In this document: one piece after another, positions 1-64,000 of the stretch
Layout of the letters: each line of letters starts with the position of its first letter
Numbering within the stretch: position 1 is the first letter of the stretch
Source of the DNA: a virus
Reading direction: 5' to 3' (one strand)
Length of the DNA stretch: 64,000 bases
IMG/VR virus record: IMGVR_UViG_3300023245_000006
Location: 1 to 64,000 of that record
Translations under genes and position numbers: made by a program
Notes under the pieces: model-generated
What the model was told of the DNA's origin: nothing
Database searches by the model: none
The model's input: the letters and a program-made list of their open reading frames with translations, nothing else

Positions 1-1
1 C

Positions 2-979
2 CTTTCCAGTGGAAGGGGTTTGCGCTTTCTTGCTCGAAGCCTTTGGATTGTTTCCGGGGACTTCTGCCTTTTTGCTTTGAAGGGGTTTGATGTTACCCTT
101 GAAAGGTTTAAGATTTACATTTTTTTTCAAACCAATTACTTTGACAGCTTCTTCTTTGACATCATCGGATTCGTTACCGCGATTTTTTTCAAACTTTTTG
201 AACTTGCCTTTCATAGACTTGTTCTTTTTATTGGATGTCTTATCACCTTTCTTCTTTTTATCGAATTGGTCACGCTTAAACCCTTCACCGAATGGGTTGT
301 CAGAATCATCGTCTTCATCATCGTCTTCGTTGTCTTCTTCATCGGAACCGAAAGCATCTTCATCGTCTTCATCTTCCAAGTCTTCAATATCTTCAATATC
401 TTCGATATCTTCATCATCGTTAGAATCCTCATCTTCGTCGTCTCCGACAATTTGTTCTAATTGTGAAAGGACATCTCTAAGAGTAGAAACTAAGACACCG
501 AGATCAACTTCTTCACCACCGAGATCGTCTTCATCACCGAGATCTTCTTCATCACCGAGATCGTCTTCATCACCGAGATCATCAAGATCTAGGTCGTCTT
601 CATCACCGAATCCATTTTCAAGGTCTTCTGATCCAAAACCAGATTCTTCGTCTTCGACTGGTTCGATTTCATCTTCGTCTGTTGAAAAGTTGAAACTATT
701 TTCTCCAAGGATCTTGTTGTAAAGATCATCAAATGGGTTCTTGAACTCTTTTTTTAGTTTTTTAGGTTCACCTTTTTTGACATCACCTGAAAGATTTTTA
801 TCTTCGGATGGTTTGTCGATATCAACGAATTCATCAGAATCGTTGCCATCTTCAAATTTTCCGGCACTATCTCCGAATGGTTTATCACTTGGAGCAGTAG
901 CACCTTTGACAGCACTCGATTTGGTTTCGGTATCTTCGTTGAGAACCTTTAAATATGAACTGAGAATTTCGTCTTGCAT
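2..979 (-). CDS. Highly acidic low-complexity protein, runs off the window edge; possible prohead core/scaffold-like late protein
   Basis: Open frame from ATG at 979 (MQDEILSSYLKVLNE...) to the window start, with D/E tracts (DDLGDEDDLGDEEDLG) and a Lys-rich C-terminal part. TAAGTA late-like motif just upstream. The Ser/Phe-rich + strand ORFs are its antisense shadows. Confidence 0.7.
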   Translation of the reverse strand, partial: MQDEILSSYLKVLNEDTETKSSAVKGATAPSDKPFGDSAGKFEDGNDSDEFVDIDKPSEDKNLSGDVKKGEPKKLKKEFKNPFDDLYNKILGENSFNFSTDEDEIEPVEDEESGFGSEDLENGFGDEDDLDLDDLGDEDDLGDEEDLGDEDDLGGEEVDLGVLVSTLRDVLSQLEQIVGDDEDEDSNDDEDIEDIEDIEDLEDEDDEDAFGSDEEDNEDDDEDDDSDNPFGEGFKRDQFDKKKKGDKTSNKKNKSMKGKFKKFEKNRGNESDDVKEEAVKVIGLKKNVNLKPFKGNIKPLQSKKAEVPGNNPKASSKKAQTPSTGK

Positions 980-1042
980 AATTGTGAAATTACTTAGTGT
1001 ATTCTGTCAACAAAGATGATAGAAATTTGCATTATTGTTTAT

Positions 1043-1128
1043 TTTACTCCCGTATGATGATTTTCCCAAGCCTATAATGGTTGTAGGTTTGATATGATCA
1101 ATGTTCCATTTTTTAAAATTTTGTCATA
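1043..1128 (-). pseudogene. Remnant of an HNH homing endonuclease (W-x-IDHIKP...NLQPLW..EN type)
   Basis: Minus strand reads KWNIDHIKP, then in a shifted frame NLQPL*AWEN; frameshift/deletion plus a TAG stop. Confidence 0.5.
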
Positions 1129-2001
1129 TTAAGATCGGTGCCCACTAGTTTGAATATCGAAAAGATCTGATGCTTCTTTTTTAAGATCAAGAATCCCAAA
1201 CGTTTCACATCGATCACCGTTGAACCATAGAATATGACAATCACCCAACTTGTAAGGAGTATTTCTTTCGATCATTAGTTTATATAACCAAATCTGTAGG
1301 CTATATGTATTAAGTTCGCAGTTATCTAAATGACTTATGGGGTCCAACATACGATCTTTATACTTGCTAACGACATTGATAGCCTTGTTAGTTTTATAAT
1401 CGAAAATTACCAATTCATTAGTTTTTCGGTTGAATGAAAGATTATCAAGCGTTCCGGCTAGATTACATTCTTTATCACCGATAACCAATTCTGATTTGAT
1501 TAGTGTATGATCTTCCTTATACCATTCATACCATTCATGAAAACCAGATATCATCTTGGCCATTTTGATATAATATTTTTGTATAGAATCACTCTCTTTA
1601 AAATCTTCTCGGAATTTAAAAAATTTTGTAATAGATTCCTTATCTAGAGCGAGCCGTCGTCTTTCGAGATAATTTTCAACATATGCATGAAATTCGGTTC
1701 CGGCATGATTTGCATAATCTCGGGCGAAATCCCATTTATCTAATACATCTTTTTGGTCAACACCATCTTTTCGAGCAATGATATTCGACATATTATGAGA
1801 ATCGAATGGTTTTTTGTATTTAGATAATAATCCTGTCACGGATAAGGGGATCTTATTACCATCTATCTCATAGGTATGGTTCTTGGCTATAAATACAACG
1901 TCTTTAAAAGGGTCTAAAAGTGTGTTGTAGGAATCGAATGATGGATTAAAATCCAACTTTTGGTTCTTCTGGTTCTTCATAAAATGTTGTTTCGGTTTCA
2001 A
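1129..2001 (-). CDS. PD-(D/E)XK-family exonuclease (start uncertain, overlaps the AAA gene end)
   Basis: SVTGLL, GTEFH, SE...AGTLD...IFDYKT and YSLQIWLY motifs. Confidence 0.8.
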   Translation of the reverse strand: MKPKQHFMKNQKNQKLDFNPSFDSYNTLLDPFKDVVFIAKNHTYEIDGNKIPLSVTGLLSKYKKPFDSHNMSNIIARKDGVDQKDVLDKWDFARDYANHAGTEFHAYVENYLERRRLALDKESITKFFKFREDFKESDSIQKYYIKMAKMISGFHEWYEWYKEDHTLIKSELVIGDKECNLAGTLDNLSFNRKTNELVIFDYKTNKAINVVSKYKDRMLDPISHLDNCELNTYSLQIWLYKLMIERNTPYKLGDCHILWFNGDRCETFGILDLKKEASDLFDIQTSGHRS

Positions 2002-3127
2002 GGTTGTAAATGTCTGCCAAACTTGTCGGTTCTACTATAGATTCGGTGAGTTTGGCGGGGTATTCAAGATATTTACAAAGTTTTTGTGCGTTTTCAACCG
2101 ATAGTAGGTCGAACTTATAATTTGATTGTAATCTACCCTTTCTCAAAAGAGCCTTATCAATTTTATCCGTTTGGCAGTTATATGTGATAATAATCGATAT
2201 GTTTAATATGTCACTCAAAATACCATCAGAAAGATTCAATAATGCTGATACGGCGGAAGAATCTTGATTATCACCATGGCGTTGCATTACCAACCGTTCA
2301 GCATCTTCGAGAACGAACACTGAATTATTCTTTTCGATTAGCATTTTTAAAGATGCTGGATCTGTGGCGAATGTTTCTAGCATAGTAGTCGGAATATAAA
2401 TGAAATCTCTTTTAACATTTCCTGCCAAATATTTGATTAAACTTGATTTTCCGGTTCCGGGAGGTCCATGAAACATATATAATCCATTGGGTTTCTCTTC
2501 CAATCTCTTATGAATCATATTGTAAATGGGAACAAATTTTTCACCATAGTTCAGAGCTAGATCCATATTTTTAGGGACTTTCACCTTTAGTGGTTCTAAC
2601 GTGCATTCACCGTAACCGTCTTTGATGAATAAATGTATCTTAGACCCTTCAATCTCAGCAATGAATGGTATGAAGTCATCTATAGTCATTTTTGACCCAC
2701 AGGGTGCGATAATAGACAGATTAAAATATTTTTTTGATGTATAATTAATATTTTCTTCATCCCAGAAATGTGAATCCGAATCATCTTGACTTTTCACCGT
2801 TATTTTGATGAAATTGTCGTTTTTATATGTGAACCAAAATGTCCCTCCGCGAAAACCCATTGGTTCACCGATAGCTTTTTCACATTTACCGTTACTGGTA
2901 AACGATATCAGCGATCCGGTTTCCATAAGAAAATCTAATAGTTTATCATTGAAAACATCATCAGAATGGAACATTACCGGAAAACGATCATATATTTGAA
3001 CGATGTAATTCCGAATCGGAAAATCTGACCCCGATTCGGACGAAAAGTAATTTTTTGATTTATCTACCAGTTGGGGGTATAATCCTTTAGGTGATAGAGC
3101 TATTTCATTGAAATGATCGGTCTTCAT
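1946..3127 (-). CDS. AAA+ ATPase
   Basis: Walker A GPPGTGKS, Walker B FVLEDAE, LLNLSDG, arginine finger ALLRKGRL. Confidence 0.9.
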   Translation of the reverse strand: MKTDHFNEIALSPKGLYPQLVDKSKNYFSSESGSDFPIRNYIVQIYDRFPVMFHSDDVFNDKLLDFLMETGSLISFTSNGKCEKAIGEPMGFRGGTFWFTYKNDNFIKITVKSQDDSDSHFWDEENINYTSKKYFNLSIIAPCGSKMTIDDFIPFIAEIEGSKIHLFIKDGYGECTLEPLKVKVPKNMDLALNYGEKFVPIYNMIHKRLEEKPNGLYMFHGPPGTGKSSLIKYLAGNVKRDFIYIPTTMLETFATDPASLKMLIEKNNSVFVLEDAERLVMQRHGDNQDSSAVSALLNLSDGILSDILNISIIITYNCQTDKIDKALLRKGRLQSNYKFDLLSVENAQKLCKYLEYPAKLTESIVEPTSLADIYNLETETTFYEEPEEPKVGF

Positions 3128-3176
3128 TCACCCACAATACACAACTTTTATGAAAAATCAAAATATAAATACTTCT

Positions 3177-3563
3177 ATGCGAAAAAAAATGACCAAAAAA
3201 GACGTAGACATCCTCATGGGTCGATGTATTAAATTGGTTCAAAGGAAACCACCTGAATTTTTTAATATGAAAAAATTGCGTGGTGCATGGGGGTATTGTT
3301 ATTGGATAAGTTTGGAAATGGACCCGAGACGGGCTTTTATATCAACAAGTATACATGAGTGTGTCCACTATCTAGAACCCGATTGGTCAGAATCGCAGGT
3401 TCTGTATGCTGAGTCGAGAATTATAAACCGCGCCGACTTTTTCGATATAGCAAAATTCTTAAAGTATTTATCCACAGCACTTTATAAGAACGAATTGCGT
3501 AAAAGACTCAAAAACCAGAGAGACACCAGTGTTCGTAAAATTTTGAAAAGGAGTAAGATATAA
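3177..3563 (+). CDS. Hypothetical protein with HExxH zincin-like motif
   Basis: IHECVH; TATAAATA at 3164-3171 favours ATG 3177 as start. Confidence 0.6.
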   Translation: MRKKMTKKDVDILMGRCIKLVQRKPPEFFNMKKLRGAWGYCYWISLEMDPRRAFISTSIHECVHYLEPDWSESQVLYAESRIINRADFFDIAKFLKYLSTALYKNELRKRLKNQRDTSVRKILKRSKI

Positions 3564-3614
3564 AAATAAAAAATAATTTTTGAAATGTGGACGGAATTAT
3601 GTAAATATAAACAC

Positions 3615-6600
3615 ATGTCAAAAGAATTTCTAAGCAATCTAGTCCACCACCGAACCTACGCAAAATATCTCCCAGAACACCAAAGACGAGAAACCAAATA
3701 TGAGACGATTACTCGAAATTTGGAAATGCACTGCAAAAGATTTCCACATCTTAGAGAAGAAATCACCAAAGCCTATGATCCCGTTTATAAAGAAATGGCG
3801 ATCCCTGCTATGCGAGCATTGGAAGATAGTACCCCGATTAGAACAGATATCGGATGGTCGATAGTCGGTGAGATAAAAACTGGTGATATGATTTTTGACT
3901 CCATAGGTGAACCAACATGTGTGGAAAAGGTTTTAAAATTTGATAACGTAGATTTATATGATGTATGTTTTAGTGATGGATCAAAATTAACATCATGCGA
4001 TGAACATCTATGGGTAGTTGCATCTGCTGATGATAGACTTTCTGGAAAAACGCGCATTGTAACAACAAAGCATATAAAAGAACATTTAACCCAAGGAAAG
4101 GTTAATAATTTTTGTATATATAATCCAAAGCCCATCAAACTACCTCATAAAGAACTATTTATAGATCCATATATAATGGGTTTATGGCTTGGTGATGGAT
4201 ACTCACCAGAATACCAATATTCAAGTAGTGTCGAAGACTCTTCGTTCTTCTCCGAACAATATAAAAATGCTGGATATGAAGGAATACAAAGTAAATCAAC
4301 CAACATATGGACTTGGACATGTCGTGGACTTTCTACCGATTTATGCAAATATGATTTAATAAATAATAAACATATTCCACAAGAATATCTCAATGGATCT
4401 ATTGAGCAGAGATTGTCGCTATTACAGGGTCTTATCGATTCCGATGGCTGTATAGATAAGAACGGAAAGGTACATTTTTCTAACACAAATAAAAAAATGA
4501 TTTCTGGTATCGTAGAACTCATATCGAGTTTAGGAATAAAATATACTCAGGAAGATATAAAACCAAAAAGTGAAAACCATAAACCGTCTCATATTATTAG
4601 GTTCACATCCGGCCTCGAAATCTCCAGATTACCTAGAAAGAAAGAAAATATAAGAAAAGATATATTGAAACAAACAGAACATAGAAAAATTATATCTGTA
4701 GATTTTGTTAAAAAAGGATCAGCAACATGTTTTGTTGTTTCTTCACCAGATAGAACATTTCTCGCTGGTAGGGAAATGATTGTGACTCATAATTGTATGC
4801 AATTTAGTGGTGAACCAATCGAACGGCGACAAAATCGCGCATTTAATTGTACATTTTTAAATATCACAAAATTTGTCGATATGGCTGATCTTTTTTATCA
4901 ATCGATGTCTGGTGCTGGTGTTGGTTATAGTGTTAAACAAAGGCACATTTCCCAATTACCGATTATTAGTGATGGTATTAATACCGAGAAATTCGTTATC
5001 CCCGATTCTGCGGAGGGTTGGTCAAATAGTTTGATTAAACTTCTCGAAAATCCTGATATACAATTTGATTATTCCCAAATTAGATTGATGGGCGAACCAT
5101 TATCTACAGGAGGCACGGCATCGGGTCCAAAATCGTTGATTCATATGCACTCGAATATTAGACAAATTTTACGAAAATCTATCGGTAAACAATTAACATC
5201 CTTCGAGACTCATCGGATTTGTTGCCTCATTTCAGATTGCGTGGTAGTGGGAGGTGTTAGGAGGTGCTTGTTGGGGACTGACGACGTTCTCACAGACCGT
5301 GGGTGTGTAAAACTTAGGGACGTAAAAAATGGAGACATGGTATTAACTCACAAGAATAGGTTTCAAAAAGTTGTTTCAAAAGTTAACAATGGCAGTAGAA
5401 ATCTACTTGAAATAAAAACAAACATTGGCTCTTTCTTTTCTACGGAAAACCATAAGTGGATTACTGCAACTGACCTATATGGAGGCGTATCGGAAAAACT
5501 GGCAAATGAACTTGGCGTGGAAGACACTTTGGTTTTTAATAAAACTAAAATCGAGGGAACAGAAACCCAAATGCCATCATCGCTTGAATATACCCCACCA
5601 GAGTTAACCGAAGATACGGCATGGTTTGTTGGATACTTTCTTGGGAACGGTTCATGCTCTGTTAGAAAACGTGCAGATAATGCAAACTTGGATTGTAAGT
5701 TTAGAATTGCTGCTCCCAAAAATTACCCAAAAATAATTGAAAAAATTCAAAATATATTTCCACTCTTTATCAAAACTATTTCACTATATGAAAGAAAAAA
5801 AGTGGTAGAGTTCACTACGAGTAGAGGAAATATCGCAAAATGGGGGCTGGAAAACCTAAAACAACCCAATTCTCCCATAAAAATTCCTACTTGGATAATG
5901 CAAGCCAGAGAAGAGATAAGAATGGCGTTCATTGCAGGAATTCTGGATAGTGACGGTACCGTAAGAAATGAAACAACAGAAGATGGCATTGGCACTGGTC
6001 AAGTTGCCATTGTTTCAACAAAATACGAAAATTTTGCAAAAGAATTACAATCCCTTATCTCTCTTAGTGGCATTCCCACAAGAAGGTTAGTTAAACACAG
6101 AGAGCAAAAATCGGACGAACATATAATAAAATCCATATCTTCTAGTTTTAGAAATATACTTGTAGAAAAAATTAGTGACTATTCCATAAAAATAGCTCAT
6201 GACTACGTGGTTACTAAAAAAAGCAGAGAAAGTAGCGGTCTCTCGTTTCTGAAAAACCTTGCATCAAAGCACGGAGAAAAATACAATTTGTGGAATAATA
6301 ACCCGCACATCTCTTATGAAATAATGCAAGAAAAGCAAGCCGTAGACTTTATACCAGTCAATATCTTGGGGGTATTGAAGACGAACATGGAGGAAGAAGT
6401 TTTTGATATCGAAGTGGAAGAGGATCATTCATTTTTCATTAATGGAATACTAACCCACAATTCAGCAACAATCGTGTTATTCGATCCCGAAGATACTGTC
6501 ATGCTGAACTGCAAGTCTGGAAAATGGTGGGAAAAATATCCAGAATTGGCCCGAGCCAATAATTCAGCAGTCGTTAATCGCGCAGATCCACAATCGGAAG

Positions 6601-7649
6601 AAAAGGCTCGCATGATTATTGATGCATGTTTCGCGGGTGGTCAGGCAGAACCAGGATTGGTTTGGACCAACCACGATGATGCCGGACTAAATCCATGCGC
6701 AGAAATTTCTTTTTCTGGCTCCGTGGGAGGATTTGGTGTTTGTAACTTAACTGAGGTTAATGCGTCCAAATGTTTATCAAAAGAAGATTGGTTAAAGGCG
6801 GTAGAAACTGCTACAATTATCGGTACACTTCAAGCATCTTATACCAACTTTTCTTACATCCAGCCAGAATGGAAGAAAAATGCCGAACAGGAATCACTTT
6901 TGGGTGTTTCCATTACCGGACAAGCCGAAAATATTGCTATTTTAACCCCTGAAAATTTACAAGAAGGTGCGAAACTAGCAGTCGAAATTAATAAAAAATG
7001 GGCTGAAAAAATAGGTATTAATCCGGCTAAACGTATTACGTGTGTTAAACCATCAGGAACAGCCTCGTCATGGTTAGGAACTACGGCAGGAATCCATGCA
7101 GGTCATGCTATCAAATATCTACGGAGAGTCCGATTAGATAAGGAATCGAAATTGGGAAAGGCACTACAAAGATACTTCCCTAATTTCATCGTGCCCGACA
7201 CATTTAAAGAGGGTGATATTATTATACAAATTCCTATCAGTATGTATGAGACGACACTACTTCGAACACAGGAAACATCCATTCAGTTGTTAGAACGTAT
7301 GAAAAACGTATATGATAATTGGATTCTACCGGGGCATGTCGAAGGGGATAATACCCACAACGTAAGTCTAACAGTCAGCTACCATGAACATGAGAAGAAT
7401 AATATTAAAGAATGGATGATCGAAAATCGAGAATCCTACATTGGTATTAGTCTGATTCCGTTCGATGGTGGTGACTATGCATATTTGCCATATAGTCAAC
7501 CACCACACCCAGAAGTGTTCGATATTCTCGAAAAATCCTTTAAACAATGCGAAAAAAACTTTAAATTTGAAAATATCAAAGAAAAGAAGGATATGACCGA
7601 GCATAAAAATGAAGCGGCATGTGCGGGTGGTGCATGTCTCTTAGATTAA
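3615..7649 (+). CDS. nrdJ: Class II (AdoCbl-dependent, monomeric-type) ribonucleotide reductase with two inteins; spliced product ~619 aa
   Basis: RTYA, RRET, PAMR|CMQF, AFNC, GAGVG, GGVRR|SA, NPCAEI, CNLTE, TCVKPSGT motifs and C-terminal ACAGGAC. Confidence 0.92.
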   Translation: MSKEFLSNLVHHRTYAKYLPEHQRRETKYETITRNLEMHCKRFPHLREEITKAYDPVYKEMAIPAMRALEDSTPIRTDIGWSIVGEIKTGDMIFDSIGEPTCVEKVLKFDNVDLYDVCFSDGSKLTSCDEHLWVVASADDRLSGKTRIVTTKHIKEHLTQGKVNNFCIYNPKPIKLPHKELFIDPYIMGLWLGDGYSPEYQYSSSVEDSSFFSEQYKNAGYEGIQSKSTNIWTWTCRGLSTDLCKYDLINNKHIPQEYLNGSIEQRLSLLQGLIDSDGCIDKNGKVHFSNTNKKMISGIVELISSLGIKYTQEDIKPKSENHKPSHIIRFTSGLEISRLPRKKENIRKDILKQTEHRKIISVDFVKKGSATCFVVSSPDRTFLAGREMIVTHNCMQFSGEPIERRQNRAFNCTFLNITKFVDMADLFYQSMSGAGVGYSVKQRHISQLPIISDGINTEKFVIPDSAEGWSNSLIKLLENPDIQFDYSQIRLMGEPLSTGGTASGPKSLIHMHSNIRQILRKSIGKQLTSFETHRICCLISDCVVVGGVRRCLLGTDDVLTDRGCVKLRDVKNGDMVLTHKNRFQKVVSKVNNGSRNLLEIKTNIGSFFSTENHKWITATDLYGGVSEKLANELGVEDTLVFNKTKIEGTETQMPSSLEYTPPELTEDTAWFVGYFLGNGSCSVRKRADNANLDCKFRIAAPKNYPKIIEKIQNIFPLFIKTISLYERKKVVEFTTSRGNIAKWGLENLKQPNSPIKIPTWIMQAREEIRMAFIAGILDSDGTVRNETTEDGIGTGQVAIVSTKYENFAKELQSLISLSGIPTRRLVKHREQKSDEHIIKSISSSFRNILVEKISDYSIKIAHDYVVTKKSRESSGLSFLKNLASKHGEKYNLWNNNPHISYEIMQEKQAVDFIPVNILGVLKTNMEEEVFDIEVEEDHSFFINGILTHNSATIVLFDPEDTVMLNCKSGKWWEKYPELARANNSAVVNRADPQSEEKARMIIDACFAGGQAEPGLVWTNHDDAGLNPCAEISFSGSVGGFGVCNLTEVNASKCLSKEDWLKAVETATIIGTLQASYTNFSYIQPEWKKNAEQESLLGVSITGQAENIAILTPENLQEGAKLAVEINKKWAEKIGINPAKRITCVKPSGTASSWLGTTAGIHAGHAIKYLRRVRLDKESKLGKALQRYFPNFIVPDTFKEGDIIIQIPISMYETTLLRTQETSIQLLERMKNVYDNWILPGHVEGDNTHNVSLTVSYHEHEKNNIKEWMIENRESYIGISLIPFDGGDYAYLPYSQPPHPEVFDILEKSFKQCEKNFKFENIKEKKDMTEHKNEAACAGGACLLD
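3816..4793 (+). mobile_element. Intein 1 of NrdJ (326 aa), Ala-starting class-3 type with LAGLIDADG endonuclease
   Basis: Starts ALEDSTPI, DEHLW (Trp), ATCFVV (Cys), VTHN|C end; WLGDG and LQGLIDSDG motifs. Confidence 0.88.
5265..6461 (+). mobile_element. Intein 2 of NrdJ (399 aa), canonical Cys-start with LAGLIDADG endonuclease
   Basis: CLLGTDDV...TENHKW...IAGILDSDG...VFDIEVEEDHSFFINGILTHN|S, inserted in GGVRR|SA. Confidence 0.9.
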
Positions 7650-7653
7650 ACAT

Positions 7654-7842
7654 ATGAAAAAAATTATATGTTTATCTATATTATGTGTTGTTTGGTTATT
7701 GGGGTGCGTAACAACGAATCCCAAAGATCTTAATGAATATGGTTATCCGAAATATATAAACTATAACCCACCATTCTATATTTTAAATAAACAAAAATGG
7801 ATATCAAAACATACTTATAATATAAGTTATGATGAAAAATAA
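7654..7842 (+). CDS. Small putative lipoprotein
   Basis: MKK, hydrophobic stretch and lipobox LLGC. Confidence 0.55.
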   Translation: MKKIICLSILCVVWLLGCVTTNPKDLNEYGYPKYINYNPPFYILNKQKWISKHTYNISYDEK

Positions 7843-8059
7843 TCAATCACCCTGTAATAAAAAGTGTACGGTTAGAGATGGAACCTGTATTTCATGTAAA
7901 CGAACATTATTAGAGATAACCCAGTGGGAGAATCTCGGGATATCTGAAAGAATGGATATTATCAATCAAATCGTCGATAGACCTGATTGGTTATCTCTGA
8001 AGGAAGAAAAACTTATTCGTTCTCGGATGGGTGTAAAAATCCAGCCTGTCCTAAATTAG
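7829..8059 (+). CDS. DUF1289-like Cys-rich protein
   Basis: SPCxxxC...CxxCxRTxxEIxxW pattern. Confidence 0.75.
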   Translation: MMKNNQSPCNKKCTVRDGTCISCKRTLLEITQWENLGISERMDIINQIVDRPDWLSLKEEKLIRSRMGVKIQPVLN

Positions 8060-8519
8060 TTTTAAGTGAAGGAACCGAAACTTTTCCAGACCCACCCGTC
8101 TTAGCCGCCTTTTTAATTATTCCTTTTAGGAATTGAGCAACTTGATCGTAGTTGGCAATACTGTTATCAGTAACACCACCGACCTTTTTAAGATCATTTA
8201 CAAAATCATCGATACAATGGGAAAGTTTATTAACATGAGAGCGAATAACCGATGAAGATTTTCCACCCACAAATCCAGATTTAATATCTTTACCACTCTT
8301 CTTGAGATCACCGAAAAAACTATTCTTTCCTGTGAAGTTCTCGCGACTGCGAGCACTGTCAACCATATCTCTACCAGCCTCTAAGGTTCGTCCAGCGGCT
8401 TTACCGATTCCGGCAGCAGTTCCTTTAAGTCTATCGAAAATGCCTTCTTCGAGAAGGGCTTCTTTTTCTACGATAGCGTCGTAGGCGTCTTCTAATAATT
8501 GATGATCTTGATATTTCAT
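8013..8519 (-). CDS. Hypothetical late protein with D-x2-LLE-x2-Y N-terminus (possible head-internal protein)
   Basis: MKYQDHQLLEDAY...LEEGIFDRLK; TATAAGTA at 8532-8539 (minus). Confidence 0.6.
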   Translation of the reverse strand: MKYQDHQLLEDAYDAIVEKEALLEEGIFDRLKGTAAGIGKAAGRTLEAGRDMVDSARSRENFTGKNSFFGDLKKSGKDIKSGFVGGKSSSVIRSHVNKLSHCIDDFVNDLKKVGGVTDNSIANYDQVAQFLKGIIKKAAKTGGSGKVSVPSLKTNLGQAGFLHPSENE

Positions 8520-8540
8520 ATAATATATCAATACTTATAT

Positions 8541-8729
8541 CTAAGGCTTATCAACTTTAGATTTATTGACCGTAAGAGCAGGAGTATTGTGATACATTCG
8601 AACAATATAGTTATCGCCCCTTTCTTCTAAAATACAAACAACGCTTCCTTTTTTTAAAAAGAAAACGTCGTCGTTTAATATCCCTGTCGGATAATTATCT
8701 CTTCGCTTCATCATAATAATACTTATCAT
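8541..8729 (-). CDS. Small hypothetical protein
   Basis: ORF fills the gap between co-oriented genes; start probably at the internal MMKRR. Confidence 0.45.
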   Translation of the reverse strand: MISIIMMKRRDNYPTGILNDDVFFLKKGSVVCILEERGDNYIVRMYHNTPALTVNKSKVDKP

Positions 8730-8744
8730 GATGCGGTGTTCGCA

Positions 8745-9860
8745 TTAACTTGCCTTGATAGTATATCCCAGAGTTGAGATACATGCTGATTTTTTGGCAA
8801 CCAAAACTTGCTCCACAGCAGGTTCAGATGTGTCGTTGTAATTGACAATCGAGAATGAATTCTGCCAATTTGCAGCAGTTGCATAACACGGTGTCAAATC
8901 ACATGCACAACCGTTTTCATAGACTCGAACAATCTTTTCTTTTTGGGAACCAATAGATGGAATCCTTTTGGATGTTGCACCAAATCGATGAGTGTGGTTG
9001 ATTATCATAGAGACTGTTCCCCATTTTTCCATCATACCCAATGCAGATTGTCCACCGTGTTTTCTTACAACATCACCATGTAGAACGATGAACCCTTCGA
9101 CAATTTCTACATAATCGACCAATTTGATTCTAGACCATGATTCGTGAGGGAAGAAAACATTTTCATATGAAAGATGTTCCTGTAGATCTGGTAAACTAGC
9201 CATATCACCGAGTCTATCTGATAGGTATCTCCAATAACGACCTTCTACCCCGTTACCACTATGGTTAGAATTTGTTTCGTAAATATCGGAACCATAAGAA
9301 CTTGTGATATCATGAAGCGTTTTTAAGAACTTGTGATATGCTTCGCGCTCTTGCAAAAGACTCGAAGATGTTCTGATGTCTTTTGGATATCGCGATAATG
9401 CGAACATATCCAATGTATCACCATTCAAAATAACCGTTTCGGGTCGAAGTTCTTCGACTGTCTTCAAAAAGATGTCAAGTGTAACTTCGGACTCTGATCC
9501 AAAATGTGTATCACCAATTACCATTGCAATTTTATTTGGTTCCAGCGCAACATCAATCGGGTCTGGTTCTTCGTATTGGATTGGTGCCAAATTTAAAATG
9601 AATTCTTTTAAATCATCAGAATCAGAATAATCATTCCGTTTGACGTTGACATAAGGGGTGGGAGATCCTAACCCTACCGTGGGTGTTTTTGGGACATCCA
9701 CGGTATCATTTATCCATGATCTTGCAGTCTCCCGCCCAATACCCAACATGGTTCCAATGGTTTTAAATGTGTATCCCTCATATCTGAGGCGTTTCGCGGT
9801 TTGTTTCGGTGTTTCTTGCATAATTTGATTTATAATACGATGGTTACTTGGGTTTGTCAA
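8745..9860 (-). CDS. Calcineurin-like metallophosphoesterase with N-terminal HTH
   Basis: GDTH, LNGDTLD, SNH, HGD and NHTHR motifs; N-terminal helix-turn-helix GYTFKTIGTMLGIGRETARSW. Confidence 0.85.
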   Translation of the reverse strand: MTNPSNHRIINQIMQETPKQTAKRLRYEGYTFKTIGTMLGIGRETARSWINDTVDVPKTPTVGLGSPTPYVNVKRNDYSDSDDLKEFILNLAPIQYEEPDPIDVALEPNKIAMVIGDTHFGSESEVTLDIFLKTVEELRPETVILNGDTLDMFALSRYPKDIRTSSSLLQEREAYHKFLKTLHDITSSYGSDIYETNSNHSGNGVEGRYWRYLSDRLGDMASLPDLQEHLSYENVFFPHESWSRIKLVDYVEIVEGFIVLHGDVVRKHGGQSALGMMEKWGTVSMIINHTHRFGATSKRIPSIGSQKEKIVRVYENGCACDLTPCYATAANWQNSFSIVNYNDTSEPAVEQVLVAKKSACISTLGYTIKAS

Positions 9861-9883
9861 AAACTATTTTATATGATGGATCG

Positions 9884-11173
9884 TTACAGACCACAAAATA
9901 GTCTAAAAAGATAGTCGAAATTTTCCTTTACCGGACCAGTTTGTTCAGGTTGTTTATGGACAAAACCATAAACATAATCGATAATTTCGTTTGCTGTTTT
10001 TCGTATAACATCTTGATTTTGAGTGATATGCTCTGGATCAATTTTCCAAAGTGCCAAATATTTCGCAGCATGTTCACTACTCAAACCGAATTCTTCCAAG
10101 ACTACATATGCCACACCTTCGGCTTGAAGCTCTTTTATATTACTAGGAATTTCACCACGCATTCTAATTTCCATAGTATGAATCAATTCATGGGCAATTT
10201 CATGAACCATGGTCGATATATTTTTTTGTAGTAATTGTATCGAACCCACCGAACTCACACCGCGAGCATCACCCAAACCCTCGGAACCAATTTTTACCTT
10301 GATGTTTTTCATCTCGGCAAAACTCGATAGGGCCTCGAAAATGGATTCTGTGGTTTCGTCTAGATTTTCATCAGAATACCATTTTGGTTTTTCTGGTATC
10401 TTTGCAATATCTTCTTTACCCTCAATTGGTTCCGTATCAGAAATATCAAAAATTGGACCCAATTTAAATCGGGTGATTTTACGCACTTCATCATCTGGCG
10501 CAGGAACATGACCATCTTCGGGTTTATCTTTTACGATAATGGGGATAAAAATTTGTATACCCTTCGATCCTTTTTTTAATTTTCGTCCAAATTCTTTTTC
10601 CCATTTCACCCTACCAGCAACATGTGTTGCATCTTTTCTTTGTAGATATATGAGCATTTGGTTGTTGAATGAATAATTTCGGAATTTCTTTCTAAAATTT
10701 AGAAAATCTTGAATTTCTGGGGAATTAATATTTTCTTCTAGTTCCTTTTTCAACCTGGATAAAAAGTTTTCAATTTGATCTTGTGCTCCTAAATCAGCCA
10801 ATTCTTCGATTTCTTCGGATGCATCATCTAAATTTATAGGTGATGATCCAGATGATTTATTAAGAGACATGACCGCTTTCTTATATGTTGGAGCAGCTTT
10901 GTGAAAATCGGATTCCTCAAAACTATCCTTTGAAACCCATCTTCGAAGGTTCGCTTTATCAAAATAAAATAAACCAGTATCTCTAATACCAGTTTTCTTT
11001 TTAAATGTTTCGTTTCTTCCAGCAGAATCTGGCATATCACTATCAACAACAAAAATGAATTTCCCATCATCCATTCGTTTTCGTTTAAGGATTAAATTTT
11101 CTTCAATCGTTTCCGTGGGATTTAGTAGTTCCTTATAAAGATTTTCAAGAATTATTGTATCAACATCTCTCAT
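9884..11173 (-). CDS. ArdC-like ssDNA-binding domain plus zincin metallopeptidase-like domain (antirestriction/polyvalent-protein type)
   Basis: FRNYSFNNQMLIYLQ...ATHVAG..KW...GR.LKKGSKGI.I, FDISDT, HEIAHELIH...ELQAEGVAY. Confidence 0.8.
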   Translation of the reverse strand: MRDVDTIILENLYKELLNPTETIEENLILKRKRMDDGKFIFVVDSDMPDSAGRNETFKKKTGIRDTGLFYFDKANLRRWVSKDSFEESDFHKAAPTYKKAVMSLNKSSGSSPINLDDASEEIEELADLGAQDQIENFLSRLKKELEENINSPEIQDFLNFRKKFRNYSFNNQMLIYLQRKDATHVAGRVKWEKEFGRKLKKGSKGIQIFIPIIVKDKPEDGHVPAPDDEVRKITRFKLGPIFDISDTEPIEGKEDIAKIPEKPKWYSDENLDETTESIFEALSSFAEMKNIKVKIGSEGLGDARGVSSVGSIQLLQKNISTMVHEIAHELIHTMEIRMRGEIPSNIKELQAEGVAYVVLEEFGLSSEHAAKYLALWKIDPEHITQNQDVIRKTANEIIDYVYGFVHKQPEQTGPVKENFDYLFRLFCGL

Positions 11174-11180
11174 ATCTATA

Positions 11181-11205
11181 TATTTATACTTTGGTGTTAT
11201 AAGTA
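11181..11205. promoter_or_regulatory. Back-to-back T4-like late promoters (TATAAATA minus 11181-11188; TATAAGTA plus 11198-11205)
   Basis: Exact T4 late consensus and a one-base variant, each 6-7 nt before a divergent ATG. Confidence 0.7.
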
Positions 11206-11211
11206 TTGATT

Positions 11212-12105
11212 ATGCCGCAGCACGATTCACATATTTTAAAAGAGTTTATGGGAAATATCTATAATATGAAAAATATCACCGAAGGGTATTTCCACGTTCC
11301 ACAAGAGATATATAAGGATGTAAAAAACTATTACTTAACTGCATATAAAAAGGTTAAACTTGAAGGTATTAAGAAAATAACCAAAAAGAATTTACCTTCT
11401 AAGAATTTTATCATAGATTTCACGGGGACATCATATGAACATTTAAATAAGTTATCACCAAAACCCAATGTTGATGTTAAGCTATCGATATCTAAGGGTA
11501 GCCATTACAACAATATAAACATTGATGATAATAATGGTATCATTCAATTGAGTTTATTTGAACCTGCTCGCGAAGTTTATGATGTTATAGAACATGAGAT
11601 GTCCCACTTCGTTCAATTTTTAATACAAAAATATAACAGAGACGTTAAGAATATCGAACGATCTAAAATAGGTGGACTACCATCGAAACGTCACATGAAA
11701 GGTCAATCGAGTGTAATGGGTTACACTAATAATGGATATAAAAAAGCCCACTCGAAAAGACCTGTCGAATACTACCCAGATCTTCTTAGTTCGATCCGAG
11801 AATTACAATATATGTATCACAAAGAACATGAGGATAATTGGGAACAGATGGAAAAATCCGACCCAGATAAGAAAGATTTCCTCATCCGTTTCTTTAGATC
11901 TGTAAAAGAAAAAGAACCATTCGGTAGAGTTTCGTCATTGGCATTCAAATCATTTAAAAGTTTATCGCCAGAATTCTATCAAAATATGTCGCGCATACTG
12001 TATGATGCTTTTATGAACAAACCTATCAATTTCGACCCTGTAGAGATAAAGAACGCACTAGGTGGTGTGACCAGAGAGTTGATTCGTCGATCATCTAGTC
12101 GATAA
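11212..12105 (+). CDS. Hypothetical late protein with HExxH motif
   Basis: IEHEMSHFVQ; N-terminus MPQHDSHILKE resembles the shared tag. Confidence 0.65.
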   Translation: MPQHDSHILKEFMGNIYNMKNITEGYFHVPQEIYKDVKNYYLTAYKKVKLEGIKKITKKNLPSKNFIIDFTGTSYEHLNKLSPKPNVDVKLSISKGSHYNNINIDDNNGIIQLSLFEPAREVYDVIEHEMSHFVQFLIQKYNRDVKNIERSKIGGLPSKRHMKGQSSVMGYTNNGYKKAHSKRPVEYYPDLLSSIRELQYMYHKEHEDNWEQMEKSDPDKKDFLIRFFRSVKEKEPFGRVSSLAFKSFKSLSPEFYQNMSRILYDAFMNKPINFDPVEIKNALGGVTRELIRRSSSR

Positions 12106-12321
12106 TTTGTTCAGAACTCCAACCATCGACATCATCGATTAGATCTGGGATGTTACCACCGATAGATTGTGCAAATCCTTCACCCTAAATGGTTTTGAAT
12201 ATCATTGTTATAGATATTTTCCGTAAACTTTGGATAGCATATTTTAATTTTTTTGCATAAGACCTGATGTTATTGAACTCTTCAAAGTTGAATGTTTCAG
12301 GGTATGATTCGGTTAAATATT

Positions 12322-13770
12322 TCATACATTTCTATGGAAAAATTTCTTAAAGGATATCGATTCGGTTAAATTTAATTTATCTTTATCTTGGGGTTTAATA
12401 CCGTTTATAATAATGTCTGGAATGGGTTTTTTATTCCGAATTAATATATTCGCAACCTCAAAAGAACGTGCCCAATCTTTTGCAATAGAATTTAAAAACA
12501 TATCAGGAACGTCCTTTCCTTTTTCAATTAAAGCTTTGGCAAACTTATATGATTCATACGAATCTTTTGCAATAGAATTTAAAAATATATCAGGAACATC
12601 CTTTCCATTTTCGATTAAAGCTACTGCAAATCTATATGAACTATCCGAATATTTTGCAATAGAATTTAAAAATATATCAGGAAGGTCCTTTCCTTTTTCA
12701 ATTAAAGCTTTGGCAAACTTATATGATTCATACGAATCTTTTGCAATAGAATTTAAAAATATATCAGGAAGGTCCTTTCCATTTTTGATTAAGAATATAG
12801 CAAAATTAGACGATTCGTTTGAATCACCCGATCCGGCAAGAACATCACCTCTCTTTTTTATCCAAAGATTTTGTTCCGATGGTGTTAAGGATTTAAAATT
12901 CTCAGAATTGAGTTGATGACCCATATTTAAATATTCATTTTTTAAATTCTTATCTAAACATGATAAATCTGAAACCCCAAAACCACTTTTTATATATTCT
13001 TCTTTTTCTACATATTTTAGAGAATTGAACACATACACACTAAAATCATAGTTTAAAGATTCGTATTTTTTAATTTTTTGGATTTCTGATTCCAATAAAG
13101 GATCGTTTTTAAAAATACCATTAGAAAAAGGCTTAGATAGATCAGGAAAGGCTTCTACAATTTCTTCTTCGGTAATATCATCGGTTCCATGACCCTGAGA
13201 ACCATTATCAGCCCATGTCCATTGATATCGATCATCTGTTTGTGCATCGATAACAATATAATGACTAGGATCTTTAAACATACCTCTATCATCTTTTTCA
13301 GAAGTATTCTCTTTAAATCTCACAAAATAAAAGGTAGATGCTGCTCGTAACCTATATCCGGTCCATAAATTTCCTCCCGATGGTCGAGATACACAAAAAG
13401 AATAATAACCATTGTCACTTAGAATTATGGATTGTCCAGTGTTTGTAGATTTATACACGATTACCTCTGCATCCTCATAAACCTTTAGATCATCCTTAGA
13501 AACGCTCTCAACCTGTTTACTGGCACCCACCCTTGTCGAGTCGGTTGCATGTTCAAACTCATCGAATGTTTTATATTGAAATGGGTCTTTTTTTGGTAGC
13601 GTTGCACGAGCCTTCTCGAAGGTCGATATATAATCTCTGATAGTTTTTTCCGATAAATCGGTTGTTTTTTGAAAGTGGGCTACCATCATCGAAATCGCCT
13701 TTTCGGAGAATTCTAGTAGGAGAATATCTCGATAGAGTGTTTCTAAAATTAATGTGTCGTTGTCTCTCAT
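12322..13770 (-). CDS. Hypothetical protein with MRDNDTLILE tag and ~4.5 C-terminal 29-aa helical repeats
   Basis: Repeat unit (N/K)GKD(L/V)PDIFLNSIAKxSxxSYxFAxALIE, 87-bp period at ~12420-12800; ATGA overlap with the upstream gene. Confidence 0.75.
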   Translation of the reverse strand: MRDNDTLILETLYRDILLLEFSEKAISMMVAHFQKTTDLSEKTIRDYISTFEKARATLPKKDPFQYKTFDEFEHATDSTRVGASKQVESVSKDDLKVYEDAEVIVYKSTNTGQSIILSDNGYYSFCVSRPSGGNLWTGYRLRAASTFYFVRFKENTSEKDDRGMFKDPSHYIVIDAQTDDRYQWTWADNGSQGHGTDDITEEEIVEAFPDLSKPFSNGIFKNDPLLESEIQKIKKYESLNYDFSVYVFNSLKYVEKEEYIKSGFGVSDLSCLDKNLKNEYLNMGHQLNSENFKSLTPSEQNLWIKKRGDVLAGSGDSNESSNFAIFLIKNGKDLPDIFLNSIAKDSYESYKFAKALIEKGKDLPDIFLNSIAKYSDSSYRFAVALIENGKDVPDIFLNSIAKDSYESYKFAKALIEKGKDVPDMFLNSIAKDWARSFEVANILIRNKKPIPDIIINGIKPQDKDKLNLTESISFKKFFHRNV

Positions 13771-14222
13771 AATTCCTTTTCCCATATAACACCATCGATG
13801 TGAGTAAATCCAGCCCTTTTCACCATATTTAACACCAACTCGCTATGAACTTCTAGATGGATAGCATCGGCCATTTCATTTTTTGCTTCGTTCAATCCCT
13901 GATTAAACAACATTCTTCCGATACCCTTTCCCTGATAATTCTCGTCAACGATAATATCGAACGAATATTGTCGTCCCATACCTTCATTATAAGAACTTCC
14001 GAATAGTGCCCCGACGATAATTCGATAACCTTCTTGTGGGGATGGTATAACTTCCAGAGCACCCATCAATTCTTTATCACTCAAAATATTTATCGGTGCA
14101 TTGGAGGCCAGATCCCATGCACCATCCATAACCTCTTGATCTTCAACATCAACCCATTCATATTGTTCGTTCGATACCGAATCATAAAGATTTTCTAAAA
14201 TTAATGTGTCGTTGTCTCTCAT
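13767..14222 (-). CDS. GNAT-family acetyltransferase with MRDNDTLILE tag
   Basis: IIVDENYQGKGIGRMLF acetyl-CoA motif A; start reassigned to 14222 (ATAAATA upstream; the longer ORF overlaps + strand genes). Confidence 0.8.
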   Translation of the reverse strand: MRDNDTLILENLYDSVSNEQYEWVDVEDQEVMDGAWDLASNAPINILSDKELMGALEVIPSPQEGYRIIVGALFGSSYNEGMGRQYSFDIIVDENYQGKGIGRMLFNQGLNEAKNEMADAIHLEVHSELVLNMVKRAGFTHIDGVIWEKEL

Positions 14223-14274
14223 AAATAGATATTTATCCTTGACATGATCCGAATATCTGCTATAAATTTGGACT

Positions 14275-14472
14275 ATGGATATTTTAACATTAATAACGCT
14301 GGTTGTAGGTAGCCTCATCGGTATTCTCATTTTGGGATTTGCTGGATGGGTTATCTGCCTTTTCGTGACTCTACTAATCAATGCAATTGGATATGCACTA
14401 CAAGGCGGGTTCGTTCTTGGAATAATTATTATTATTGCTGCACTTATCTTTATTGGTATAATTGGTGCATAA
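14275..14472 (+). CDS. Small membrane protein
   Basis: Almost entirely hydrophobic; TTGACA promoter directly upstream. Confidence 0.6.
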   Translation: MDILTLITLVVGSLIGILILGFAGWVICLFVTLLINAIGYALQGGFVLGIIIIIAALIFIGIIGA

Positions 14473-14511
14473 AATTGTTGACAAAATCTATAAACCGGGA
14501 GATCATAAGAA

Positions 14512-15384
14512 ATGAATAATAGACTAAACACCGTTGCCATAGTTGGATCGAATGGATATATTGGACAATATTTCACCAAATATCTTTCAGAAATGGGATC
14601 TAACCTTGTGCACATCGGCAGAGATTTTACAAAAGAAGATGTTAAAGGAGCAACATTTTTAATCAATTGTGCCGGATTCACCGGAAAACCAAACGTCGAT
14701 GCCTGCGAAGATCAAAAATTGGAATGTTTTAAAGGGAACGCCGAATTACCTTTTCATATAGGTAATATATGTAAAACTTTGGGTATTCCGTGGGGTCACA
14801 TATCTTCTGGGTGTATTTATCACGGAACCAAAGAAGATGGAACCGGATTCACCGAGACCGATAAACCAAATTTTGCATTTGATTCGAAAGAACCTTGTAG
14901 TTTTTATAGTGGAACCAAGGCAGTAGGGGAAGAAACGATCCGAGATATGGAATGTTATATATGGAGACTTAGAATTCCTTTCAATTCCGATATTGACAAC
15001 ACTCGAAATTATCTTTATAAGTTGTTGAATTACAACAAATTGCTAAATGTTAGAAATTCGATTTCACATATTGGGGATTTTGTCAAGGCATCTATAGAAT
15101 GTGTGGAAAAGGAAATCCCATTTGGAATATATAACGTGGTCAATGGGGATATCACGACCGAAGATATTATTAAAATTTTCGGAAGAACCAAATATTTTAC
15201 AGAAAAGGGATTTTCATTCTATAACAGCGAAGAAGAATTCAACAAAACTATCAGAGCACCAAGATCTTCTTGTGTATTGAGCAACGAAAAATTATTTAGA
15301 CATGGTATCGAAATGCGGTCTGTTGATGAAGCACTAGAAGAATCGATCAACAAATATATAAATAAAAGGATCAATGAACTATGA
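14512..15384 (+). CDS. NAD-dependent nucleotide-sugar epimerase/reductase (RmlD-like, 3,5-epimerase/4-reductase type)
   Basis: GSNGYIG Rossmann motif, AGFTGKPNVDACE, SSGCIY, YxxxK (YSGTK). Confidence 0.85.
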   Translation: MNNRLNTVAIVGSNGYIGQYFTKYLSEMGSNLVHIGRDFTKEDVKGATFLINCAGFTGKPNVDACEDQKLECFKGNAELPFHIGNICKTLGIPWGHISSGCIYHGTKEDGTGFTETDKPNFAFDSKEPCSFYSGTKAVGEETIRDMECYIWRLRIPFNSDIDNTRNYLYKLLNYNKLLNVRNSISHIGDFVKASIECVEKEIPFGIYNVVNGDITTEDIIKIFGRTKYFTEKGFSFYNSEEEFNKTIRAPRSSCVLSNEKLFRHGIEMRSVDEALEESINKYINKRINEL

Positions 15385-15647
15385 AAACGATAAAAATTGG
15401 AACGGTTAAAAAAAGAGACCCACTTATCCCTTGGGTTGGGATGTGTTTTATATGTCCAGAATGTGAAGGAATGTTTGAATTCGAAATAAAAGATTTTAAG
15501 AATTATTCTGATAATCATGACAGATTTTTTAAATGTGAGACACCACACTGTGACGAATATATCTACCTACAAACAAATCCAACCAAAATTATAAATTTTC
15601 GGGGTGAAAATATCGAAGTTTCTAAAAACAGTATTGACAAATGGTAA
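15381..15647 (+). CDS. Hypothetical protein, possible Zn ribbon
   Basis: CPEC and CETPHC; ATGA coupling to the upstream gene. Confidence 0.55.
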   Translation: MKTIKIGTVKKRDPLIPWVGMCFICPECEGMFEFEIKDFKNYSDNHDRFFKCETPHCDEYIYLQTNPTKIINFRGENIEVSKNSIDKW

Positions 15648-15667
15648 AAAAAGGACAATATGGCGGC

Positions 15668-15868
15668 ATGAAAAACTGGATAAAGAATCAAATTTGGATC
15701 GCGAAGTTCTATATGGAACTTTTTAAACAAATGTTATTTCTTTTCATATGGAGAAATCGTATGAAAGATATGTCATTGATTAAAATTAAAGGTTGGAATA
15801 AGGCACTGGTGGATGATACACACACATGTCTTTTAATTCGAAAAACCGTAACATTCGAACTCTGGTAA
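15668..15868 (+). CDS. Small hypothetical protein
   Basis: TTGACA-N16-CAATAT-N6-ATG at 15668. Confidence 0.45.
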   Translation: MKNWIKNQIWIAKFYMELFKQMLFLFIWRNRMKDMSLIKIKGWNKALVDDTHTCLLIRKTVTFELW

Positions 15869-15952
15869 ATATCGTGGACCGAATCAAATTTAGGAATTTA
15901 AAGACATGAATAAAAAACGTTGTAGAGAAAAATAAAAGAATCATAGAATTAT

Positions 15953-17575
15953 ATGGACAAAGAAATTATATTAAAAAAATACGGTAGGATTTATAGACTT
16001 TATCCTACAAAGGATCAAATCAAAATTTTCCAAGATTGGCAAAATGGTGCCAGAGCATATGGCAATGAAATTTTATGGAATCAAACAGTTTCGGAAAGAT
16101 TTTTCGATGAAAAGAAACGAGATATCGTCGAACTTAAAATAAAGGCACTTACCGATGTTGGAAAAACCGAAGAAGAAATTAAGGTTCTAAAAGATAAAGA
16201 CTTCTGGGTTACTATTAATAACCAACTCTCGGACCAATATCCGATCAAAGACGCGATTCGTAATGGTTTTAAAGAAATCAGGACAGAATTAACCATAGAT
16301 AAGAAGGGACCAGATCGAGAACTTTTAGATAAGATTATATTAGAAAGATATCCCAATTATGTTGATCTAAAAGATTCATCTAAAAGTTATCTGGGTGCAT
16401 GTGGAGAGGGAGGAATGTATAAGGTCGGAACCGGAAAATATAAACTACCTTCGGCACTGGTCATAGGGATTTTAAAATCTAATGATAAGGCATGGACCAC
16501 GTTCTACGAAATTTGTAAGAACGGAAAAAGTGTTCAACATCTCGTTGGTGCAAAAAAGAAAAAAGCCGCAAAAGGAAAGAGAGTTGATAATTTCGGAAAA
16601 CCCAAGTTTATGAAAAAGTGGGAAATTCCTAATCTTTTATTTTCTACCGGAAATCTGAAAGGACCGAATTTTGAAAAACAACAGGTATTTATTCAAACTT
16701 TGAAGACACCGATCAAGGCAAAATTAGATGTTTATCCCATAGGGATTATCACTTCTTATACAGTTTCAAATATAGGTAAGAAGTGGTTTATTTCTTATGG
16801 TCTAAAGACCAATGTAATAGAACCAGAACATCAACACATCGAATCACAGGTAGGGCTAGATTTGGGTGTAACCAAATTCTTGACCACCACCGATAGTTCC
16901 CAAAAGACCCGAATTTTTGAATTAGACAAAACCTCTAAGAAAAGACTGGCGATTTTGAAAAATCGGGTGAAGATGATCCAGACGATTATTTCGAGATTAG
17001 AACGAGCCGAACCGATGAACTATATAGAAATCAACTGGAAACTAAAAATGTCCGACAAGACAAATCCAGATTATAAACATTTCCAGAGACATAGTAATAA
17101 TTGGTTTAGATCAAATCAAAAACTGGTTGAAACGAAATATAAAATCAATGAAATTTTGAAAAATTTTAGACATCATGTTTCTAATGTGATCACCGATAAA
17201 TATGGAACCATCGGGATAGACAATCTACAAATTTCTAACATGACCAAATCCGGTAAAGGAACCAAAGATGAACATGGTAAAAATGTTAAACAAAAGGCAG
17301 GTCTGAATAGGTCGATCTTGGAACAGGGTTGGGGAATTTTTAATAACCAATTGAAATATAAGGCATCATGGAGAGGTGCAAAGGTTATCGAAATCGATCC
17401 TAAATACACTTCCCAGACATGTCCCGACTGTGGACACGTTTCCAGAGACAATAGAAAGACACAGGCAAAGTTCGAATGCATTGATTGTGGACATAGTGCC
17501 AATGCCGATGTGGTAGGATCACAAAATAATTTGAAAAAGATTAATAAAAAGGTTGCAATACCTGAGACTTTGTAG
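15953..17575 (+). CDS. CRISPR-associated TnpB-derived compact Cas12-like (type V) effector, 540 aa
   Basis: N-terminal YRLYPTKDQ, RuvC-I VGLDLG (D303), RuvC-II IGIDNL (D423 where E is usual), KAGLNRSILEQGW, YTSQTCPDCG...FECIDCG Zn finger, RuvC-III NADVVG (D519); adjacent tracrRNA candidate and CRISPR array. Confidence 0.88.
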   Translation: MDKEIILKKYGRIYRLYPTKDQIKIFQDWQNGARAYGNEILWNQTVSERFFDEKKRDIVELKIKALTDVGKTEEEIKVLKDKDFWVTINNQLSDQYPIKDAIRNGFKEIRTELTIDKKGPDRELLDKIILERYPNYVDLKDSSKSYLGACGEGGMYKVGTGKYKLPSALVIGILKSNDKAWTTFYEICKNGKSVQHLVGAKKKKAAKGKRVDNFGKPKFMKKWEIPNLLFSTGNLKGPNFEKQQVFIQTLKTPIKAKLDVYPIGIITSYTVSNIGKKWFISYGLKTNVIEPEHQHIESQVGLDLGVTKFLTTTDSSQKTRIFELDKTSKKRLAILKNRVKMIQTIISRLERAEPMNYIEINWKLKMSDKTNPDYKHFQRHSNNWFRSNQKLVETKYKINEILKNFRHHVSNVITDKYGTIGIDNLQISNMTKSGKGTKDEHGKNVKQKAGLNRSILEQGWGIFNNQLKYKASWRGAKVIEIDPKYTSQTCPDCGHVSRDNRKTQAKFECIDCGHSANADVVGSQNNLKKINKKVAIPETL

Positions 17576-17581
17576 TAATAT
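17553..17581 (+). promoter_or_regulatory. Sigma70-like promoter for the tracrRNA candidate
   Basis: TTGCAA-N17-TAATAT overlapping the effector stop codon. Confidence 0.55.
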
Positions 17582-17587
17582 ACAAAT

Positions 17588-17780
17588 ATGTCGATGCTCA
17601 ATCGATCAAGGCGTTCGACAAAGGTAAAACTTTGTGAGCCATTAGGGTAAAACCTATTAGGACCAGAACGAAGTGGGAAGGTAACAACCCACATCTACCG
17701 AGAACGGTAGAATCATATTCAAAAGATACTGCGAACCTCTGAGGTTCTAAAAGGCCAAAGAGGTTCGCAGTTTTCTTTAT
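17588..17780 (+). ncRNA. Putative tracrRNA (omegaRNA-derived scaffold)
   Basis: Anti-repeats CTCAATC (17597-17603) and AATCATATTCA (17711-17721) are complementary to the repeat 3' half; several hairpins; terminator at the 3' end. Confidence 0.72.
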
Positions 17781-17781
17781 T
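17728..17781 (+). terminator. Rho-independent terminator ending the tracrRNA candidate
   Basis: 13-bp inverted repeat ACTGCGAACCTCT/AGAGGTTCGCAGT followed by TTTCTTTATT. Confidence 0.7.
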
Positions 17782-17902
17782 TACTACAATTCAACGATTT
17801 ATAACGAAAACATGAAAGAAAAAAATGAAAATTGCAAAAATCTACAGGTTAGCGAAAATGAGAATGCAACCCATTACAAGGCAATAGATTGTAATGGGTG
17901 CC
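17782..17902 (+). promoter_or_regulatory. CRISPR leader
   Basis: A-rich; 11-bp inverted repeat ACCCATTACAA/TTGTAATGGGT (17869-17899) 3 bp before repeat 1. Confidence 0.65.
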
Positions 17903-18467
17903 CTAACAATAGAGTTTAGAGAATGAATATGATTGAGAGCTTCTCACCGGCTTTCTCCCCAAATGCTTTCCGACTAACAATAGAGTTTAGAGAATGAATA
18001 TGATTGAGAGTCATCGCCTTGAAGATACTAACAAAAGAGTTTAGAGAATGAATATGAATGAGAGCTTATCACACCAAGTCTTGGTGGACGGTCGGCGACT
18101 AACAATAGAGTTTAGAGAATGAATATGAATGAGAGCAGAGCGGGTGGCAGATCAGGCCGCAGATATGACTAACAATAGAGTTTAGAGAATGAATATGATT
18201 GAGAGGTATTGCCAGTTCGGGCAACAGCCCTTGTTTAACCTAACAATAGAGTTTAGAAAATGAATATGATTGAGAGTCATCGCCTTCAAGATGCTAACAA
18301 TAGAGTTTAGAAAATGAATATGATTGAGAGGAGGCATCGACAATCCAAATCAATACACTGCCCTCTAACAATAGAGTTTAGAGAATGAATATGATTGAGA
18401 GAACGGCCCTTAGTAGATTGACCGTGGTGACTAACAATAGAGTTTAGAAAATGAATATGATTGAGAG
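17903..18467 (+). CRISPR. CRISPR array: 9 repeats of 37 bp (CTAACAATAGAGTTTAGAGAATGAATATGATTGAGAG), 8 spacers of 34, 17, 34, 33, 34, 17, 34 and 29 bp
   Basis: Repeats start at 17903, 17974, 18028, 18099, 18169, 18240, 18294, 18365 and 18431 with 0-2 substitutions; 3' end ATTGAGAG resembles the common ATTGAAAN end. Confidence 0.97.
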
Positions 18468-18477
18468 TAGCTAAAAT

Positions 18478-19194
18478 ATGAAAAAAAATAAAACATGGAC
18501 CAAAAAAGATGAGAAATTTCTGATAGATAATTATCGGATTAATGGTCTAAAATACTGCATGAATCACCTGAAAAGATCCGCACCATCTATCGTTAACCGA
18601 TCATTTTTACTAAACCTACAAAAAAAACATAAAGATAATCATGGCAGACCTTCCATACCGATAACCCTAAAATATATAGATGGAACAATAAAAACTTTCC
18701 CGAGTCGGAAAATCTGTTCCAAAGAAACCGGAATAAGACTAACAGAGTTCTCACTACTTTTAAAAAATTGTAACCGAAGTATAAATGGTTGGTATAATCC
18801 GGTCAAATTAGAAACCCCTATATACCTATATGATCCCGATGATAATATACATGCGGTTGATCATATATTAGAGTTCTGTTTAGAACATGGTCTCGAACCC
18901 AATATCATTGTAAGAATGATAAAAGGAACGGTTTTTTATTATAAAGGGTTCAGAAAGATCGAAACACCAAAAAAACCAAAAAATCTTAAAAGATGGGATA
19001 TTTTAATATCTCCCGATAAAAAGGAATATATTGTCCATAACATCGCGGCATTTTCTAGAGATATGGGAATCCATAAACAAGGATTCTACAAATTAAAATA
19101 TGATAATAGGTTATATAATAAAGGGTGGTTATGGGCAGATACCGTGCTGAAAGAATATAACAAAGGAAATAAATATGAAACCGTGGAAATCTAG
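18478..19194 (+). CDS. Basic protein with homing-endonuclease-associated DNA-binding modules (NUMOD/IENR-like); no clear nuclease domain
   Basis: WTKKDEKFLIDNY N-terminus; repeated (Y/I)xPD...xxFxxExGL...xKG(W/F) modules. Confidence 0.6.
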   Translation: MKKNKTWTKKDEKFLIDNYRINGLKYCMNHLKRSAPSIVNRSFLLNLQKKHKDNHGRPSIPITLKYIDGTIKTFPSRKICSKETGIRLTEFSLLLKNCNRSINGWYNPVKLETPIYLYDPDDNIHAVDHILEFCLEHGLEPNIIVRMIKGTVFYYKGFRKIETPKKPKNLKRWDILISPDKKEYIVHNIAAFSRDMGIHKQGFYKLKYDNRLYNKGWLWADTVLKEYNKGNKYETVEI

Positions 19195-19366
19195 AACCAA
19201 AAAATCCAAAAAATTGTGGGATAAGTTCGTAAAAGAATTCGAATCGGAACCGGAAAACCATGAACTATACCAAGATAAATATATGGGTACCTTGGGAATA
19301 AGATGGGTGGTTCTCTCAGGAGGATATACCCCTGTTCCCCAGATTCGGCATCGCCCCCCATGGTAA
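19175..19366 (+). CDS. Small hypothetical protein
   Basis: ORF overlapping the end of the previous gene. Confidence 0.3.
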   Translation: MKPWKSRTKKSKKLWDKFVKEFESEPENHELYQDKYMGTLGIRWVVLSGGYTPVPQIRHRPPW

Positions 19367-19660
19367 CATTTTGAAACACCGAAGTCAAGCGAAATTTTGA
19401 CAGGTCGGTGTTTTTTTTTCGCATACCAAAAAAAACGCACCTTGTCAAATATATTCGTTTTATATTTTCGATGTTTTTTTGATTGACATTCGTTCCGGAT
19501 TGTGGGTTGTCCCGAGGATCTTCCCTAGGTCCTCCGACCCTTCCGGTGAGGGGCAACCCTTCCCCAGATTTCCTAGCCTGTCCTCGACAATCCTCGATGC
19601 ATTGCAAACCATCTTGACCCTCTAACATTGCGTACCATTGTAACAGATCAAACAAAGAAA

Positions 19661-19700
19661 GGGGAGGAACCCTTTCGAGTTCCTCCCCTGATTCCTTTTT
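19661..19700. terminator. Terminator hairpin between convergent transcription blocks
   Basis: GGGGAGGAAC/GTTCCTCCCC stem, A-rich on the left and T-rich on the right. Confidence 0.7.
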
Positions 19701-19711
19701 TACTTTCCCTA

Positions 19712-20725
19712 TTAGCTTGCCATTGCCAAGAGAACTTTCTCCCCTCGACTTGTAACCCGTCCGAGTTCATCCTCATCCGTGAGTGTGTCGAAGAACAGTT
19801 CCTTCATACGTTGACCGCTTCCGAACTCCGAGGAAACGAATTGCCTCATTGCATTCTCCGGATTGTCCCCGCCACTTGATTCGTGTGTGAAGTAGTCTGT
19901 GGACGCTTGGAAGACATCGCAAAGGTTGCTTCCTGTGTTCCCGGCACCACTCATGAAGAGAGTCGATAGACGGTCAACCGTGTTGGCCATTCGAGTCTTT
20001 CCACGTTGCGACAATTCTTTCGACTCAAAGCCAACAGGGGCAAGGATTCCGCCGATAATCTTTCGTGCGTTCTCTTCATTGCAAGGTTGCGCTTCGAGGG
20101 AGTTCATTGCCAGTTCAAACTCTGCTTTGACTCCACAGTACGTTTCAATCGCATCTTCCATCCCCTCGATACGTGTGAGAGCGTTTTTGGTGTGCTTAAC
20201 ACTCAGATTCAAATCCTTGCCTTTTCGTCCGAGGTTCATTGCGAAGGTGTTGGCGCAAACCGTCACGGTGAACGAAGAACGCGCAATCAATGCAATGTTT
20301 CCACCATGTCCCCATAAGATGTTAAAGAGTGGTTCCGTGTTCCGAGATGCTGCTTGGAAGTCTTCGTCAAGTTTGACCGTGATAAAACCCTTGGAACGAT
20401 CATCCACGGTTCCGACTGAAACGATGTCATGTTTCGTTCCGGCCAGAGACTCGTTAACCATGTCCCAAATCCGAGGATTCGAAATAAGACAATATGCGTT
20501 GCTTACCGGTTTGCCGATAGGAAGACAATCATCCAGAGAGATGATTTGTCGATGATCAGTTTCGATTTTTTCGCCGTCTTTTCCGTCGATGTACAGCGGA
20601 ACGATGTCCATGTCATAATCGATTCCGGAGTTTTCACGATTGATGCACTCGACAATGTTCGTCATTCCGTGCCATGCTTGTGAGAGTCCAGTTTGAATAT
20701 CGCGTTCGAAGATGTTTGCGCTCAT
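19712..20725 (-). CDS. DUF932 / phage-plasmid TIGR03299-like protein
   Basis: AWHG, TVCANT, VKHTKNA and DYFTH motifs. Confidence 0.75.
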   Translation of the reverse strand: MSANIFERDIQTGLSQAWHGMTNIVECINRENSGIDYDMDIVPLYIDGKDGEKIETDHRQIISLDDCLPIGKPVSNAYCLISNPRIWDMVNESLAGTKHDIVSVGTVDDRSKGFITVKLDEDFQAASRNTEPLFNILWGHGGNIALIARSSFTVTVCANTFAMNLGRKGKDLNLSVKHTKNALTRIEGMEDAIETYCGVKAEFELAMNSLEAQPCNEENARKIIGGILAPVGFESKELSQRGKTRMANTVDRLSTLFMSGAGNTGSNLCDVFQASTDYFTHESSGGDNPENAMRQFVSSEFGSGQRMKELFFDTLTDEDELGRVTSRGEKVLLAMAS

Positions 20726-20827
20726 AGTAGTATTTTTCCTATTTGGGTTTTGGTTTTCAGTAAGAGGTTGTCTCTAACTTGGATTAAATCTATTTTATTT
20801 TTATCTAAAAGACAAGAACTTTTTTAT

Positions 20828-21019
20828 TTAATTTTGTTCAATTGTGTAAAGTGTTGGATTCAAAGTCTTTACATTTCCACAATTTTTCAAACCATCGCGA
20901 CAAAATTTCACAATGACATCTGACATAGAAAGATCGTGCTTTGCTGCGATGGCTTGCAAGCCTGCTTTGACATCATCAGGAAGACGGAAAGACATTGCTG
21001 AATTTCTAGGTATTGCCAT
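20828..21019 (-). CDS. Ribbon-helix-helix (CopG/Arc-like) DNA-binding protein
   Basis: MSFRLPDDVKAGLQAIAAKHDLSMSDVI. Confidence 0.7.
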   Translation of the reverse strand: MAIPRNSAMSFRLPDDVKAGLQAIAAKHDLSMSDVIVKFCRDGLKNCGNVKTLNPTLYTIEQN

Positions 21020-21237
21020 GGTTTTTTTTGTGCTTAGGGTTGCGAGTGTATTCCTTTCGAGATTTGAAAGCTTTCGTTGTGGGCGGTTGACCCTTGCGAA
21101 TGGCTTGCAAGTCTTCTAAGAAGGAAGGAAGAGGTTTTCGAGTGGTAAGATTTTTCATTGAGGGAATACACTAGCCAGCATTTCAAAGTATTACAAGAAC
21201 ATTTTCATTTAATTTAGGTCCATAAATGTATTGACCA

Positions 21238-21289
21238 AATTTTAAATCCATGATAGTCTAAATTTATTGCACAAAGGGAAAAGACTTGT
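21238..21289 (+). repeat. ~50-bp dispersed repeat, copy 1
   Basis: AATTTTAAATCCATGATAGTCTAAATTTATTGCACAAAGGGAAAAGACTTGT, identical to 22277-22328. Confidence 0.9.
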
Positions 21290-21352
21290 GCTATTTAGGG
21301 GAAAGAAAAAGCGGGACGAACTTTTCAGTCCATCCCGCTGATTCCGAGCCTT

Positions 21353-22147
21353 TTAGATCAAGCCTTTGCGCTTTGCTTGTGCGTTGAATCCCGCAATATT
21401 CATGATTCCAGTCTTCCAAAAGACTGCGATTTGTTTGTTGCTGAATCCACGGTTTGCGAGCGCAACGTAATCGGATACGGTTTTTTTGGTTTTTGTTTTT
21501 GTCATATTTTTGAATTTGAGAACACCCATGGGCGAATGTCCATTGTAGTATGTTTCGAAAACTTCGCAAGAAATATTTGCCCACATATCTTTTTTGAAGT
21601 GTTTACATAGTGTATTTGCCCGATCATCAATATCTTTGATTCCACCAAAAATTTCCTTGGAATTTTTACAACCTCTAGGGTTAAGAAAAAAAGTGACATA
21701 ACATACTTCCGTGAAATCGGAAAGAGAGATGTTTTCGAGAATATCATATATATGTTTTTCGAGTTTTTCGGTTAATGTTCCACAAAAATCTAACCATAGA
21801 TAATTAGGGAGGGATTCGTCAAAAAAATTGTTAAAATGTTTGAAAAAATCTCCACGGATGAAATATCCATAATCATCTTCTCCACGATTTTCGTAGTAAT
21901 CACCTGAACGAGTTTGAGCATAATTTTCGGGAGTGGCTGTCATCGAACGTTCGTATCGAAAAAATGTTGTTCGTTTCATCCGACTATCAAACAATTTTTC
22001 GAATTCGAGATTTCCATGAGCACCACCAAGATAATGTAATGATATATTTGTTTTTCCAGCATCGATCTTAACATCATTGGCGATATTTTCGCGGGAAGAT
22101 TGTTTGGTGAAAGCGTTCGAGAGTTTTCGGCTATAGTGTTTAGACAT
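21353..22147 (-). CDS. Hypothetical protein (weak methyltransferase-like LWLDFCG motif; C-terminal HTH-like segment)
   Basis: Long ORF bracketed by the dispersed repeats; probable start MSKHYSRK. Confidence 0.6.
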   Translation of the reverse strand: MSKHYSRKLSNAFTKQSSRENIANDVKIDAGKTNISLHYLGGAHGNLEFEKLFDSRMKRTTFFRYERSMTATPENYAQTRSGDYYENRGEDDYGYFIRGDFFKHFNNFFDESLPNYLWLDFCGTLTEKLEKHIYDILENISLSDFTEVCYVTFFLNPRGCKNSKEIFGGIKDIDDRANTLCKHFKKDMWANISCEVFETYYNGHSPMGVLKFKNMTKTKTKKTVSDYVALANRGFSNKQIAVFWKTGIMNIAGFNAQAKRKGLI

Positions 22148-22276
22148 TTTTTTAGTGGGTAGTGGGTAGTGGGTAGTGGTTTCTTCTAACTTTTTGAATA
22201 CTATTCTTAAATAGAAAAAGGTAAAGAACATTTTCATTTAATTTAAATAGTTCTTTCTCTAGAAATGTATTGCATG

Positions 22277-22328
22277 AATTTTAAATCCATGATAGTCTAA
22301 ATTTATTGCACAAAGGGAAAAGACTTGT
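22277..22328 (+). repeat. ~50-bp dispersed repeat, copy 2
   Basis: Identical to 21238-21289; also shares upstream AAGAACATTTTCATTTAATTTA. Confidence 0.9.
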
Positions 22329-22457
22329 AGGTTCTGTTCGCGCTCTTTTTGATGATCTCAAATGACTCTGTGCACCCCTCTTTTTGTGTATCAATAGCAG
22401 AGGTCCACCCCGCCACGATAAAGGCCGTACAGGTCAAATTTGAACCAGTGGGAAGGG

Positions 22458-22814
22458 CTACCTACCCCCACAGAACGACCGCAACAAATCTTCCCCGGCC
22501 TCATAACATTTTGCAAGATACTCATTTCCGGCAATGTCTTTTTGTCTGAACATTGCCAGCGGGTCTTTTTTCCTCCCGCCGTCCAGCCTCACCATATACC
22601 GCGCGAAACCATTTTCAAAATAAATCTTCTCAATTTTTCCACTCCCGCGAAATGGTGAAAATTCGCTCGAAGAAATTCTTTCCCCGATTTCAAAAAGTCG
22701 TTTTTCTTTCCCGGCGGGAGTTGCTGGAAGATTGATTTTTTCCAGCGCGTCACGGCGGGAGCTTGGCAGCGTTGCGAGAATATCAGTAAAATGCTCTTTC
22801 GTTTGCTTGTTCAT
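22458..22814 (-). CDS. Hypothetical early protein
   Basis: ORF with TTGACA promoter upstream. Confidence 0.6.
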   Translation of the reverse strand: MNKQTKEHFTDILATLPSSRRDALEKINLPATPAGKEKRLFEIGERISSSEFSPFRGSGKIEKIYFENGFARYMVRLDGGRKKDPLAMFRQKDIAGNEYLAKCYEAGEDLLRSFCGGR

Positions 22815-23381
22815 AAGTTAAAAACTATCATGCCTCCTTCCCCATGTCAAATTCTTTTTTATCGCTTGTGTCCCCCGGCACGAATAATTTTAGGCACGAA
22901 AAAAGCCGGGAGAGAATTTCTTCCCCACCGGCTCCCTCTTATGTACTAGATTGTTCCAGATCTTAAACGCTTCCAATCGTTAAAGATAGTCGAAAAATGC
23001 AAGGGATCATTTCGACGGATTTTTTTCGTGTGAGGGTAGGTCTCACAAAAATAAGCGCGGGTTAATTTTTTAATTTGTTTTTTCATAAGGCAATCAATCT
23101 ACTCTTTCCTTCCCGCCATGTCAAGCCCCTTCTCAAAAAAAATAAAATTGAAAAGAACTTGACTATCTCGAAAGCATTCTATATCTTTTAGGTATCAAGT
23201 GGGAAGACCGCCAGCGATAAAATTCTAAGGGAACCTAACCTAAATTTTTTGAAAAAAAAGTTCGTCGATTAAATTATAGCAAAAATTTTGCGAGATTGTC
23301 AATCGAATAATAAAAATAATTTTTGACACAAAAAGGCCGGAAAGGAATTTCTTCCCTCCCGGCCTTTCCCTTATGACTACC

Positions 23382-23930
23382 TTAGCTCTGGACTTCGATC
23401 ACGTCACCATTGACGATGATCCCGGCGATGTTCGAATCGCTCAAGATGAACTGTCCGAACTTGTTGCGTTTAAAGTCACAAGCCTTTTCGATGGACTTCT
23501 TTGCCAAAGTTAGAGGGCGAGAATTGACCTTTTTCTTTTCGATTGTAGGGGGGGCCACTTGCTCTTTATTTTGGATGAATCCATAGATGTAAATCTCTCC
23601 AGTTTCTCGGTGTTGGCGGATTCCCTTGCCGAGGTGGTCAAACGTGTCTTTCTGAGTATAGGACTGAGAAACACCTTCCACAAGGGTTTCCGTGAGGCTT
23701 TTCAACATTTCGCCTTTGGCTTGGATTTCGAGGTCACTAGAAGGCTCGTAGGCTTCGAGAACGGTCTTGTCGGAATCGCAGGCATTTCGGTAATTGATGC
23801 CGAAATTGATTAGATAGCGGGATGTCTCACCCGTTCCTTTACCAGTATAAAGGAATGACATAAATTTGCATCCTTTTTCAGTGGCGGAACGAAGGGCATC
23901 GATGGTTTTGATTTTGGTGATTTTGATCAT
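23382..23930 (-). CDS. Hypothetical early protein
   Basis: 182-aa ORF followed by a GC hairpin terminator at ~23335-23367. Confidence 0.7.
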   Translation of the reverse strand: MIKITKIKTIDALRSATEKGCKFMSFLYTGKGTGETSRYLINFGINYRNACDSDKTVLEAYEPSSDLEIQAKGEMLKSLTETLVEGVSQSYTQKDTFDHLGKGIRQHRETGEIYIYGFIQNKEQVAPPTIEKKKVNSRPLTLAKKSIEKACDFKRNKFGQFILSDSNIAGIIVNGDVIEVQS

Positions 23931-24177
23931 ATTTGTCTATTTTTGATGTTTGGGTTCGTAAGAACGTTTTGTTCTTAACTTCCACCATCGTCGCATAAAA
24001 TAGAAAAGAGTCAATACCTTTCCGAAAAATATAAAAAAAAGAATTTTGATATATGTATTGACCTTTAGAATACTTTCCTTTAGATTCTATATATCGAAGA
24101 GGGACAGACCACTCCAGCCGAAAAATTCTAAGGGAACGTGTTCAAAAATAATTCTTGCTTATTGAGATTGAGTCTCA

Positions 24178-24292
24178 TAATCATTTGTTTTACATTGTAA
24201 TCATTTGTTTTACATTGTAATCATTTGTTTTACATTGTAATAATTTGTTTTACAATGTTTTACAATGTTTTACAATGTAATCATTTGTTTTA
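24178..24292. repeat. Tandem repeat: 20-bp unit TAATCATTTGTTTTACATTG x3 plus degenerate/10-bp copies
   Basis: Direct inspection; preceded by the palindrome TGAGA-N5-TCTCA (24163-24177). Confidence 0.9.
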
Positions 24293-24809
24293 TTTAGATA
24301 ATCATTTTGCACATTCATGTTGACAGTCTGCACAACAATTACATAAACCATCTCTATCATTATTAATTTCCTCCATATATGGACAAGTGTGTAGTGGTAT
24401 AACTTTTTTATTACCAATCCCACAAAGATGTTATATTTCTGATAGATTTTTTTCGGGTGGAATAATCTTGACCATATAATTTACGAGCCGATATTCATCA
24501 CCTTTGTAATCGATGAACGTTTCGCCATTGTAGTTTTCCACATCATAATCTCAGATCTCGAAAGGATTTTCACATCCTTTAGGTGGTTTGATCAAGGTAA
24601 TATCGTGACCGTTCAGTTCGATGATAATTGGTGCTTTCATAATTTTGAAGTTTATATCGTTTTAATAGTTGTGTCAAGGAAGTTTATGTTGTATTGTAAC
24701 ATGGTGCGCCAATTTTATAAGGTGTTGTATGAAAACAGATAGTCATTTGTAATAGGGAACAAGATGGATAGTAGAGGAAGAGTTTTCAATTCGTTAAACT
24801 TTTCCTCTG

Positions 24810-25061
24810 TCATTCCGTCAATGAACACTTTTTATATTTGTCAAATAACTCTTCCTGTGTAGGAAATTCTTTGCCGTCTTTCTTGTGATGGTTACGTTCA
24901 TCTTCCGGGGAAAAATCATGAGATGTCTTGATGGAGAGTCTATTTCCGTTAGAATCTTCAAAAAGATCACGGAAACACCCCATGCCGGGGGAAGTTCCGA
25001 CAAGTTGACTTTTGGCTATTAGTTGCATATTTTTTCTATCAAAAAGAGTTGTTTGTTTCAT
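24810..25061 (-). CDS. Hypothetical early protein
   Basis: ORF with TTGACT promoter upstream. Confidence 0.55.
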   Translation of the reverse strand: MKQTTLFDRKNMQLIAKSQLVGTSPGMGCFRDLFEDSNGNRLSIKTSHDFSPEDERNHHKKDGKEFPTQEELFDKYKKCSLTE

Positions 25062-25135
25062 GTGCCCTTTATAGTTTAATAACGTCTCTGAGTCAATATA
25101 AAAGATTACTTTTTGATCTATTTAAAAATCTTTCG

Positions 25136-25561
25136 TCATCTTAACTTCAAAGAATTCAACAGATTTTGAGCCTGATTGTTAAGAGTTTTTTCAGGAACAT
25201 TGTGAATATCCTTGTTACCATGTCGATTTTCAAGGACGACCGAAAAGATTTGATATCCGTGTTCTTCGGCGGCGTCCATATACCCGCTAATTTCTCTCTC
25301 TTGCGTGCTTGTGTTGGCCAGAATCACCAGAGATGCGCCACCTTGACAGGCATTGGTAAATTTCTCCATGCACGCTTTGTGAGCATTTCCAAGATGCGAT
25401 GCGTCAAATTTATACTCCCCGGTTGTATTATCTGTAAAATAATCATCGGCTGTACAAATAACCGGGGGAACCCCGTCGTGGAGATTTGCAATGTATTCTG
25501 CAAAGGTGGACTTTCCAGAACCGGAAATTCCTCGAATTACTATCACTTGTCGATTAGTCAT
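25136..25561 (-). CDS. P-loop kinase (AAA_33 / polynucleotide-kinase-like)
   Basis: RGISGSGKST, ADDYF, ANTS, HNVP. Confidence 0.85.
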   Translation of the reverse strand: MTNRQVIVIRGISGSGKSTFAEYIANLHDGVPPVICTADDYFTDNTTGEYKFDASHLGNAHKACMEKFTNACQGGASLVILANTSTQEREISGYMDAAEEHGYQIFSVVLENRHGNKDIHNVPEKTLNNQAQNLLNSLKLR

Positions 25562-25576
25562 TTGGTATAACTATTA

Positions 25577-25798
25577 TCAAGTAAGCAAGAAACAGTCTCC
25601 CGTTTCGGTATTGGCATAATATCCGCCGAACAAATTATCCTTATCTCGCACAAGTTTATAGCCTGCAAACATCTGGCAATATTTCTTGCAAGCGTCAACC
25701 GTGCCAGAAAAAATAATAGTCAAATCGGTAATATCCTTACCCTCATTGACGGCTTGAATATCGAGAAGGCGAACATCTACATTGCATTTTGGTTTCAT
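25577..25798 (-). CDS. Hypothetical early protein
   Basis: ORF driven by a 39-bp promoter/ATG module duplicated at 25796-25834 and 25967-26005. Confidence 0.6.
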   Translation of the reverse strand: MKPKCNVDVRLLDIQAVNEGKDITDLTIIFSGTVDACKKYCQMFAGYKLVRDKDNLFGGYYANTETGDCFLLT

Positions 25799-26171
25799 AA
25801 TTTGAATATATCTTAAAAATGAACTTTGTCAACCAATAACTCGCAATTTTTTATAGATCACTCCATAGCCATTCTCCACGAATAGTTCCACAATTTGAAA
25901 GTTTGCCTCATGCGATTCCACCCAAGTAGATTGTGCCTTTAATGTTTTGAAGAGTTTAGTGTTCCACATAATTTGAATATATCTTAAAAATGAACTTTGT
26001 CAACCTATTTTTCTCAACTTTTAATCATTTGCATCATTTTCGTTGACGAAACCGCCGATATTATTTAGGATGATGAATTATTTTCATGGTTCGTTGTGAT
26101 ATTCCCGTTCAATTCGTTCCACAATAGAGTATCGTATAAAGATTGTCAAGCGTTTTTGCCATAATAAAAAG

Positions 26172-26244
26172 TGCGCCTGACTGGATTCGAACCAGTAACC
26201 AATCAGTTATGAGCCGACTGCTCTGACCATTGAGCTACAAGCGC
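26172..26244 (-). tRNA. tRNA with CAT anticodon (probably tRNA-Ile2; Met not excluded); full CCA not encoded
   Basis: GCGCTTGTAGCTCAATGGTCAGAGCAGTCGGCT-CAT-AACTGATTGGTTACTGGTTCGAATCCAGTCAGGCGCA folds into a cloverleaf with D- and T-loop consensus. Confidence 0.93.
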
Positions 26245-26425
26245 ATTAAATCAGTTATCGACTACGCCAAAATTCACGCCCATGACGAATCTTGCGAGCA
26301 TAGAAGCTATCCTCGTAGGTAATCATAAAGATATGTTGACCGAACGGGGTAATCTTTGTTGGGAGGAACGCTTCGGATAAAAGAGTGAGTAGGTGTTTAA
26401 TCATGTTTAGGATATTGGTTGATTT

Positions 26426-28346
26426 TTAGATATTTGTCAATGTTAATCGATCCTTACGAAATTTGAATTCTAAAATTTCCACAAGATCTTCGTATTCGTC
26501 ATAACAACTCAGGGGGTTTGGAAATCCTTTAATATATACGAGAGAACGAATCTTTACCATATTTCCACTTGATGCACTAATTGCCAAGATGTTTTTGATG
26601 GGGAAGGTGATTAGACCTTCGGGACATTCGATTGTGATTGTTTTCATAATTTTGAATATAGTTATGTATAAATTAAAGCTCTCTCTTTGTCAATCTATTT
26701 TATTCGTCGTTATATAAATCCACACTCGACCATTCCATCCACATAAATCTTGAAAAATTGGATTCTTGACGACAATAATCGCTAACCGTTCAAAGTTATC
26801 TCGCCAGCGATTGCTTTTCTTGAACCTATTACGCGCATTCTCGTTTGTAATTTCTGTAATAGTCATTCTACGGGAAGATCAACATCATATTCGACAATCC
26901 ATTCATTTAAAACTCCATCAATGATAGGCATATCGTTTATTATATTCGGGAAGATTATCTGAGGTATAACATCTTGACATCCAACTACTTGTGAAGTCAC
27001 CGCCATTTGTGACGTTTGGAGTAAATGATAAAAATAATATCCAACAATTCCAATGGGAGCAAAAAGTTGAAAGGTGATAAAAATTTGGATAGCTTTCATC
27101 GGTCAGATTGTCTAAAAAACCCACTATCCGTGTCAATGTCTGCCAGACCCAGATTTGTGGCCGCTAGAGAAATTTCATCTAACATGTCGGCATTCCAGTC
27201 TTTTTCTTCTTCTAAGATTTGTAAGACAGTAAAGGCAAAAATTTCTAAACTTGTCATTTTCTCGATATTTCTAAATTGGTTTTTGTTATTCATAATTCGT
27301 ATTATTGTTTTTTTGGTTAAATGTCAAGACATTTTTTGTAGGCTGATACGATTCGACCACTTTTAATCTTGTCACCATCTTTGAATGGTTTACCTGTATT
27401 CCAGTACCATGATCCAGAAATCTGAATGATTGCAAATGGTTTAGGCAAGTATGCATTGATTCTTTTCTTGGTGGTTGCCGATTGTCTTCCGTGTGTGTTT
27501 ATAACAATAGACCCATCTTTCTTGAAGTGTAGAATATCGGTGCTATAGTATCGAATCATAACGCCATCGATTCGAGCATGTAGATTTGTTTTGCTTTCCA
27601 TCGATAGAAATGAACGACCATTAAGAAGTTTCTTTGCAAGATGTAGATCCATGGCTAGAAGTATAGTAGATCTTCGAGATAATTGAAAGATTTTTCTAGT
27701 GAATAACTTTCCCATTTTCGAATAGTGTCCTCTAATTCTTGGTGCTCTTCCAGTGTGTCGTTTTCGGTGTAATTGTGGAGAATTCCGGCAAGGTCTTTTA
27801 CCTTGGTATTACCATGATTCTTGAGTAGGTCTTTTTTGTTCATATGATACTATCTAGCGTATATCCGGAATCGTGTCAAGGATGTTCGGAAAGTTTTGTT
27901 GTTGTTTGGTGATTTTAGGGTCTTGTGACTTATCATCTTTAGGTAATGATGCACAAGATCCTAGGAAAAGAAAATAGAATAGTAAAAGAAAATAGAATAG
28001 GAAAAGAATTGTTTTAAACATAATATGCTTCATTAATCCCGAGGAAATGGTTCGAATTTCATAATTTTCATGTTGTTAAGGTAGTTTATTTTTGGATTTT
28101 TGTCAAGGGTTATCGAAATTCGAAATAGGGAAATTCTTGGTTTCCCTTTCGTACGAAAATTTCCAGTTGGTGACGACTCTTGAAAGAAAGACTCAGACGG
28201 CTATCGTTTACATCGGAAAGATAAAGAAACTCTCTCGGAATATGATTCCTGTGACTGTAATCAATGATCCATGTTTGAACATCACGATCTTTTTCATTCA
28301 GTTCCCGATTTAGATATTCCACACTTACACTTAGATTTATTTTCAT
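26426..28346 (-). other. Cluster of small hypothetical early ORFs (26426-26647, 26863-27099, 27096-27293, 27317-27652, 27655-27843, 28110-28346)
   Basis: Co-oriented 60-110 aa ORFs, most with their own TTGACA promoter or translational coupling. Confidence 0.55.
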
Positions 28347-28680
28347 TTTATTTATATTGGTTATTGAGGAACCGAAGGACCATATCCTTTCGCCTCATGT
28401 TTAAGACTTTACTAAAATTCTTGAGATTGTCGAGATATATTTCAAAAAAGTTTTATCTATTTTAAATAAGATTTATCCATCTATCTATCTGAAAATATAC
28501 AAGAGGCTTCGCCCTTTCGGGTATACCCTCATTATGGGTTGTTTTTGGAATTTTGTCAAAACAATTATTTAAAAAGTTTTTTGGGTAAAATCATTTAAAT
28601 TTTAAATTGTCAAACAAAATTAAATACTTTACATGGCCTTAATATATTGCAATGCATTGAATCATATGTATTTATGAAAA

Positions 28681-28720
28681 GGGGCATAGATATAGACTAT
28701 GAAAACTCTATCTATGCCCC
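28681..28720 (-). terminator. Terminator hairpin downstream of the rII operon
   Basis: 12-bp inverted repeat GGGGCATAGATA/TATCTATGCCCC with T-run on the minus strand. Confidence 0.7.
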
Positions 28721-28781
28721 TCATGAACAACTAACTCAACTAACTCAACTAACTCAACTACACTGGAACTCTAGCCAATGA

Positions 28782-29480
28782 TTATTTTTCAACCAATGTG
28801 AAGGTTGACGTTTCTCGAACATCGTAACGATAGATTTTTTCATCTGTAAAAAAAACATATTTCTGTGCTTCTTTAGGGTCGATATAATGTTGCGCCAATC
28901 GAACCATCTCGGTGTATTCGATTGGATTATCAATTATTTCACGTTTTTGCAATCCGTGCTCTTTGACGTGTTCCGAAACATCATCATGATACGGTCCTCC
29001 ACAATAAAATAAAGGATTATTGTCTTGTAGTAGGGTAGCAATAACATACACCGTCTGAATAGGACGATCTTCCATAAAATACTCAGAAAAATCTGGGGAT
29101 CTATTATCAGGTTCATCGCGATACGATTTTTGCATCAAGTTAACACCATGTGACTTTTCAACACCATGTTCCAAATAAAAGGCATATGCCCTTGACACTG
29201 CTAGGTTTGCACCAGTCTTGAAACAGAAGTTGTCTTGATCCGAACAGGTTGCCAAGAAGTTTTCGGCGGTTTTAAAGAATACATACGTTTCACCACCTTT
29301 GGTTGCATACTCTGGTTTCTTACCGTGTTTCAATTTGAAACGATTGTTCCGATAAGTCAAAACCATTTTTTTATATGTAGGATGGTTTTGTTTATTGAGA
29401 ATTCGATAATGTATGATCTCAGCAGGGTACCCGTTGAGTTTCATGACATCCAACATTTCTTGTGTAGATAGTTTATTCAT
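28782..29480 (-). CDS. Hypothetical protein
   Basis: KGGET...ATCSDQDNFCFKTG motif common in phage proteins; probable start MNKLSTQ. Confidence 0.65.
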   Translation of the reverse strand: MNKLSTQEMLDVMKLNGYPAEIIHYRILNKQNHPTYKKMVLTYRNNRFKLKHGKKPEYATKGGETYVFFKTAENFLATCSDQDNFCFKTGANLAVSRAYAFYLEHGVEKSHGVNLMQKSYRDEPDNRSPDFSEYFMEDRPIQTVYVIATLLQDNNPLFYCGGPYHDDVSEHVKEHGLQKREIIDNPIEYTEMVRLAQHYIDPKEAQKYVFFTDEKIYRYDVRETSTFTLVEK

Positions 29481-29590
29481 CTGATTTTTGTTTGTTTGTT
29501 TGTTTGTTATCCGGTTTTGTTTGTTATTGGTGGTTGAGCCGGAATGACTATCACAATCATTCCGGCTCTTTACCACTACCTCTTTACCAC

Positions 29591-30505
29591 TCAATTTTTG
29601 ATGAATTGTCCTTTGTCATTTCGTTTGTTGTAGAACTTATGACCACAAGGTTTTGTTCCATAAATCTCTTCGCTGTCCTCGTCCCAATCTCCACCATTCG
29701 ATGAGTATAGATATTCATCGAATCCATTGTCCTCGTCCCAATCTCCACCATTCGATGAGTATAGATATTCATCGAATCCATTGTCCGAACGATTTCTCCA
29801 ATCCTCCTCGTATTCAGCAACGACTTCGTAGGTATTTGCCCTTGCCTTAGTATTTGCATAATCGCTCGGGACACTGACAACATCAGACGGATTGACCTTG
29901 ACAATCATCGTGTGGCCATTCGTATCTGAGAAGTTAGGCAGATAGGCCAAAGAGCAAAAGTGCAAGCCTGTAGAACAGGTTTGATCTTTGTTCTCATCCA
30001 CCAGATTGCGAGGCATCCAAGGCTTTTGACCAACCGAATTGTCAAACTTTCCAGAATGAATATCGTGGAAGTTTGCGCGAACATTTTTAAATGCAAGGAA
30101 GCACCCATCTTCGGTGATAGGCATTTCCCCTACTTCCAAAAAGTTATAGAGTTCATTGACCGCACGACTCGAAGGATTCTTCAAAAGATTCTCCAAGAAT
30201 TTAATAAGTGGTTCAACCGGAAGATCTTCCCGCATGAATTTCAAGATCCGAACGGTGAGCGAATTATGAAGAGGTTCCCCTGCATACATGATCGCACCGT
30301 CATTGATTTCGATGTTCTGTCCACCGTATTCTTTGAGACCTTGAGCAAGGTCAAGAAGTCCGGTGAGTTTGTTCCATTCTTTCGACTTGAGAACTTCAAG
30401 AACCTTTCGGTAATTTGGGTGATCGGTTTCAACCGTCAAAGGCTTGTTATCGATGCAAGCAGAGATTCGTCCGGTTCCGCTGATTGTGTAGGCTACTTGT
30501 TTCAT
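29591..30505 (-). CDS. rIIB: rIIB-like protein
   Basis: FLENLLKNPS, ITEDGCFLAFK, CSTGLHFCS, VKVNPSDVVSVPSDY; downstream of rIIA; 54-bp tandem duplication at 29674-29786. Confidence 0.88.
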   Translation of the reverse strand: MKQVAYTISGTGRISACIDNKPLTVETDHPNYRKVLEVLKSKEWNKLTGLLDLAQGLKEYGGQNIEINDGAIMYAGEPLHNSLTVRILKFMREDLPVEPLIKFLENLLKNPSSRAVNELYNFLEVGEMPITEDGCFLAFKNVRANFHDIHSGKFDNSVGQKPWMPRNLVDENKDQTCSTGLHFCSLAYLPNFSDTNGHTMIVKVNPSDVVSVPSDYANTKARANTYEVVAEYEEDWRNRSDNGFDEYLYSSNGGDWDEDNGFDEYLYSSNGGDWDEDSEEIYGTKPCGHKFYNKRNDKGQFIKN

Positions 30506-30574
30506 TTTAATAGGTATTTGGTTTTGGTTTTGGTTTTGGTTTTGGTTTTGGTTTGTATCCGTTCTTTAGGATGT

Positions 30575-32566
30575 TTAGATTGTTACAGAAGTTTGGTTGA
30601 TTGTCAAATCTTTCCTATCGAATTTGTAAATTATTTTCAAGATTTCTGAAATGTCCCAATTATAGGTTCCAATTTTATTGGCCATCATGTGGTAGAATTC
30701 ATCGGTGGTCCCAAGTTTTACTTCGGTTCCTCCGGTGGAATTTCCATCCTTCATGAAGCTAACATTATTCTTATACACTTTCAAGACACTATCAATAGCC
30801 AACATATAAACCTTGAAGGGATTCATATCACAAAGGAGTTTGAAAGTTGGATTTTTAACAATCTCCTTGATATACGAACCATGATGGAAGTGTTTTTTAT
30901 AGGTAGCAACATCATCCTTAGAATAACTAATAGGGACAATCTCCTCAATAAACTTTTTAAACGGTTCTACGCCATCCTTGAGCAATTGCACGGCACCCCG
31001 CTTGCTAACCATTACAACTTCATCAATAACTATTTTGTAATGATTACAAATATCTCTTAGAGTATAGGGGTCTTGACAAGAGACAACATCATTAGATAGA
31101 TCAAAATCTTTGTTGTTACCTTCCCGTTCGATGAAGTAGGCCGGAAGATTGTTTTGGTCATAATCACACGAATTCCATACTACACCACAAAGTCTAAAGA
31201 TTTTGAACGGTGGAATTGAACCCCTAGAGGTAGTCACGGCTCGGGCAACTTTAGGCAGAGAACTTGTGAGCAAGAACAGGCTATCATCGAATCCATTAGC
31301 AATCATTTCCTTATGAGAATCTTCCGAGAAGATCATAATATGTTTATCATTATCAATGACATATCGCTTTGCCCTACTGAGGGTTGCCCTTTGGAGATCG
31401 TCCTTATACCAGACAATGTTAGGATCAAGGCTAATCCTTTCGGACACCCTAGTCTTACCACGACCATAGGATTTAATATAAACTTGAGTAATACCTGTAT
31501 TCTTAACCAGTCCATTTGTAAAGATTTCGGGTTGACTAATATCCAGACCTTGCCATGTTGCTGCCTTAGAACGCAGAGACTTGTCGAGAAAGTTAAACTT
31601 GCGATCAAAGGCATAAACCGCTCGAAGAGCCTCTAAGATAGTTGGTTTGTTTTGAATTGTTTGATTATAGCAGATTGCAAAATCTTCTTTCACGTATTCG
31701 ATCTTTGCATTAATAGCCGCAATCGTGTCATCATCATACGATAGTGCCTCTCTACTTGGCACAAAATCAAGTTCGCCCATTTCGAAAAACATAACCAATC
31801 CGGTATTACGGAGCATTTCACGATGGGCGTAGGAAACCTTATCCGAATCAATTTTATAGGCAACTCCACCCATGATTGCATAGGTTGTATCATAGCCAAA
31901 AGACTCGTAAGATTTCCAGTTCTTCCCTTCGAATGTAGGAACATCGTCGTTCCATGCAATGCTTCCACCGCTGATAGTTGGTTTGACCTCGAAGAAACGA
32001 AAGGCACTTCGAACAGCATCTTCAAAAGTGTGTAAATCAGTGGTCTTGATAGGGATTTGAATAGCCAATCCATTCCCTTCCGATGTAAAATTTGTGGACA
32101 TCAAACCACAGGCAGGCAATCCTTTTTCATCGAAAAAGATGTTGTAGATTCGTTGGGTTCCATCAACAATCGAAGTAACCGTGAAGTTATCGGTGTAGCA
32201 CAATGGAGACTTGCTTCCAAGTCCAAGGCAACCAATTTGGTCATTGCTCTCGGTTTTTGTTGATGCAAAGTATTGTGTATAGACTTCGTAAATATCCTCA
32301 TGGGAAATTCCGGTTCCAAAGTCCTTAAAGGTAATCCAAGGTTCCAGCGTATTAGGAAGATGAATATGAAAAGGTTGATCTTTCTTTCCGGAAGCACTCA
32401 TCGAATCGGAAGCATTGCACCCAAGTTCTCGGACGATGGCAAGAGGCTTATCTGAGTATAAATCACTCAAAATGGCGAACGCCTTTCTCGATTGTTTCAT
32501 TCCGAAATTGCGAGTTTCGGTTGTTCCGGAAGTTTCAATGGTAATTTGATTGTCTTGTAAGATCAT
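30575..32566 (-). CDS. rIIA: rIIA-like protein with GHKL/HSP90-like ATPase N-terminus
   Basis: LYSDKPLAIVRELGCNASDS, DFGTGI, STKTESNDQIGCLGLGSKS, PSREALSY. Confidence 0.9.
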   Translation of the reverse strand: MILQDNQITIETSGTTETRNFGMKQSRKAFAILSDLYSDKPLAIVRELGCNASDSMSASGKKDQPFHIHLPNTLEPWITFKDFGTGISHEDIYEVYTQYFASTKTESNDQIGCLGLGSKSPLCYTDNFTVTSIVDGTQRIYNIFFDEKGLPACGLMSTNFTSEGNGLAIQIPIKTTDLHTFEDAVRSAFRFFEVKPTISGGSIAWNDDVPTFEGKNWKSYESFGYDTTYAIMGGVAYKIDSDKVSYAHREMLRNTGLVMFFEMGELDFVPSREALSYDDDTIAAINAKIEYVKEDFAICYNQTIQNKPTILEALRAVYAFDRKFNFLDKSLRSKAATWQGLDISQPEIFTNGLVKNTGITQVYIKSYGRGKTRVSERISLDPNIVWYKDDLQRATLSRAKRYVIDNDKHIMIFSEDSHKEMIANGFDDSLFLLTSSLPKVARAVTTSRGSIPPFKIFRLCGVVWNSCDYDQNNLPAYFIEREGNNKDFDLSNDVVSCQDPYTLRDICNHYKIVIDEVVMVSKRGAVQLLKDGVEPFKKFIEEIVPISYSKDDVATYKKHFHHGSYIKEIVKNPTFKLLCDMNPFKVYMLAIDSVLKVYKNNVSFMKDGNSTGGTEVKLGTTDEFYHMMANKIGTYNWDISEILKIIYKFDRKDLTINQTSVTI

Positions 32567-32659
32567 GGTATTTTATTTGTGGTTTGTGGTTTGTGTTTAC
32601 GATTAAGAAAATATAGATTTTTAGGAAAAGGTCAAGAAAAATTTCAATGAACCATTTTA

Positions 32660-32905
32660 TTAAAATTCTAATTCGACTTTTCCGGTCCAGATTTTTGCGG
32701 TTCCTGCTTCGATATTATCGATACACCAATCTTGTCGATAGTGTCCAAGGGGTCGAGGATACGGATTTTTATTATCGCAGGAGGTTTCTTTAATAACAAA
32801 TCCTTTTTGACCTTCAAGAATCAATACGACTGTTTTGTCTGCGAATTGTATACAATATGGTTTTTTTTCTCCAAGGATTTGTGAAGGTGTAAGTTTTGAT
32901 TTCAT
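32660..32905 (-). CDS. Hypothetical early protein
   Basis: ORF with TTGACA promoter. Confidence 0.55.
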   Translation of the reverse strand: MKSKLTPSQILGEKKPYCIQFADKTVVLILEGQKGFVIKETSCDNKNPYPRPLGHYRQDWCIDNIEAGTAKIWTGKVELEF

Positions 32906-33136
32906 GGTTTTAAGGTATTTTAGTTTTGATTAAATGTCAATCCTCATCTTCGAGTTCTTCACCTTCCGATGTCACAAGAGACCATCCAAGTTGTGTAAGT
33001 GCTTCGGTTCGAGGTTCTTGTCCTTCTTCAACAGAGAATTCAATCTTATCTGCTTCATCGAAGGTGCTCAGTAGTTTGTAGTTTTTTTCTTCCATATTTT
33101 AGTTTTATTTTTATTTGTTTTGTTTTAGATTTTTGT

Positions 33137-33367
33137 TTACCATATATCCACGAAAGTTCCGTGTACATCAGTCTGAACATTGTTGATCATATTTTCTAGA
33201 CTTTCTAAGTATTCCATCGATTCTTGGTCAGGGCTTCTACCTGTTTCGCAAACTTCACTTTGTTCGTCAATATCCAATATATCAACTTTGATTTCGCCTT
33301 CGGGAAAGTTACCAGATACTCCAGTAACGACCCCACCGTCAACTGTGATGATGATTCTTTTTGTCAT
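33137..33367 (-). CDS. Hypothetical protein
   Basis: IIITVDGGVV...ILDID motif frequent in small phage proteins. Confidence 0.6.
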   Translation of the reverse strand: MTKRIIITVDGGVVTGVSGNFPEGEIKVDILDIDEQSEVCETGRSPDQESMEYLESLENMINNVQTDVHGTFVDIW

Positions 33368-33377
33368 ATTATTACGA

Positions 33378-34052
33378 TTAGAGGATTTCTTGCATTTTGT
33401 CAATGCTTTTCTTCTGTGTTCCGTGGGCCGGAAAATAGATAATGTAATCTTTTCGTTCCATTTTTTGGCACAGTCCGCATTTTTCGCAGGTCATTGCATC
33501 GCGATAGGTGGCCGGACAGGCAAGGAACTTTTCGCCCTTGTATTCAAAGCTGGTGCGAGATTCGCCACTAGGAACTACTGCACAAACCGGAACACCATGT
33601 TTTGCAAGTTCAACGGCATGGTCCGGATCATTGGCCGAAAGATTGATAGAAAATCCACCGCTGATAGCAGTCTTGATTGTTGCAAGGTTATGGGGTGTAG
33701 GTTCATGGTGGGTGTAGGTAAATCCGCGTTTACCTTTGTTGGCACTGGTGAGCTTTTCAACAAAATCTTTATCGATTGCCCCGAAAAAGTTAGGAAGATC
33801 GCCTGCCTGATTGTGCCTCCATAGTTGACCCTTTGGAAAGGCACTAACACCTTTGAGGAAAGAAGCACCATCAATACCACGATCAGTATCCGTTACTTTG
33901 TTCCAGTGAATATTAAGAGGGCCGTTCTTTGCATAGCATCCTTTTTCATAGAAAGAACAAGTCGTAGGACAAGAATCTTTAGATGTAGTTGTAACCGGAA
34001 TAGGTCCTGTTTTGGAATTGCTAGATTTTCGAGTAATGTGGTATTTTGTCAT
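33378..34052 (-). CDS. Conserved Cys-rich phage protein (radical-SAM-like CxxxC...CYA cluster)
   Basis: SNSKTG, SCPTTC...GCYA, WRHNQAGD, FTYTH, CPA...TCEKCGLC, FPAHG. Confidence 0.7.
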   Translation of the reverse strand: MTKYHITRKSSNSKTGPIPVTTTSKDSCPTTCSFYEKGCYAKNGPLNIHWNKVTDTDRGIDGASFLKGVSAFPKGQLWRHNQAGDLPNFFGAIDKDFVEKLTSANKGKRGFTYTHHEPTPHNLATIKTAISGGFSINLSANDPDHAVELAKHGVPVCAVVPSGESRTSFEYKGEKFLACPATYRDAMTCEKCGLCQKMERKDYIIYFPAHGTQKKSIDKMQEIL

Positions 34053-34177
34053 GGATAGTAGAATAGTAAAAGTTTATGGTATAGTCAAGGCATTTTAATA
34101 AAAAGATAGTCTGTCCCCTCTCCTAAATCTTCTACCATTAAAAGACTCTGGAGAAGGGACAAACAAATCTATTTAGG

Positions 34178-34951
34178 TTAGAACCTACAGTTTGAACCGT
34201 TTCCGGCAATTACCTCAATTGGGCGAGACTTCTCGTTGATAATGACCTTGTTGACAGTCTCGCCTTCTTCGGCAAAACGATCATCCCGAGCACTTGCCCG
34301 ACTGGAATAAACGAGGGCGTTCTCCAAATTGGCCGTATAGACCGATTTTGTATTGCGATTTAGGAATCGTCCGGTTTTGATGTTTCGGATAACCCATGCT
34401 GTTGCTGTTTTTGTTTTTGTTTTCATATTTTTTAATCGTATCAGTTTTTTAATATTTGTCAATTGTTTTGTGCAAATAAAGATATTTTTACCAGCCGAGC
34501 TAACGGTGAAGAGAGTTTCGAGAACTTTCTTAAATGCATTACTATCTTGCTCCTCGAAGTATCTTGGAGATTGTGGATAGTTGATGATCAAGAGTCCACC
34601 CCTTTTAATGCCCTTGTGTATCTCCATAAGGGCACGACCTTGCATTTTGGCATCAGACCATGTATTTGCAACATTAGAGGCATATACGACATCGTAGCTC
34701 GAACGTGCTACCTTTGTTACCATTCCAGGTTTCCGGTTATTCCCAAAGTCGTAGGCATCAACCTTAAATCCTAGATCATTTAAACGGTGTGCATGAATTT
34801 GATCGGGTCCGCACCCATAATCCAAAATATGAAGTTCTCTAGAAAGAACATCTTCTACGAATCGAGGGACGAGCGCATTCTTTCCGACGATGCCAGCAGA
34901 CCGTGCAGATTTGTTGGCTTTGATTATTTCGAGTGGTAATACTTTCATCAT
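34178..34951 (-). CDS. Class I SAM-dependent methyltransferase-like protein, in frame with a separately promoted ~82-aa ORF (MKTKTK, start 34426)
   Basis: ILDYGCG, AYD, YDVVYASNVAN; internal TTGACA promoter at ~34457-34462. Confidence 0.7.
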   Translation of the reverse strand: MMKVLPLEIIKANKSARSAGIVGKNALVPRFVEDVLSRELHILDYGCGPDQIHAHRLNDLGFKVDAYDFGNNRKPGMVTKVARSSYDVVYASNVANTWSDAKMQGRALMEIHKGIKRGGLLIINYPQSPRYFEEQDSNAFKKVLETLFTVSSAGKNIFICTKQLTNIKKLIRLKNMKTKTKTATAWVIRNIKTGRFLNRNTKSVYTANLENALVYSSRASARDDRFAEEGETVNKVIINEKSRPIEVIAGNGSNCRF

Positions 34952-34975
34952 TTTTTAAGGTTATGTAATTTTTGT

Positions 34976-35206
34976 TTAGATGTCAAGGTTCGAAGTTTTG
35001 CAGACGAGAATTAATGCTCTTTTTCTAGGTCCATATGCAGAAGAATGAGATAATCTATAATACCCAGTGTCTCCGATTGGTCCAGATCCCGAAGCATTAG
35101 ATGATTTACTTTCTAAAAGTTTTTTGATTTCATTTTTATCGGCGATATCGATCACCTGATATTTTCCTTTAGGGTAGAATTGTTCGAGCGAAAGTTCTTT
35201 GGACAT
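34976..35206 (-). CDS. Hypothetical early protein
   Basis: ORF with TTGACA-N16-TAGTCT promoter. Confidence 0.5.
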   Translation of the reverse strand: MSKELSLEQFYPKGKYQVIDIADKNEIKKLLESKSSNASGSGPIGDTGYYRLSHSSAYGPRKRALILVCKTSNLDI

Positions 35207-35329
35207 GGATCAAAGACTAGGGGTTTTTACACAAATGTCAAGGACCGATTCCCAAAGAATGATTTTTTACTTTGGGAGATATTTCCCTTATATTTAAAAT
35301 CAATCGGTTCTTCCCCGAAAAGGAAATTT

Positions 35330-35638
35330 TCATTTGATAATTTTGATCTTGTAGCCAAGTAGTTTTTCCAGTTCGGCTACTGTAATGTCTTTGGAGGTTT
35401 GTGTTTTGATTTTAAACTCAGACTCCGTGTATTCCTTACCATTGATGTACCATGATTTATATCCATTTGGATCTTCAATTGCAGGTCCGTCTTCACGATG
35501 GAGATTACCATTGAGGTACCATGCACTATATCCATCGGAATCTTCAATGGCTGGTCCGTCTTCACGATGGAGATTGCCATTGAGGTACCATGATTTATGC
35601 CCATCCTCCACTTCGACTGTGTATGTGATTTTATTCAT
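35330..35638 (-). CDS. HREDGP-repeat protein paralogue (2 repeats)
   Basis: 23-aa WYLNGxLHREDGPAIE unit; termini shared with its neighbours. Confidence 0.85.
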   Translation of the reverse strand: MNKITYTVEVEDGHKSWYLNGNLHREDGPAIEDSDGYSAWYLNGNLHREDGPAIEDPNGYKSWYINGKEYTESEFKIKTQTSKDITVAELEKLLGYKIKIIK

Positions 35639-36012
35639 TTGATAATTTTGATCTTGTAACCAATTAGTTCTTCCAGTTCGACTACCGTAAGGTCTTTGGG
35701 TTTTTGTGTTTTGGCTTTAAACTCAGACTCCGTGTATTTCACACCATTGATGTACCATGCACTATATCCATTTGAATCTTCAATGGCTGGACCGTCTTCC
35801 CGGTGGAACTTATTATTGAGGTACCATGCACTATATCCATTTAGGCCCTCAAGTGCTGGTCCGTCTTCCCTGTGGAGTTCCCCGTTGAGGTACCATTGTT
35901 TATTCCCATTTGGATCTTCAACGGCTGGACCGTCTTCACGATGGAGTTTGCCATTGAGGTACCATGCACTATATCCGTCCTCTACTTCTACTGTGTATGT
36001 GATTTTATTCAT
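35635..36012 (-). CDS. HREDGP-repeat protein paralogue (3 repeats)
   Basis: Same repeat unit and shared termini. Confidence 0.85.
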   Translation of the reverse strand: MNKITYTVEVEDGYSAWYLNGKLHREDGPAVEDPNGNKQWYLNGELHREDGPALEGLNGYSAWYLNNKFHREDGPAIEDSNGYSAWYINGVKYTESEFKAKTQKPKDLTVVELEELIGYKIKIIK

Positions 36013-36056
36013 TTGATCTATATTAGTTTAGAGTTTGTTACGTGTCAAGGCTATTT

Positions 36057-36371
36057 TCATGTTTTGGAGATAATTTTGATCTTGTAGCCAAGTAGTTTTT
36101 CGAGTTCGGCTACTGTGATGTCTTTGGAGGTTTGTATTTTGATTTTAAACTCAGACTCCGTATATTTCACACCATTGAGGTACCATGATTTATTCTCATT
36201 TGACCATTCAACGGCTGGTCCGTCTTCACGATGGAGTTCACCATTGAGGTACCATGATTTATGCCCATTTGAATCTTCAACGGCTGGACCGTCTTCCCGG
36301 TGGAGTTTACCATTGAGGTACCATTCTTTATAGCCATCCTCTACTTCGACTGTGTATGTGATTTTATTCAT
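36057..36371 (-). CDS. HREDGP-repeat protein paralogue (2 repeats)
   Basis: Same repeat unit and shared termini. Confidence 0.85.
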   Translation of the reverse strand: MNKITYTVEVEDGYKEWYLNGKLHREDGPAVEDSNGHKSWYLNGELHREDGPAVEWSNENKSWYLNGVKYTESEFKIKIQTSKDITVAELEKLLGYKIKIISKT

Positions 36372-36414
36372 TTTTATATACTAGCTTAGGGTTTTATACG
36401 TGTCAAGGCCATTT

Positions 36415-36801
36415 TCATTTGATAATTTTGATCTTGTAGCCAAGTAGTTTTTCGAGTTCGGCTACTGTGATGTCTTTGGAGGTTTGTATTTTGATTTTAA
36501 ACTCAGACTCCGTATATTTCACACCATTGATGAACCATTTTTTAGTCCCATTTGAGTATTCAATGGCTGGTCCGTCTTCCCTATGGAGTTCACCATTGAT
36601 GTACCATGCATTATATCCACTATCTCCATTTGAGTATTCAACGGCTGGTCCGTCTTCACGATGGAGATTACCATTGATGAACCATGCACTATATCCACTT
36701 AAACCTTCAATGGCCGGACCATCTTCGCGATGGCGTTTACCATTGAGGTACCATGCACTATAGCCATCCTCTACTTCGACTGTGTATGTGATTTTATTCA
36801 T
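36415..36801 (-). CDS. HREDGP-repeat protein paralogue (3 repeats)
   Basis: Same repeat unit and shared termini. Confidence 0.85.
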   Translation of the reverse strand: MNKITYTVEVEDGYSAWYLNGKRHREDGPAIEGLSGYSAWFINGNLHREDGPAVEYSNGDSGYNAWYINGELHREDGPAIEYSNGTKKWFINGVKYTESEFKIKIQTSKDITVAELEKLLGYKIKIIK

Positions 36802-36844
36802 TTTTATATACTAGCTTAGGGTTTTATATATGTCAAGGCAGTTT

Positions 36845-37297
36845 TCATGTTTTGGAGATAATTTTAATCTTGTAGCCAAGTAGTTTTTCCAGTTCGGCTA
36901 CGGTAATGTTTTTGGTTTTTTGTGTTTTGATTTTAAACTCAGACTCCGTGTGTTTCTCACCATTGATGAACCATGATTTATCCCCATTTGAGTATTCAAC
37001 GGCTGGTCCGTCCTCCCGATGGAGTTTGCCATTGAGGTACCATTCTTTATATCCATTTGGACTTTCAACGGCTGGACCGTCTTCCCTGTGGAGTTTACCA
37101 TTGAGGAACCATTTTTTAGTCCCATTTGAGTATTCAATGGCTGGTCCGTCTTCACGATGGAGTTCACCATTGATGAACCATGCACTATATCCATCTGAAT
37201 TTAGAACGGCTGGACCGTCTTCCCGATGGAACTTATCATTGAGGTACCATGCACTATAGCCATCCTCTACTTCGACTGTGTATGTGATTTTATTCAT
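36845..37297 (-). CDS. HREDGP-repeat protein paralogue (4 repeats)
   Basis: Same repeat unit and shared termini. Confidence 0.85.
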   Translation of the reverse strand: MNKITYTVEVEDGYSAWYLNDKFHREDGPAVLNSDGYSAWFINGELHREDGPAIEYSNGTKKWFLNGKLHREDGPAVESPNGYKEWYLNGKLHREDGPAVEYSNGDKSWFINGEKHTESEFKIKTQKTKNITVAELEKLLGYKIKIISKT

Positions 37298-37328
37298 TTT
37301 TATATACTAGGTTAGAGTTTTATATACG

Positions 37329-37577
37329 TCAAACACAATTTTCACAAATCTCAACCGTCGTTTCGGCACTCTGATAATATGTATTTTTCCAGCCAAAATT
37401 TGACCTATATGCACTGGTGACATATTCTCCGGTGGTATATTTACGATAACCATAGGCAATGTGAGAAAGAACACGGTCCACGGTGCCGATGATTACGGTT
37501 GTTGCTCTTCCATATCCGTTCCTGCGGGCAATGATGTTTGCTCGGAGCTGTTGCTGTGGGATGATTTCTTGTTTCAT
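37329..37577 (-). CDS. Hypothetical protein, first gene of the leftward early block
   Basis: ORF with TTGACA promoter at ~37607-37612. Confidence 0.6.
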   Translation of the reverse strand: MKQEIIPQQQLRANIIARRNGYGRATTVIIGTVDRVLSHIAYGYRKYTTGEYVTSAYRSNFGWKNTYYQSAETTVEICENCV

Positions 37578-37714
37578 ACCTACAAACTACGCACAATTTA
37601 CAACCATGTCAAATAAAATTATTCTCTAGGGGAAAAGTAATGATCCAAAGTTGTAAATAGTTTATTTAAAATCATTTAGAAAAGTTCAGAAATTTCTCGT
37701 TTTTTAGAACCACT

Positions 37715-37764
37715 AAGTCTTTTCCCTTTGTGCAATAAATTTAGACTATCATGGATTTGAAATT
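37715..37764 (-). repeat. ~50-bp dispersed repeat, copy 3 (inverted)
   Basis: Reverse complement of the 21238/22277 element, with one mismatch. Confidence 0.88.
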
Positions 37765-37779
37765 TTGTCACCAACAATC

Positions 37780-39110
37780 TTTATGTATTTTTCAGAATTT
37801 TAAAAAAATTCAACCCTGTCTCCCCTTGTAACACAATAGCAAAACCTTGAAATTTGTCAAGACTAAATTTTCAGAATTTTCAGAATTTTCAGAAAACTCG
37901 GCCCGTGCCAATTTTTCTGAATTTTCTGAAAGGGGTAGGTGTTCCCTGTGTGGTATAAATTTATTCTTACATATTTTGAGAATTTTGTCAATCTTTTAAA
38001 TTTTCTGCAATTGTAAACCATTGATTTACAAGCATTTACGATGTTTCAGAAGATTTTTCTTTACATTTTCGAAATGGATTCGGTAATTTTTTTACATGAT
38101 AAATGAAGGAGGCGAAATTAAATAAACGTGTATGTAGTTGGTTTTCAGTAACTTACGAATAATCGGATAGCCGAAGTTCGTAAGTCATTGGTAATCATTG
38201 GTTTATGCAAGTGGTTGTAAGTCATTGGTAATCATTGGTTTATGCAAGTGGTTGTAAGTCATTGGTAATCATTGGTTTACAGAAAAGTCATAAGTGGTTG
38301 AAAATCAGTAACTTATCTAAGTCATTGATATTCAAAGACTTAGATTATTACACAAAAATAGTAAATACTAAAAAATAGTAAATACTCTTTATTACACAAA
38401 AACCGTAAAAACCTGTAAAACCTGTAAAACCTGTGAAAAAATCGTCCTACGGACAAAACATCCACAAATTTTTAAATGGTCGGTGCTATTTTGATACTAT
38501 GAACAAAAAAGAAAAAAACCTATATTATTTTTCATTTGTTCTCCTATTAATATAATCTGGTTCTTTTCTTTGGTAAACCTTAGTGTACAAAAACAGATCT
38601 ATGTTCCCTTATACCTGTCACACTGTCTATATGAAAATAGTCTAGGGAAATTTTTTTTTTTAGATCGTCTGGTTCTGTTCTTGGTTTGAGAAAGATACTT
38701 TTTCACATATCCTTTTATAATGAATCACCATATATATATGGTCTTGTTTATATTATTAATGATCCTATATACATTTTCTTGATCTAATAGATATATCATA
38801 TCACCAGATCGTTTATTCTTTATTAATTCGAGTCTCATAATTTTTTGGTTCATATTGATATCAGTGTTGTATTCTTACACCATGTTCTATTTCTACACCA
38901 TGTTCTATTATTACACCTAGTTCCTTTTCATTCTATTCTCATTATAGTATAGGGTCTTATCTATATCTACGATCTTAATTAACCAGATGTTCTATTTTAG
39001 TTCTTTTTTTTTTGCACACGATTCCAACAAAGGTTTCGGGTTTTGCCCTTTTCTTCTACCCACCGGACATTTTGGTTTTTCATATTTTAATTTGTTATAG
39101 ATAAAAAACC
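37780..39110. other. Large non-coding repeat-rich region (candidate origin, packaging site or genome terminus)
   Basis: No ORFs; TTTTCAGAA direct and inverted repeats; 37-bp tandem repeat at 38180-38279; TAAGT-N2-TTG-N5-CA-N3-ACTTA palindromes; AAAACCTGT x3. Confidence 0.6.
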
Positions 39111-39112
39111 TA

Positions 39113-39334
39113 TTATCCCCCAATTCTGTTCCATTTATGATCCGAGAATTTATCGGGATTTTCTGCTAATTGGGATGTATGGGTGGGTAGAGATTTTATC
39201 TCGTTATAACCCTTGACCATTAAAAATTCATTGATGTTTTCGTTGGTGGGTGGGATATCTTCTAGAATTTCATCCAATTTAGGATCTTTGATCAATTTTA
39301 GGTTCATAATATTTCCCACGATCATACCACACAC
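39113..39334 (-). CDS. Small hypothetical protein
   Basis: ORF with TTGACA upstream; start uncertain. Confidence 0.4.
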   Translation of the reverse strand: MCGMIVGNIMNLKLIKDPKLDEILEDIPPTNENINEFLMVKGYNEIKSLPTHTSQLAENPDKFSDHKWNRIGG

Positions 39335-39423
39335 ATTTACCTTGTCAAAATATATTTGTTTAATGGTTCCATTTGTCCATTATTACGAACATTTAGTAAC
39401 AATTCGAATATTTTTGGTCCCTT

Positions 39424-42069
39424 TTACCTGAAAAAGAAGTCCCTAAATCGCCCAAATGATTCATTTCGGGTCTTTGTAGCAACCTTTTCGATAGTTTCTT
39501 TTTGTGTATCGGTCAGTTGATCCATCAAAATTTTGGGTGGTACCATTGCCGGATCGTGAACATATGTCATGTGATATACTATACTATTAACAATTTCATT
39601 ATCTTTCAAAATTGGTTTAAAATATGCATCTGGGATGTCTTTGATGTTATCATTGATCAGCCCTTTGAGGAACCTAATAGCAGTCGGGATCGTAGAAAGG
39701 GCACTTTCTATCAATTCTTTTGGAACCTTTTCAATCATTTTTCCATGGTTCATGTCTTTATAGTTTTTGGGAGCATCTCGTTCTATAATTTTAAAGATCA
39801 TTTTGGTTGCCGTTTCGGGATGGAGTGCAATTACCTTGATCCATTTATCAGGAATTTCTTCGCCTTTATCGATGAATTTTCTGTATACAAATTTAGCCTG
39901 TGTTGAAGATGACCCTCCTTTTATGATCCCATCTACAATATATTCAGGGATCTTGGCACCCATTCTTTTAGATAAAATATGCACCACAAAGTCGTCCAGA
40001 ACCAAATCATCATCTAAAATTGGTTCTATCAAATATTTTGGATATGCATCGATTGGAATAAAATCGGCCATATTAGCACGTTTATAAACATCATAGGATG
40101 CTCGTGCTGATTTAGAAATAGTATCTAATAATTTCGGAGGAATATTATGCAGATCGACATCTCTGAGCATAAAGATCGCAACATCCCTAGACAGTGTATA
40201 ACTCTTGGCTAGTGCTTCAATAACCTCATTCGGTAGTGTTAAATCATCGGCCTTTTTTAATAATTCTTGCGATATGTTAAGTACATTGTATTCTAGTGCT
40301 CCACCTGCGGTTGCCAAAGCCGTGTCTCGAATCTTTTGAGGGATACGATAATAATCAACACTATTTCTAATGGCTCTTTGAATAAAGTTAGATGAGTTTG
40401 AAGTATCAGAAGAGATTCGATCAATTAAAGATTCATGAATTTTTTGATTGTTATTGATTAAAAATAGTGCTGTTTTAAATGCTGATACCTCATTTTCGAT
40501 TACGGCACCGATTAGTTCATCCGTAATTGGAATTTTTTTATCCATTAAAAATGTTATATAGTCGGCACTTGCATATGGACTTTGTAAAATTTGATTGTGA
40601 ATAGCTTCAGGAACCTTTAGGTTATTTGATAGTAACTTTTCGGCAATATTAACCGAAAATGATGGGCTATAAAGAGCCACTCTCTGATATAGTCTTTCAT
40701 CTATTGGTTGTTTCTTATCAAGTAGTACACTTAGAATATCATAAATGGTTTCTGGTGATCCGGTGGTTAATATTCTTTTATAGACTTCTTCAGGAACATC
40801 CGATAATGATCTTCCATTATCTATTAGTGTCACAACATACATTCCGGCCTTGGTAGAATTTGATAATAGTGTATCAATGAAATTTTGCGGAACTTCTTTT
40901 ATCTGTCCTAAGATTTTCAATTCGTCTGGGGTGAAATCAAATTCATCATCGTCGTCCCATGCACCCAATTCTCGTTCTACGTTTTGTTTCTTCTTGTCCC
41001 AATATCTCTTCTTTGGTGCCGGATATTGATCTAAGGTTTCATAATCGAGATTAATGTCTTCGTCTTCTGAGTTTTCAACGGCTACTTCGAGAACAGGCTT
41101 AACCAGATCTCTTTGCCTGATATTTTCCCAATCTTCTTTAGTTAGGTTATGAAACGAAGTATACATTAAGATGTCTTCCAAAGTTTTAAAATGTTCGACT
41201 CCATTTTCCTCATAGAACTTTTCATAATATTCTTGTTCTTTTCCGGTGATCGGAACCGATTTAAAGATTCCTTGATCAAATGCACGTTTAAGATCTGGAT
41301 ACTTTTTGATGATCTGTTTGGGGGTGGAACTATAATCATGATTCTCTTTGACGTTGTTGTATTGATAACCACCATCTTCGACTGCATCGACCAAGATATA
41401 TCTATTTTCTTTCTTTAGCCATATAAAGTATGTGGTTAGTTTCTTCTCCCATCTATAAGAATGGTAGTAGTGACTAGCCGATGAACCGGAAATACAAAGA
41501 TTAGTTCCTTTACCGTATTTCTTACAGCTAGAAACAGATTTTCTAGGATCATCGGAATTGTTAGATAAGAACACGGTAATGTTTTCATCATCATATACTT
41601 TATTAGGATCTGCATCGGTTCCTAAGACGTGCAATTCTTGATTTGCACGTCCTTCTGACATTTTGGAATGAATCTGTTCGGTCCATTTAAGAAAATCTGG
41701 TGCCTTATGGATGGTTTTTTGGTTGAAAAGTGATGCTTGCTCGGTGTAATCCTTATATTCTTTACTTAATAAGTTGATATTGGCCCCTGCTACTAAGAAA
41801 TTGGTAAGAGGAACAATGTCTGAAAGGTTTTTATCCTTTGGGTTGTATTTGGTAATGATCTCGGCTAATGATTCGACGGTTCCGTTCCATTTTGTCTTGG
41901 CACTGTCAAAGGCATCTTTGTTCTCTGGGTTGTTCTTGGCCTTAAAAACTTGGTATCCGATTTCTTTTTTAACCAAAATGTTTAGTGCCTGCGCCTTACT
42001 AGATTCTGCATCTTCTTCCAAAATTGATAGGTAGAGGCTTTCTAACAGAATTGTGTCGTTATCGCGCAT
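39424..42069 (-). CDS. Large late protein with MRDNDTILLESLY tag and degenerate helical repeats; paralogous in part to 12322-13770
   Basis: Shared KVY(E/D)D...(F/L)C(V/I)S...YR...TxYF domain; TATAAGTA at 42077-42084 (minus); C-terminal ESFGRFRDFF. Confidence 0.75.
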   Translation of the reverse strand: MRDNDTILLESLYLSILEEDAESSKAQALNILVKKEIGYQVFKAKNNPENKDAFDSAKTKWNGTVESLAEIITKYNPKDKNLSDIVPLTNFLVAGANINLLSKEYKDYTEQASLFNQKTIHKAPDFLKWTEQIHSKMSEGRANQELHVLGTDADPNKVYDDENITVFLSNNSDDPRKSVSSCKKYGKGTNLCISGSSASHYYHSYRWEKKLTTYFIWLKKENRYILVDAVEDGGYQYNNVKENHDYSSTPKQIIKKYPDLKRAFDQGIFKSVPITGKEQEYYEKFYEENGVEHFKTLEDILMYTSFHNLTKEDWENIRQRDLVKPVLEVAVENSEDEDINLDYETLDQYPAPKKRYWDKKKQNVERELGAWDDDDEFDFTPDELKILGQIKEVPQNFIDTLLSNSTKAGMYVVTLIDNGRSLSDVPEEVYKRILTTGSPETIYDILSVLLDKKQPIDERLYQRVALYSPSFSVNIAEKLLSNNLKVPEAIHNQILQSPYASADYITFLMDKKIPITDELIGAVIENEVSAFKTALFLINNNQKIHESLIDRISSDTSNSSNFIQRAIRNSVDYYRIPQKIRDTALATAGGALEYNVLNISQELLKKADDLTLPNEVIEALAKSYTLSRDVAIFMLRDVDLHNIPPKLLDTISKSARASYDVYKRANMADFIPIDAYPKYLIEPILDDDLVLDDFVVHILSKRMGAKIPEYIVDGIIKGGSSSTQAKFVYRKFIDKGEEIPDKWIKVIALHPETATKMIFKIIERDAPKNYKDMNHGKMIEKVPKELIESALSTIPTAIRFLKGLINDNIKDIPDAYFKPILKDNEIVNSIVYHMTYVHDPAMVPPKILMDQLTDTQKETIEKVATKTRNESFGRFRDFFFR

Positions 42070-42163
42070 ATGGAATTACTTATAGCGGTTTAAATATATT
42101 CAGAGGATATGATCAAAGAAAATGGTCTTTTAGTGTCTAATTAGTATAAGTAGTTGATATATT

Positions 42164-42889
42164 ATGGGCGTAAAAATTTCTGAATTACCACTAAACACAA
42201 ATCCTACACTATCGAGTGCAGTCATTCCGATGGTTGATGGTGGGGTGACATATCGGGTTACTCTATATGATGTTGTTGTTCCGTCCCTTTCGGCTCTAGA
42301 TCTTAAAGAACCTATACAAACACCAGCCACCCAACTCGAAGCCGAAGCCGGGACGGAAGCGGCCTTGCGGTCGTGGAGTCCTTTGCGCGTCGGGGAGGCA
42401 GTGGCAGCACTCTCACAGGGCCCGGCCATAATTATCCGGGCGGGATTTTCGGGGGAGTCCTCAACTCAACAGGCGCTTTCGCAAGGCAGCTGGGGTAAAA
42501 TCATATTTAATGCATCCGTGAGCGGAGGAAGCTATATAGATCTAGCTGGGGGAATAATCACCCCACCAGCGGGGTTTGGGCTGATCAGCACTTACTGCGC
42601 GATTAAGCCCGTGACCACAAAGGAATTCATGATAGCGACGGGGGTGTGGGTTAATGGAAGCGAATCGCACACCGAATCTATTCGAGCGTCTGACTTAGTG
42701 GTTCCGGACCCTGCAAACTTCGATGGAACAATTCCGTCAAGCTCAGGGATCGCGGTAGAATCGACAGCTTACTTCACATCAGACGGCACAAAGACATTTG
42801 AACTCCGAGCGTGGGTGGGAGTAGCGTCTCACATGATGTCGTATTTCAAATCAGGCACGCGAATGGTGCTCCTATGGTTCCCTTCTTAA
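42164..42889 (+). CDS. Tail-fibre/structural-like protein (GC-rich 3' part)
   Basis: VKISELP...VIPMVDGGVT N-terminus, ATQLEAEAGT...WSPLRV repeat-like motif; late promoter TATAAGTA at 42145-42152. Confidence 0.6.
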   Translation: MGVKISELPLNTNPTLSSAVIPMVDGGVTYRVTLYDVVVPSLSALDLKEPIQTPATQLEAEAGTEAALRSWSPLRVGEAVAALSQGPAIIIRAGFSGESSTQQALSQGSWGKIIFNASVSGGSYIDLAGGIITPPAGFGLISTYCAIKPVTTKEFMIATGVWVNGSESHTESIRASDLVVPDPANFDGTIPSSSGIAVESTAYFTSDGTKTFELRAWVGVASHMMSYFKSGTRMVLLWFPS

Positions 42890-42908
42890 CCAAAAACAAA
42901 ACAAAATT

Positions 42909-43286
42909 ATGATAGGTAAAACACTTCTACATTTATTCCCGGACATTGACTTGATGGGAGACGTTACAATCGGGTCGGATCATGGCGTGGAGTCGATTAT
43001 GGAATGGCGATATTCGGAGCCACAACCGACGCAGGCGACGATTGAGGAGATATGGGAGGAGATTAAAGATATTGAGCCTACCCCTCCGATCCAAGTTCGA
43101 CTCCGCGCAATCCTTGCACTCCAACCCGCTGCCGTTCGTGCGGCGTTCCTGCCCATCACCGCAGGAGTAAACTATGCCTTAGAGCAAGGGGACACCGAAG
43201 CCGCTCTGGCTGCCATCACCGCTACGGAGGTCCCGGCTAAACTGGAACCAGCCAAGGCGGCTTTGATTGCTGAGTTCGAAATTTAA
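42909..43286 (+). CDS. XkdW-like tail-fibre-associated protein
   Basis: LLHLFP...D...IxEW...PQPT pattern, directly after the fibre gene. Confidence 0.55.
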   Translation: MIGKTLLHLFPDIDLMGDVTIGSDHGVESIMEWRYSEPQPTQATIEEIWEEIKDIEPTPPIQVRLRAILALQPAAVRAAFLPITAGVNYALEQGDTEAALAAITATEVPAKLEPAKAALIAEFEI

Positions 43287-43290
43287 TGTC

Positions 43291-43596
43291 ATGCCGCCTA
43301 TCCCCGATCCCACCGACCTTCCTGGTCTCTTTGAAACCGCGAATTTTATGGCCCAACAGACCGACCGCTGGATGTTCGTCGCCATGCTGGTAATTTTCCT
43401 GATTTGCGGCGCGTGGATGACTCGCTATTTTACTGCGCAAATCCACCAAGCGCGACTGGAATTTGCGGTGCTGAGTAAAGAATTCACGGAGCATCTCATC
43501 ACCACGAATCGGGAGCTTGCTATACTGCTGGCAGGAACAACTAAAGCACTTGCGGACAACACGCGGGCTCTCGAACACGTCAAAGAAAAATTATGA
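43291..43596 (+). CDS. Membrane protein, holin-like
   Basis: One TM helix plus a coiled-coil C-terminus (NTRALEHV). Confidence 0.5.
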   Translation: MPPIPDPTDLPGLFETANFMAQQTDRWMFVAMLVIFLICGAWMTRYFTAQIHQARLEFAVLSKEFTEHLITTNRELAILLAGTTKALADNTRALEHVKEKL

Positions 43597-44156
43597 AGAA
43601 CACATTCCTCCGACTCTGGGCCTGGATTACTGGCTCATCCGTTGCATTATTTAATTTCCTCGCGCCGATCCTAGCATCGTCTGCGGCAACCCTCTTGGAG
43701 CAACTCGCGCCGGAATCTCCACCGGATACACCATTTCCCAAGTCGATCTTTCCAGCTTTACTAACTACGCATAATCTAATGAAAAACCTGTGCATACTAT
43801 TTGCATGTCTACTTTTTTTAGTATCATGTGTTACCAATCCTCCGGTTCCTGCTGCGCCTTGGGTTGGAGTTTATCGTAATGCATGTGTTCCAGAGGCTAT
43901 CTCAATGGCCCAAGGATTGCGTGGGTCTGGTGTTCAGTCCAGAGTCTTGATGTTCTCCACTCCGACCTATTCACATGCTGCCACGGTCTATCTATATCCA
44001 TCAGGACAAAATCAATTGTGGGTTTGGGATTCTTATTGGAAATCTACAACGGTTAGAGCCTTTTGGTACGAACCAAAACAAATTGCCCAAGTTTGGTTAC
44101 AAAAGTGCGGAAGACGAGAACAGGTTTTAAAGGCTCACTTTCTTGAGACCGAATAA
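43593..44156 (+). CDS. Chimeric ORF: GC-rich truncated N-terminus fused to a lipoprotein (probable true start 43779) with Cys-His-Asp motifs
   Basis: MKNLCILFACLLFLVSC lipobox; NAC...HA...VWD; GC drop at ~43750. Confidence 0.55.
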   Translation: MKNTFLRLWAWITGSSVALFNFLAPILASSAATLLEQLAPESPPDTPFPKSIFPALLTTHNLMKNLCILFACLLFLVSCVTNPPVPAAPWVGVYRNACVPEAISMAQGLRGSGVQSRVLMFSTPTYSHAATVYLYPSGQNQLWVWDSYWKSTTVRAFWYEPKQIAQVWLQKCGRREQVLKAHFLETE

Positions 44157-44158
44157 TT

Positions 44159-44620
44159 CTAAGAAGTATATTTGACCCAATATACCGGGAAACCTACTTC
44201 TTTAAAAATGCCTTCTACCATAGGTCTAACAATGGAAAAATTTCCACCCGCCAAACAACACCCGATTTTCCAAGGAAACCCAAGGATGATATTAGAATCT
44301 CCATCGATTCTTTTGGTGCATAGATGGTTTTTTAAATGCACCAGTGCTATCTCTAATTTGTCTTCCATAAGTCTTTTACCAGACCCGAACGAATATTGCC
44401 CGTATAAGTTATATATGAATTTTCCAGAAGACTCGGCACAGGTGAATTGTCCTAATTTATTTATATCACCTTTCTTGGTATTCAGGTCTGCATCATATGC
44501 CTCTGGATATTGTTCTCTAATTTGTCGAGCAATTCCGGCTCCGAACGTATGAAAACAGTTTGCACAGTGAGCAATGTGATTACATTCGCTATTTAATAGA
44601 TCACCATCAATTATTTTCAT
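44159..44620 (-). CDS. Macrodomain protein (ADP-ribose processing)
   Basis: IIDGDLL, HCANCFHTFGAGIA, NLYGQ, IGCCLAGG. Confidence 0.88.
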   Translation of the reverse strand: MKIIDGDLLNSECNHIAHCANCFHTFGAGIARQIREQYPEAYDADLNTKKGDINKLGQFTCAESSGKFIYNLYGQYSFGSGKRLMEDKLEIALVHLKNHLCTKRIDGDSNIILGFPWKIGCCLAGGNFSIVRPMVEGIFKEVGFPVYWVKYTS

Positions 44621-44729
44621 CGGTTTTTTTATTATACCAAGACTTAATGGTTTCCCATTCAAACTAACCTCTTAAATCGTCTCAAATGAAAGATTAGGAC
44701 CATGCCTCCGAGGGTCGAGATAAGAGATT

Positions 44730-45227
44730 TTAATCATTGTCTTCTTTTTCATCGTTTAGTTTATCTAGATAATCCTTTACAGGATCAACCTTAGAATTCT
44801 TATTATTCCATGATTGGTAGAGGCAGTCAAGTCCTTTTTGTATAAGTTCATTAGCGGAACATGTATATTCTTCTGATGCTTTAACAAGTCCAATGAAAAG
44901 ATTGACGACAGATGCTGCTAATCCAGAATTTAACATATGGATATTTTTTAGAGATTCAATGTCATATACACCATTTTCCACCGTTGAAAGTGCTTCTAGA
45001 TTATTATATTGAAACACTGCCTTTTGTTTTTTGGCATCATCATCTATGGTTGTTAGTAGTGGAAAAATATATATAGGGATATTTCGTTTGGTTATTTCTT
45101 CTAACACTTCTTCAATATATGTCATCTCATTAATCTCTTCTTCGGTAAGGAACACCTGACGATATTTTCGATCCTCATCTATTTCAGATTGTTTACTATC
45201 ATAATCATCTTTTTTTTGTCTTTTCAT
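44730..45227 (-). CDS. Hypothetical protein
   Basis: Co-oriented ORF; probable start MKRQKK. Confidence 0.55.
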   Translation of the reverse strand: MKRQKKDDYDSKQSEIDEDRKYRQVFLTEEEINEMTYIEEVLEEITKRNIPIYIFPLLTTIDDDAKKQKAVFQYNNLEALSTVENGVYDIESLKNIHMLNSGLAASVVNLFIGLVKASEEYTCSANELIQKGLDCLYQSWNNKNSKVDPVKDYLDKLNDEKEDND

Positions 45228-45228
45228 A

Positions 45229-46236
45229 TTATTTATTAAGTTTATACCAGTCAACAAATCGGGCTTCGACCTGTTCTTTGGTATGGGTTAAAATGTAATC
45301 GGAATCCAATGGACCATTATGATCTTTAAATGCGCGGATGATGTTTCCTAGGTCCTTTCCTTCGGCTCCGGTTACTTCCATAACCAAACTACCAGAAAAT
45401 TTAGATGCCATATCTTTTTTTACCAAATGATCTCCCAACATCTTTTTCCATTTATCTAATATGTCCACAGAAAAGTGTTTTGAAATTTCTTTGATGTAAA
45501 CGGTCTTATCAGGATCACCGATAAAGGTATTTTTCATATCTTTAATATATTCTAACCAACGATTATAATCACCCCGTTTCGCATTCCTATTTTTATTGAT
45601 ACTGTTCAAATTTTCAAAGGCAAAGATATCCTTGCTAAAGAATCGAGAACCTGTAAGAAATTGGAAGATATCTCGTTCTTCATAGAAATTACCATAACCG
45701 ACATCAGATTCAAAGAATTCAACGACACTCTCCAAATTGGTGCTAATGGGGATACAACCCAATTGTTCACTATCGGATAGTTTAACAGGGTATGTAAGTC
45801 CATCAATACCCCATTTCAAACCAGCCTGTTTGAGCATATACCCCATACAGTTACCGATAGGAGAATATGAACAAAAACTTAGGTATGCATGATAAGGTTT
45901 TGTATCTTCAAAGACCGCAAGATCTATCTGATATTTTTCCAAAAAGTCAAATGAATATACGTTCGAATTTTTTCGGACGTATCGAGCCTTATAGGTTTCT
46001 TTGATCTTACGACTCATGTTCTCAAAATTATTGGCATCTCGGTCCATGGTGACACAATCAACATCACCATGATCTTTCTTAAATTCATAAGAAGGGATGA
46101 TCTTGACACCACGGAAACGATCTTTAGTTGCAAATGGAAGTCCTTGACGGAGTTGGTTGCACACGAATTCATATTCTTGTGCAGACATCCTCTGTCCTTC
46201 AAATCCAAATTTTTCTTTTAGTGCCGTGTTTCCCAT
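45229..46236 (-). CDS. Putative nucleotidyltransferase
   Basis: DHGDVD (hG-x-DxD), YQIDL, C-terminal GKDLG; probable start MGNTALK. Confidence 0.65.
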   Translation of the reverse strand: MGNTALKEKFGFEGQRMSAQEYEFVCNQLRQGLPFATKDRFRGVKIIPSYEFKKDHGDVDCVTMDRDANNFENMSRKIKETYKARYVRKNSNVYSFDFLEKYQIDLAVFEDTKPYHAYLSFCSYSPIGNCMGYMLKQAGLKWGIDGLTYPVKLSDSEQLGCIPISTNLESVVEFFESDVGYGNFYEERDIFQFLTGSRFFSKDIFAFENLNSINKNRNAKRGDYNRWLEYIKDMKNTFIGDPDKTVYIKEISKHFSVDILDKWKKMLGDHLVKKDMASKFSGSLVMEVTGAEGKDLGNIIRAFKDHNGPLDSDYILTHTKEQVEARFVDWYKLNK

Positions 46237-46240
46237 AATT

Positions 46241-46762
46241 TTATTCTGTTCCGTGTAGTTGTTCTGGTTCCATCTTATATCGTTTTTCTTGACCTGAATG
46301 TTTTTCACACAGAGCCTTCACCCAATTCGAACTTTTATCGAGTTTACCATAGTCTCCACATACCTCACAAGTTTGAGATGACAGGTATTCGATATGTGAT
46401 TCTAATACTCTCCAAATTTCTCGATAGATTCCGGTTAGGTTGTGATCACCTTGATTGGTTAGAGTCCCGAATTTCTCTTTCATGATGCACGAAGTGATCC
46501 GTGCATCTGGTTGGATACCACTCTTAACAAGTAGATCAACCAAAGTGCAGGCTCGTTCGGCTAATTTATCAGCAAGTCCTAACCATCCGATCCCAAATTC
46601 CATTGAATATCGAAGGTTGCAAGATTCTTCCTCTTTGATATGACCTAGTTTTATATATTGATCTGTGTAGCTACCATCCATCGGAACGATGAAAAATTGA
46701 GGCCATTTGTTTACGATAACCAGTTCTTCTGGTTTAAGATTTTTGATTGTAAATTCTTTCAT
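46241..46762 (-). CDS. Hypothetical phage protein
   Basis: GIGW, KEKFGTL, S.QTCEVCG...W...LC..H motifs. Confidence 0.7.
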   Translation of the reverse strand: MKEFTIKNLKPEELVIVNKWPQFFIVPMDGSYTDQYIKLGHIKEEESCNLRYSMEFGIGWLGLADKLAERACTLVDLLVKSGIQPDARITSCIMKEKFGTLTNQGDHNLTGIYREIWRVLESHIEYLSSQTCEVCGDYGKLDKSSNWVKALCEKHSGQEKRYKMEPEQLHGTE

Positions 46763-46803
46763 GGTTTTAATATATCAGAATTTTCAAATAAGGTCAATCA
46801 ATT

Positions 46804-47598
46804 TTATCGGTTGAATTTTCTTTCTAGTTCCATCCTTTTCAAACATTGCAGTGCCGTTTCATTAGGAAGTAGTTTATATCCACAACCAATGGTTCCACCT
46901 TTCCAACTTCCTGTTCCTTCGCCAACTTCTTGATCGAAATCTACCCGAATTGTGGTTGATCGATTTTTAATAAAAGGCAAACCTCTCCAGTGCCATGTCA
47001 TTCTATCTAGATGATATGTGGCAATTACATTTTGTATTTGACCGTTCTTTAGCGTATAAGTGTATGGTTCTTGTTTAGAATGTCGTTCTTCGGCTTTTGT
47101 TAAAGCGTCATGATCTGTACCATTTTTTCTGGAGTCTTTAAATAGTGATTCAAAACTTATAGTATCTAGAACCTCTGTTGATTCCCAATCAAGAGACCAT
47201 GGAAGACGAATAGTTTTCCTATATTCACCCCATCCGAAGACAATGGAACAATAATCATAAAATCCTAGATTATATTTTCTATATCGTTCATCATCAAAGA
47301 ATTCAATTTCTCCGTGATTTAGATGGATATATAGATCCATAAAGGGCAGATGGAAACCCAACATCTTTCCTCCCGAAACATTGTCGGTGGATAATCCACA
47401 ACCCAACCAAGAACCACGTAAATTGAATTTATGAAAATTCAGTTCTCCCCAAGTGTATCGAGTGTCGTATTTGTGGCCGATTAGTTTTTTAAGTTTTTGG
47501 ATCATTGTATGTTTGTAGGTTAAATTTTGAAAATAGTTCATAGTCTTCTTGGGCGATCTCACTGACTCGTCTAACAATGTTTTCCATCTTACACTCAT
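46804..47598 (-). CDS. Hypothetical protein (start probably at 47505)
   Basis: EVGEGTGSWKGGTIG conserved phage motif. Confidence 0.65.
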   Translation of the reverse strand: MSVRWKTLLDESVRSPKKTMNYFQNLTYKHTMIQKLKKLIGHKYDTRYTWGELNFHKFNLRGSWLGCGLSTDNVSGGKMLGFHLPFMDLYIHLNHGEIEFFDDERYRKYNLGFYDYCSIVFGWGEYRKTIRLPWSLDWESTEVLDTISFESLFKDSRKNGTDHDALTKAEERHSKQEPYTYTLKNGQIQNVIATYHLDRMTWHWRGLPFIKNRSTTIRVDFDQEVGEGTGSWKGGTIGCGYKLLPNETALQCLKRMELERKFNR

Positions 47599-47751
47599 AT
47601 AGACCAGCCGAAGAAAAGGAAGTGAGTTCCATTACCCAATAATTTTTATCAGAGTCTTCACAGATGTCAATACAAAAAACAGAATCAGGGTAGTAACCCA
47701 GATCGAGAAATTGTCTTTGATATCATTTCTGGGAAGATCTCGGTTATCGAT

Positions 47752-48555
47752 TTAGCACCCATTTTTTAATAGTCTTTGGTGAAGATCTTCAACCTTTTCT
47801 TCTAATGTTTTGCTCTCCCATATTAATTGATCTTTGATTTTTTGGTCCATTGCCTTCAAACCAGAACAAAAATTACAATTTCCATTGGTATGATAATAAA
47901 CCTTTTTACAGTATGGACAATATTTGTTGATTACGTGGGCCATATTATTTTTTAGTGTCTCGTAATTTTTTAAATCGTTTATCGATTATTTTGTTTTGTT
48001 CCTTTTCGGTAAATTCTCCATTACCTTGTCGGTGTGCATAACTCCACATATCGGCATTATGTACCAGATCTTTGATCTTTTCGTTTTTTCCGATAATACA
48101 ATATAAATTAATGTCATGTAGAAATCCCTCATACATTGCAATCTTTTCTTTTTGGGTTGGTCGTTTCATATTATTGAATTAGTGCCCAGACAACCCAAAT
48201 ACAAACGGTTATATTGAACGCAACATTCATAGATTCTGAATTATTTGGTGATAGTGATGCAATTGCACAGGATACCCACACTACATAGGTTAAAATTAAG
48301 AAAGGGTTATCCATTTGTTATATTATAAATTTCTCTTTCGGTTTGAAGCACGAAGGCAGAATCTATTCTGTGAGACATTCCATGAATAGGATCGATCCAT
48401 TGGAACCAACAATGATCCGGAGAAATCATGTCGATATTTTTCCATCCAGTGGATTCTAGATACTTCCCAATAGATACGAATGCATCATCTTTATGATCAA
48501 CTTTTTTAGAGGGTTTCGACTTTTTGAGCAAATTCTGTGTGAATGTGTTATACAT
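47752..48555 (-). other. Small hypothetical ORFs (47752-47943, 47945-48169, 48307-48555)
   Basis: Co-oriented, tightly spaced ORFs. Confidence 0.5.
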
Positions 48556-48762
48556 ATTATTTTATAATTTTGTTGCAAACACCCAAACTACAAAAATGAA
48601 GAAGGTCATACTTGTTGCAAGTCCCATAGTATCTACGTTTTTGGTAAATGCTGTGGCGAATCCACAAGACAACCAGATCACACATGCTAGAATTAGATAA
48701 GGATTATTCATAAGGTGCATTATATATAATAACGTAGATATGTCAAGAATTATGAAAATTTA

Positions 48763-49215
48763 TTAAGAAAGTAATTTTATTAGATTTGTTGTATAATCCA
48801 TAAACCCATTTCGTTCCATAGAACCATCTGGAAAAATTATATATATTTTTTTATTTTTCTTTTTAGAGTATCGGATGGTTGCCCATGTTCCTGATCTAAC
48901 TTGTTCGATTTTACTACTAGGACATGCTATCATGATATTCGATGCGTCCACAATATCATGATTCCTTGCAAGATATTCTTTAGATTCGAGAACAACTCCA
49001 TCCTCACAAAACGATCTTTTAATCTCGTTGATCGGTGGATGGATAATAATCTTACCGGACGAGACTTCTTTATAAATATTATGAGCATCCGTATCTGCTC
49101 CGATACAGTCTCCATGATGAAATTCAACAGAGACTATATCAGAAAAGATACTTAGAACAACGTGCTTTTGCTCGTTACTCATACCAACTTGATTACCAGT
49201 AAATCCAAATTTCAT
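48763..49215 (-). CDS. SLOG/DprA-like nucleotide-binding protein
   Basis: GFTG, HHGDCIGAD, RNHDIVD, SGTWATIRY. Confidence 0.75.
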   Translation of the reverse strand: MKFGFTGNQVGMSNEQKHVVLSIFSDIVSVEFHHGDCIGADTDAHNIYKEVSSGKIIIHPPINEIKRSFCEDGVVLESKEYLARNHDIVDASNIMIACPSSKIEQVRSGTWATIRYSKKKNKKIYIIFPDGSMERNGFMDYTTNLIKLLS

Positions 49216-50321
49216 GATTTTTTAAGGACTTGCCAAAAAATCTTTATGATTTGATCATGTGTTAAATTTTTTCCATCCAATTTAGAGAAACAAAAAGACG
49301 CTCTATTTGTTGGACCATATGATTCTATAATCATCTGGGCTTGTTCTTTTCTCGTTTTTAAATTTTTTATAGTTCTTACGAAATCATTAATATGATCTAA
49401 TATTCGATTCACTTCTTTTGCACCATCAGATAGTCTCGAAATTTGACCACGGAGTTGTTCTGCAATCTCATGATCGAAGCTAGTTTCGATCAGGTTGTAA
49501 AAACCTTGGTAATCAGGCATATCATTTTTGACATAGAATTGAATCAGGTTATTTTCAGAAGATAATTCGGACTTGATTCGATGTTTTACAAGGTAGGCAT
49601 CAGCTTTGGTTTTTTTCAAAACTTGACCATTATTTCCATAAATAACTATACCCTCACCCTTTGTCCATTTTTCTACATCGTTCACCATATCTTCGATGGA
49701 GGGAAACAAATAACGAGATGGTCGTTTAACCCCAAAAGAAATAGCCACATCATCTAATTTGTCTTGTATAATATACGTATAGTGTGGGTGTTCTACGATT
49801 CCGGTCAACCACAATTCGGGTTCCAAACTTTCACGCTCCACTATTATATTTACTGGAGAATACCATTCACATATAATAGAATATCCTTCACTATCCAACA
49901 AATCATTATCAAACAATCTAGGATATTTATCTTTGAGAATCGGTATTTCGTAACCGTTTTCCATCGTTGATTCGGCATCAACCGTTCCTCGGGTTCGCAC
50001 GATTAATTCTTTTTTAAATTTGGATATAATCAAAGCCGAACCATCCATCTTACGAATATATTCAATATCACCTTTAATATTTAAAGGTTCGAACTCTGGT
50101 TGCTCTGGTAAATTTGTAAATTTTCTATAAGATGCGCTCACGAGTTCGCCATCTTCGGTCCATATGGAACTTCTGAAATATTTGTTGGTTTCATCCCACT
50201 TGACACCAATTTGTCGGGGGAATATAAGTTTACACGTTGTATTTGATATAATACAATCTCGTATATAAAACTCTTCTTCTGATGGAAACCTGTCAATTTT
50301 CATACCGTCTATATTATCCAT
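49212..50321 (-). CDS. RNA ligase, T4 Rnl1-like
   Basis: KFTN, KMDGS, RTRG, EWYSP.NIIV, EGIV. Confidence 0.8.
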   Translation of the reverse strand: MDNIDGMKIDRFPSEEEFYIRDCIISNTTCKLIFPRQIGVKWDETNKYFRSSIWTEDGELVSASYRKFTNLPEQPEFEPLNIKGDIEYIRKMDGSALIISKFKKELIVRTRGTVDAESTMENGYEIPILKDKYPRLFDNDLLDSEGYSIICEWYSPVNIIVERESLEPELWLTGIVEHPHYTYIIQDKLDDVAISFGVKRPSRYLFPSIEDMVNDVEKWTKGEGIVIYGNNGQVLKKTKADAYLVKHRIKSELSSENNLIQFYVKNDMPDYQGFYNLIETSFDHEIAEQLRGQISRLSDGAKEVNRILDHINDFVRTIKNLKTRKEQAQMIIESYGPTNRASFCFSKLDGKNLTHDQIIKIFWQVLKKS

Positions 50322-50473
50322 TTTTATGGAATTGTCAATAAATATTTGAGATATTCGTGAATGTTCAGTATAATTATATATGGTTATGAAATTAATTATG
50401 AAAAATAAAATGTCTCTAGTTTCATAAAAAAGATATTATCAAAATTTGTTATAGTGTCAAGGACAATGTGATT

Positions 50474-51088
50474 TTAATGGTCTAAAACATCACACTTGTC
50501 ACAATCATCCATACGAGCAGAAATTTGATCACACGTATGAAGCAACCATGCAAGTTTCGTGTGTGGTGCAACAGGACTACCCCATTCTCTTCGACCATGA
50601 TGGGCAAGAATGGCATGTAAGATATCATCATGATGTTCTTTATATAGATCGTATTTATCAACAGCTTTACTCCAAACCAACCCAGATCGGCTAATGTGGT
50701 GAATTTCGCGTTTATGGTCGGTTCCTTCCCAACCACCACGATCAAATGGATTCATCATATCTAGGGTTTTGGGTATGCGAAATTTTCTACTATAATCCCA
50801 CATCTTACCAACATCATGAAATAATCCAGCCAAGATAATATGATCTGGTCTGATATTTAGATTGAGAACTTCCTTGGTTTTTAACATCAAAGTAATGACC
50901 TCAAATGTGTGCGTAGACAACCCATGATCACCATAATGGTGATGTTCTAGTTTAGCAGAACCACTCCAAATTCCGAAATTGGGAAGATCATTGAAGATGG
51001 CACTAGAAATCATAAAGATATCACCAGAATTACACTGTTCGCGGATCAATTTTTTGATGTCAGGTGTTTTATCGGTGTATTTATTCAT
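50474..51088 (-). CDS. HD-domain hydrolase, YhaM-like 3'-5' exoribonuclease
   Basis: HHHY..GL..H, FHDVGK, HHG..EWGSP, LH.CD. Confidence 0.82.
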   Translation of the reverse strand: MNKYTDKTPDIKKLIREQCNSGDIFMISSAIFNDLPNFGIWSGSAKLEHHHYGDHGLSTHTFEVITLMLKTKEVLNLNIRPDHIILAGLFHDVGKMWDYSRKFRIPKTLDMMNPFDRGGWEGTDHKREIHHISRSGLVWSKAVDKYDLYKEHHDDILHAILAHHGRREWGSPVAPHTKLAWLLHTCDQISARMDDCDKCDVLDH

Positions 51089-51185
51089 TTGTAATATATG
51101 TGATAAGATAGAGAGAAAAATTCTAAATGTTATGTTGACGAGGTTTTGCGAATTATAAAACAACTATTAATCCATTGCCATTATT

Positions 51186-51680
51186 TTAAAATGTAAATTT
51201 AACTTCTCCTGTATATCCTTTTAGGGCATGGACTGCTGCCAACTGAAATCCCGTCTGAGGCCAAGGTTTGGGTGGTGTATCTACCATCAACACTTCAACC
51301 AATCCAAAACCATTTTCTTGCATATCTCGAACCCTAGCTTTCATAAACCATGCATTTAGTAGAGCAAGAAAAACAATGTTGTTCGATACTTCCATAGACT
51401 TTTTCAAAAATTTCCTGAATTGTGACCATGGCGGGTTCGTAATGATCCAATCAACCTTATCATTAAATTCTAAGAAGTCAACACCTTTATCAATTTCACA
51501 CCAAATGGCATCATTTATACCATTTCTGGAAAATGCCCTCATAAAAGAGCCTTCACCCTTACATGGTTCTAAAATGAGTCCAGAAGGTTGAAAATGATCT
51601 ACGATACGGAAAGCCAGATCATCTGGTGTCCATACTTTATCGTTTCCACCCTTCGGTGCTAATGGTCTGCCTTTTTTCAT
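51186..51680 (-). CDS. Amino-DNA methyltransferase (N6-A/N4-C)
   Basis: ILEPCKGEG, DFL, ITNPPW. Confidence 0.82.
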   Translation of the reverse strand: MKKGRPLAPKGGNDKVWTPDDLAFRIVDHFQPSGLILEPCKGEGSFMRAFSRNGINDAIWCEIDKGVDFLEFNDKVDWIITNPPWSQFRKFLKKSMEVSNNIVFLALLNAWFMKARVRDMQENGFGLVEVLMVDTPPKPWPQTGFQLAAVHALKGYTGEVKFTF

Positions 51681-51681
51681 A

Positions 51682-52545
51682 TTACTTCAAACAATTGTTG
51701 TAGTCCACTCGGGAAAAGTTAGGAACTCCGAGTCCGGTTAGATTGTTATAGAGGAATGTCACCGTCTTACCGATCCATTGATCTTTATCGTCCAAGAATT
51801 TTTTAGCCTCTTCTTGGGTTCCTTTGAACGAAGCATCAAATTCTTTTCCGTTCCATTTAAGAGTAATGACCTTACCCATCCCTGCCCAATTTCCGGTCCC
51901 TTCTTTGATATCTAAGATTTCGGCTTCTGAATCATCTGTCTGCTTCATTTTGAGAAGATTTGCAGATCGTTTGTTTTCATAAGGTGCATTAAGTAACCTA
52001 ATGATTGATCCTTCTTCACCATCCTCAACCAATTTTCCAAAATGCTTATAGATGTCTTCAAGGTTGTTACACATGACATTCTGAACCAATTTGATATAAG
52101 GAGTCGTTTCGAGTTCGATACTGATCCGAGCATATCTCGACATGTAAATAGATTCTTTGGTAACATTTCCTATATTGTATCCATCGTAAACAAAGAACCG
52201 AACCCGTTGTTCACTGTTCTTCAAATGTTCTGGTGTGATATGGACACTCCGACGAATCAATTTCATCGTTTCGTTCAATTTATCTTTGAGACCATCACCC
52301 ATCAATTCACCATCTAAAACCGCATCGGGATATACCGCGAAGAATCCTTTCAAAGCATCTTCGATATGAGGCACTGTCATATACTTTTCACCCTTACGAG
52401 TGTATAGACCTTCTTTGGTTGCAATGCCGCGACAATTATGTGCTAAAATGCCATTAGCATAAAAGTTATGATTTCCTACGATTTCTAAATCGTATCGATT
52501 TTGCGGTGGTATCTTTTTTATAGATTTAATTTTTACAGTTTTCAT
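51682..52545 (-). CDS. ATP-dependent DNA ligase C-terminal half preceded by a 37-aa C-intein
   Basis: MKTVKIKSIKK...YDLEI.GNHNFYANGILAHN|CR; LDGEL, VYD, EGSIIR, YENKRS..LLKMK, OB fold. Confidence 0.9.
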   Translation of the reverse strand: MKTVKIKSIKKIPPQNRYDLEIVGNHNFYANGILAHNCRGIATKEGLYTRKGEKYMTVPHIEDALKGFFAVYPDAVLDGELMGDGLKDKLNETMKLIRRSVHITPEHLKNSEQRVRFFVYDGYNIGNVTKESIYMSRYARISIELETTPYIKLVQNVMCNNLEDIYKHFGKLVEDGEEGSIIRLLNAPYENKRSANLLKMKQTDDSEAEILDIKEGTGNWAGMGKVITLKWNGKEFDASFKGTQEEAKKFLDDKDQWIGKTVTFLYNNLTGLGVPNFSRVDYNNCLK

Positions 52546-53419
52546 TTATAATTTTCTTTATTTTATCTGGATTTTTTCGAATGTCAAGCTCCCATAAAAC
52601 AATCACTTTATATCCAAAATCTTCTATGTGATGAATTCGTATTTTATCCTTTTTTCGAATCTCTCTCGCCGTTTTATTTCCACCCCAAATCGGAATTATA
52701 TCCGTTGCTTTATATATTTTGGGATTTCCATGCCAGATATCACCATTTATCTCTATAACAATCTTTTTAGATTCTATCAATATGTCCGGTCTGGGACAAA
52801 ACTCTCGATTCAATTTTTTATTAAATTTAAAGAATCTATGTTGTGGTTCATATTCGAATTCTATGTTCAATTCTTTTAACATATCCTCTACGATAATTTG
52901 TAACTTGCTTCTATATCCGCTATGTTTTGGACGATTTGGAAGATAATTTGGGTTTGTGACTCCATATTTTGTCATCAGAGTCTCTTTACTTTTTTCTTTC
53001 GTCGATTCTAACTGAAACACGTTCGCAATATTATACCTATTCTTTACTGTTTTATTCCTTTTTTTATAAAATCTGGAATTTTTCGACATAGGATGTTCCA
53101 TACCATATCTCGTATCACATGTTTCTTTAAATTTGTTGCGAACTTTGGGATTATTGGCAGAATCTACCATGGTCGGTGTATCTATTCCATAAGTTTTACA
53201 ACGATATATGATCGCCGCCGCAGACATTTTTATACCCCTCGGTTGAAGAATATTCTGGGCGATGAAATTCATACTAAATTTATGGAAATTCACGACTTCG
53301 TCCAAAAATTCTTTCGAGATTATCCCTTTTAAATATTTTCTTCGAGTCCAGTCATTTGGATGTCGAGATATAATCTCCATATCTATTTTCATTTTTTTAA
53401 ATTTTTCTAAATGGTTCAC
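52526..53419 (-). CDS. Free-standing Vsr/DUF559-like homing endonuclease between the split-intein halves
   Basis: RYG..P repeats, PDI...IEINGDIWHG, D..R...GYKVIVLWE. Confidence 0.85.
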   Translation of the reverse strand: MNHLEKFKKMKIDMEIISRHPNDWTRRKYLKGIISKEFLDEVVNFHKFSMNFIAQNILQPRGIKMSAAAIIYRCKTYGIDTPTMVDSANNPKVRNKFKETCDTRYGMEHPMSKNSRFYKKRNKTVKNRYNIANVFQLESTKEKSKETLMTKYGVTNPNYLPNRPKHSGYRSKLQIIVEDMLKELNIEFEYEPQHRFFKFNKKLNREFCPRPDILIESKKIVIEINGDIWHGNPKIYKATDIIPIWGGNKTAREIRKKDKIRIHHIEDFGYKVIVLWELDIRKNPDKIKKIINENCKN

Positions 53420-53451
53420 ATATATACTTACACATAAAATACAATGGTTTG

Positions 53452-54126
53452 TTATTTTTTTAATGCCAATACATCGCTATCCTTTATTTGATCGACCCGT
53501 CTCCAACACTTTAATCTTGGTAGATATAGCCTATGATTACCCGTGACCTGTATTTTTTTACCATTCATCAATTCTATTTCGAACCAATCGGGATTTTGTT
53601 CCTTTTCATCGAAACAATCTTTAAACCCCATTTTAATCGGTTTAAATTCGGTTTTCCTACTTACCATATTATAAGTCAAAACTTCACAATCGATATTATT
53701 CTCAACGATATCACCGATATTAATATCTCCTAGATTTGTAGTAATTTTTGTATCATAGGCAAAACATCCATTATACTTCACCTGTGAGACGCATGGATAA
53801 GTAATCTTTTTGATACGATCCTTGAAGTTCTTGGCAAGCATAGGCTCGACGAATGACATCTTACCAATATCATCGATATTTTCAAAATACCCACCCGATT
53901 TCTTTTTCTTTTTCCACATGGCTTCGGCTTCGAATAGTGCCTGTGCTTCGGGATCGCGTTGATTGGCTCGACCAGCATTGGTCATAACCGTATCGGTCCA
54001 TGCTGCCTCGACGATCTTTCCATCTTTCTGACCATAACGGGTGGTGAAAGATCCACCATCAACAATAACCTCCCATTGTTGAATTGCACCAGTCGAAGTG
54101 AGTGAATATAGAATAGGTAATTTCAT
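53452..54126 (-). CDS. ATP-dependent DNA ligase N-terminal half (120 aa) followed by a 104-aa N-intein
   Basis: PMLA, adenylation motif QVKYNG|CFAYDTKI, block B TGNH. Confidence 0.9.
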   Translation of the reverse strand: MKLPILYSLTSTGAIQQWEVIVDGGSFTTRYGQKDGKIVEAAWTDTVMTNAGRANQRDPEAQALFEAEAMWKKKKKSGGYFENIDDIGKMSFVEPMLAKNFKDRIKKITYPCVSQVKYNGCFAYDTKITTNLGDINIGDIVENNIDCEVLTYNMVSRKTEFKPIKMGFKDCFDEKEQNPDWFEIELMNGKKIQVTGNHRLYLPRLKCWRRVDQIKDSDVLALKK

Positions 54127-54147
54127 GATGTGACTATATCCAATTTT

Positions 54148-54792
54148 TTAAGAAAGGTCGACCCTTTTCTTCAAAAGTTCATCAACCAAATTTCGCAAGG
54201 CATCATAAGCACATTTCAAACCAGCACGATCATCGAGAAGGATGTTGAAATAAATCTTACTACGACTCCAATCATGGCTCTTTACAGGATGCCAATCGAT
54301 CAGATCTTCGTTGATACCATCAATCACGATTCCGAGCTTATTACATTCCATATGGATAGCTATATGACGTTCTTTCGAAGATCCACTAAAGATCACGATT
54401 CTAAAACCTAGTGCATTACAATCTTTCATTAGTGCAACGAGTTTAGGAAATTTATATCCTTTTTTGTGATAGTCGAATAAAGTCGAGTCAAAATCACATG
54501 CAATAATAAGTTTCTTATGTTTATTATATTCATCTTGAAGTCTATTGAAAACATGATGTGGTTCCATGAATGGATCATTCATAAAATTTTCAGGTTGATT
54601 CTCAATTTCCCATATACGCTGTTCTCTGTCTTCTGTTTGTGTTGATATCATGATTGGTTTAATTTTAATAGTAAATTTTGTGTGTCGCTGACTTGAAACA
54701 ATTCTTTTCATGATCGATATCAAAAACTTGTTATAATTTCTCTGGATTATTTCTTTGCATCGTAAGGGCTTGATATAAACTTCACGCTCCAA
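54148..54792 (-). CDS. HAD-superfamily phosphatase-like protein (true start probably internal)
   Basis: IACDFDSTL, FSGS, K...LDDRAG. Confidence 0.7.
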   Translation of the reverse strand: MEREVYIKPLRCKEIIQRNYNKFLISIMKRIVSSQRHTKFTIKIKPIMISTQTEDREQRIWEIENQPENFMNDPFMEPHHVFNRLQDEYNKHKKLIIACDFDSTLFDYHKKGYKFPKLVALMKDCNALGFRIVIFSGSSKERHIAIHMECNKLGIVIDGINEDLIDWHPVKSHDWSRSKIYFNILLDDRAGLKCAYDALRNLVDELLKKRVDLS

Positions 54793-55793
54793 TTCTTACC
54801 CAAAACGTTAGACCTGATAGGCTCTACAGTTTTAAGGACAAGACCTTCACCATCGGTCTTACCGTTGTCGTATTTAACACTATCGGCAATAATTTGCAAT
54901 TCTTCGAGGGAAGGCATGTCTTCGACTTTGAAACGGAATAATTCTTCTACAGGTTGCAAGTAATCGCTACGCATACAAAACTCCAACACATCATCCCAAG
55001 AAAACCAATTTCCACCATCAAGATTTTTGATTCCAAAGATAAACATATGTTGTCCTTTAAGGTTCATTTTATTTCCTTGAATACCTTCACCACAGATTTC
55101 TGATTGAATGGCCAAATTCCGACCATCCAATTTGAGAGTGTCTTCGATCTTGTATTTTTCGGCCATCTTCCAAAAGGTGTTGTTTTCATCCTTTTTAAGT
55201 TCAAGGTTACGAGAACAAACACGCAAATGATTTCCTTGGATAGTTCCGTACCAATTAAAAAACGTTCCCGAAGAACCATCACACTTAGTTGTGGCTACGA
55301 GTTCTTGTCCTTGGAACCTATCTTCTTTCAATTCCAAGATTGCATCTGGGTTACTTCGGTAGTTATCTTCATCCGTTTTCGAAACGATGAAAGTTGGGAA
55401 ATCGCCAAGAGCGATTCCGGCTAATTGTGATGACATCGGTGTTTCATATTTTTCGATGTTTAGATATTCTGCAACATCCATTCCCTCTTCCAAAACCAAT
55501 CCATCATTGAGAACCTCAAATCCCAATACGGATGCTGGGAGAACTAGACCAGCGGAAAACTGCCCCCGCATTTTCATGGTTTTGAGACGAATTCTTTCAT
55601 TTCCTTCATACGTTGAATCGATAAGTTTCTTATCGATTAGGGTATCGGGAAATACAAAAATAACAGTATCTCCAACTTTATGTAGACCTTTTCTAACCAC
55701 GCAATACCACCCCAATACAAGCGAACGTTCGATAAAATCCGAATTTGGGATGGGGGTTAATTCTAAAATTTTGGTGACTTGTGTTAATTTCAT
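54747..55793 (-). CDS. RNA ligase, DRB0094/Rnl2-like family
   Basis: PIPNSDFIE...GW.CVV.KG, RGQFSAGL, KTDE, KCDGSS, CSRN, E.CGEGIQGN, EGLV. Confidence 0.88.
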   Translation of the reverse strand: MKLTQVTKILELTPIPNSDFIERSLVLGWYCVVRKGLHKVGDTVIFVFPDTLIDKKLIDSTYEGNERIRLKTMKMRGQFSAGLVLPASVLGFEVLNDGLVLEEGMDVAEYLNIEKYETPMSSQLAGIALGDFPTFIVSKTDEDNYRSNPDAILELKEDRFQGQELVATTKCDGSSGTFFNWYGTIQGNHLRVCSRNLELKKDENNTFWKMAEKYKIEDTLKLDGRNLAIQSEICGEGIQGNKMNLKGQHMFIFGIKNLDGGNWFSWDDVLEFCMRSDYLQPVEELFRFKVEDMPSLEELQIIADSVKYDNGKTDGEGLVLKTVEPIRSNVLGKNWSVKFISSPYDAKK

Positions 55794-55823
55794 GACCTGA
55801 CTATATCTAAATTTATAAAAATG

Positions 55824-56501
55824 TCAAATACTAATCACCGAATAATCAGACAAAGTTTTAAAACCTTCATTTCGAAGGATTTCCGCCGATGCATCATTGT
55901 GGTGATATGTGTAAAAATTCTTATGATCTTTATATTCCAAAAGTTCTTGGTAATAACAATGCACACCATTATTAAATGTGGAAGCATCATGAAAAACCGT
56001 GGTTCCTTTACTTAATGATGTCGATAAAAAGGATAACGGTTTTCCAATATCACCAGAAAATGTTAAGATGTTGTCACCTTCAAATAAAAAAGCCCCGCTA
56101 GAATTTACACCCTTGATATGTTCAGAATCTGTAGAAAATGTTATGATGTCAGGATCTCCCAAAGATCGGTATTCAACATTTCTTTGCATACCGCCCATAT
56201 ATAAAATATTTTCGACATCTTGCATAACGGTATTACTAGCCACAATTTGAATCGGTTTCTGGGGTTTGGTGCAAAACCATCTATAGTAAATTAATGATTC
56301 AAGACTTCCAACATGGTCAGCATTAACATGGGTGATATAAATCAAATCGATCTTATCAACCCATCCAGTTTTAATCAATTTAGGAAAAACATCCCAACCA
56401 CAATCAACCAATATAGTCTTACCATTCGTTTCAACGATAAAAGAAGAATTCCCTTCATAAACATCAAAAGCACCACCGTAACCTAGTGTATGTATTTTCA
56501 T
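55824..56501 (-). CDS. Metallo-beta-lactamase-fold hydrolase (RNase Z-like)
   Basis: LG.GGAF, LVDCG, THVNADHVG, FSGD, HDA, YHH. Confidence 0.82.
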   Translation of the reverse strand: MKIHTLGYGGAFDVYEGNSSFIVETNGKTILVDCGWDVFPKLIKTGWVDKIDLIYITHVNADHVGSLESLIYYRWFCTKPQKPIQIVASNTVMQDVENILYMGGMQRNVEYRSLGDPDIITFSTDSEHIKGVNSSGAFLFEGDNILTFSGDIGKPLSFLSTSLSKGTTVFHDASTFNNGVHCYYQELLEYKDHKNFYTYHHNDASAEILRNEGFKTLSDYSVISI

Positions 56502-56866
56502 AGAACTTCCTCTAAAATTCTCCAACTTTTAAATGTATTAAAATCTACAGACACTTCTATAGGTTTACCAATTAATTGATCAACCGTAGAACATTTGGCA
56601 TCGTTTAAAATCTGACTGACTTCTTTACACATATTAGCCATGGATTTTGATCGATCATCCTCGTCCCATTTTGTATATTTGGTGACATCGATATTAGAAT
56701 AGTCCCAACCACCGTCAACAAATGTTGATCCATCACCACCTTTGATACTGAAAGATATATTAAGTCCCATTTGAACATCTTGATATCCGCCCAGACCAAA
56801 TTTAGCCGATGTTATTTTTCCAAGATTTTTCTCGAAATCGTCGTGTTGTTTTGATTTATATTCCAT
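56498..56866 (-). CDS. Hypothetical protein
   Basis: Coupled ORF; GKI...FG.GGYQD motif. Confidence 0.6.
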   Translation of the reverse strand: MEYKSKQHDDFEKNLGKITSAKFGLGGYQDVQMGLNISFSIKGGDGSTFVDGGWDYSNIDVTKYTKWDEDDRSKSMANMCKEVSQILNDAKCSTVDQLIGKPIEVSVDFNTFKSWRILEEVL

Positions 56867-56956
56867 ATTATTTAAACCAAAGAAGAATTCCAGCCCAGAA
56901 CAAAAATCCCATACTTATTAAGATAAGTGCGATCACATCACTCATAGTTCCAATTT

Positions 56957-58342
56957 TCATTGAGAAATCTGTGGTGCCCTGTTGGACAACAACGATTCCA
57001 TTGGTTTTTGAGCCTGACGGACTATAAGCTCGTCAGTGGGAGGACTGGAACTGTTCCAATAGAACCCGGAACGGTTCCAGTGTTGCTCCCGAGCAGCCTT
57101 CGGCAATAAAGGAAGGTCAAGGCTAATGTTCACGGAGCCATTCATATCTGCATTCTGTGCGTTTCCGCACCCTTTGCAAACGAACTGTTCTCCGCGTCTA
57201 TTAGCCTTCTGCACCCATCCGCAGCACGAACATCGCTGGCTGGTAAACATCGGATTTACCTCAGACACTTGGACGCCAAGTGATTGAGCCTTTTGTTTAA
57301 CGGCGTTTAGTAGCTTTGTTGCGCTCCAGTGAGAAAGTGATTTTGAGGTTCGGCGACCTCGCTTTAGATGTTTGATGCGTTCCACGCGAACAGACGCGAC
57401 TCCCGTGAAATTGAGCCGATTTACGGATTCGCCCACGAAGTTTCGGCAGTGTGATTCGGCGCGTTTAAAGCCGTCACTCCCGCGCTTGCATCGCGCCATC
57501 TTATTGTTTATATCTTTGAGGGACCATCCGTGGTTTCCCGTTTTGATCTGTGAACCATCACTCACCGAAAAGATGGACGTTTGCCCGATGTCAATGCCTA
57601 TTGCGGGAACAATTCCTATTGCGGGAACAACTCCTATTGAGGAAAGAGTCAATTCCGCAGGTTGCGGCTCTGGAATCTCAAAGGATAACGAGACCTCTGT
57701 TTTGGACATTCGAACGCTATTGAGGCGCGTTCCAGTCTCTTGTATGGAGTTAAAATGCTTGTGGTAATTTAGAGGAATTAGCAACTTCTCGCCGCGAATG
57801 CCCGTTGGGCCTCCTACAACCTTGGTGTCTTTTACGCCCGTGGTGTCCTTTGTGCCCTTGGCACCCCTCAAACTCTTGATCGTAAGCCACGCATCAAAAC
57901 TCGTTGAAATAGAAGGGTTTAGATCGAAGAATCTGCTATCTAGTTGAGCCTCAACGTGATTCGTTGCTGGACAAGAGACCTTGTTTTTTTCAATGATTGC
58001 TCGCAGAACCCGTGCCTTCTTGTGTTGCCCTGCTTTTTCAAACTCCTTTACTTGCCATTCTCTGCGCTTATTCTTCGCAAGACTGCCATTGGCAATGCCA
58101 CTAGATTGTTTCGCGGCACACTGAATTGCTCTCGCAGAAAGCCAAGTTTGAACGTTCGTAATCTCGCCGCTAGGCATCTGTTGTACTTGCTTCCCATCGT
58201 TCAGCTCGTGCCAAAACCGCCCCACGAATTCTGTCACGACGCGTGCATATTCGTCTAGGAATTCAGCAACCTTTTCGCTTTTATGAGCGTTAGCGAATTT
58301 AAGCGTTAGCCGAGACGAACGGATGTTGCGTTTTTTCTTCAT
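56957..58342 (-). mobile_element. tnpB: Solo TnpB RNA-guided endonuclease (461 aa); no transposase nearby; higher GC than its flanks
   Basis: IGIDIG, VRVERI, FTSQRCSCCG, FVCKGCG, NADMNGSVNI; D-E-D triad intact. Confidence 0.88.
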
Positions 58343-58676
58343 GGACTTCTAATAATTACACTTAAATCTCAGTTATTCCACATTTTTTCACGAAAAGTGA
58401 AGCTGCTGAACGATACCGAGAAGAAGTAAAAAAAAATGAACCAATATATAAGTTTCCATATATGTTATATTACCAGTTTTTCGGAAATTGTCAATGACTA
58501 TTTAAAATTATCGCAACCCCATCAGGTGTATAAATTCCATCAATTTAAAATTCCGTATGGTGCGTAGGGCTTTATTATAATCTTCGATTGTAAGAGTTAG
58601 ATATCTATTACCGTATTGGTCGTACATACCATTTTCATCTGGCTTAATTTGTTCTAGTTCGTTCATATTATTATAT

Positions 58677-59111
58677 TTAGTCTTTCAAACTTCGTGATTT
58701 TTGTTTGCATTGGTTTATTCCTTTGGTTGATAAAATCGTGATATGAAAATATGCAAATCCATCGGTTTTTTTCAAGATCCCTAGATCCTTGGCAATAGTC
58801 TCGCACTCGGTCGAAAAAATATTTAACCAGAAGTTCAAGAATCCCTTTTCAAACCCACCATAATTACCCGAAACGTCATAGTCAAACCAAATCTCTTTAC
58901 CGTTCAATTTTTTATATTTCGAACAGTTGGTTCCTTTATGGTGTTTCGGGTTACAGATGCCTATGTGTGCCCCGTAACGAGGCGTCTGGTTCTTGATAGT
59001 GTCCCAATGAGCCTTGTTGAAAAGGGCGCGATAGTATCGACAAAAATCAAGATCGGTTGTGATCTTGATAAAGTCTTTTCCCACTAAAAATTTTCCCTTT
59101 GCTCTTAACAT
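58677..59111 (-). CDS. Hypothetical protein, candidate 2H phosphoesterase
   Basis: Two spaced His motifs, AHIGI and FHITI. Confidence 0.5.
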   Translation of the reverse strand: MLRAKGKFLVGKDFIKITTDLDFCRYYRALFNKAHWDTIKNQTPRYGAHIGICNPKHHKGTNCSKYKKLNGKEIWFDYDVSGNYGGFEKGFLNFWLNIFSTECETIAKDLGILKKTDGFAYFHITILSTKGINQCKQKSRSLKD

Positions 59112-59154
59112 TCCCGAAATATATATAAACCATGTAGGTTAGTCAAGAAAATCA

Positions 59155-59736
59155 TCATTTTGATTTATAATATTTAGAAAACTTTTTAATCGGGCATTTA
59201 CAAAATACATTCAAACTACAGTCATCACAATCGCGATTTTTTAGAAAAATATCAGGACGGATGCAATTTGATTTGGTTTCTTTTTCACAGGCCTCTCGAT
59301 TTTTTGATAGATCGATTATTACGGTCTTTTTATGGAGATCAATTACTGGTAAATTTTTCCGAATTTCATCGGCCCTTATATCCATCTCTTCGCGAGTCAT
59401 AATATTTACAATTTTAGGTAAATAAACTTCGTTTTCCTTTTTCTCTTTTTTAACAATTTCTTTAATTCGATCCTTTTCGAATTTAACACACATTTTACAA
59501 TTTGTGGTAGTCAGGATGGTTGAGATGTTAGAACCAATCAGAAGTTTCTTAACCTTTTGGGGCGACATACTAGCCCTCTGCATTTTACACTCACAACAAT
59601 AAATTTCTATGTATGGGAGTTTTCCATGGCTTTCATAAAATGAAAGCCATTTCTTCATATCCTCAAATTGTTTAGGTTTTGGTAGTTTGAGTTTTTTCTT
59701 GGTATGTTTCATGACAGTATTTATCAACATTAACAC
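59155..59736 (-). CDS. Cys-rich basic hypothetical protein
   Basis: Several CxxC pairs; ATAAATA motif just before the internal MKHTKK start. Confidence 0.6.
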   Translation of the reverse strand: MLMLINTVMKHTKKKLKLPKPKQFEDMKKWLSFYESHGKLPYIEIYCCECKMQRASMSPQKVKKLLIGSNISTILTTTNCKMCVKFEKDRIKEIVKKEKKENEVYLPKIVNIMTREEMDIRADEIRKNLPVIDLHKKTVIIDLSKNREACEKETKSNCIRPDIFLKNRDCDDCSLNVFCKCPIKKFSKYYKSK

Positions 59737-59751
59737 CAGATTCGAAAAATA

Positions 59752-59880
59752 TCAAGTCCATTTATCAGATTTTTATAAATTCTCCCACCACCACAGAGGT
59801 TGAATATTGGTGTAATGAAAACACCTCTACTGCTCTGGGTCCGAAAGAGCAAATTTCTGTTTTTCTCTGCGATCATTCAT
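59752..59880 (-). pseudogene. HNH homing endonuclease C-terminal remnant
   Basis: FALSDPEQ*RCFHYTNIQPLWWWENL*KSDK, with two in-frame stops. Confidence 0.65.
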
Positions 59881-59885
59881 CAGAA

Positions 59886-60362
59886 TTATTTATAATTAAG
59901 TAGTTCCATTTTTAAAAAATTTTGAATATTTCTTCTACTATCTTCTGATATAATATTATATTCGATGTTATGGAAATCGAAAAAATCTTTGAATCCACTA
60001 CATTTAGAATATTCTTCGAGATAAAAAACTCTCTTAATTTGCATGGCTCCTATCGTTTGACAGCATTTTATACAAGGAGATATGGTTATATATAAATCTC
60101 GACATTCCCCTATTTTAATAAGGGAACATACATTAGATTCAGCATGAATGAATAACTCAGCCTTTTTATGTCTGTTTTTTTCTAGAAACATCCATTCAGG
60201 TATTTTTTTATTAGGTGACAGCCCATTATAACCAGTAGCAATTATTCTATTGCTATAATCCATGGCACAAGCCCCAACTTTCGTATGCGGATCTTCGCTT
60301 CTTGCTTTTGATGTAAGTGCCAACAATCCACCATATTCTATAAATGATAATCTATTTTTCAT
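59886..60362 (-). CDS. dCMP deaminase
   Basis: RSED..TKVGA, TGYNG, HAE, PCxxC. Confidence 0.92.
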   Translation of the reverse strand: MKNRLSFIEYGGLLALTSKARSEDPHTKVGACAMDYSNRIIATGYNGLSPNKKIPEWMFLEKNRHKKAELFIHAESNVCSLIKIGECRDLYITISPCIKCCQTIGAMQIKRVFYLEEYSKCSGFKDFFDFHNIEYNIISEDSRRNIQNFLKMELLNYK

Positions 60363-60724
60363 ATTAATATTTTCTCCATATCCAAATAGGTTATACGTGG
60401 CTGACTGGTAGTGGCGCGTGATTTGGATCGGGCAACTTGGTCTGGTTGTCGGCGTCGTGACCTACTGTTTCTGGAGAAGGATACTTTAATCTACCAAAAA
60501 TCGGCTGATGATACGGACTGTCATATCGACCGATTAAGCATCCTTGGTATGCTGAGTGCGAAGAAACAGAAAAATCCGAACAGAGCGATCCAGGGAACTC
60601 CCGTCCCTGCTGGACTTCTGTCATGGGAGATGCGTTATTTTTGGTTTCTTGGCTGCTGTTTTGCATATCTTGGTCTTTCGGTTTCATCGGGATACCTCAT
60701 CTTGGGCGTAAGAATCTAAATTAG

Positions 60725-62164
60725 TTAAATTGTTACTTGATTGTATCGTTCTGCATTTATGGTTTCCAACATGACATCCAGCGGAGAGATAGTGTTACCC
60801 GAAAGCAACGTCTTCAAGATAGATGGCGAACACCCGCTTACGAGACATGTTCCCTTATCATCCTTGGTGATCGGTGACTGACTGTTTCGGGCATTGACAT
60901 TCCAGAACACCAAGTTTGGTTGCACATATCCTGCTGCTTCATACTTGAGACGGGTAGCCTCATAGTTTGTAACAGACTGTCCACGACAAGCCATATCGAA
61001 TTCCATATCCGAAACAATGTAGAGGGTATCAGGCATATCTTCCTGCGGAACATCATTCCGCATTCCTGTAGTAAGAATCAGATCGAACGTTGCTTGCAAG
61101 TTAGTAGACATATCCCAATCCGCCCTTTCAAGGTTCTGAACCTTCTCTCGAATATTGTTTCCAACAACAGATTGAAGTGTTGGGGTTTCGGAGAACGTGA
61201 AGAACTTGTTGGCAAAGGCACCCTTGTTCTTTTCGGCAAAATAAATTGCCAAAGAGATAGAGACTGCCATTGGTCTGCCAGTCATGCTACCGCTCACATC
61301 CGCAATAACGATTCCGTTGTGCTTGTTCTCTCCGATATAATCAGGTAGAGCATCCCAAAGGACATCCAAAGTATCACTCTTATCACATCGATTCAGAATC
61401 TTTTCAACAATTTCGTAAGGATACAATGTAGATGCATTGATCTTAGTTTCACCCTTCTTAACTGCCGCCAAAAAGTTTTCATAACGTTCCTTATCGTGCT
61501 TACGGAAGGCATCTTTATAGGTCAAAGATGCCTTCGAAGGAACATGAGAATATTCGATCTGGTCCCACTTGTTTGCACAAAGAAGAGGCTCAACAACCTT
61601 TGTCTTCTCACGCATATGAGAAAGAGTTTGACGGTATTCCTTAGATGATAGTCCAAGGTGCTTACGCAAAATCGTAGCAAGTCGTCTAGTTGACTTAGAA
61701 GAAGTATTTTCCGAACAAGACCATTTGAAGATTAGAGAGTTCGTCTCGAACCCCTTGTTCCACTCATTACCCCAAAATTCTAGAGCCTTGTCCCAAGACT
61801 TGGTTCCTTCCAAGAAAAAAAGATCATCATATCGACCATAGAACACGATGTTTTCTAGATTATTTACGACAATAGTTGGATACTCATTGCCCAACCACTT
61901 GATGATTGTTCGGAAAGTCTTACGCTCGCCCATTCCCCCTCGGGCGTCACGGAAATAAAACATGGTTTTTAGAGCCAGTTCTTGATCTTCGGCAAATGCC
62001 TTAGAAAACAAGGAAATAACATCTTCATCAGAACGAGAACGCATAGCACCACCTAGACCAAAGAAATCCAATAGATTACTCAAAGTAGACTTGTGAGTAA
62101 AGGCACCATTCTCGGTTAGAGTGAAATTTTGGTTCTTTTCGATAGAGTTGATTAGTGAGTTCAT
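60725..62164 (-). CDS. DUF2828-family vWA-domain protein (TROVE/Ro-like architecture)
   Basis: TENGA, RD.RGG.GER, GRYDDL, LYPYEI, MIDAS DVSGSM, SDMEFD, VFWNV, VSGCSP. Confidence 0.85.
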   Translation of the reverse strand: MNSLINSIEKNQNFTLTENGAFTHKSTLSNLLDFFGLGGAMRSRSDEDVISLFSKAFAEDQELALKTMFYFRDARGGMGERKTFRTIIKWLGNEYPTIVVNNLENIVFYGRYDDLFFLEGTKSWDKALEFWGNEWNKGFETNSLIFKWSCSENTSSKSTRRLATILRKHLGLSSKEYRQTLSHMREKTKVVEPLLCANKWDQIEYSHVPSKASLTYKDAFRKHDKERYENFLAAVKKGETKINASTLYPYEIVEKILNRCDKSDTLDVLWDALPDYIGENKHNGIVIADVSGSMTGRPMAVSISLAIYFAEKNKGAFANKFFTFSETPTLQSVVGNNIREKVQNLERADWDMSTNLQATFDLILTTGMRNDVPQEDMPDTLYIVSDMEFDMACRGQSVTNYEATRLKYEAAGYVQPNLVFWNVNARNSQSPITKDDKGTCLVSGCSPSILKTLLSGNTISPLDVMLETINAERYNQVTI

Positions 62165-62208
62165 ATTTTTATTTGGTCTTGATTGGTCTTGATTGGTCTT
62201 GATTGGTC

Positions 62209-62330
62209 AAGATGCTGGTTTTTTCATTAAGATAAGTTGATTGCTGCAAGCACCTTTATATTGTTATGTTATAGATTTTTATTAAATTGTCAAGATGCGT
62301 TTTTTCCATTTTGATTGCTGTCTGCATCTT
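62209..62330 (-). ncRNA. Two related stem-loop RNA motifs with CAGCAATCAA loops (62209-62256, 62292-62330)
   Basis: AAG(G/A)TGC...GCATCTT stems enclosing CAGCAATCAA...TG(G)AAAAAAC; each follows a TTGAC promoter-like site. Confidence 0.5.
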
Positions 62331-62374
62331 TATTGATTGATATTTATCATACCAGTTTTTTTGATTAAGTCAAA

Positions 62375-63106
62375 TTATTTAATCTGTTTAAATTCATCGA
62401 TATCTAAGCACCGATAAACTCTATTATTATGAGAATCGAAAACGTAATGACTTTGATGATAGTGACCGAAATAATGAGACTGACATTCTGATAAATCAGA
62501 CATGTGCTGAACCAGTTCCATTTCGTGAATCAATTCACCTAATAGATCACCACCCTGCATGGCCTCTACACCGTGATAGTGCATAACCATAGAGTTTGTC
62601 TCGGCTTTAGATAATCCACAGTTTGTAGGGCCAATGTGCGTCATTAAGATATCAACCTTCTCGATTCGTTCAGGTTCAAAGACCACTTCTTCGTTTTCCC
62701 ACCAAGATTTACCAATAATTCGTTCAGATCGGTCGATAGAGATACCACCACCGATTATCTGAATACGTTTGTCATTAATATCGTATATTGAATAATCCGG
62801 TGAAAAATAAACTCTTTCACCAAATTCTCGATTAGCCCAATGATTTTGATGGAAAAATATGGGATTACTATGGTTCCCTCGACAAATTATTAAATAAGAA
62901 TTGATTTTGGTCATATATTCATATAATTTACGTATTAGATGTCTTTCTTTAATGGGATGGTGGAACCCTTCACCCGCATCACCACAATGTAGAAAGACAC
63001 AATCTTGAAAGTCTTCTGGGATTTTTTTTTCGAAAAGATTAACCAGTTTTAATGAATGTGTATCTCCGATAAGAATAATCGATATATTTTTGAAAGTCGT
63101 TCTCAT
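62375..63106 (-). CDS. Calcineurin-like metallophosphoesterase
   Basis: GDTH, CGDAG, RGNH, GGGISID, TH, FGHYH. Confidence 0.88.
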   Translation of the reverse strand: MRTTFKNISIILIGDTHSLKLVNLFEKKIPEDFQDCVFLHCGDAGEGFHHPIKERHLIRKLYEYMTKINSYLIICRGNHSNPIFFHQNHWANREFGERVYFSPDYSIYDINDKRIQIIGGGISIDRSERIIGKSWWENEEVVFEPERIEKVDILMTHIGPTNCGLSKAETNSMVMHYHGVEAMQGGDLLGELIHEMELVQHMSDLSECQSHYFGHYHQSHYVFDSHNNRVYRCLDIDEFKQIK

Positions 63107-63250
63107 ATTATATATCTATATCAGAATTGTAAACAATGTCGAGAACTTTCTTTTTTAAAATAATTTTTCTCAGATTTTCTATCTAAAAACACCGTAGAAT
63201 CTTTATATAACCAATCTAAAAATTTCTTGGATCTCAATTCTCCACACAAT

Positions 63251-63877
63251 TTAAAACTTCAAAAACATGTTCCAATCCACACAAATTGCCGATTTGATCA
63301 AAATATGTGCTGGAACTGGTTTCGGTTTATTAAGTTGGTATTTAGGAATAATACCAAACTCTTCGGGTGTTCTATCAGCCTTTTTTCTATTTAATTCTGG
63401 GGACGAAATAGCCAAATTCTCCCAAGTGTTTTCACCACCACGACTTCTTGGGTGCATATGCTCTATGGTAGCACTTTTATAAGGAACCACGTCACCCGTC
63501 CATATACACTTTCCTCCATAATGGTTATAGATATTTCTCTTTGTTGCTCGGAACGTCTTGACGGGCATTTTATTATAATTAGAACCCACAATGATAACCG
63601 TAGGAAGTCTGACATCCAAAGAAACCGTTCGGATAGAATCTTCATCGAATTCTCTAGGTGATAAGGTAGCCCATTCTTTCCAAGACAAAGGAATAACCTC
63701 GGTTGGGGCAGAAAAATCAAAATTTCCTTGATCATCTTTCATATATTCGATCTTTAGTGCCTTTTTAGGGTATTTAGATGAGTTCATATCTTCAAGTGCA
63801 TCCTTTACCGTTGTATGTCCTATTGGTTTCCAAGATTTGTTCAATACTAAGACATGTATGTTTAATGCTTTGCTCAT
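63251..63877 (-). CDS. HNH endonuclease (McrA-like)
   Basis: VLVLNKSW.P, TIEHMHPRSRGG..TWENL...N.KKADRTP. Confidence 0.88.
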   Translation of the reverse strand: MSKALNIHVLVLNKSWKPIGHTTVKDALEDMNSSKYPKKALKIEYMKDDQGNFDFSAPTEVIPLSWKEWATLSPREFDEDSIRTVSLDVRLPTVIIVGSNYNKMPVKTFRATKRNIYNHYGGKCIWTGDVVPYKSATIEHMHPRSRGGENTWENLAISSPELNRKKADRTPEEFGIIPKYQLNKPKPVPAHILIKSAICVDWNMFLKF

Positions 63878-64000
63878 AATTAGCCAATTATAATATCCTA
63901 CGAAAAAATGTCAAGAAATAAGTAAGTATTTCCGTGCGAGAAAATTTAGAGGAATTATTAACGAAAGTAGAACTTCGTCAGAATGACTTGGAAAAATTAT

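Follow-up and report, generated by a model that had tools for sequence, protein, structure and literature searches.

A TnpB-derived protein, a candidate tracrRNA and a short array as a probable TranC-kind CRISPR module of a large T4-like phage

The locus at 15953 to 18467 of the window (the first 64,000 nucleotides of the 96.7-kb record IMGVR_UViG_3300023245_000006) raises the question of whether a TnpB-like gene, a structured RNA and a CRISPR array lying together in a phage genome work as one RNA-guided system, and whether such a system is of a known kind. The locus is probably a phage-encoded, adaptation-less type V-like CRISPR module of the TranC kind; this kind is already described, in TranC, in the phage-borne CauTranC9 and in the phage Cas12r. 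The effector gene, scaffold, anti-repeat, terminator, leader and array follow one another in this order within 2.5 kb, all on the + strand (as are all features located below), and the array starts 327 nt past the stop codon of the effector on the same strand. The initial annotation had reported a 540-aa RuvC/Zn-finger protein, a structured RNA, a leader and a nine-repeat array, all of which lie where it had placed them, and its description of the anatomy as minimal, adaptation-less, tracrRNA-type type V also stands.

The record is ~46% complete and belongs to a large T4-like lytic phage; the phage-borne nature first claimed for the locus agrees with the IMG/VR virus entry and with a gene content that includes RIIA (E 5.5e-118), an intein-bearing RNR and an RNA ligase. 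An 881-aa protein of the phage has no match among isolate phages, and the phage encodes a second, unrelated TnpB-like gene, which lacks an array. That no cas1, cas2, cas4 or tnpA is adjacent to the module had been remarked before; Cas1, Cas2, Cas4, Y1 TnpA (PF01797) and serine recombinase (PF00239) have no match anywhere in the 96.7-kb, ~46% complete record, and neither the scaffold nor the repeat has a second copy elsewhere in it. A mobile IS200/IS605 or IS607 element was rejected on the lack of PF01797 and PF00239, of a scaffold copy and of an omegaRNA-model match in this ~46% complete record. The GC content of the effector gene (35%) is that of the phage (0.365). Directly 5' of the effector ATG is a conserved gene-start motif (AAATAAAAG..ATCA..GAA.TAT; 15930..15952, repeat families D4 and D5), which is common to two neighbouring phage gene starts at 15360 and 15484; since neighbouring genes have the same start motif, it suggests that expression signals of the phage itself extend to the effector gene.

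The effector, P0001, is a 540 aa protein (15953..17575) made up of a TnpB core (WED, REC, RuvC and CCCC zinc ribbon) and ~180 aa of lineage-specific insertions. P0001 is a member of the TnpB/Cas12 superfamily, with a RuvC fold that contains an inserted zinc ribbon (TNB) and an N-terminal half of WED and REC; its Pfam matches are to Cas12f1-like_TNB (PF07282, E 1.6e-22) and OrfB_IS605 (PF01385, E 1.5e-09), and it scores 167 bits against NCBIfam guided_TnpB, for which the cut-off is 100. The AF2 model of P0001 (pLDDT 80.7) has ISDra2 TnpB (Z 21.4, rmsd 3.5, 356 aligned) and ISFba1 TnpB (Z 20.4) as its top structural matches. The insertions relative to ~400-aa TnpBs that were noted at the outset are real: the N-terminal helical region is longer by ~85-100 aa, the WED region by ~28 aa and the part that follows the bridge helix by ~30 aa. 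The usual TnpB C-terminal tail is missing; the protein ends 21 residues past D519, and its model has a helix, predicted with confidence, as far as residue 535. The RuvC residues are D303, D423 and D519; D423 occupies the RuvC-II position that is normally Glu, and P0001 displays D-D-D instead of the catalytic D-E-D triad. This Glu is kept in 147 of 150 homologues, and the RuvC-II motif of P0001 is IDN, the next Asp being replaced with Asn, while EDL is retained in both full-length relatives. P0001 still has D303, D519 and the four cysteines of the zinc ribbon. The identical protein is found on 14 contigs (JGI, ENA and Logan), and therefore neither the ORF nor Asp423 is an assembly error.

Among ~5.8 billion proteins / 1.8 billion representatives there is no close relative of P0001, and none exceeds 34% identity over the full length. 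Its only full-length relatives are two uncharacterised metagenomic proteins, P0174 and P0293 (34% identity), the latter encoded on a 33.5-kb ENA contig; no further ones were found in IMG/VR with P0001, P0174 and P0293 as queries, or in JGI metagenomes with an alignment of P0001 and P0174, in searches that may have excluded records of the phage's own genome. In the phylogeny the three proteins form one clade nested among ~400-aa TnpBs, with P0174 as the sister protein and a long tip branch leading to P0001. Residues ~263-540 are 35-41% identical to InsQ-type TnpBs (up to 200 bits); the InsQ type is the best match of the C-terminal half, as the initial annotation had it, although "very close" overstated the resemblance. 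In the N-terminal 262 residues recognisable similarity is gone, except for the first strand, and ISDra2 TnpB is matched with 40 bits by P0001 vs 159 bits by an ordinary member of the clade. [quoted passage not shown] Its independence fared better: the origin of P0001 is likely to be separate from those of the named Cas12 subtypes that can be tested, since P0001 nests among ordinary TnpBs and one of these, P0004, beats it against RdCas12n (114 vs 102 bits).

The lineage is very rare and matched no named family, the TranC clades being represented in this comparison by LaTranC alone. An HMM comparison with the named Cas12 subtypes, which had been suggested as a check, leaves P0001 short of every NCBIfam cut-off set for them. 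Cas12f was rejected on NCBIfam scores of 61 bits for Cas12f2 (cut-off 450) and 97 for c2c8 (cut-off 350), on 44-56 bits against PDB chains, and on a structural Z of 15-17, under the 21 of TnpB. CasPhi (Cas12j) and Cas-lambda (Cas12l) had been dismissed from the start, and their sequence and fold matches are indeed weak (32-38 bits for PDB CasPhi; Z 13-14); these are 700-800-aa, tracr-independent proteins, whereas P0001 has 540 aa and a candidate tracrRNA. TldR proteins have lost RuvC-III and zinc-finger residues and use a single adjacent guide RNA; TldR was ruled out for P0001, which keeps D519 and the four Cys and is accompanied by guides in the form of an eight-spacer array.

The candidate tracrRNA is an omegaRNA-like scaffold of several hairpins with putative ends at 17588..17785. 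Its first hairpin (17591-17605) has the loop GCTCA, and an 11-nt exact anti-repeat (17711-17721) is located just 5' of a terminator hairpin (17721-17778, inverted repeat I2), which a T-run follows. Folding of 17540-17790 gives an MFE of -83.9 vs -48.3 kcal/mol for shuffled sequence (z -8.2), with 0/200 shuffles as good. A complement as long as the anti-repeat occurs in 3 of 578 control 330-nt windows from the same genome (p ~0.005); the energy of the duplex between the repeat and the intergenic region, -18.2 kcal/mol, is inside the genomic background (mean -16.7, sd 2.4). At the 3' end of the omegaRNA of 34 related proteobacterial TnpB elements, a covarying 9-bp terminal stem precedes a 9-nt tail, after which comes the guide, and some of these RNAs have insertions in the terminal-stem loop; the predicted anti-repeat:repeat duplex of the phage, followed by the GAGAG tail, parallels this layout. 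A covariance model of the omegaRNAs of related TnpBs (R1; 131 positions, 25 pairs), searched with filters off, gave nothing above noise at the phage locus; as the model misses the phage scaffold, reading the latter as a "split omegaRNA" would be an argument from architecture. An nhmmer search of 80 TnpB loci with the scaffold returned no match, and the sole Rfam match was a miRNA-like one, due to chance, on the terminator hairpin.

A candidate promoter for the helper RNA, TTGCAA-N17-TAATAT (17553..17581), is read from the sequence and overlaps the end of the ORF; a second promoter-like site, TTGCAA-N16-GAAAAT (17832-17859), lies in the AT-rich leader (17786..17902, GC 0.32), which also contains a hairpin just 5' of repeat 1 (17867-17891). 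The pattern TTGCAA-N16-18-KAAWAT has two occurrences in the 64-kb window, both inside the locus; these sites may act as promoters, though with a pattern devised post hoc the evidence is weak. In a sigma-70 consensus scan no promoter was called for either scaffold or array.

The CRISPR array (17903..18467) consists of nine 37-nt repeats and eight spacers, which are, in order, 34, 17, 34, 33, 34, 17, 34 and 29 nt long. Point changes are present in repeats 3, 4, 6, 7 and 9. A single repeat barely folds (-2.7 kcal/mol), and the want of a stable hairpin in the repeat fits tracr dependence. The exact repeat is absent elsewhere in IMG/VR and from JGI metagenome contigs. The spacers look foreign, with a GC content of 0.41-0.61 vs 0.365 for the phage and no match in the phage's own 96.7 kb (for the mini-spacer, none in the 64-kb window). 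No protospacer was found by blastn of the whole array against isolate phages, PLSDB plasmids and complete E. coli genomes, or in IMG/VR for three spacers searched as exact 22-24-mers. The two 17-nt mini-spacers, at 18011..18027 and 18277..18293, differ at 2 of 17 positions; these near-identical spacers and the RuvC-II Asp are the two peculiarities of the locus.

The TranC-kind reading is favoured because a TnpB/Cas12 fold, a regular array, a structured RNA and an anti-repeat occur together in the record with no TnpA, Cas1, Cas2 or Cas4, because published precedents exist for the same kind, and because the protein is identical on 14 contigs and the gene matches the phage in GC and start motif. 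Counted against it are the lack of protospacers, the covariance-model miss, the background-level duplex energy and the RuvC-II Asp. The 540-aa protein would be a domesticated TnpB that gained the REC, WED and post-bridge-helix insertions and lost its transposase partner, and the structured RNA past the stop codon, once expressed, would replace the old omegaRNA scaffold and serve as the tracrRNA. In vivo the anti-repeat is predicted to pair with positions 21-31 of each 37-nt repeat, which would rebuild the guide-adjacent terminal stem of related TnpB omegaRNAs; the guide presented would combine the repeat's final 6 nt with the next ~17-20 nt of spacer. The ribonucleoprotein would then find complementary DNA beside a PAM; this target, with a GC content of ~50%, probably belongs to the host or to a rival phage or mobile element, and the complex would cut it, or block it if Asp423 weakens catalysis. 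New spacers would have to be obtained via Cas1-Cas2 from the host or from the unsequenced half of the phage.

The same parts would also be compatible with an effector that is a nuclease-attenuated, RNA-guided DNA binder (as in Cas12m, Cas12c, Cas12k and TldR) and silences genes, with the two 17-nt spacers acting as dedicated regulatory guides; taken jointly, these two proposals are considered unlikely. Repressors that derive from TnpB and Cas12 are established (PMC13565253), the half-length spacers differ at only two of their 17 positions, and IDN stands in place of an EDL that both full-length relatives keep, at a site where 147 of 150 homologues have Glu. Asp is, however, a conservative replacement that still binds metal, D303, D519 and the four zinc-ribbon Cys are intact, unlike in TldR or Cas12k, and the mini-spacers have no target in the phage itself. 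Nor need 17-nt spacers be non-cleaving, since TnpB naturally uses ~16-nt guides. It is very unlikely that array and TnpB-like gene are adjacent by coincidence, or that the module is decaying and non-functional: 14 contigs carry the same intact ORF, all parts of the module from the gene through scaffold, anti-repeat, terminator and leader to the array point the same way inside 2.5 kb, the repeat is found nowhere else in the record and the spacer lengths are regular, against which are set the missing protospacers, the non-canonical catalytic residue, the point changes in repeats 3, 4, 6, 7 and 9, and the second, unrelated TnpB-like gene of the phage, which is without an array.

The lineage itself may already be catalogued, as one of the ~24 TranC clades (Jin et al. 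2025) or in a CRISPR-associated TnpB branch (Altae-Tran et al. 2023), in which case the find adds only a phage example; this is a possible outcome, if a somewhat doubtful one. Both surveys mined metagenomic CRISPR-adjacent TnpBs at scale, public JGI, ENA and Logan data include P0001, and TranC clades 11 and 20 have an enlarged REC and WED, clade 20 with 513 aa on average and 36-38-bp repeats. Conversely, the match to LaTranC, the sole TranC sequence compared, falls far short of TnpB, with E 0.15 and Z 14.4; 5.8 billion proteins / 1.8 billion representatives contain no relative that exceeds 34% identity; and exact scans of IMG/VR and of JGI metagenome contigs do not find the repeat. A more far-reaching proposal is that P0001, P0174 and P0293 represent an uncatalogued capture of TnpB by CRISPR and a new type V subtype, with the D-D-D effector as a programmable binder or slow nickase, the two 17-nt guides silencing a gene of the host or of a rival element and the full-length spacers serving interference; as a whole this is regarded as distinctly unlikely.

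Interest in compact TnpB-derived CRISPR effectors is twofold: they document the origin of type V systems from transposons, and they offer small scaffolds for genome editing. The locus adds a very rare lineage of three known proteins, none characterised, with a domain-accretion pattern of its own (REC, WED and post-bridge-helix) and a complete candidate helper RNA and array, in the setting of a large lytic phage whose sequenced part lacks adaptation genes; the natural Glu-to-Asp change in RuvC bears on how much catalysis such systems need. The current picture is unchanged by the locus, because independent capture on multiple occasions, the splitting of the RNA and carriage by phages are already published.

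TranC systems are transposon-CRISPR intermediates (Jin et al. 2025, doi 10.1016/j.cell.2025.09.004, via PMC13565253, bioRxiv 10.64898/2026.03.27.714800); they include the phage-borne CauTranC9 (Jin et al. 2025; PMC13565253), at least one active example in a Caudoviricetes genome, and clades 11 and 20 with enlarged REC and WED, of which clade 20 has a mean of 513 aa, 36-38-bp repeats and no adaptation genes. The phage module resembles TranC in a TnpB-derived effector nested among transposon TnpBs, in a short array close by with repeats in the 36-38 bp range and without adaptation genes, and in a candidate tracrRNA that stands where the omegaRNA/reRNA scaffold would be and has an anti-repeat that would rebuild the guide-proximal stem; some TranC clades are also like the phage protein in their enlarged REC and WED. 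The phage protein differs from TranC in its RuvC-II Asp, and LaTranC (PDB 9jfo/9jfq) is a remote match of P0001 (E 0.15, Z 13.3-14.4), well below TnpB.

The best sequence and structure matches are the InsQ-type IS200/IS605 TnpBs (proteobacterial IS, loci L004-L083) and ISDra2 TnpB (PDB 8h1j, 8exa), almost all of which is spanned by the structural match of P0001; a GKNVxQKxGLNRSIL loop and the CCCC zinc ribbon are common to P0001 and the InsQ type. Unlike InsQ-type TnpB, P0001 is ~140 aa longer, has three insertions and has an N-terminal half that is unalignable by sequence, and the phage locus has neither the TnpA nor the IS ends of such an element and takes its guides from an array. No RNA homology was detected between the scaffold and the omegaRNA of the nearest TnpBs, and the scaffold stops at a terminator whereas the InsQ-type omegaRNA runs into the guide.

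Cas12n (type V-N, formerly V-U4/c2c9) is represented by RdCas12n (PDB 9j09); it has a disordered C-terminal tail, the coding region of which holds the tracrRNA, and recognises a 5'-AAN PAM (PMC12216341). RdCas12n, also of 540 aa, is the solved structure that P0001 matches best by sequence (E 2e-28, 102 bits), which is why membership was considered; both are compact effectors close to TnpB, tracr-dependent in Cas12n and with a candidate tracrRNA here, and in both the WED region carries, at the same position, an insertion with a GK...LVG-like stretch. Against RdCas12n, however, the ordinary TnpB P0004 of the same clade scores 114 bits, so the affinity of P0001 is not specific, and the sister P0174 scores only 49; P0001 also lacks the C-terminal tail, its scaffold lying past the stop codon; membership was ruled out on the ordinary-TnpB control and the missing tail. 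RdCas12n is not in the Foldseek or VIA-align lists, an absence that is no evidence either way.

Cas12r of the Thermus Lalka phages is a 564-aa TnpB-derived effector with a short array and no adaptation genes; acquisition is thought to be borrowed from the host, and a role in conflicts between mobile elements has been proposed (bioRxiv 10.64898/2026.04.20.719267). Going by this description, the two systems are alike in a phage-encoded, TnpB-derived effector followed by a short array. Cas12r belongs to a thermophile-only TnpB branch and has 29-bp I-E-like repeats and no tracrRNA (bioRxiv 10.64898/2026.04.20.719267), whereas the phage locus has 37-nt repeats and a scaffold that carries an anti-repeat.

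The effector P0001 is a 540 aa protein encoded at 15953-17575 (+); it matches the Pfam families Cas12f1-like_TNB (E 1.6e-22) and OrfB_IS605, and scores 167 bits against the NCBIfam model guided_TnpB (cut-off 100). All subtype-specific NCBIfam scores lie far under their cut-offs: IS200_TnpB 99 bits (cut-off 425), c2c8 97 (350), IS607_TnpB 77 (350), Cas12f2 61 (450) and Cas12e 31 (200). The IMG/VR source record is linear and 96,703 bp long with a CheckV completeness of 46%; it is considered to be a phage because it carries RIIA (phrog_612, E 5.5e-118), an ArdC-like anti-restriction protein, an intein-bearing class II ribonucleotide reductase and an Rnl1-type RNA ligase, and the locus is thus phage-borne, as the initial annotation had it. 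Two intein/LAGLIDADG regions (Pfam LAGLIDADG_3, Hom_end, Intein_splicing) split the reductase gene (3585-7649, +; 1354 aa). The RNA ligase (49212-50321, -), together with a TROVE/Ro60-like protein encoded at 60725-62164 (-; DUF2828 and DUF7788, E 1e-39 to 1e-49), suggests that the phage has an RNA-repair gene set. The GC content of the effector gene (0.351) is that of the phage, and the 23 nt preceding its ATG are common to two neighbouring gene starts; this motif (AAATAAAAG.ATCA..GAA.TAT), located at 15360-15382, 15484-15506 and 15930-15952, each time immediately 5' of a gene start and the last being the effector's, probably serves the phage as a translation-initiation or promoter-proximal signal.

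The phage has another TnpB-like gene, unrelated to the first, at 56957-58342 (-); it encodes P0121, a 461 aa protein with a Pfam TNB match (E 1.7e-17) and 80 bits for guided_TnpB, under the cut-off of 100. P0121 shares 44% identity with P0001 across 61 aa only, retains the RuvC-II Glu (VRVERIK) and, unlike the remaining phage, is rich in Gly, Ala and Arg; no array accompanies the gene, and its 300-nt downstream stretch is without unusual structure (z -1.35).

The AF2 model of P0001, built on a 150-sequence alignment, has a mean pLDDT of 80.7, with low-confidence segments at 85-121 and 139-153 within the REC insertion. Its best structural match is ISDra2 TnpB (Z 21.4, rmsd 3.5, 356 of 362 residues aligned), followed by ISFba1 TnpB (Z 20.4), Fanzor2 (Z 19.4), Cas12p, Cas12f and Cas12m (Z 15-17), LaTranC, from the transposon-CRISPR intermediate (TranC) systems (Z 14.4), and CasPhi and Cas-lambda (Z ~13). 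P0001 is therefore a complete TnpB core with ~180 lineage-specific inserted residues, made up of ~85-100 aa in REC, ~28 aa in WED and ~30 aa past the bridge helix; it lacks the C-terminal tail that its TnpB relatives typically have. Among ~5.8 billion clustered proteins the best non-self match reaches 190 bits (35-39% identity, C-terminal 51%), and exhaustive phmmer of 1.84 billion representatives gives a top match of 200 bits, with no closer self-cluster representative. The best C-terminal matches in genomes, at 80 loci, are all ordinary proteobacterial IS-type TnpBs. Two uncharacterised metagenomic proteins are full-length relatives sharing the enlarged REC region: P0174 (550 aa, 1.8-kb contig) aligns end to end (BLASTP 29%, E 3e-51), and P0293 (562 aa, 33.5-kb ENA contig) was found by a search with the N-terminal half of P0174. 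In FastTree trees the three group together amid ~400-aa TnpBs (clade support 0.93 for the trio and 0.99 for the pair); with the subtype scores this makes an origin independent of the tested named subtypes likely. The proposal that the TnpB-to-Cas12 transition was recent is not borne out, as the N-terminal 262 residues of P0001 have no significant match beyond the first β-strand.

The catalytic residues D303 and D519 and four zinc-ribbon cysteines of P0001 are conserved; RuvC-II reads IGIDNL versus the usual IxIEDL. Of 150 homologues, 147 keep the Glu, as do both full-length relatives. Recurrence of the identical protein on 14 contigs of up to 126 kb (JGI, ENA, Logan) rules out an assembly error as the source of the Asp. 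This substitution is one point in favour of P0001 being a binding-only or slowed enzyme, which is considered unlikely.

The CRISPR array (17903-18467, +) features nine 37-nt repeats, the first 327 nt past the effector stop codon, and spacers of 34, 17, 34, 33, 34, 17, 34 and 29 nt in order. Neither the repeat nor the candidate tracrRNA scaffold (17588-17785, +) has a second copy in the 96,703-bp record, in which Cas1, Cas2, Cas4, Y1 TnpA and serine recombinase also went undetected at 46% completeness, in keeping with a minimal system. No spacer matches the phage's own sequence, and protospacers were not found by blastn of the whole array against isolate phages, PLSDB plasmids and complete E. 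coli genomes or by exact scans of IMG/VR with 22-24-mers of three spacers; the spacer GC content (0.41-0.61 vs 0.365 for the genome), at around 50%, suggests a host or rival elements much GC-richer than the phage. The 17-nt spacers (18011-18027 and 18277-18293) are exactly half the normal length, differ at 2 positions and are without a match within the phage; each lies in a 91-nt repeat-spacer-repeat unit, the two units being 93% alike, and they could be regulatory guides, could address two allelic forms of one target, or could stem from an internal duplication that has diverged. An ORF at 18478-19194 (+), starting 10 nt past the final repeat, weakly matches HNH endonucleases (phrog_2081, E 1.4e-5); a putative homing endonuclease adjoins the module.

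Between gene and array, 17540-17790 folds at -83.9 kcal/mol (shuffles -48.3, z -8.2, none of 200 as good) into a run of hairpins closing with an anti-repeat at 17711-17721, an 11-nt exact complement to repeat positions 21-31; a hairpin with 20-nt arms (17721-17778) and a T-run lie immediately 3'. Exact complements of at least 11 nt to the repeat occur in only 3 of 578 control 330-nt windows of the same genome; the overall repeat:intergenic duplex energy (-18.2 kcal/mol) is inside background (mean -16.7, sd 2.4). A self-folded crRNA handle, as in Cas12a or Cas12r, is unlikely because the repeat alone is almost without structure (-2.7 kcal/mol), and the putative tracr-type anatomy proposed earlier stands; the RuvC/zinc-ribbon ORF, structured RNA, anti-repeat and nine-repeat array of the initial annotation are all present. 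Promoter-like sites with a -35 hexamer TTGCAA precede the scaffold (17553-17581) and lie in the leader (17832-17859); the pattern, built from these same two sites, has 2 matches in the window, and a generic promoter scan reported neither.

The omegaRNA shows good conservation across 34 related TnpB elements, and compensatory changes affect 19 of its 24 predicted pairs. Its elements are, in order, a first hairpin with a loop (GGACA) complementary to the tail preceding the guide, a multi-stem body, a variable hairpin and, leading to the guide, a 9-bp terminal stem and the tail GGATGTCAA. The proteobacterial elements L004-L083 share the invariant end GAGGATGTCAA; in one (L047) the tail is changed to GACGTC and the loop from GGACA to GGACG, consistent with a pseudoknot between first-hairpin loop and guide-proximal tail, and five (L011, L014, L022, L073, L076) have 20-30-nt insertions within the terminal loop. 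Neither nhmmer nor a calibrated covariance model detects this omegaRNA in the phage locus; the order of RNA elements is the same. The loop GCTCA of the phage first hairpin (17591-17605) may pair with TGAG in the repeat tail; several stems follow, one of them a hairpin at 17698-17715, and pairing of the anti-repeat with repeat positions 21-31 would then rebuild an 11-bp terminal stem, leading through a 6-nt tail to the spacer. By its architecture, the scaffold may have arisen through the 'functional RNA splitting' that PMC13565253 describes as a route to tracrRNA in TranC systems.

By sequence, the top solved structure for P0001 is 9j09 (E 2e-28), which is RdCas12n (PMC12216341). P0001 scores 102 bits against 9j09 and 40 against ISDra2 TnpB; an ordinary 392-aa TnpB of the same clade (P0004) outscores it on 9j09 (114 bits, vs 159 for ISDra2 TnpB), and the sister P0174 reaches only 49. 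The likeness to Cas12n thus reflects common TnpB stock, chiefly the GKNV..QK.GLNR loop, and membership is rejected; the hallmark of Cas12n, a disordered C-terminal tail with the tracrRNA lying in the DNA that encodes it (PMC12216341), is absent from P0001. Cas12f, c2c8, Cas12e, CasPhi, Cas-lambda, Cas12m and LaTranC all match more weakly than TnpB, and the structural scores agree with the earlier exclusion of CasPhi and Cas-lambda. The initial interpretation is partly supported, its recent date not being so. Published work already covers independent TnpB captures by CRISPR arrays and tracrRNA via omegaRNA splitting (PMC13565253), as well as adaptation-less arrays and carriage by phages (PMC13565253 and bioRxiv 10.64898/2026.04.20.719267); phage-carried cases include CauTranC9, from a Caudoviricetes genome (PMC13565253), and Cas12r in Thermus phages (bioRxiv 10.64898/2026.04.20.719267). 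An undescribed lineage is plausible, the numbered TranC clades and Cas12r having been compared by description and LaTranC by sequence and structure; particular to this locus are a lineage of three known proteins without close relatives, the insertion pattern, the RuvC-II Asp and the twin 17-nt spacers.

Follow-up and report, generated by a model that had tools for sequence, protein, structure and literature searches.

A TnpB-derived effector of a salt-lake phage with Asp at the RuvC-II catalytic position: a possibly attenuated or binding-only RNA-guided protein

Results

The effector locus in a T4-like phage

The window analysed here is a stretch of 64,000 nucleotides that forms part of a 96.7-kb IMG/VR virus record (IMGVR_UViG_3300023245_000006), which is estimated to be 46% complete. 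T4-type functions, including rIIA, RNA ligases and others, are encoded in this DNA, the nearest relatives of the virus are phages of Vibrio, Pseudomonas and Aeromonas, and the same DNA is contained in 24 salt-lake metagenome runs from 2017-2019. The locus of interest comprises a gene for a protein of the TnpB/Cas12 type, hereafter P0001, a structured intergenic region and a CRISPR array (Table 1). The genes cas1, cas2 and cas4 were not found near the P0001 gene.

In Pfam, P0001 combines an OrfB_IS605 domain (PF01385) with a Cas12f1-like TNB domain (PF07282; amino acids 460-525), and it carries an N-terminal insertion of ~170 amino acids that is missing in ordinary TnpBs. The protein was modelled with AlphaFold2 on 141 sequences, yielding a mean pLDDT of 79.7 and values above 90 in the RuvC core (10-residue blocks). 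According to Pfam, AlphaFold2 and Foldseek, the zinc ribbon splits the RuvC (RNase H-like) fold, the arrangement by which members of the TnpB/Cas12 superfamily are recognized. Structures of TnpB, Cas12p, Cas12f and Cas12m are the top Foldseek matches to the model, with a probability of 1.00, and the best solved relative detected with phmmer is RdCas12n (9j09, E = 2e-28). In addition to D303, D519 and the four zinc-binding cysteines, P0001 keeps T486-S487-Q488, N517-A518 and N525.

Table 1. Features of the effector locus and of the second TnpB/Cas12f-like reading frame (positions in the window)
Feature	Coordinates	Strand	Basis or remarks
Gene for P0001, TnpB-derived CRISPR-adjacent effector, 540 aa	15953..17575	+	ORF and translation
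Codon of D303, RuvC-I catalytic Asp in VGLDLGV, intact	16859..16861	+	D in 242/246 non-gap sequences; model strand 299-304
RuvC-II motif TIGIDNLQISNM, aa 419-430	17207..17242	+	Position computed; alignments
Codon of D423 (GAC), catalytic-Glu position	17219..17221	+	Alignment to RdCas12n E386 and ISDra2 TnpB E278
CxxC...CxxC zinc ribbon of TNB (C490, C493, C509, C512), intact	17420..17488	+	Columns (nearly) invariant
Codon of D519, RuvC-III catalytic Asp in NAD motif (NADV), intact	17507..17509	+	D in 267/268; start of helix 518-535
Structured intergenic RNA candidate, tracrRNA or omegaRNA-like; anti-repeat 17711-17721, hairpin 17721-17778	17576..17790	+	Complementarity, folding, inverted repeat I12
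CRISPR array, nine 37-nt repeats; spacers of 34, 17, 34, 33, 34, 17, 34 and 29 nt	17903..18467	+	
Mini-spacer 2, 17 nt	18011..18027	+	
Mini-spacer 6, 17 nt	18277..18293	+	Unlike mini-spacer 2 at positions 11 and 17
Second TnpB/Cas12f-like ORF, intact Glu	56957-58342		39 kb from the P0001 gene; no repeats beside it

A candidate guide RNA and a nine-repeat CRISPR array

The CRISPR array starts 328 nt downstream of the P0001 gene and on the same strand, the adjacency expected of a type V effector. Between the two lies the RNA candidate, for which an MFE of -71.8 kcal/mol was computed over 220 nt. Its anti-repeat is an 11-nt exact complement of repeat positions 22-32 and pairs with the 3' part of the repeat, with the guide on the 3' side of the repeat, and a further 7-nt complement, of repeat positions 29-35, is found at 17597-17603. 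No Rfam family was found for the candidate, its matches to miRNA families being at the level of the hairpin only, and no RNA dataset was found among the sequencing runs that carry this DNA. The same repeat was not found in IMG/VR, and the array is poorly assembled in short-read contigs.

The GC content of the spacers is 52%, compared with 35% for the gene, 30% for the repeat and 37% for the window; the difference from the gene and the window points to an origin of the spacers from foreign DNA of different composition. A search for the source of the spacers was made at several levels. With blastn, the whole array gave only chance-level matches against 50,697 phage records and no match against the 96.7-kb record of the phage itself. 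For spacers 1, 3, 4, 5 and 7, the leading 22 nt had no exact match in IMG/VR, and spacer 4 had none in GTDB genome contigs. The whole array was also compared with five Gammaproteobacteria genomes and with 401 genomes (~400 Pseudomonadales) from the order to which Marinobacter gelidimuriae belongs, and its matches there were repeat-derived and at chance level only. Since these searches yielded no spacer target, the biology is silent on silencing versus cutting. A degenerate 17-mer representing the mini-spacers produced 79 matches in IMG/VR, which occur in many unrelated sequence contexts and were taken as noise, and in the rest of the phage record the 17-mer had one chance-level site only, at up to three mismatches. 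If the effector is regarded as a silencer, its apparent targets have ~52% GC, compared with 37% in the phage.

The two mini-spacers of 17 nt lie within related surroundings: the 91-nt repeat-spacer-repeat unit that contains mini-spacer 2 recurs at 18240-18330 with 85/91 identities, and both the repeats and the spacers contribute differences between the two units. The pair is in keeping with a duplication inside the array and later drift, and less so with two separate acquisitions. The original prediction saw in these short spacers a fit with silencing, an argument that carries little weight. The natural guide of TnpB is ~16 nt long (PMC10705468) and the heteroduplex of Cas12m2 has 17 bp (PMC10442227), so that a guide of 17 nt is nothing unusual for either TnpB or Cas12m, and the mini-spacers do not discriminate binding from cutting.

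Asp occupies the RuvC-II catalytic position

The canonical Asp-Glu-Asp triad is absent from P0001, and the alignment gives D303/D423/D519 instead. The position of D423 is supported by two solved relatives and by the model. The ranges aligned by phmmer between P0001 and ISDra2 TnpB (query 421-525, chain 276-367) pair D519 with D361 and D423 with E278, the experimentally defined catalytic Glu. In the phmmer alignment to 9j09, D423 faces E386 of RdCas12n in a gap-free stretch, and the catalytic residues of that enzyme are D287, E386 and D484 (PMC12216341). In the AlphaFold2 model, D423 forms the C-terminal end of strand 419-423, with pLDDT above 90, and the RuvC residues adopt canonical geometry. 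D423 occupies the true catalytic position.

These results bear out the core of the original prediction, made from the sequence of the stretch, namely that the RuvC-II Glu is replaced by Asp in TIGIDNLQISNM (codon 423 being GAC in the record and in the contigs of four runs) and that the triad consists of three Asp residues, located in VGLDLGV, TIGIDNLQISNM and NADV; of the checks that it had proposed, the alignment places D423 on the catalytic Glu and the structure prediction places it at the end of strand 419-423. The range assigned to the motif, 17201-17236, does contain codon 423 and is displaced 6 nt to the left of the motif itself. The sequence said to be normal for the clade, IVIEDLKVSNM, agrees with the consensus around the RuvC-II column in our 268-protein alignment, xIxIEDLKVxNM. 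The original prediction also pointed to Asn in place of the Asp that follows the catalytic residue. The Asn is there, but it is common in canonical relatives (position 424 is N in 39/268 and K in 13/268), and we give it no weight.

In the MAFFT alignment of 268 proteins, the RuvC-II column contains Glu in 264 sequences (~99%), Asp in three, P0001 counted, and Pro in one. Non-catalytic acidic columns of the same alignment swap freely, as illustrated by columns 439 (E183/D47), 457 (D188/E23) and 499 (E101/D96). Asp is a conservative replacement one transversion away from Glu, yet it is near-absent, which indicates that it is selected against at the RuvC-II column in ordinary TnpBs. This distribution weighs against the alternative that the Asp-Asp-Asp site is fully competent, the substitution near-neutral and P0001 an ordinary DNA cutter, a serious candidate whose probability we place clearly below even: at a distance of one mutation, and with free exchange elsewhere, Asp would be expected more often among the 267 relatives. 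The company in which Asp does occur counts against this alternative as well. In both other Asp-holders, P0155 and P0214, the RuvC-I Asp has also been lost and TSQ has become GSQ, and we infer that the RuvC-I loss marks inactivation; P0233, the only protein with Pro, retains none of the three catalytic residues.

P0001 retains 32 of the 36 columns that are conserved in at least 90% of the sequences and deviates at four (R402L, E423D, A434G and A523S), compared with a median of one and a 90th percentile of three deviations in the other sequences, an excess that counts toward the attenuated reading. A literature search for a Glu-to-Asp change in the RuvC domain of Cas12 turned up no paper.

The substitution is derived and stable in the phage population

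Among 1.84 billion cluster representatives, the closest sequence is 41% identical to P0001, over the C-terminal half only. The sole full-length relative found is P0173 (550 amino acids), which is the sister of P0001 with a support of 0.97 in a FastTree phylogeny of 223 full-length relatives, is 29% identical to it over amino acids 10-528 and shares the N-terminal insertion. In this tree, which was built without Cas12n sequences, P0001 pairs with the orphan P0173 alone. The RuvC-II motif of P0173 reads IIVEDLKV, that is, with Glu, and the family accordingly began with Glu, Asp being derived in P0001. Other searches added little to this picture: no relative of P0001 was found in IMG/VR, the JGI metagenome contigs gave a single TnpB with 36% identity, the N-terminal half of P0001 as a query gave no match, a profile of P0001 and P0173 retrieved no additional full-length relatives, and ESM Atlas and BFVD returned generic TnpB-like clusters only.

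The Asp codon could in principle stem from faulty assembly or sequencing, or represent a rare variant confined to a single sample, a possibility that the contigs reduce to almost nothing. In Logan contigs from the salt-lake runs X13, X17, X19 and X21 (2017-2019), which span 17219-17221, there are no differing letters at codon 423, and GAA or GAG at this codon was looked for in the contigs and not seen. The gene agrees with the contigs of the four runs except at nt 16517, where one contig of low depth has a 1-nt deletion, perhaps through misassembly, and the exact P0001 protein is on record for 14 contigs. The agreement of the four runs at codon 423 means that Asp is fixed in the phage population and is not an error.

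Another explanation is that P0001 is a decaying or functionless remnant, or that another protein, such as the one encoded at 56957-58342, works with the array, with Asp reflecting neutral drift. We consider this improbable. It would accommodate the lack of any ortholog above 41% identity among the representative proteins, the number of deviations at conserved columns, which is above the usual, the absence of all three of cas1, cas2 and cas4 nearby, and the presence in the same phage of the second TnpB/Cas12f-like ORF with an intact Glu. That ORF, however, lies far from the array and has no repeats alongside, whereas the gene of P0001 has as direct neighbors a regular array and a structured RNA candidate that bears an anti-repeat. 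Moreover, the 540-aa reading frame is intact, most of the conserved columns, the zinc ribbon and two catalytic Asp residues have been kept, and the sequence is stable across the samples of 2017-2019. The P0001 gene is not decaying. In the case of a protein without a close ortholog, the Asp may be conserved, or else it may represent a recent, mildly harmful fixation.

Discussion

Consequences of the Asp for catalysis

RuvC nucleases employ a two-metal mechanism, in which the RuvC-II carboxylate binds metal B (Mg2+), and the side chain of Asp is one methylene shorter than that of Glu. The closest structural precedent is Cas12m2, a His-Asp-Asp protein in which Asp485, the residue that replaces the second Glu, is too distant for Mg2+ B; in the cryo-EM structure only Mg2+ A is present, the site holds the non-target strand, and the protein silences without cutting (PMC10442227). 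Cas12m proteins of the HDD and NDD types all bind DNA and do not cleave it (PMC11013384). In E. coli RuvC, E66D is one of two substitutions that give a catalytically deficient, junction-binding protein (PMC5222578). The composition of the triad is nonetheless an imperfect predictor in both directions, since DED-type Cas12m is also non-cutting (PMC11013384) and the conversion of HDD to DED left the cutting activity of Cas12m unrestored (PMC10442227, PMC11013384).

Several precedents favor a competent site. In phage G20c, the nuclease of the large terminase belongs to the RuvC-like two-metal enzymes and is active with D294/D347/D429, where D347 is located at metal B and loop movement helps, so that all-Asp nucleases of this kind do work (PMC5389553). 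Alternative catalytic arrangements are widespread in TnpBs, some of which have rearranged RuvC-II sites and use an alternative Glu (PMC10691335). The TldR study left out proteins deviating at a single residue, many of which were falsely called inactive, and a deviation of this kind is often a false sign of inactivation (PMC10705468). In P0001 itself, Asp still supplies a carboxylate, all remaining features of the catalytic site are intact, and the spacers of 33-34 nt have a length typical of interference arrays. Metal B could then be held by Asp, perhaps with the aid of backbone shifts, of E480/D482 or of Mn2+, which we regard as a plausible account, albeit one with the lesser chance of being correct. 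The Asp of Cas12m2, out of the reach of metal B in the structure (PMC10442227), speaks against it, and so does the distribution of the two candidate helpers. E480 (strand 477-481) and D482 belong to the neighboring strand beta5 or follow it directly in the AlphaFold2 model, and they are the only lineage-unusual acidic residues near the site by sequence. However, relatives that keep Glu at position 423 also carry E480 (20-21/267) and D482 (54-55/267), and position 480 takes A, K, L, E and R, a tolerance that would suit an exposed surface position. Judging from these sequences, E480 and D482 do not look like dedicated compensation. The retention of D303, D519, TSQ and NAD fits catalysis equally well as Mg-mediated binding.

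A working model

The likelier reading, to which we would give about an even chance, is that P0001 is an attenuated or binding-only effector. It draws on the selection against Asp at the RuvC-II column, the loss of the RuvC-I Asp in both other Asp-holders and the structure of Cas12m2. In P0001, the T4-like salt-lake phage would encode a functional RNA-guided protein. Its orphan lineage would have come from an IS605-type TnpB, and its present neighbors are a CRISPR array of nine repeats and a putative tracrRNA. A single third-position change, to GAC, converted the RuvC-II Glu to Asp and produced the Asp-Asp-Asp site, in which the shorter Asp probably holds metal B poorly. The cleavage of target DNA would then be strongly cut back or lost, and RNA-guided, PAM-dependent binding retained, with the pair of D303 and D519 possibly keeping one Mg2+ against the displaced strand. 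Its main role at its targets would be that of a roadblock or silencer, or else of a slow nuclease or nickase, comparable to that of Cas12m.

The suggestion of the original prediction that the protein silences rather than cuts has thus held up in part: the bias of the column and the Cas12m2 precedent are on its side, while the active all-Asp terminases and the caution from the TldR study are not. More specifically, P0001 might be an Asp-Asp-Asp type V effector caught part-way from nuclease to binder, a phage-borne silencer of host or rival DNA for which a guide of ~17 nt may suffice; we offer this version tentatively and think it rather doubtful.

Significance

RNA-guided nucleases have repeatedly been turned into binders, as in the cases of Cas12k, Cas12m, TldR and dCas12f with a sigma factor, and we know of no description of how the transition from nuclease to binder starts. 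With a minimal step from Glu to Asp, the rest of the site intact and a sister that bears Glu, P0001 would offer a clean natural test of the role of this residue in metal B binding, cleavage and target binding. At 540 amino acids, P0001 would also provide base editing or CRISPRi with a compact scaffold that is probably monomeric. If, on the other hand, P0001 cuts normally, Asp-Asp-Asp would be a viable RuvC triad in the Cas12 family, a result that would matter for the pipelines that call effectors "dead" by sequence alone.

Comparison with known systems

RdCas12n (type V-N, formerly V-U4; 9j09/9udi) resembles P0001 in its 540 amino acids, its TnpB-like core and its expanded REC region, and the two proteins share a long Gly/Lys-rich loop after RuvC-II (GKNVxQKxGLNR) and a CCCC zinc ribbon. 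Both are also associated with a CRISPR array and a tracrRNA-type guide, the latter being a candidate in the case of P0001 (PMC12216341). In contrast to RdCas12n, which cuts DNA with D287/E386/D484, P0001 has Asp at the position of E386, and, unlike RdCas12n, it is phage-borne and has no adaptation genes nearby. Ordinary TnpBs of 390-410 amino acids score E ~1e-50 against P0001, compared with 2e-28 for RdCas12n; since TnpBs outscore Cas12n, P0001 looks like a separate TnpB capture and not like a member of type V-N.

Cas12m proteins (V-M; MmCas12m2 8hhl, GoCas12m 8pm4) are, like P0001, compact TnpB-derived CRISPR effectors with a non-canonical RuvC, which in Cas12m comes as HDD, NDD, HEK and others, and their HDD and NDD forms have the same change from Glu to Asp in RuvC-II. 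These forms, however, also swap the RuvC-I Asp for His or Asn, whereas P0001 keeps it, and Asp-Asp-Asp is not among the listed Cas12m clades (PMC10442227). By sequence, P0001 lies outside V-M (E = 1.8e-5 to UnCas12m4a, in the RuvC/TNB region only). Cas12m works with crRNA alone, while P0001 is accompanied by an RNA candidate with an anti-repeat.

The TnpBs of IS200/IS605 elements (ISDra2 8h1j/8exa; ISFba1 8iaz) are the nearest to P0001, with 35-41% identity over the C-terminal half, and are nearest by fold as well. They share with it the RuvC-I/II/III layout, TSQ, NAD and the zinc ribbon, along with a guide scaffold (a candidate for P0001) located just downstream of the gene. TnpB has the RuvC-II Glu, ~400 amino acids and one omegaRNA guide at the transposon end, and P0001 differs from it in the N-terminal insertion, the multi-spacer array and the lack of tnpA. 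TldRs derive from TnpB and are in many cases phage-borne; guided by RNA, they bind DNA and act as transcriptional repressors. They have lost at least two RuvC residues, their C-terminus is often truncated, and they employ one adjacent guide and are associated with a regulated gene (PMC10705468). P0001, with one conservative change, a full C-terminus and a multi-spacer array, falls outside this group. Set against these systems, P0001 appears to add another case in which a CRISPR array has independently captured a TnpB, this time on a phage.

Relatives of the effector

Two metagenomic TnpB relatives of the phage effector P0001, namely P0155 (405 aa) and P0214 (286 aa), also carry its Glu-to-Asp change, and in them the RuvC triad, canonically Asp-Glu-Asp, reads Ala-Asp-Asp or (missing)-Asp-Asp, while the conserved TSQ motif is replaced by GSQ. 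Judging from these residues, P0155 and P0214 are probably nuclease-dead derivatives. The only full-length relative of P0001 is P0173, a protein of 550 aa encoded on a Logan contig of 1805 bp, which shares 29% identity and an N-terminal insertion with P0001 and retains the canonical Glu. By sequence comparison, P0001 and P0173 define a small undescribed family.

The CRISPR array and the adjacent ORF

The mini-spacers of the array are 17 nt long, and the full spacers, at 34 nt, are exactly twice that length. Each mini-spacer lies in one copy of a repeat-spacer-repeat block (Table), and the two copies share 85 of 91 positions. Because the differences are spread over both repeats and spacers, the blocks suggest that part of the array was duplicated internally, not that the two units were acquired separately. 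The mean GC content of the spacers is 52% (47-61% for the long spacers; positions 17940-18430), compared with 30% for the repeat, 35% for the effector gene and 37% for the window, and the spacers are therefore predicted to target foreign DNA of clearly higher GC content. No targets were found in phage GenBank records, IMG/VR, GTDB genomes, about 400 Pseudomonadales genomes or the phage record.

The ORF that starts 11 nt past the final repeat belongs to no Pfam family, and its only match, a weak one (residues 169-218, E = 1.4e-5), is to a PHROG with the annotation HNH endonuclease. This ORF may encode a homing-endonuclease-like DNA-binding protein.

Table. Features of the phage discussed in this section
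Feature	Position	Strand	Size
Ribonucleotide reductase-like ORF (Pfam)	3585-7649	+	1354 aa
Mini-spacer block, first copy	17974-18064		91 nt
Mini-spacer block, second copy	18240-18330		91 nt
ORF after the array	18478-19194	+	238 aa
P0269, second TnpB/Cas12f-like gene	56957-58342	-	461 aa

Other genes of the phage

According to Pfam, intein and LAGLIDADG homing-endonuclease domains interrupt the ribonucleotide reductase-like ORF.

The gene for P0269 has no repeat array next to it, and the exact sequence of this protein is absent from a collection of 15 billion proteins. Its RuvC triad looks intact (motifs GIDIG, VRVERI and NADM), the TNB zinc ribbon is present, and the top match among solved structures is OsCas12f (E = 4e-16).

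What the first reader, a model, noticed from the sequence alone, without database searches (positions are those of the whole stretch)
17553..17781. Stand-alone tracrRNA candidate sitting where a TnpB omegaRNA would be
Seen: promoter TTGCAA-N17-TAATAT; hairpins TGTCGA/TCGACA (17589-17620), ACAAAG/CTTTGT, TAGG/CCTA, GTGGG/CCCAC and TCTACCG/CGGTAGA; an 11-nt anti-repeat AATCATATTCA (17711-17721) pairing with repeat TGAATATGATT; a 7-nt CTCAATC (17597-17603) pairing with GATTGAG; then a strong terminator. Known: Cas12f/Cas12k tracrRNAs use a short 5' pseudoknot-type and a longer 3' repeat:anti-repeat duplex, and omegaRNAs lie at the tnpB 3' end. Inference: an omegaRNA split into tracrRNA plus crRNA. 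Repeats 3 and 4 carry a T>A change inside the paired segment, which could weaken loading of their guides.
Basis: partly seen in the sequence, partly recalled or inferred. Interest (0 to 1): 0.75.

Follow-up and report, generated by a model that had tools for sequence, protein, structure and literature searches.

The report
Phage mini-CRISPR helper RNA (tracrRNA)
Between a small transposon-derived nuclease gene and a nine-repeat CRISPR array in a large salt-lake phage lies a strongly folded RNA that can pair with the repeats; it is most likely the helper RNA (tracrRNA) of a miniature type V CRISPR system, a new example of the published transposon-to-CRISPR "split guide RNA" stage.

Summary
The interval 17588-17781 folds far better than shuffles (z -8.55). 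It carries the only copy outside the array of an 11-nt complement of the repeat, plus a 7-nt complement of the repeat's 3' end, and it ends in a 13-bp terminator with a U-tract. It lies directly behind a 540-aa TnpB-derived RuvC/Zn-finger protein and 120 nt ahead of a 9-repeat array. The record is a 96.7-kb fragment of a probably about 200-kb phage from salt-lake metagenomes, with no Cas1, Cas2 or TnpA.

The protein's nearest relatives are ordinary 400-aa IS605-type TnpBs (36-41% identity, C-terminal half only). I defined their covarying omegaRNA. It lies at the same place relative to the RuvC-III codon and has the same topology as tracrRNA plus repeat: 5' pseudoknot strand, internal stems, GUAG(G)AAUC junction, terminal helix, 3' pseudoknot strand, 2 nt, guide. 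The terminal helix is the part that is split.

However, a covariance model and an HMM of that omegaRNA do not detect the tracrRNA. No orthologous locus or RNA data could be obtained.

Verdict: a probable tracrRNA (about 0.75) of an orphan TranC-like type V lineage. This is a new member of a known kind.

The parts
15953..17575 (+). 540-aa TnpB-derived type V effector. RuvC residues D303/D423/D519, with D423 in place of the usual Glu. Zn finger C490/C493/C509/C512.
   Evidence: Pfam Cas12f1-like_TNB 1.6e-22 and OrfB_IS605. NCBIfam guided_TnpB 7e-49. Best PDB sequence hit is RdCas12n 9J09 at 2e-28, local only. Foldseek best hits are ISDra2 and ISFba1 TnpB. Alignment A1 shows three insertions relative to 400-aa TnpBs.
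17553..17581 (+). Promoter-like TTGCAA-N17-TAATAT overlapping the stop codon. Weak and unverified.
   Evidence: Sequence read. It matches 8 of 12 consensus positions and was not listed. The pattern TTGCAA-N16-18-(T/G)AnnnT occurs 11 times in 193 kb, two of them here and at 17832.
17588..17725 (+). tracrRNA core. Four hairpins at 17618-17635, 17643-17656, 17673-17692 and 17694-17711, between the pseudoknot strand and the anti-repeat.
   Evidence: Folds. Core z-score -3.9.
17597..17603 (+). CUCAAUC, complementary to repeat nt 29-35 (GAUUGAG). Proposed pseudoknot strand, equivalent to the omegaRNA 5' GACA.
   Evidence: The omegaRNA helix 1 (GACA:UGUC) is 95% paired across 57 sequences.
17706..17714 (+). 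GGUAGAAUC junction motif, matching the near-invariant GUAGGAAUC that precedes the terminal helix of the TnpB omegaRNA.
   Evidence: Present in 53 of 57 omegaRNAs and at only 7 sites in 193 kb of the phage.
17711..17721 (+). Anti-repeat AAUCAUAUUCA, an 11-bp perfect complement of repeat nt 22-32.
17728..17781 (+). Intrinsic terminator: 13-bp stem, 18-nt structured loop, U-tract.
17782..17902 (+). A-rich leader with a second TTGCAA-N16-GAAAAT promoter-like site (17832-17859) and an 11-bp palindrome (17869-17899).
17903..18467 (+). CRISPR array of nine 37-nt repeats. Spacer lengths are 34, 17, 34, 33, 34, 17, 34 and 29 nt. Repeats 3 and 4 carry T31A; repeats 6, 7 and 9 carry G19A.
   Evidence: It is the only array in the record. 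The repeat alone has almost no structure, -2.7 kcal/mol.

Best explanation
The interval encodes the tracrRNA of a phage-borne, adaptation-less miniature type V CRISPR system whose effector is a recently domesticated IS605-type TnpB (TranC-like).

Proposed mechanism (inferred unless marked otherwise):
1. An RNA of about 140-190 nt is made from roughly 17588. It comes either from a weak promoter overlapping the stop codon or by processing of the nuclease mRNA 3' end. It stops at the terminator at 17728-17781.
2. The array is transcribed separately from the leader.
3. The tracrRNA 3' segment AAUCAUAUUCA pairs with repeat nt 22-32. This rebuilds in trans the terminal hairpin of the ancestral omegaRNA.
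4. The repeat's last nucleotides, GAUUGAG (nt 29-35), pair with the tracrRNA 5' CUCAAUC. This is the equivalent of the omegaRNA 5'-3' closing helix or pseudoknot. Two nucleotides (AG) remain before the guide. The two pairings share GAUU, so the real partition is about 7 bp plus 7 bp.
5. The 540-aa protein binds this scaffold and reads a 5' PAM, possibly TTTC or TTC.
6. It then cuts, or perhaps only binds, matching DNA of competing elements or the host.

Shown here: the sequence features, the fold, the complementarity, and the positional and topological match to the omegaRNA of the closest TnpBs.

Inferred: transcription, the RNA ends, binding by the protein, and activity.
For: - Gene order is effector, structured RNA, terminator, leader, array, all on one strand.
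- The fold has z -8.55.
- The 11-nt anti-repeat is unique outside the array. Co-folding forms this duplex.
- The repeat has no hairpin of its own, -2.7 kcal/mol. It therefore cannot supply a scaffold by itself.
- The protein is TnpB-like in sequence and fold.
- The omegaRNA of the nearest TnpB clade was defined from 57 loci: 39 pairs, 88% of cells paired against 37-49% when slid, 28 pairs with compensatory changes.
- That omegaRNA starts about 40 nt after the NAD codon. It has the order 5' closing strand, stems, GUAGGAAUC, terminal hairpin, 3' closing strand, AA, guide.
- The window has CUCAAUC, four stems, GGUAGAAUC, anti-repeat // repeat UGAAUAU, GAUUGAG, AG, spacer.
- The terminal hairpin loop is where some omegaRNAs carry 20-40-nt insertions.
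- A tracrRNA-GAAA-repeat fusion adopts the omegaRNA-like closed multibranch fold at -47.2 kcal/mol, against an MFE of -49.4.
- Published Cas12n, Cas12f and TnpB guide RNAs share this core with a pseudoknot next to the guide (PMC12216341).
- The nuclease gene and tracrRNA are identical in four salt-lake runs from 2017-2019. One 150-nt contig in run X1 carries only spacer 1, flanked 5' by TTTC.
Against: - Homology was not demonstrated. The omegaRNA covariance model R1 and an nhmmer profile give no hit on 17588-17725, even when only 481 nt are searched. No Rfam family matches.
- There is no orthologous locus, so the tracrRNA's own helices have no covariation support.
- By duplex energy alone, 2.7% of natural windows pair with the repeat equally well.
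- The 5' region can also pair with the repeat in a bipartite way at -13.1 kcal/mol, so the exact pairing scheme is ambiguous.
- The promoter is weak.
- A phage TnpB-derived effector of similar size, Cas12r (564 aa), works without any tracrRNA (bioRxiv 10.64898/2026.04.20.719267).
- RuvC-II carries Asp instead of Glu, so nuclease activity is uncertain.
Confidence: 0.75

Rival explanations
1. The interval is only the structured 3' UTR and terminator of the nuclease gene. The system works with crRNA alone, as phage Cas12r does, and the complementarity to the repeat is fortuitous.
For: - Cas12r (564 aa, phage-borne, TnpB-derived) needs no tracrRNA.
- 11-nt complements of the repeat occur elsewhere in the phage by chance: one more on the + strand and two on the other strand.
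- There is no significant RNA-model hit.
- The promoter is weak.
Against: - The 37-nt repeat has no stable hairpin near the spacer, -2.7 kcal/mol, so it offers no scaffold.
- The anti-repeat is on the right strand, directly 5' of a terminator, and abuts the GUAG(G)AAUC junction motif of the related omegaRNA.
- About 140 nt of extra structure (z -3.9) is not needed for termination.
- A second complement to the repeat's 3' end sits at the 5' end, as in known guide-RNA pseudoknots.
Confidence: 0.13
2. The locus is a decaying or non-cleaving relic. The RNA may still be made, but the effector (RuvC-II Glu to Asp, and the next Asp to Asn) no longer cuts. The array, which has duplicated 17-nt mini-spacers and no adaptation genes, serves at most for RNA-guided binding or repression, or for nothing.
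For: - D423 replaces the Glu that is at least 90% conserved in related TnpBs and is present in the only full-length homologue, P0173.
- Two near-identical 17-nt spacers lie in a duplicated repeat-spacer-repeat block.
- There is no Cas1 or Cas2.
- No spacer matches public viral or metagenome collections.
Against: - The ORF is intact and identical in runs spanning 2017-2019.
- Asp is still a metal-binding carboxylate, and the other two RuvC residues and the Zn finger are intact.
- One sample holds an exact target of spacer 1 with a T-rich 5' flank.
- Six of the eight spacers are of normal length (29-34 nt).
Confidence: 0.1

Closest known systems
TranC (transposon-CRISPR intermediate) systems, Jin et al., Cell 2025 (PMID 41027434; not held, read through PMC13565253 and bioRxiv 10.64898/2026.03.27.714800), including the phage-borne CauTranC9
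   Same: - The effector is closer to TnpB than to any named Cas12.
- It sits next to a short CRISPR array without adaptation genes.
- The guide scaffold is interpretable as an omegaRNA split into tracrRNA and crRNA.
- The repeat is 37 nt and there are 9 repeats, within the reported ranges.
- It is carried by a phage.
   Different: - The protein has no relative above 41% identity, and that only over half its length. Its single full-length homologue is 29% identical.
- Similarity to LaTranC is only E 0.15.
- It could not be assigned to any published clade.
- It has REC-type insertions, unlike the minimal CauTranC9.
- Use of both guide forms was not testable.
Cas12n (type V-N / V-U4), RdCas12n structure 9J09 (PMC12216341)
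   Same: - Best solved-structure sequence match, 2e-28.
- Same length, 540 aa.
- Monomer-type TnpB-like core.
- A long tracrRNA with several stems and a pseudoknot formed by the nucleotides just 5' of the guide.
   Different: - The match covers mainly residues 404-525.
- There is no long disordered C-terminal tail and the tracrRNA does not overlap the ORF.
- The one protospacer flank is TTTC, not the A-rich Cas12n PAM.
- Anonymous TnpBs score about twice as high, 200 against 102 bits.
Cas12f (Cas14) tracrRNA:crRNA
   Same: - Miniature effector with a tracrRNA encoded between the cas gene and the array.
- A 3' anti-repeat and a second short pairing near the guide.
- Structural hits at E 1e-13.
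   Different: - NCBIfam Cas12f2 scores 61 bits against a cut-off of 450.
- PDB Cas12f matches cover the C-terminal 70-150 residues only.
- Cas12f systems usually carry cas1, cas2 and cas4; none is present here.
IS605-type TnpB omegaRNA (reRNA); weakly related to Rfam HgcC RF00062
   Same: - Same place relative to the RuvC-III codon.
- Same order of closing helix, internal stems, GUAG(G)AAUC junction and terminal helix, with 2 nt before the guide.
   Different: - It is in two pieces.
- It has four short AT-rich hairpins instead of two long GC-rich stems.
- It is not detected by the omegaRNA CM or HMM.
- There is no TnpA and there are no transposon ends.
Cas12r of Thermus Lalka phages (bioRxiv 10.64898/2026.04.20.719267)
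   Same: Phage-encoded, independently TnpB-derived effector of about 560 aa, with a short array and no adaptation genes.
   Different: Cas12r uses crRNA only; no tracrRNA is seen in sRNA-seq. Here the repeat lacks structure and a complementary RNA gene is present.

Membership tests
tracrRNA of a type V system (generic) | Encoded next to the effector and array, on a strand that allows pairing with the repeat through an anti-repeat | tested here: met
   An 11-nt perfect anti-repeat at 17711-17721 on the + strand, between the effector gene and the array. It is unique outside the array.
tracrRNA of a type V system (generic) | Expressed as a discrete small RNA bound by the effector | not testable with these tools
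   The 24 holding runs are listed as DNA (guessed); none is on record as RNA. Only a weak promoter-like site and a strong terminator can be shown.
tracrRNA of a type V system (generic) | Conserved structure with covariation among orthologous loci | not testable with these tools
   No orthologous locus was found in viral contigs. The protein searches found no close homologue.
TranC (transposon-CRISPR intermediate) | Effector nests among TnpBs rather than within a named Cas12 subtype | tested here: met
   The top 150 hits of an exhaustive HMMER search are TnpB-sized proteins, best 200 bits. The best named Cas12 (Cas12n) scores 102 bits. The Foldseek top hits are TnpB. No tree with reference Cas12 or TranC sequences was built.
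TranC (transposon-CRISPR intermediate) | Associated with a CRISPR array, without TnpA or transposon ends | tested here: met
   A nine-repeat array lies 330 nt downstream. The 96.7-kb record holds no Y1 transposase. The record is only about 46% complete.
TranC (transposon-CRISPR intermediate) | Guide scaffold is a split omegaRNA (tracrRNA plus repeat-derived crRNA handle) | tested here: inconclusive
   Position, topology and the junction motif match the omegaRNA of the nearest TnpB clade. The omegaRNA CM and HMM give no hit on the tracrRNA.
Cas12n (type V-N) | Full-length similarity to Cas12n, a disordered C-terminal tail overlapped by the tracrRNA, and an A-rich 5' PAM | tested here: not met
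   Only local similarity, mainly residues 404-525. The ORF ends 16 residues after the last conserved motif, and the RNA starts after the stop codon. The single protospacer flank is TTTC.
Cas12f | Scores above the family models' cut-offs | tested here: not met
   NCBIfam CRISPR_Cas12f2 scores 61 bits against 450, and V_cas_c2c8 scores 97 against 350. The Pfam TNB domain is shared by all TnpB and Cas12f-like proteins.
TnpB omegaRNA (Rfam HgcC RF00062; own model R1) | Detected by the covariance model | tested here: not met
   No Rfam hit at E <= 1. R1 gives no hit on 17588-17725. The same clade's omegaRNAs are hit weakly by HgcC.

The most novel reading that the evidence does not exclude
The locus may be the founding member of a previously unsampled type V or TranC lineage in a halophilic jumbo phage. 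The evidence for a new lineage is that the only full-length homologue is 29% identical and sits on a 1.8-kb contig. Its RuvC-II Glu-to-Asp change and its duplicated 17-nt mini-guides could point to a partly regulatory, binding-only use, alongside cleavage with full-length guides.
Probability: 0.25. Interest if true: 0.55.

Novelty: new member of a known kind. Interest (0 to 1): 0.4.

Why it matters
The locus adds a clean, base-by-base readable case to the 'RNA splitting' route from TnpB to Cas12. The ancestral terminal hairpin becomes the anti-repeat:repeat duplex, and the 5'-3' closing helix becomes the tracrRNA:repeat pseudoknot.

It lies in a phage, in a protein lineage with no close relatives. 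If the system is active, it would be a 540-aa effector with a designable single guide of about 150 nt and perhaps a short T-rich PAM.

It does not introduce a new principle. This scan has already met similar phage loci in at least 16 genomes.

Tried and rejected
Tools and searches that gave nothing:
The 14 contigs carrying the protein and the contigs of P0173 and P0058 could not be read.
- No relatives of the protein, of P0058 or of the repeat were found in viral contigs.
- Relatives of a virus record cannot be drawn.
- No RNA holder is listed among the 24 runs.
- Rfam gave only chance-level hits, mir-5681 on the terminator palindrome.

RNA model tests:
- The omegaRNA CM R1 over the whole window gave no hit on the tracrRNA; the best hits elsewhere had E >= 0.011 and look like chance.
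- R1 on 17480-17960 gave its best hit, 7.4 bits, on the leader palindrome plus the first repeat, not on the tracrRNA. I treat this as chance.
- nhmmer with the omegaRNA profile gave nothing.

Spacer searches:
- Spacers 1, 3, 4, 5 and 7 (first 24 nt) against viral contigs, and spacer 1 (with and without its flank) against metagenome contigs, found nothing. The whole array against GenBank phages found nothing.
- No spacer matches the phage itself.

Readings considered and rejected:
- A phage-specific TTGCAA promoter consensus: the hexamer is not enriched, 41 against 33 expected.
- A protein-coding reading of the interval: there is no + strand ORF of 50 aa or more. The - strand ORF 17173-17694 overlaps the nuclease gene and is probably spurious.
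- A cis-acting omegaRNA with its own guide: what follows the anti-repeat is the terminator hairpin.

Membership in Cas12n and Cas12f was tested and not met.
Full report
**Context.** The window is the first 64 kb of a 96.7-kb IMG/VR virus record that CheckV rates 46% complete. The phage is therefore probably about 200 kb. The sequence is held by 24 salt-lake metagenome runs from 2017-2019, listed as DNA (guessed); no RNA run is listed. Neighbouring genes are phage-like: an intein-bearing ribonucleotide reductase, an ArdC-like protein and a DUF932 protein.

**The locus.** ORF 15953-17575 (+) encodes 540 aa with Pfam Cas12f1-like_TNB and OrfB_IS605, and NCBIfam guided_TnpB at 7e-49. A non-coding stretch of 327 nt follows. 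Then comes a CRISPR array of nine 37-nt repeats at 17903-18467, with spacers of 34, 17, 34, 33, 34, 17, 34 and 29 nt. It is the only array in the record. The record holds no Cas1, Cas2 or Y1 transposase.

**Observation.**
- The stretch 17576-17781 folds at -71.8 kcal/mol against -39.7 +/- 3.8 for shuffles, z -8.55. The core without the terminator has z -3.9.
- AATCATATTCA (17711-17721) is the perfect complement of repeat positions 22-32. It occurs nowhere else in the window outside the array, against 0.23 expected.
- Over the whole record, only one other 11-nt complement of the repeat exists on this strand. That puts the chance of one in this 330-nt interval at roughly 0.003-0.007.
- By duplex energy alone the signal is weaker: 37 of 1384 natural windows pair as well.
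- CTCAATC (17597-17603) complements repeat positions 29-35. It is not significant on its own, but it targets exactly the nucleotides next to the spacer.
- The terminator is a 13-bp stem followed by TTTTCTTTATTT.
- The proposed promoter matches the consensus in only 8 of 12 positions and was not listed by the scan. Of the 11 sites in 193 kb that fit TTGCAA-N16-18-(T/G)AnnnT, two lie at 17553 and 17832, in front of the RNA and in front of the array.
- Repeats 3 and 4 carry T31A inside both paired segments. The predicted duplex falls from -13.1 to -9.9 kcal/mol.

**The protein.**
- A word-indexed search of 5.8 billion proteins and an exhaustive HMMER search of 1.84 billion representatives found no close relative. 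The best hits are ordinary TnpBs of about 400 aa, at 36-41% identity over the C-terminal half.
- One protein, P0173 (550 aa, on a 1.8-kb Logan contig), aligns over the full length at 29% identity.
- Alignment with TnpBs shows three insertions, at about residues 75-165, 190-215 and 345-375, and a shorter C-terminus.
- The RuvC triad is D303/D423/D519. D423 stands where related TnpBs and P0173 have Glu.
- The best solved-structure sequence match is RdCas12n (9J09) at 2e-28, but it is local.
- The AlphaFold model (pLDDT 67, with the insertions poorly predicted) matches ISDra2 and ISFba1 TnpB first, then Cas12f and Cas12p.
- Family cut-offs for Cas12f2 and c2c8 are not reached.

The effector is thus a TnpB derivative outside the named Cas12 subtypes. 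This is the situation published as TranC.

**Comparison with omegaRNA.**
- I fetched 80 loci of the nearest TnpB clade from bacterial genomes and anchored them on the RuvC-III NAD codon. They share a conserved RNA that begins about 40 nt after that codon and ends in GGAGGAUGUCAA, after which conservation stops.
- Its structure is a 5'-3' closing helix (GACA:UGUC), two internal stems and a terminal hairpin. It has 39 pairs. 88% of cells are paired against 37-49% when the partners are slid, and 28 pairs show compensatory changes.
- Rfam's HgcC model weakly recognises these RNAs.
- In the window the NAD codon is at 17501, so the candidate RNA (+87 to +224) lies where the omegaRNA lies.
- The order of elements agrees. 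The omegaRNA reads: closing strand, stems, GUAGGAAUC, terminal hairpin, closing strand, AA, guide. The window reads: CUCAAUC, four hairpins, GGUAGAAUC, AUAUUCA, then in the repeat UGAAUAU, GAUUGAG, AG, spacer.
- The junction motif is present in 53 of 57 omegaRNAs. It occurs only 7 times in 193 kb of the phage, one of them abutting the anti-repeat.
- Some omegaRNAs carry 20-40-nt insertions in the loop of the terminal hairpin, which is where the split would lie.
- A fusion of tracrRNA, GAAA and repeat nt 22-37 folds into the same closed multibranch topology at -47.2 kcal/mol, against an MFE of -49.4.
- The Cas12n structure paper describes the same conserved core for TnpB, Cas12n and Cas12f guides, with a pseudoknot formed by the nucleotides just before the guide.

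**Limits.**
- The covariance model R1 built from the omegaRNA alignment does not hit the tracrRNA, either in the whole window or in a 481-nt search. An nhmmer profile also finds nothing. Homology of the two RNAs is therefore not demonstrated. It is an inference from position, topology and one short motif noticed after the fact.
- No orthologous locus could be obtained, so the four internal hairpins have no covariation support. The first hairpin has a competing alternative.
- The 5' part of the RNA can also pair with the repeat in a bipartite way at -13.1 kcal/mol.
- The two proposed pairings overlap on GAUU, so the true register is uncertain.
- A phage TnpB-derived effector of similar size, Cas12r, needs no tracrRNA. 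Against that rival, the repeat here has no hairpin of its own, -2.7 kcal/mol.

**Population data.** Contigs of four runs show the nuclease gene and RNA interval without any difference. In run X1, a 150-nt contig matches only spacer 1 and continues on both sides into unrelated sequence, with TTTC directly 5' of the match. I read this as a protospacer with a T-rich 5' PAM, which fits type V polarity, but it is a single case. No other spacer found a target in the collections searched.

**Verdict.** The most likely reading, at about 0.75, is a tracrRNA of an orphan, phage-borne, TranC-like type V system. The repeat:anti-repeat duplex and the pseudoknot correspond to the terminal hairpin and closing helix of the ancestral omegaRNA. 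The principle is published, and this scan has already noted similar phage loci in at least 16 genomes. This is a new member of a known kind.

Noticed in passing
window 18011-18027 and 18277-18293: Two near-identical 17-nt spacers that differ at positions 11 and 17. They lie inside a duplicated 91-nt repeat-spacer-repeat block (17974-18064 and 18240-18330, 93% identical). The array therefore grew at least once by segmental duplication. Neither spacer matches the phage itself at 3 or fewer mismatches.
   Followed up: partly
window 17219-17221 (residue 423): The RuvC-II catalytic Glu is Asp and the following Asp is Asn (TIGIDNLQ against AIEDLR). Related TnpBs and the only full-length homologue, P0173, keep Glu-Asp.
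   Followed up: partly
window 17940-17973, run X1: A 150-nt Logan contig from the same lake matches spacer 1 only and has unrelated flanks, with TTTC immediately 5'. It is a candidate protospacer and PAM. The target organism was not identified.
   Followed up: partly
window 18402-18951, run X17: A 2017 contig joins 18401 directly to 18952. It lacks spacer 8, repeat 9 and the first 475 nt of ORF 18478-19194. This is a deletion or insertion polymorphism at the array's distal end.
   Followed up: no
window 17838-17919: The leader palindrome (17869-17899) plus the start of repeat 1 gives the best, though weak (7.4 bits), local match to the omegaRNA model. The leader also contains repeat fragments: GAGAATG at 17860 and CAATAGA at 17882. 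It may be a degenerate repeat or chance.
   Followed up: partly
window 56957-58342 (-): A second, unrelated TnpB-like ORF of 461 aa (Pfam TNB domain 1.7e-17; 36% identity to the first over 86 aa). It has no array nearby, and its 3' end looks structured. It may be an ordinary TnpB with an omegaRNA.
   Followed up: partly
P0173 (550 aa, Logan contig of 1805 nt): The only full-length homologue of the effector, 29% identical over residues 10-528. It shares the N-terminal insertions, so a small family exists, but its context is unavailable.
   Followed up: partly
GenBank phages: 182 Salinibacter ruber phage records carry weaker TnpB-like matches to the effector's C-terminal half. They were not examined.
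   Followed up: no
window 3585-7649: A ribonucleotide reductase ORF of 1354 aa interrupted by two LAGLIDADG inteins.
   Followed up: no
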